Position numbers and translations under genes: made by a program. Of a stretch of 20,000 bases of DNA, positions 1 through 20,000 are shown one piece after another. The notes beneath the pieces are model-generated. The model did not search any database. It saw nothing but the letters and a program-made list of their open reading frames with translations, and was not told the origin of the DNA. Location: positions 44,757-64,756 of the forward strand of contig JYFJ02002041.1 in the NCBI GenBank assembly GCA_000934665.2, given 5' to 3'. The stretch is from Catajapyx aquilonaris (taxonomy: Eukaryota). Within the stretch, counting starts at the first letter, position 1. Each line of letters starts with the position of its first letter.

Positions 1-296
1 TACCGTCCACACCTTTACGCTTGTGACTGTACGTTTCACTTGTACATAAACTGGAATATATTAACGATAATATAGTTTCAGCATAATTATGAACAGTTCA
101 TAAATGCAAAGCTTTTGCGTTACTTTTCATTCAGACTTAATACGCCACAAGGAAGGACATAACTTTGTCAGTTGGACCGCCCACAGGTGCAGCGTGACAA
201 CGAAGCCATTTCTTATACTCACTCGTAATTGGATGACTGTACCGCAATGAACATTTAAGCCTGTGGCCTTGACACTTGCATTCCCTTCCTCCGCAG

Positions 297-429
297 GGTG
301 GTTGAGCCGGAGTACGCCTCAACCGCAGGCATGTTTGGAGCCGCTTCCCTGATCACAGGAATATTCGCTGGGATCAACTTCTCCATGGCACTCTCCTGGT
401 TTGTGCAGAAAGTCAGATGGCAGTTATGA
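297..429 (+). CDS. Last coding exon of an equilibrative nucleoside transporter (SLC29/ENT family); upstream exons lie outside the window
   Basis: Acceptor ttcccttcctccgcag|G at 296/297, then frame VVEPEYASTAGMFGAASLITGIFAGINFSMALSWFVQKVRWQL* with TGA at 427-429. This matches the recalled ENT C-terminal last TM helix ('V.P.Y..TAGMF.AA.LITGIF.G'). It is absent from the ORF track. Confidence 0.8.
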
Positions 430-1785
430 AGAGGGGCTGGCCTTTTAGAGAGAATAACAAAAAAAATGCAAGAGAGAAAGAGAGAGAGCGAAAGAGAGAA
501 TCTTAGGGATAAGTGGAAAATAGTGTGGGTGAAGGTGAGACTGTAAAAGGGAGGGTGGGAGTGTGTATAGGGAACGAAGAAGCAATATGATGACGATGCA
601 TGGTGCAGTTCCTTACAGATGAAAATAGAATCAAGTTAGAATTGGGAAGTTTTTTTAATGCTTTTTTCAGGTGCGCGAATGACTCCATTTGGATTTTTTT
701 ATTATTTGGACTCCCAAAAATGCGGGTGTTGGAAGAAAAAAATTTGAACTCCCATGCCCTTTGCATAATGATTTTTTTTTTTTTGAAAACCAAATGTGAC
801 GTATTTACTTGTAGTTACCCTTCACTCCTTCTCTTACCATTTCTCCTTGTATTTAAACTTTTTAAAAGCAAGGACAGGTCTTAGGCATTTTGTCGGTTTG
901 GAGTGGGGGTTGGGTGGGGTTGACATGAGATATTTAGCTTTCGCACCGTAACGTTTTTTGAAAGTTTTGGACTTTGATAGGAACTGACAAAGTCACCCAT
1001 CATGTAAAATAACGATGCATTACCAGATCTACTGGACAAAGTTTGTAGTAAGGCAGTGATTCTCAGGGTTGTCATTTAGTAGCAGTTTATGGAGGGGGTG
1101 GGGATCAGGAGGGGAAAGGGGTTAAGTTTTGGTGACACGAGAATGGCCTACTGAGTATTTGTGTTTCTCTTTTTCCCTTGTGCATTGCGTTGTGCATTTA
1201 CTTGTAAAGGTTGGACACACGAGAAGGGATGAGGTAAGCCCTGATATCACGTACCTCGTCTCCGTGTTGGATCAACCTCAATTTTTATCTATGTGGCCTT
1301 ACACGTAGTGTATATGTTTGGGGCCATTTTTTTTGTGCAGTTATTATTATCCAGATCATGTAAAAAGATGCGCTGCCTTTTTCTAGGCCATTGTTTCTCA
1401 TTCATTTCTGTGGCCCTGCTGTAACAAATACATCTTTAAATGTAAACCTGTTCTGTTGATAACAGCAAATGTCTTGCTTGAGGTGAAATGCTGCTTATTT
1501 ATACCGCAACTTTATGGCAAAGTAATCTGAAATCAAAACCTGTCTCTCGGCGACTTGGCCTGTTTGATTGTCTTTCTGAACCAATGTTTCCCTTGCCAGT
1601 AGTGAGTCACCCCCGGACATATTGTTATTTTTGTTAACAATGCAGTGCAATAAATGAATGAGGAATTCCCAAGGGCTATCGGCCTGTCTTTGATTCTCAT
1701 CTGTTGCGGGAAGAAAGCAACAGAAAGGTGAGATTTAAAATATCCACACTGTGCATGCAAAAAAATGGTGTTTCTGAAGAGAGTT

Positions 1786-1864
1786 CCCTCCCATTGATAA
1801 GCACTCGAGCAGCAGGAGGCTTTTGCAGCACACTCCTGCGGCACTAGTACTTAGGAACAGGACA
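1786..1864 (-). ncRNA. mir-252a: pre-miR-252a hairpin (mature 5p 1833-1854; star 1795-1816)
   Basis: Reverse complement of 1833-1854 is CUAAGUACUAGUGCCGCAGGAG, identical to recalled miR-252-5p. The opposite arm CCUGCUGCUCGAGUGCUUAUCA pairs with it leaving a 2-nt 3' overhang and resembles the known miR-252-3p. A CNNC motif (CUUC) lies 16 nt past the 3p end. Confidence 0.95.
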
Positions 1865-4800
1865 GGAGTGTACAGACACACTCTACGTCACAGCCGTCTC
1901 GCCACCTGGGGATTTGAGGATTCAACAGGTGGTCCAGCAGCTGCGTCTTATGAAAAATAAAAAAACGATGGAGACGTCAAGCAATGACTGGCGAAATGGT
2001 CAATCAAGAGATTCATTTTGCATTGCTGAATGAATTTCGTGCAGTACATGACGGATGTGTTAAGAGAGGGCCCACTCATCCAATTGTGACCCCGGACCCA
2101 GAGTAGAACTGCTTTTGGTTGACTCAATTGGCCTCAATTGGAAGGGAGGACCCCCCCTCCCACAGCCACCACCTCCCTCTCTCCCTACCCTAGTGGCCTC
2201 CAGTGCTATACTCCCGCAGGATATCCCTATCAAGCGACTAATAAGGAACAGGCTGAGCCAGGAACATCATGAAAGAACTCCTGCTGATGGTCACCCAATG
2301 GATACAAGAACAAAATGCTGGACAAGACGACATGTTTTTGGTCGCAGGAATTGTTACAACATGCAACATCGTAGCCATTTGTACGAGTACGAATGAAAAG
2401 CAAGAATAAAATCTACTCTGTCTGGCTATGAATTTGTGCTCATACAACCGGCCTATTTTAGAGAGTAATGCATAGTAATGAAAGGGCCACCAGAGATGTT
2501 GATAATCACCAATACACATTATGTGGAAGTCCTGCTAGAGCCTTCAATAATGACTTCCTCATAATTAAACATCCTATGGTTGTTACTAACTTCCATTTTA
2601 GCATTCAACCGCCTCTGTTGCATGTAATTGACTCATGAGGTGATCAATTTCTGGCTTGGTTTCAAGGGTATGACTGCATGGCCGCTATTATGATAGTTGA
2701 TAGTACGAGTCAACTATCACACGCTGCATTTACACCCCCCAACGCTGATTATGGCTACTTTAAAACTAAAAAGGCTTCCATTGACGCTATTGTAATGGTT
2801 TTGCTAGTTGAATACGTAACGCATAACGTAGATACATGCATGTGGGTGACAATGCAGCACATATAGTGGAACATATGCTAACTTTGAAGCGTGCCTTGAA
2901 CTAAAGAGTAGAAGACAAACTCACTTGGTGTCCAGAATCCATCGGCTGTCACTTTGGTCTCAGAAGAGAAGTTCACACTGTAATGTTTCCCAGCTGCTGA
3001 CTCCTCAGATGCTGGTGACCCCGTCTGTCTGTGGGCCAACCCCAGAGAGGAGTCCTAATATACATGTGGTGCTGACCAATGGCAGAGGGGACCTTAATTC
3101 GTCCTCTAATCACGACCGACCCCACACTGCCACTACACTGCTGTACCACCACCACTGGATGATGATCCACCGTTTAATCTCTTTTTCCCAGGTCTCACTC
3201 TTACTCAACCGATTTAATCAACGGGAAGTAGAGGAGAGGGTGGGAGGTAGGGAGGGGGTTTAAATAGGGTTCAAAAGGCTTTTGGGCCATGGGGGGATTG
3301 CGATTAAAGGCTTCCTTCCGATTCTTTTTTTTTTTAATTTTATATTATTCATTCTGGTCGAGGGCAGAGGTACAGAGAGGGACGAGGTCACCAGAAGTGG
3401 GGGGTGCTGGTGCTGGATGATGATGAAGCACGTGAGGACCCTTTATCAATGTATGGCTAATTGGGAACAGGAGGGTATGACTTGACAAGCTTTTTGGGCA
3501 TATTTAGGTGGGTTTGCTGGACCTAGACCTTGGACAAGATGAGACTTGTACAGCTGATGACCAAAAAAGTTTGCAGTTCGGTTACAAAATGAGCTCATTT
3601 TTTTATTTTATATTAATTGTTTCTGGACTGTTATTAACAGTTATGGGCCTTCAAAATACGCCCAATACTCAGCCTGTTACATAACTACTCACATGTCAAA
3701 TTAGAATCTGTCGCGATCATTTAAAAAAAAATTAATTATGAATATGTCCTGGCTGCAAACCAAAACGACTGTATGCACATAACTGCAATAATAATTGCTA
3801 CAATATTCCGTAGCACGTAAATATTGTCATTTAATTTTTTAAATAGATTACGTGAGAGTTCCTGGCCGTTCCTGATACTGAATTATTTCCCCTGGGTTTG
3901 TTTATTGTCCCCTTCATCATTTGTATGCGCATTTTAAAAATGTAGCTTACAATTTAATCTCACCTGCTCATCCCTCCGCAGCAAGATGCACACACTTGGA
4001 GTAAATTCAAGCCAGACCATCTTCTTCCTAGAAACCAAACCTTCCTATGTACATAAAAAAGACCCCATGAAAAACGGCCATAATGACCACCTGCCCGCCA
4101 ATCTCCTCCAGATGGACCCATGTATTTTTATCTCCGGATTTCCCCAGGATATTTTCATACATATATACAAGTGTGCACATTGCAACCTGCGTATAGGTTC
4201 CCATGATGTCCAAAGCGTTTCCTCTGCAAAGACCTAGTCATATTATATGTGGAGCAGAGGGAGACAAGAGCTGGCTTTAGATGGATAGAAAGAGGCTCCG
4301 GAGGTCAAATTCATTCCCCCAATTGTGGCCTCTCTATTGAAAGGGACGGAGGGTAGGAAAAGGGAGGCCCTCAACTGGATCATATCCACAGGACCTCATA
4401 CAGATCATACCCCCCTCAAAAAAATGACCCGCAAAATTGTCTGTTAGCTGATTGCAATAATATTTCCGATGGAGGAAAAAAATTGGCAGACTATGTGCGT
4501 GGCAAATATTTTTCCACAGCTGGTGCATGTAATGTATGTATGCAGTGTGTAGCCTACACAATTGACTGCAGCTTGGCCTGAATGCGGGTTATAAGGGGAG
4601 GGGGGGAGAATGTGGTGGTGGTGGTGGGGAGGGTATGCAAATGTAAAGAGATTAGGCGTAGGTGCTGCCACGTACTCGACTTCACTCTGGAGTGTATGTT
4701 GGGAACAGAGTAATTACGCTGCCAAGTTTTATGTACGCTCAATTTTTTTATTATTATTACTTCACTCACAGTCAGTACAGATGCTGAAAATTACATTGTC

Positions 4801-5138
4801 GCACAATCCAGCTGCAAGTATAATTTTTGGGGGGGGGGAAATTATTCCTGGAATTCCTGGAATTGTTTGGCGTCTTCTGCCAAAAAAAAAAAAAATAGAT
4901 ATATGAAAGACGTCATCATATCCATATTTAATTCAATGGACACATTCCACCCGCCCACCCTTGATGTCTGTGTATATGTTGGCAGCTGGTTGTCACATAA
5001 CCTCATTGAGACTACTTACCGCATGTTTTTTTTATGAGCTGGTCATTCATAGCTGGGAAAGCCATTGTCTTTCGGTTGTTGACCCAAACGATGACCACCA
5101 CTGGTATTTTATTATGATTATTATGCAGGATGAAAATT

Positions 5139-5218
5139 GTCCCCAATGTGTTAAGCAGACGTGTGCAGGTACATCACAAACCGATTACCTGCGGCACTAC
5201 TACTTAGGACACTAAGGA
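5139..5218 (-). ncRNA. mir-252b: pre-miR-252b hairpin (mature 5p ~5186-5207; star ~5149-5170)
   Basis: Reverse complement of 5186-5207 is CUAAGUAGUAGUGCCGCAGGUA, the recalled miR-252b. Complementary arm ACCUGCACACGUCUGCUUAACA. A CNNC motif (CAUC) lies 17 nt past the 3p end. Confidence 0.93.
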
Positions 5219-7151
5219 CAAAAGTTGGTCTTTTCTGTCCAGTTGTCAACTCACCTTTTTTTTTGTGTGTGTGTGAAAATGTCCCCAGATCCGGATGTTG
5301 AGGACTCATCTTGGGTCGGAATCGTGTTGAAATGAGCTTGTTGGATGTGTGCTTGTGTGGTAGGTAGGTAACATGTTTCGTCTTGAAAGGGGTGGGAATA
5401 AGGGTAAAGGGGGGGGACTCGACCAATGAGCAACTGAAAATGAGTTTCTCCTGGCGGATCTTCATTGGCCACTTTGGCTCAAAGGCAGGTGGGCCAAACG
5501 ATGAAAGCCGTCAGACCAACCCCATCCAAATATTGGACTTTGCCCACCTCCAACTCCCAAATTTTGGGGAGGTCTGACGTAATTACAAAAGTGAGGGCAT
5601 CTAAATGGGAACAACGGGAAAAAAATATATATATTAAAACCTCAACATGTTTTTATTTAACATGAATTACATTTCGACGGTTGACATTCCCCAGTAACAG
5701 CAAAGGAGCAAAAGTCCAAAGTAATAAAGTGCACCTGCTCGTGAAAATCGGGCGTCGTAAACACCACTTATTGTTGGGGATGGCCATTTCAGGCAAATTA
5801 GCACCATTTTGTATCAACCAAAAATTTAAGGAAAAAAAAAATCGTGGACATAGCCCCTTTTGCTTTAGAGGGTAATTAAAAATGTAAAAACGACAACAAT
5901 ATAGACACCGCGGAATGTTGCGCACCTTACATTAGAACAATTACACAATTAGCTACTCTGCAAATAACGTGCGTTATGAAACAGCATTTTTTTTAGACTT
6001 CCCACGATAAGGGCGGTCTATTTTGAAAGAATATATTTTTACGGAATACATTCATTGCTCTGGACTTTCGTTTGCTTATGGACCCGCTGGGCCTCCAAAA
6101 AGCTATTGTTGTGTCGGACTCCTCCGCAATAATTGCACTCTAATTTAGCCCATAAAAATTAAACATGAACAACAGGTGGACAAAATATTGCCAAATGTGG
6201 CACAAAAAAAGGTTATTTCCTTTCTTTAAAATTTGTCACTCAAACTTTTTTTTGCAAATTGAAGATTTTCGCACTGACCAACAGACAAGCAGCAGACGGA
6301 TGATGATGATGATGTGATTACATTCATTCAACGGTTACCCATCATCATCTGTCAATTGGTGTCGGAATCTCTTGTCGAGTAGTTCCTGAGTCGGAATGTG
6401 TCCCCCATACAACTGAAGGACATCCGCTGGGGTCACTGGGAGGTCACATTTGCACCACCGAGAAAACACCGGGGTGCGAAGTACATGCCCGGCTAACGAA
6501 CACTGCATACCTGACACTCTCAATTTCTTTTTTTAAAAACTACATGTGTGTGTGGCCATTGCTAATTCCAGACTTAGATAAGGTGAGGTTGAAGGGAACA
6601 AACGAAATGTCGATGACCTATGACCCAAATTGCTGTTCTTTTTATGGCGCTTTGTTATCGGACGCAGACGACTCCGATCGGTTGTGCTGTACGAACTGTG
6701 GTGGTACGAACTCTCAAAAGATTTTTTTTTAAAATAAAAAAGTATGTGACCACAGGGTCATACACGCAATTGTAGAATATACGTAGAAAACTGCAGATGC
6801 AAATCTGTGGGAGGTCAAGGACAGGTCATGTCGCAATCGGTCCATAAGGAAATAATCGTCTACAGTCGTGAGAAAGACTATAAAAAAGGGGGCAGGTGTC
6901 ACATTTCGTACACTTTATCAGCACATCAATTTTGCACCCGCATGTGTGTCACTCTTTTATATATATATATAAAAAAAAGCCCCTTCCCCTTCCCCTTGAT
7001 CAACACAACTGGTGATGACTCGTCTCCCATTATCATCCGATTAAAAGTACAACAAGTAAATAATATCCAGGCCTTTGAAAATGTCGCGTGCTGCTTGTTA
7101 ATGTATATGAAAGAGGGGGGTGAAAATTAGAAGACAAATACTTATAATGAC

Positions 7152-7158
<7 letters not shown>

Positions 7159-7225
<67 letters not shown>
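7159..7225. repeat. (TC)n microsatellite, ~33 units
   Basis: Uninterrupted tctctc run seen directly. Confidence 0.97.
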
Positions 7226-7228
<3 letters not shown>

Positions 7229-8039
7229 ATGGCGTCATATTATGGTCAATTTACGAATAATCCTCCCCTCAATATGTACCTTTCTGAATTGGTAAAGTGC
7301 TATTGTTCCGACACCCCAACATGTCTCCCGGATGCTGTCGGCGCATTTATCTCATTTTCACGCTATATTAGTTGTGTCTCGTTGTATATATGAACATATC
7401 GTGTGTGTGTGTGTGTGGTGGGGCAGCACCCTTAAAAAAAAGTTCATATCCGAAACACCTTTTAGATATATAACAATAGCCATTTTTTGTCCATCACCTG
7501 CACAGGAAGACCCGCGGGTTCAAAATAATAGTAATAAAAAAAAATACATCACCTGCCACTTGCATATTAAAACACAAGCAGTATTTTCATCCGCAGAAAA
7601 ACAATCCTTGAAGTGCACACATTTCCGCAATTATTTTATCTCGCAACAAGTGCACAATATTTATTTCCCCCCCTGCCATCAACAACTGTTGGCAAGTGTC
7701 ACATAATGCATGCTCTCGTGCCCTTGTTAATCTCCCAATCGCAACATATGTGCAAATATAATTGGCGATGTCTGCTGGGACGGCACACTTCAAATGATCC
7801 GGATTTTTTTTCTCCTTCCAAAAGGGTGTGGGAAGGTCCTTGAATAAGTGTTGAGGCACCTTTATGGACACTTCTGATGGGGCCAAAGCATAGAGATTCC
7901 GACCCCCAAAATAAAACGTGACACAATGCGAGACACATATCGTACGTACACGTAACAACAACACGTGACACACACACTGTGAGTCACATTAAAAAGCGTC
8001 CAAATTTGGAACAGACAACTCATCGGGATGTCCCACCTT

Positions 8040-8309
8040 TTTTTTCTCTCTGTGTTTCTTACGAGGAGGAACATTGTTGAAGATTTTTCTCTCCATCAGG
8101 AGGACAACATTGTTGACTATAGATTTTTCTCTCCATCAGGAGGAGAATATATTGTTGAAGATTTTTTCTATCCAGGAAGAGGAGAATATATTGTTGAAGA
8201 TTTTTCTCTCTGTTTGTCTTACGAGGAGGAACATTGTTGAAGATTTTTTCTCTCCAGGAGGAGAGTATTGTTGAGGATTTTTCTCTCCATCAGGAGGAGA
8301 GCATTGTTG
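8040..8309. repeat. Minisatellite, ~30-45 bp units (core AGGAGGAGAATATTGTTGAAGATTTTTCTCTCCATC), ~7-8 copies
   Basis: Repeated 'ggag..attgttgaagatttttc' cores. A longer variant unit containing 'cttacgaggaggaacattgttgaaga' occurs twice (~8058 and ~8218). Confidence 0.9.
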
Positions 8310-8325
8310 GACGTATGATGATACA

Positions 8326-8405
8326 CAGAAGTTACGACATGTGAACGTTACCACGAGCATTCGCATTACAGATGCCCATTATAACGGTCACAAACCGAAA
8401 CCTCC
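8326..8405 (-). ncRNA. mir-2001: pre-miR-2001 hairpin (mature 5p 8372-8393; star ~8337-8358)
   Basis: Reverse complement of 8372-8393 is UUGUGACCGUUAUAAUGGGCAU, the recalled miR-2001. Opposite arm GCUCGUGGUAACGUUCACAUGU. The lower stem extends (GGAGGUUUCGG with GUCGUAACUUC). A CNNC motif (CAUC) lies 17 nt past the 3p end. Confidence 0.93.
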
Positions 8406-9610
8406 GAAACATATATATTTTATATTTTAAAAAAAAGGCTCTGTGAATATATGATACACACGGTGGCTTACCTTGTACAACACACACGTCGAACTGCAAC
8501 ACACATGTGTATCCATAGTGTTTCCTTTTTTTTTTCCTCTTTTAGTAAGGTCTGTTATAGAGAGAGCAAAACTGACACCTGCTGGCTTCTGGCTCAAGTT
8601 TTTTTTTTTTCACTCTCATTTCTTTTTGTAAACCAACTGTTTATGACGCGGCCTTTTAAAAAAAAGTGGGGGGAGAAAAAAAACAAAAATTTGCATTGCT
8701 AATAACCCACCGACAAATGTTTCCGAACCTATTAATTTCTGACACTTCAAATCCCTCTGTACCGGTACTGTACAGAGCAGCTGGAAATTATACCGAATGG
8801 GACACTTTTTATTTAATTAATTTCAGTTAAATTTAACTGGTTGCTGGGGTTAACAACAGGCCTTATCTATTGTTGCAATAGGCTTGAAATGACTTAATTA
8901 CTGACTCATAATTATCACCCGGATTTGTCTCCATAACAAATATAGTCATACACGGCACACACTAGACGGATCTATCACATTTCGGTGTGGCCAAGTGAAA
9001 TTCCCGGACAAACGCCCTTCCTAATATGCAAATCCACATCCTGTACGTGTGGCACGTGGGTTAAATTACCTAACACCACTTCATCTGGGGGTTTCTCATT
9101 GCATTAGAAGGGCCGGGGAGTGAAAAAAAAAAAGAGGATTGAATTAATAGTTTAAAAAATGAATCCACCTGTGCGGCTGCGAAATTTACATTGAGCAGTG
9201 TGTATGTAACGAGTAGTTAGGCGCTTACCTGGTTGCCACGGAAAACCAGAAGGCATGACTTGTTGCTGTTACTTTCGCTTGAAATATATAGGACTGTCTG
9301 TTACATGCACTGTATATACATAAGGGGAACGGGTGCAGGGGGGGGAGAATACAGAGTCTGGCACCTGCATCTGCGGCTTCCAATCATGTTTCCGTCCATT
9401 GTTTCCCATCTGACAAATCCCAGCCGCTCTTTTTTCGCCACACATCCCACACACTATTCCCCAACTAGGTTTTATTTGGGCAAAAAAAGACGGATCCATT
9501 TTGAATTTTTTTTCCTGTAGCTGCCCCGGCAATTGATAAACTTCATTTGATTGGAAGTTCCTGTTGACCTTGTTACGCATGAACGTGGGCGTTGCATTGG
9601 AATAATTGCT

Positions 9611-9616
9611 TTTATT
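9611..9616 (-). terminator. Polyadenylation signal AATAAA of VPS51
   Basis: tttatt on the + strand, ~33 nt downstream of the VPS51 stop codon. Confidence 0.6.
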
Positions 9617-9648
9617 GTGATACGTTTTAAATTAATATTACAAAATGA

Positions 9649-12600
9649 TTATCCTCTCTCTGCGATGAGTTTGACGACACTGTGGTCCATCATTACTGGG
9701 TCCAGACAGCGGTGGATCACACTGCCGACTATCTCATCCAGAAGGGTGTGCACCAAGCTGCAAGATAAAAAGATCATTAACCTCCTTTTTTTATTACGCA
9801 GAGGACCAATTAATTGTCAGACTCATAACGTACTTTTCATCCGATACGAATCGCCAAAGGTACAGCTGCAAGTAGTACGTGTCCACCTGCACCTGCTGCA
9901 ATCCAAATCGGCTGAAAGTCCGAAGTCGGACACATTCCAGGAAAGTCTGCGGAAAGAAAAAAATATTGCCTGCAATAATTGTACCATACATGTAGGGCAT
10001 ACAACAGATGCCCTTATTCATTCAGCGATATAAACATGTTTTGTTGCGAGCTGTTCAAGGCTGCACCCTGGAATTTCCCTCCCACAATGCGCGCACGCTT
10101 CCATTGTTTTGCACTTGCTCCAATTGCCACAAACCTTGAGGCTAATTTTGATGATTCCAGTGAGTATGGACACCTTGGAGAACTGGACCGATCCGAATAT
10201 CTCAATCCTTTCCGAGAAAAGCTTCTGGATGTTGGTCGCAAGGCTTGTGTCCATCTGGCTCGGGGCGTAAGCAGACCATGAGGATGGCGGGGGTTGACCC
10301 GAGGGCGGCCCCTGGTGCTGCTTGGCTGCCAGAGAAGCACCTGGCTGGTATCCTCTCCGGCTGGAATCCGAACTGCGTTCCTCCTTCCGCTGCCCCTCCT
10401 CGTAAAGGGCTCCCACTCTGACTTCCATAGCCGTCACATCCTCCACAACACGTTTCATAACAGCTCGAACAGTCCTCGGCTCTATCGTGTGCAGCCAGTC
10501 ACGCGTCTCCACAGATTTCCGTAGCATCTGAATCGCACGGAAATGTGTTAAAGACTCATAACCACAATTATGATGAAAAGTATCACCTGCGAGAGGGTCA
10601 GTCCTTGCACCCTGACGTAGTGGTCCAGCATCTGCTGAGCCACCTGCTGCATCCTTCCATTCAAGGTGTCCGTTGGTGTTAGCTGATTCCTGTCCAGAGA
10701 TCCAAACCGCTCGTCCACTGCGCCCAGCAAGAAGTGAACAGTGGACGTTGACATGTCCAAGCAAAAGCGGGACAGCAGGAGAAACAGGTCGGGCGGTAAG
10801 CTATCCCTGTCTTTAGCGCAAAGTCCGGACGAATGGGACGCCATGAACTTGATGAACTCGACGACCATTCCTTCTCTGACCGCTCCGGTGCAAAACGGCT
10901 GCCTGAATTCCGGCTTAACTGCGAAAGTCATCTCCGGCTGCAGGAAAAGCTGCATCTGGTCCAGCACAGATCGGGTCTTATCTGCGACGGAGGTCACCAG
11001 AGCAGTCAAGGAATCCCACAGCGCATTGTTGCCTTCCCCGTCCTGCGTCAGTGGTTGCGGGGAGGTCAGAGTTTGAATCAGAGACGACAGCGTGGCCTCA
11101 AAATGAGAGCACAGGACTGCGAGGTAGATAGAAGATTGGGAGCGGCTTGCACTTGACACGATAGTCAGTCCAGTCCTGCAGAATGAAATATTGTAATTAA
11201 AAGTACTGTCAACATTCATGTAACTTACCTGGCAAAGTCAGTCTGCGGCAAAAGCTTGGACATGGCTTGCAGTCTGCGGTGGAACCTGTCCAGTGCTCTG
11301 ACCAACTGAGCAGTTCCCCAAGGCTCCTTCTCAACTTTAAGACGAGACTCAACGAGATGGAAATAACGTTCCATCAGATGCATCACAAAATTTATCAACT
11401 TCTTCACCGCAACAGTCTCCAGACGCTCGCTGCAAAAGAGATATATGTCACGTGAAAACCTCATTACGAATATCATGCAGCAGATCGTACCTCTCCTCAG
11501 GCGACCTTCCACCGACCCATGCTCGGCTGATGAACACATCGTTGTAGGAAGCAACTACCAAACAAATATCGCTGAGGAATCCATTACAGCCGAGGTCAAC
11601 GAAATCCAATATGTCAGCCTTCCCAGCTTCAGCCACCTGAAGCACATCCAAATCCTGGTCCAACCTCAGCTTAGCGTGAGCCAAAAAGTCATCACAGAGC
11701 GACTCTCCAGGCTCGCCAAGTTGAAGAAGCAGGTCAACAGCTTGGGCTAGCTTTCGAGGTGAATTTGAACCCACATCATCTTCCTGACCTCTAACCTAAA
11801 TAACCCGAGATGGTCGTTAGCAGAATTCTGAAATGGTAACGACAACGAATGAGCCGTACCTGTTCCCTCAGCTTTTCTTTGAGCCGACCAACGATGGCAT
11901 CGCAATCTTCCTGTATCCCGTTAAACGAAGCCATATGCTTGTAATGAGCCAGAACCTTCTGTGCTCGAGTGTAAAACAAGACAGCCTGCGGATAGTCCCC
12001 GTCGTCCAAACAAGCGGTCAGCTTAGTCGGAAGCTCAAACAAAAACTGAAGCTTCTTCAACAGCAAATGGACTCCGGACAACTTATTAATTTGCACCCGT
12101 CGGTCTTGCAACGTCTCAGATATTTGTGCCGAGAAGGAAGTGATGGCCGACATGTTGGTTGCCAGCAGATCCATCTCCGCCTCCATCTTCTTAAAGTCGC
12201 TCTTCATCTAATGACATTAGAATGCAGAGGGAATTAATTAGTCAGCCAACTATTGTTTTGATTGTAAACGAACCTTTCGTATTGTGTCGGTTGCGGATAT
12301 GAACTTATTGTAGTTCTCATACACAAGCGTCTGCATATCCGAATCCAACGCCTGAATCTGCTTAATCACGTCACTCTCCCGATCCATCAGCTGATTCAAC
12401 GTCGACTCCTAAGTAGCAAAATTGCAATTAGAACACTTTCGACATTCCAATAGTGCAATTAGAACACGTTCGAAATTCCAATAGTGCGATTAGAACACGT
12501 TCGAAATGCCAATAGTGCGATTAGAACACTTTCGTCATTAAAATAGTGCAACTAGAACACGTTCGAAATTCCAATAGTGCAATTAGAACACTTTTTGACA

Positions 12601-12938
12601 TTCCAATAATGCAATTAGTCTAATTGCATTGTTGGAATGTCGAAAGTGTTCTAATTGAATTAGAACACGTTCGACATTCCAATAATGCAATTAGAACACG
12701 TTCGAAATGCCAATAATGCAATTGGAACACTTCAGACATTCCAACAGTGCAATTGGAACACTTCTGACATTCCAACAGTGCGGGATTAGAACACTTTTGA
12801 CATTCCAATGAAACAAACCTTGATCAACTTCTGCAGGTACATATCCGGATTAAAATGCGATCCATTAATATCATACGGATCGCCCATCGCCTCTTCGCCA
12901 GATCCGCCTCCATTCCCATTACTCTGCATCGCAAACAT
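9649..12938 (-). CDS. VPS51: Vacuolar protein sorting 51 (GARP/EARP subunit, fat-free/Ang2), 9 exons, ~770 aa
   Basis: Exons 12938-12819, 12408-12274, 12207-11860, 11795-11491, 11429-11229, 11175-10587, 10527-10135, 9946-9834, 9757-9649. All introns are GT-AG with consistent phases; total 2313 nt. Diagnostic motifs: [89 protein letters not shown]-terminal ERG*. Alternative in-frame ATG at 12929. Confidence 0.96.
12421..12809. repeat. 31-bp minisatellite (TGCAATTAGAACACGTTCGACATTCCAATAG), ~12 copies, with one inverted segment at 12620-12657, in VPS51 intron 1
   Basis: Units start at 12423, 12454, 12485, 12516, 12547, 12578 and resume at 12686, 12717, 12748, 12779. The inverted copy reads ctaattgcattgttggaatgtcgaaagtgttctaattg. 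Confidence 0.95.
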
Positions 12939-13189
12939 GGCTTCAAAAAATCCAGAACAAAAATAATTAATTCAATTCGAACAAAATTTAGAACACGTCA
13001 AATCCGCCATCTTGGAATTCAATTTAAAGACGTGGCCTACTTCCTGTGCCGAACATACGGTACTGTACATGCATGTGGCCTACTCCCCGCTCTTCGGGGT
13101 TGTCATGGTGCGTCATTCAAATCGATTGAAAGGAAAAAGGGGGTTAAAAAGAGTGGCCTTATTATAGCCTGTGGCTGTCTGAAGGTCTG
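12939..13189. promoter_or_regulatory. Bidirectional promoter region shared by VPS51 and WDR54
   Basis: Only 251 bp separate the divergent ATGs. Contains a YY1-type CCGCCATCTTG (13004-13014), an ETS-like ACTTCCTG (13039-13046) and two GTGGCCTACT copies (13032, 13075). Confidence 0.6.
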
Positions 13190-14306
13190 ATGGATTCAGC
13201 CAGCAGGTCCGTCGGGTTGCCACTGAGCGCCTCCGCACTGCAGGGCAACCTGGCCGTCATCCCAGGGAGGCAGCAGGTCGCAGTCATCCACAAGGGCAGG
13301 GTCGCACTGGCCCGACACGACAACGACGATGACTTGAGAAGGGAAGTTGCCTGGAGCGGAATGGACACAACCATTACGCAGGTCATACATTACTTTTGTT
13401 GGACCAGTACGCACCGCATTGGGTATACAAAAACCGGGGTGATTGCAGGTGGCAAGCGTTGAGTACGACGGATGCGACCTACTGGTGCTGGTGTCCACCG
13501 TCGGAGTTCAGGTGTACGATGCGGATGGGCTGTCCCTCCTGTTCTCGCACACCTTCCCGGGGAATGCGGACAGCTGGGGGGAATTCCATCGGGGTATCGC
13601 AAAGGTTGCGGAACACATCCTCTGCATCGGTACGCTCCTGCCGCTTCCTAATTGTGCTGTGTATTAATTACCGGTTTAATTACAGGGTGTCGTCGAGGCG
13701 AGGTGTTGACATTTGGCGTTTGGAAAGGAGGGATGGACATTGCGTTTGAGGCTGGGGAAAAGCTGCATGGGAGCACCATAACGGGGCTGGCCGGACGGGA
13801 GAGCAGCTTGGTGGCGGCTGACGCAAGCGGGGCACTCGGGCTGTGGACGAAAAGCGTGCATGAACCAATGAGCCGCGTTTGGTTCATCGACAACTACGGG
13901 TAAGCCCTAACAATGGAAGCGCAACAAGGAAAATTAATTTGTTATTAACTGTAGGAGCGCCTGCACCGGACTGTCGCTATGGAAGAGCCTCCTGGCCGTC
14001 AGCTTCGGTTCAGGTCATATCCGCATATTCAGGCTGCTGACCGGACATATGACTGCTGAAGTGACGGCCCATGCGGCGTGGATCACCTCGTTGGATGCGA
14101 CTGAATCCGGACAGCTGCTGTCCGTCTCGGAGGACACGTATGTTCGAGTATGGCAACTCGATGACGCTGCGGACGCCGCAACAATCGAACTAGCCACTGT
14201 GAGACAAGTTCCTGACATGCTGCTGGTCGGCGGAAAATTCCTAGGAGACAACGAGTTCGGTATAACCGGCTACGAACAGAAGCAAGTTCTGATATTTAGC
14301 CTGTGA
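13190..14306 (+). CDS. WDR54: WD repeat-containing protein 54-like, 4 exons, ~312 aa
   Basis: Exons 13190-13381, 13449-13629, 13686-13899, 13955-14306 (GT-AG, phases consistent, 939 nt). Motifs match recalled WDR54: SASALQGNLAV, LLVLVSTVGVQVYDADG, FHRGIA, ADASGALGLW, AHAAWITSLD..GQLLSVSEDTYVRVW, FGITGYE. Confidence 0.88.
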
Positions 14307-14397
14307 TATTTCCAACACTTTATATTTTTGCACCATACATTATAAAATATACACATGTTCACATAGTGGGTGTTCATACTTTTCTACAGGTGTATTA

Positions 14398-15656
14398 TCA
14401 CAGCTCTTCATGCTCCGGGATATCCAGTTTCGCCAGAACGTCACTAGCCAGTTTGCTGATGCTCGTCAAATAGTCATCTTCCGACTCGGCGTACGCTCGC
14501 TTTAGTGACACTAATTTGCTTCGATGCTGCTTGAACTCCGACCTGCACACACCGCTTAAAGCTGCAAGTACGTGCAGTGATTGTTCCACCTGGTCGTGCT
14601 CGGCGTCTCGGGGCAATGTGATGAGCTCGCACCATCCGCCCTCTTTCAGCCGGGCTTCCAGCTGCAGTTCACGGTACTGCCGCAGCTTCTTCGGATCCTT
14701 CGTTTCAAACAGCGGCTCGAGAACCAAGTCGGCCAGCAGCGTCGCAATCTTAAGCCGTATTTTAGTTCCATTAGCACCGAATATGGAAGAGAGCACTGCA
14801 AGTCCGCCCTGTCGTAACACGCTGCTTTGGGCGACCGGGAAGCGACGAAGCATCGCCGATAGAGCGAACACAAGGGATGACGTCGCATCGGCATCGGTTT
14901 CCTTCGACAGCGATACCAGTATGGCACGTTCAGCCCCGCTTTCAAGCGCCACAACTTGCACCTCAGGGTTGCTCTGCATTGCGGCTCCCAACAGCCGACC
15001 AGACATTGTTCTAACAGTGGCCGACGTGTGGTTCAGCGAATGGAGGGCAACAATGGAGAGTCCTCCCTGGTGGGCGAACTCAAGCGCGTCTGGATACCGG
15101 TGGCACAAATGCTGCAGGTCGCTCAGGACGGACACGATCTCATCTTCGGAAGTCGTGGCGGTGTACCGCTTAATCATGTGCGTCATGATCTTCCGGCTGG
15201 ATGGTACGCCTTTCTTTTCCTTCATGCCGTCCTCTTTTTCCTGCTGTAGCTGCTCGTATGTACGCCACTTCTCGCCGACATGCTCCTTCCGGTTGGCTTC
15301 CTCCGCAGTCGTTAACGACTTCAGCGTCTCTTCCATCTGACTTCCGCCTTCGCCCAACATGTCCTCCACCGCGACTAGATCAGTCTTCGTCTCTTCAGAC
15401 TCGTATTCCTTAGCTTCAACCTCCTTCGTATGCAGGTTCATCCGCACATGCGCACCTCGTGGTACCGCATACCCTGTAAATGACATACATAAGTAACCGG
15501 TACGTACAAAGCGCAACAAGTCATACCAGGCGGAACCTTCCTCCACTCTTTTGTGAGCCGCAACACCTTCTTCTTCTCATCCGCAGCTTCATCGTCGTCC
15601 GACCCACCGACAGACATCACCAGCAGGAAAACCAGTACGTGTCTACACAGCCTCAT
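14398..15656 (-). CDS. SIL1: Nucleotide exchange factor SIL1 (BiP co-chaperone), 2 coding exons, ~401 aa
   Basis: Exon 15656-15527 encodes signal peptide MRLCRHVLVFLLVMSVGG...TKEWRKVPPG; 53-nt intron; exon 15473-14398 encodes YAVPRGAHVRMNLHT, LGAAMQSNPEVQ, VFALSAMLRRFPVAQ and GWCE. The protein ends in the ER-retention signal HEEL. Probable 5'UTR intron at 15724-15662. Confidence 0.92.
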
Positions 15657-15889
15657 TGTCTCTAGCAACTAATTAAGATACAGTAATTAACACGCTTAAT
15701 TTTATATATAAAAAAATCTTGTACCTTGTCCTATTCAAACCCAAGGCGGCATGTGATGGTGCAATGGACACGTTTTTGCTCCCCACTGGACGGCCATTTG
15801 TTCATACAATGACGTAACATGTGCCAAAAAAAATTTGGCGTCAATATCATGCATAAATTTGGCTAAAAATAATGGACAATAAGGAAGTA

Positions 15890-16582
15890 CAATCTAAAAT
15901 TTTTAATTACAATTGCGATGTAAATTGGTCGGCCATATTGGGGACGAATGGGCGCGGCCATTTTAACGTTATATTCATAACGACTTAATATGCAAAATTT
16001 GTATTAAATTTTAATCGTTTTTAATTATTCCAACTGTAAAAAATTTGCATTCAATATATTTTCGAACCGTTTTAGCGTTTTAATTACTGTCGGCCATATT
16101 GGGTCCATGTTCGCGGCCATTTTGTGTTAACTCGTTTACATTTATCATACCAAACTGTAATTAAATATACCTTTCTTAATTATAATTATGACGAAAAAAT
16201 TACGACCGGTCCATTTTGGAACAGTTTTAATCATGACGCTTCCTGTCGGCCATATTGGGGCCAATGTGGGCGGCCATATTGTGTCCAGGCACGTTAAATC
16301 CACCATGCTTAAATGTTCCAAATTGTGATTAAATTTACCGTTGTTAATTATGATTGCACCATTAAAATTACGCCGGGTCCATTTTAGAACAGTTTTAATG
16401 ACGACAGATGACGACGCTTCTAGTCGGCCATGTTGGTTCGCAGCCATTTTGTGTCCATACACGTTAAATACATCGTTGCTTAAATGTTCCAAATTGTGAT
16501 TAAATTTACCGTTCTTAATTATGACGACAGTGCATAAATTATGCGAGGTCCATTTCGGAACAGTTTTAATGGCGACGCTTCC
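15890..16582. repeat. Degenerate tandem repeat, 156-178 bp unit, ~4 copies, each with a pair of GCCATNTT motifs
   Basis: GTCGGCCATRTTGG recurs at 15928, 16089, 16245 and 16423. The block TGCTTAAATGTTCCAAATTGTGATTAAATTTACCGTT is identical at 16306 and 16477. Confidence 0.85.
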
Positions 16583-16586
16583 GAAC

Positions 16587-16613
16587 AGCCAATCGGAGCG
16601 AGGGGCGCGAAAA
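16587..16613 (+). promoter_or_regulatory. CCAAT box plus E2F-type site upstream of the nucleoplasmin-like gene
   Basis: AGCCAATC at 16587-16594 and GGCGCGAAAA (TTTTCGCGCC on the minus strand) at 16604-16613. Confidence 0.5.
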
Positions 16614-17013
16614 GTGCGCATTTGCCAGTCGGCAATGCAAATCGCTGCTACCTGTAGCCGTGACTGCGGAATAGCCGTTGCCCTCATCCATTTCCTTATA
16701 GCGAGAAGCTGCTAGTTCTGCAAGCTGCTATGTGCTGTTGTGGACATTAGCTATGCGATATACGGAGGGGCAATGATCTGGCAACCCCCTCCCCTTCCCC
16801 CTCCCCTCCATACCCTCTCTTGCCCATTCCCTCTACCCTCGCTGCCGCCTCGTTCTTTCTTTTTCCCTCCCGCTTCCTTCCCTCTCCGACCACACTAGAC
16901 GCCGGGTGTAGGACAGAGAAGCGGTGCGTCGCTGTGCCCTGAGAGAGAATCTGCCCGCATCCGGACCTTCCAACAGCCATCTCCGACCCGTTTAGACGTA
17001 CCAAGCAAAAGGA

Positions 17014-19971
17014 ATGGAGGAGGAACAGTTTTGGGGTAAGCCAACGGGTTGTTTGTGGAACGCCGGGGGGGATATCAAATAAGAAGAGGGGCAGGGACCA
17101 TCGGCCGGCATCTCTTTATAGAACGTATCAGGAAGGGACGCTGCTAGCCCCCCCGTGTGTACAACAGGGGGGATGGGCCGGTACCGGGGCAGAATGGGGC
17201 CTAAGCCGGCCGGTCTTTTTTCTTTTTCTTTTTTTATTAAATGGCGGGCTTAGCCTAAGGGGGGGCGAGGGTAGGACAAAGGGACCGCACTACGACCGGG
17301 GGGGAAAAACATGGCTGTGCATAGTACCGTGTCTGTCGGGGCGTCCTCAGGAAGGTACGGGTGACGGTACGGGTGACAGGTACCGTTCCAATGTAAGGGG
17401 GGGGGAGGGGGGAGGGAGGGATTCGGAATAGAGCAGGGGTGCCAACATGGAGATTAGACGCACCTAAAAAAAGGGGGGTTGGTACCGCGGAAGGGGATGC
17501 ATGCTGCATGTTGGGGGGGGGAAAAGGAGGGAGATAAAAATGCTGTAGGGTGTGGCTTTACTGGATTAATTAATTACAAATTAATAAGCATGGGTTGGTT
17601 TGGCTTAAAATAATTTTTTTGAGAAGTGCGACCATGTGGGTCCATTTTTTGCATATTAGGTAGTTATTACATCACTGGGTTGGTTCACAGTAGCCAAGCC
17701 TACTGAAGACATGTGGTTGCTTCACAGACATGCACGGTATGATCTGTTGCATTGATTTGTGCAATAATGACGATAATAATTTTTATCAATTTTATGGCTG
17801 ATTTGTGTGCAATTTTTGTTTCCCGCCCCCATATGCAATGATGGGCTTGAAAGTGGCACGTTTTTGATCCGATAGTCATTGCTGCAATAATTATGTAATA
17901 AACAATGTGCACTGGGGGCCCAGAGGCATATTTTTCAATGGGAAATAATTCCCACATGCTCATACCGGAGTCAAAAAATGAGGGCCATTGCTGTAGATAA
18001 GCCATCAAGGTTCTTTTCTCCCTTGTTGCTGGCATATTAAATACGGTAAAATTGCAAGGTGAAACAACTGGAAAATTAGGAAATTTGTGTACTGCTTAAC
18101 ACTCGTCGTTGAAGCAAAAATATGATTATGTAAGCTCTGCACTTTTTGTTTGTGAAATGCTTCGGGGCCTTGACCTACAGTACATTAACATGCCATACAG
18201 TAACTAGTGCTTTGTCTAGGATTTGATTGCTTTGTGTACTGCTGGTTTGTTGTTGAGGTATGGAGTATATTTAGCTTGAGTGTATGACATCTCATGTACA
18301 TTCCTGACTACTGCTTTTGATAGGGAGTTTTATCACAATGGATGTTTACGCAGCTCTTGATTACTTAAGGGGCAATGTCATTTTGACACATACTATTATA
18401 CAATGTTAAATAAGCAAAGTTTGTCAGGCCTGATGACATTTACGTTGCTAGCACATTATTTGTAACTACTTAATCTGATAGCGTTAATAAAAATAATGTG
18501 GTTTCACGGACACAACAATGTTACTGTTGGTGGGTGGTACCTTCACATCCTGTATGGCAGATGTTTGTCACCAGTGCTGTTTTTGTACTTTGGAAGTAAT
18601 AAACTGTGCATGGAAACATGGCTATTCCTGGTGGGCGGATAAAAGAGAATGCTGCCACCACTGATATGTTGATCATGACCTTGCTTGAAGTTGATCAACA
18701 AATTGTATCCATCATACTACTGCAGAAACTAACTGTCAATTTATCCACCAGGATTCTCGCTTAGCGCAGACAAGAAGGAGTGCGAATGGAACCCAGATAT
18801 GCCAAAGAAGCAGGACCGGCCAGCCATGAAGGGGATGATCAGTCTTCTCCTCAAGCAGGTAATGCACATTTTGCGGTCTTCATCAATCTACATTCGATTG
18901 TAATTGCTACGTACAGTGTCAGCACTACCAATATTAATGAAAGTGTTTTTTTTTTGGATGTGTGGCTCATGCAATTTGCTATTAATTTCCAGGCCGTGTT
19001 GGGCAAGGAGGCGAAGGAAGGCGAGGTGAACATAGTCGAGGTGGAGGCGGTTAGCACGACTGGCGACACCATCAAGCTTCCGGTTCTGTACCTGAAGGGA
19101 GGCTCCCTCCACCAGCAAATGATGAACGTTACCCTGCCCGAGCCCCCAGCCAAGATCATGCTCACGTCGGGCAGTGGCCCCATCCATCTTACCGGAGTTG
19201 AAAAGATTGGTGCGTACCGAGGCGTCTTTGCATCTTAACGAAAGGGACAAAATTGGGTCATAATGGATTGGAAATATTGTACTGTTTTGGGTGTAGTCTG
19301 TACGTCAGTAATAAATTAAGGCAAATTGACGGAAATTCATGCTGACGGATTTGGATAATGCAACAAATCTAGATTGTTGGAAGAATTAGTGGCCTAATGC
19401 AGATGGGAAAGACGTTCAGAAATGCGACATGATTTTAATTATGTGTTGGCTAATTGCTGCTTGCTAATTACAGACTTCAAGTACGCGGGTGGCGACATTG
19501 AAGATGATGAAGATATGGATGACGAAGAGCTCGAGGAGGAAGATATGGACGATGAGCTCGACGATAAGGTAGGGAAGATGAATAACGCATCCTAAACGTA
19601 CACCCCATCATCCCCATTGCCAAATTAATAATTTGCACCCTCCAAAAAAAAAATTATATAACCCCCCAGAAAAAACCAGTCGCACACTCTTTTCTCCCAT
19701 TCAAAATTGTAGCATTAGGTTAACCTAAACCGCAACCTGTGACTAATGTTTTCTATGTAAAACACGAGAAAAAAAAAACTACATACGTACATAAGCCTGT
19801 AGCTCACGTTTGTGAAGAAAAGAGTGGGACAATTTTGACCAAAATGGACGCATACAAAACCACCCTCCCAACTTTTTGCAGATTGACTTGAAAAAGAGAA
19901 AGGCAGGCACAGGCAAAGGAAACCTAGGGAAACCGAAAAAGCCTAGAATGGATTTAGACGATGATGATGAG
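17014..19971 (+). CDS. Nucleoplasmin-like histone chaperone (Nlp/nucleophosmin family), first 5 coding exons; 3' end lies beyond the window
   Basis: Exons 17014-17035 (MEEEQFW), 18752-18858 (GFSLSADKKECEWNP..SLLLKQ), 18993-19209 (AVLGKEAKEGEVNIVEV..GSGPIHLTG), 19474-19568 (acidic tract EDDEDMDDEELEEEDMDDELDD), 19882-19971 (KKRKAGTGKGNLGKPKKPR bipartite NLS, DDDDE). Phases are consistent and a donor gtaagt follows at 19972. Confidence 0.9.
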
Positions 19972-20000
19972 GTAAGTTGTTGACCAAAAAAAAAAAGACC

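What the first reader, a model, noticed from the sequence alone, without database searches (positions are those of the whole stretch)
1786..8405. Hidden miR-2001 / miR-252b / miR-252a microRNA cluster in the ORF-free interval
Seen in sequence: three co-oriented minus-strand hairpins spaced ~3.2-3.4 kb apart, each with a duplex leaving a 2-nt 3' overhang and a CNNC motif at +16/17. Established knowledge (recalled): the mature arms match miR-2001, miR-252b and miR-252a, an ancient bilaterian cluster. miR-2001 is absent from Drosophila and vertebrates but kept in several other invertebrate lineages. Inference: this is one polycistronic pri-miRNA explaining the 9 kb gap between convergent ENT and VPS51 genes, it would be missed by protein-only annotation, and it points to a non-insect host.
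Basis: partly seen in the sequence, partly recalled or inferred. Interest (0 to 1): 0.8.

Follow-up and report, generated by a model that had tools for sequence, protein, structure and literature searches.

The report
Conserved miR-2001/miR-252 microRNA gene cluster
Three small regulatory RNA genes (miR-2001, miR-252b, miR-252a) sit in their usual ancient order between two protein genes of a wingless arthropod, a real but ordinary copy of a gene cluster already described in other animals.

Summary
Three minus-strand hairpins start at 8393, 5207 and 1854. Two exceed the Rfam mir-252 cut-off (73.4 and 62.5 bits against 45). The third hits mir-2001 at E 1.7e-4, below that cut-off (34 against 74). 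They are the top 3 of 63 hairpin loci in the 9.2 kb gap, with 13-14 nt lower stems and CNNC at +17/+17/+16. Mature arms match published miR-252a (22/22, cockroach), miR-252b (22/22, sea urchin) and miR-2001 (20/22). The order equals the published Blattella Mir-252 cluster, so this is a new instance of a known cluster. Corrections: miR-2001 is not absent from insects or Drosophila. Two surveys file miR-274 under MIR-2001, and one lists the cluster across insects, so it cannot show a non-insect host. The host still looks like a non-pterygote pancrustacean on other evidence (single-exon ENT tree, mir-153 present). One polycistronic transcript is likely but not shown; no RNA run was listed, so expression and ends are untested. 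The scan's notes showed no earlier report of this cluster.

The parts
8337..8393 (-). mir-2001 (MIR-2001/miR-274 family) pre-miRNA; mature 5p arm 8393-8372, seed UGUGACC; extended stem 8406-8326
   Evidence: Rfam RF03374 34 bits, E 1.7e-4; RF00822 mir-274 31.1 bits, E 0.0029. 20/22 to spu-miR-2001 in the same register (compared by eye). Fold z -7.2. Single copy by DNA search of the genome.
5149..5207 (-). mir-252b pre-miRNA; mature 5p arm 5207-5186, seed UAAGUAG; extended stem 5221-5137
   Evidence: Rfam RF00838 62.5 bits. 22/22 to spu-miR-252b and 16/22 to Blattella Mir-252b, both by eye. Fold z -6.6.
1795..1854 (-). mir-252a pre-miRNA; mature 5p arm 1854-1833, seed UAAGUAC; star 1816-1795; extended stem 1867-1785
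   Evidence: Rfam RF00838 73.4 bits. Mature 22/22 and star 21/22 to Blattella Mir-252a (by eye). Fold z -4.4.
8317..8320 (-). CNNC motif at +17 of mir-2001
5129..5132 (-). CNNC motif at +17 of mir-252b
1776..1779 (-). CNNC motif at +16 of mir-252a
298..429 (+). last coding exon of the equilibrative nucleoside transporter (ENT); left flank; the rest of the gene lies left of the window
   Evidence: tblastn 61-65% identity to Orchesella and Ischnura ENT C-termini. The previous exon hits PF01733.
9649..12890 (-). VPS51 gene (about 9 coding exons), right flank, same strand as the microRNAs, stop at 9651-9649
   Evidence: 107 homologues, named ones mostly labelled VPS51; exon map by tblastn; stop codon
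7912..7992 (-). unassigned GU-rich hairpin inside the cluster; a possible fourth member, probably a chance fold
   Evidence: z -3.45, 0 of 200 shuffles; ranked 7 of 63; single copy; no Rfam match listed at E up to 10

Best explanation
This is the host's single orthologous copy of the ancient Mir-252 cluster, 5'-mir-2001, mir-252b, mir-252a-3', on the minus strand between convergent VPS51 and ENT genes. Shown here: family identity, hairpin structure, Microprocessor-type geometry and gene order. Inferred from established animal miRNA biology: a Pol II primary transcript (most likely one RNA of at least 6.6 kb, starting between the VPS51 3' end and 8406) is cropped by Drosha/Pasha about 13 nt above each basal junction, helped by CNNC. 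Dicer-1 then releases about 22-nt duplexes and the 5p arms load into Ago1. These repress mRNAs through three seeds: UGUGACC, UAAGUAG and UAAGUAC. The two mir-252 copies come from an ancient tandem duplication and differ at seed position 8, so their target sets overlap only in part. Confidence is about 0.97 that these are the three genes and about 0.75 that they share one transcript.
For: Rfam hits. Folds and ranks. Mature arms 22/22, 22/22 and 20/22 to published sequences. Same order and strand as Blattella scaffold 1231. The cluster is tabulated for seven insects, with a span given for five (6.1-51.6 kb). It is noted for Lottia and Capitella. mir-252a/b lie about 2.9 kb apart in protostomes and deuterostomes with a 1-nt seed difference (PMC4238352), against 3.35 kb here. 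The genome-wide mir-252 search returned only these two loci among 58 scored candidates. All three microRNAs are listed as expressed in shrimp; 2001 and 252 are expressed in tick.
Against: There are no expression data, so 5' ends, arm choice and co-transcription are unmeasured. mir-2001 is far below the Rfam gathering score and was not returned at E <= 0.001 by the genome-wide family search. Six AATAAA hexamers lie on the minus strand between the first and last hairpin (7665, 5657, 5113, 4752, 3906, 3607), and no promoter could be pinned down. Blattella Mir-2001 is annotated with a 5' end one base further upstream, so 8394 is an alternative start.
Confidence: 0.9

Rival explanations
1. The three microRNA genes are real but are transcribed separately, or mir-2001 is separate from the mir-252 pair; linkage is inherited synteny only.
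For: The hairpins are over 3 kb apart. Six AATAAA hexamers lie between them. The cluster spans 51.6 kb in Blattella and is broken up in Drosophila.
Against: Order and orientation are the same as in cockroach, and 252a/b linkage is kept across protostomes and deuterostomes. No protein gene lies between them. AATAAA hexamers are common in this AT-rich DNA: 10 on the minus strand and 7 on the plus strand of the gap.
Confidence: 0.17
2. The cluster has no promoter of its own and is made by read-through from the co-oriented VPS51 gene.
For: It is on the same strand, and mir-2001 starts about 1.25 kb after the VPS51 stop.
Against: AATAAA at 9616 and 9476 lie right after the VPS51 stop. VPS51 is a housekeeping trafficking gene (established knowledge), whereas these microRNAs vary by stage and sex in tick.
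Confidence: 0.06
3. The hairpin at 8393 is a chance fold or a decayed copy, and only the mir-252 pair is functional.
For: 34 bits against a gathering score of 74; missed by the genome-wide family search.
Against: 20 of 22 mature bases equal the sea-urchin miR-2001. It sits at the expected first position of the cluster. z is -7.2, with a 13-nt lower stem and CNNC at +17. Three related models (mir-2001, mir-274, mir-360) all hit it.
Confidence: 0.02

Closest known systems
Mir-252 cluster of Blattella germanica and other insects (Ylla et al. 2016, PMC5121899, Tables S1 and S7)
   Same: Same three genes, same order (2001, 252b, 252a), one strand; miR-252a mature 22/22 and star 21/22.
   Different: 6.6 kb here against 51.6 kb in Blattella (similar to Apis 6.1 kb). 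miR-252b here has the sea-urchin-type sequence and matches Blattella 252b at only 16/22.
Ancient mir-252a/b tandem pair (Mohammed et al. 2014, PMC4238352) and the mir-252/252/2001 cluster of Lottia and Capitella (Marco et al. 2013, PMC3763532)
   Same: Tandem a/b pair about 3 kb apart with a 1-nt seed difference; linked mir-2001.
   Different: Nothing substantive. The PMC4238352 passage gives the a and b seed labels the other way round from the sequences; I follow the sequences.
Drosophila mir-252, mir-1002/968 and mir-274
   Same: Same two families by PMC8126727 Table S2 and PMC4238352; the Rfam mir-274 model hits the first hairpin.
   Different: Dispersed in Drosophila and diverged in sequence; clustered and near-ancestral here.

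Membership tests
MIR-252 (Rfam RF00838) | Covariance-model score at or above the gathering score (45 bits) | tested here: met
   73.4 and 62.5 bits
MIR-252 (Rfam RF00838) | Mature 5p arm with UAAGUA(C/G) seed matching known members | tested here: met
   22/22 to Blattella Mir-252a; 22/22 to spu-miR-252b
MIR-2001 (Rfam RF03374) | Covariance-model score at or above the gathering score (74 bits) | tested here: not met
   34 bits, E 1.7e-4. So it is not a member by Rfam's score cut-off. The family as defined in miRNA papers rests on seed and mature sequence (next row), and the filing here rests on that definition.
MIR-2001 (seed/mature definition, includes miR-274) | 5p mature arm with UGUGACC core and conserved mature sequence | tested here: met
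   20/22 to spu-miR-2001 in the same register; 20/22 to Blattella Mir-2001 with a one-base offset
Mir-252 cluster | One MIR-2001 and two MIR-252 genes on one strand in the order 2001, 252b, 252a | tested here: met
Canonical animal microRNA | Stable unbranched hairpin with a lower stem of about 13 nt and processing motifs | tested here: met
   z -4.4 to -7.2; lower stem starts at -13, -14 and -13; CNNC at +17, +17 and +16; apical UGU at pre-miRNA position 24 and 23 in 2001 and 252a; UG at -13 only in 252b
Canonical animal microRNA | Expression of both arms with homogeneous 5' ends and 2-nt 3' overhangs in reads | not testable with these tools
   No run was available to lay on the locus; the overhang is inferred from the fold only
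Polycistronic pri-miRNA | One transcript covering all hairpins | not testable with these tools
   Needs long reads or RT-PCR; only co-orientation and spacing are shown

The most novel reading that the evidence does not exclude
The cluster has taken up a fourth, lineage-specific microRNA (the single-copy hairpin at 7912-7992, about 350 nt downstream of mir-2001). The host, a wingless pancrustacean possibly near the hexapod base, keeps the ancestral miR-252b sequence, which would place the divergence of insect miR-252b after this lineage split.
Probability: 0.08. Interest if true: 0.3.

Novelty: new member of a known kind. Interest (0 to 1): 0.15.

Why it matters
It is a correct annotation of three conserved regulatory genes that a protein-only annotation would miss. 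It adds one data point on the Mir-252 cluster in a non-pterygote arthropod, with sequences close to the sea-urchin forms. It would not surprise a microRNA specialist, because the cluster, its order and its spacing are in print. The useful correction is that miR-2001 is a poor marker of non-insect origin, since miR-274 is filed in the same family.

Tried and rejected
1) RNA runs: none was listed for 1700-9700. That is no evidence either way, and no reads were laid.
2) Model of one spliced host intron holding all three hairpins (donor 8471, acceptor near 1701). With matrices trained on 12 donors and 12 acceptors of VPS51 and ENT, donor 8471 ranked 4 of 550, the 1701 acceptor was not in the top 12 of 523, and the plus strand gave equally high scores. 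Not supported.
3) A second MIR-2001/274 paralogue. The best genome-wide mir-274 hit (L010, 45.1 bits) is a long near-perfect palindrome (-88.8 kcal/mol) whose motif recurs several times within 3 kb. I read it as a repeat element, not a microRNA.
4) More cluster members to the left: no microRNA family in 20 kb of left flank at E <= 0.05. The window's right end is the contig end.
5) Host placement by VPS51 and SIL1 searches was uninformative. Searches for mir-932 and mir-927 found nothing, but the controls did not ring, so they are not used as evidence.
6) Seed matches in the flanking DNA were few and not informative.
7) Paper searches for mir-274 with mir-2001 and mir-274 with MirGeneDB returned 0 papers; the link was found only in supplements. 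MirGeneDB and miRBase could not be queried directly.
8) PMC11213123 showed no occurrence of either term. Supplements of PMC3411463 could not be read, and 37 of 39 files of PMC7523956 were not searched. They may hold crustacean and millipede sequences or cluster maps.

Full report
OBSERVATION. The minus strand carries three hairpins whose 5p arms start at 8393, 5207 and 1854, spaced 3186 and 3353 nt and spanning 6599 nt. Rfam at curated thresholds finds two features in the whole window, both mir-252: 1862-1789 (73.4 bits) and 5215-5143 (62.5 bits); the cut-off is 45. At relaxed thresholds the third hairpin matches mir-2001 (34 bits, E 1.7e-4, cut-off 74), mir-274 (31.1 bits, E 0.0029) and mir-360 (23.5 bits, E 0.29). 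The folds have z -7.2, -6.6 and -4.4, with 0 of 200 shuffles as stable in each case. The minus strand folds better than the plus strand for all three. As a control I folded 3040 90-nt windows on both strands of 431-9640. Of these, 125 formed a single hairpin of at least 27 pairs, in 63 loci, and the three candidates ranked first, second and third by z. The fourth-ranked (6683-6772, z -5.1) has large internal loops and A/U runs and does not look like a microRNA.

PROCESSING SIGNALS. The 2-nt-overhang rule gives precursors of 57, 59 and 60 nt ending at 8337, 5149 and 1795. CNNC then starts at +17, +17 and +16, against a background of 0.11 per site, about 0.0014 for three. An apical UGU lies at position 24 (2001) and 23 (252a); a basal UG near the expected place is seen only for 252b (-13). 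The overhang itself is inferred, not measured. However, the read-based Blattella star arms of 252a and 2001 end at the equivalent bases (by eye). That the 13-nt stem, UGU and CNNC are Microprocessor signals is established knowledge, recalled.

IDENTITY. All comparisons here are by eye with sequences printed from papers. The 1854 arm equals Blattella Mir-252a at 22/22 and its star at 21/22. The 5207 arm equals sea-urchin miR-252b at 22/22 but Blattella Mir-252b at only 16/22. The 8393 arm equals sea-urchin miR-2001 at 20/22 in the same register and Blattella Mir-2001 at 20/22 with a one-base offset, so 8394 remains an alternative 5' end. A genome-wide mir-252 search returned only these two loci (58 candidates scored). 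DNA searches found one copy each of the 252b and 2001 hairpins. The genome-wide mir-2001 model search returned nothing at E <= 0.001, not even this locus, which shows how weakly that model fits it.

SURROUNDINGS. The last ENT exon is at about 298-429 on the plus strand, with earlier exons in the left flank. VPS51 runs on the minus strand from about 12890 to a stop at 9651-9649. The genes are convergent and the gap is about 9.2 kb. None of the 14 stop-to-stop frames of at least 100 aa lying wholly in the gap hits Pfam. No further microRNA family was found in 20 kb to the left.

WHAT IS KNOWN. Ylla et al. 2016 (PMC5121899; passages, rows of five supplements, Table S7 whole) list a 'Mir-252' cluster of two MIR-252 and one MIR-2001. 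Spans are 51.6 kb in Blattella, 6.7 kb in aphid (MIR-2001 outside the cluster), 6.1 kb in Apis, 8 kb in Tribolium (no MIR-2001) and 25.6 kb in Bombyx (one MIR-252); it is dispersed in Drosophila. The Blattella coordinates give the order 2001, 252b, 252a on one strand, as here. Marco et al. (PMC3763532; one table passage) note the duplication plus mir-2001 in Lottia and Capitella. Mohammed et al. (PMC4238352; passages) describe mir-252a/b as an ancient local duplication, about 2.9 kb apart, with a 1-nt seed difference. The cluster is therefore in print. I did not find, and did not specifically search for, an annotation of this particular genome.

THE HOST ARGUMENT. Two family-level surveys contradict it. 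bmo-mir-274 is filed as MIR-2001 and Drosophila is counted as having one MIR-2001. PMC8126727 (passages, supplement part 4 of 5 and searches) merges miR-274 and miR-6057 into MIR-2001 and lists losses only in Thysanoptera, Hemiptera, Coleopterodea, some flies and Orussidae. The two surveys disagree on the aphid. PMC6007596 (one passage) counts five losses across animals. So miR-2001 does not mark a non-insect.

Independent evidence still favours one. A tree of one ENT exon (170 aa) with 52 of the 120 listed homologues (43 named, 9 unnamed top hits) was built. It puts the query among pancrustaceans (99/97), outside the insect clade (100/98), the malacostracan clade (100/98) and the three sampled springtails (99/94), and weakly sister to springtails (93/72, not significant). 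The tree is midpoint-rooted and has no wingless insect (silverfish, bristletail), dipluran, proturan or myriapod. The genome carries mir-153 above cut-off (64.6 bits), a family listed as lost in winged insects, and a mir-282 just under cut-off (54.4 against 55). My reading is a non-pterygote pancrustacean, perhaps a basal hexapod; a wingless insect is not excluded.

MECHANISM. Shown: three conserved precursors with canonical geometry in conserved order. Inferred: Pol II transcription of the minus strand, Drosha/Pasha cropping, Dicer-1 cleavage, Ago1 loading of the 5p arms, and seed-guided repression. 252a and 252b differ at position 8. In Drosophila miR-252 is ecdysone-induced and targets mbt, Abi and Rab6 (PMC11277110, review passages). 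miR-274 is reported to act from glia on Sprouty (10.1101/547554, search listing and start of abstract only). Targets in this host were not tested. One primary transcript is the likeliest arrangement (about 0.75). Separate units (0.17) and VPS51 read-through (0.06) remain open. AATAAA hexamers sit just after the VPS51 stop (9616, 9476), and six more lie between the hairpins. A single-intron host model was not supported. No RNA data could be examined.

VERDICT. A real and well-spotted feature, correctly named, but an ordinary orthologue of a published cluster: new member of a known kind, interest 0.15. The scan's own notes showed nothing near this place, no look-alike stretch, and none of the 8 shown of 19 word matches concerned this cluster.

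Noticed in passing
window 8073-8309: Minisatellite of about six 36-39 nt units starting just downstream of mir-2001.
   Followed up: no
window 12423-12809: 31-nt tandem repeat (about 12 units) filling the first VPS51 intron.
   Followed up: no
window 13100-14306 (+), 14398-15650 (-), 18765-19550 (+): Compact neighbours: WDR54, a SIL1-like nucleotide exchange factor and a nucleoplasmin-like gene. VPS51 and WDR54 appear head-to-head within a few hundred bases.
   Followed up: partly
window 15800-16620: Degenerate repeated motifs upstream of the SIL1-like gene, possibly a mobile-element remnant; its 188-aa frame has no Pfam hit.
   Followed up: partly
window 2369-2458 and 6683-6772: Two further stable hairpins in the gap (z about -4 and -5) with large internal loops, no Rfam match.
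   Followed up: partly
window 703 (-) and 1649, 1956 (+): Poly(A) hexamers suggest that the ENT 3' UTR and the microRNA transcript's 3' end could overlap antisense; use of 1956 would run ENT across mir-252a. Speculative.
   Followed up: no
L010 540-1615 and 2750-3060: Family of long palindromic repeats between coding-like stretches; gives spurious Rfam microRNA hits.
   Followed up: partly
L007 1344-1588: mir-282-like hairpin with a tRNA about 85 nt downstream on the same strand.
   Followed up: no
L012 (G000:C16:24168-24239): mir-153 above the Rfam cut-off.
   Followed up: partly
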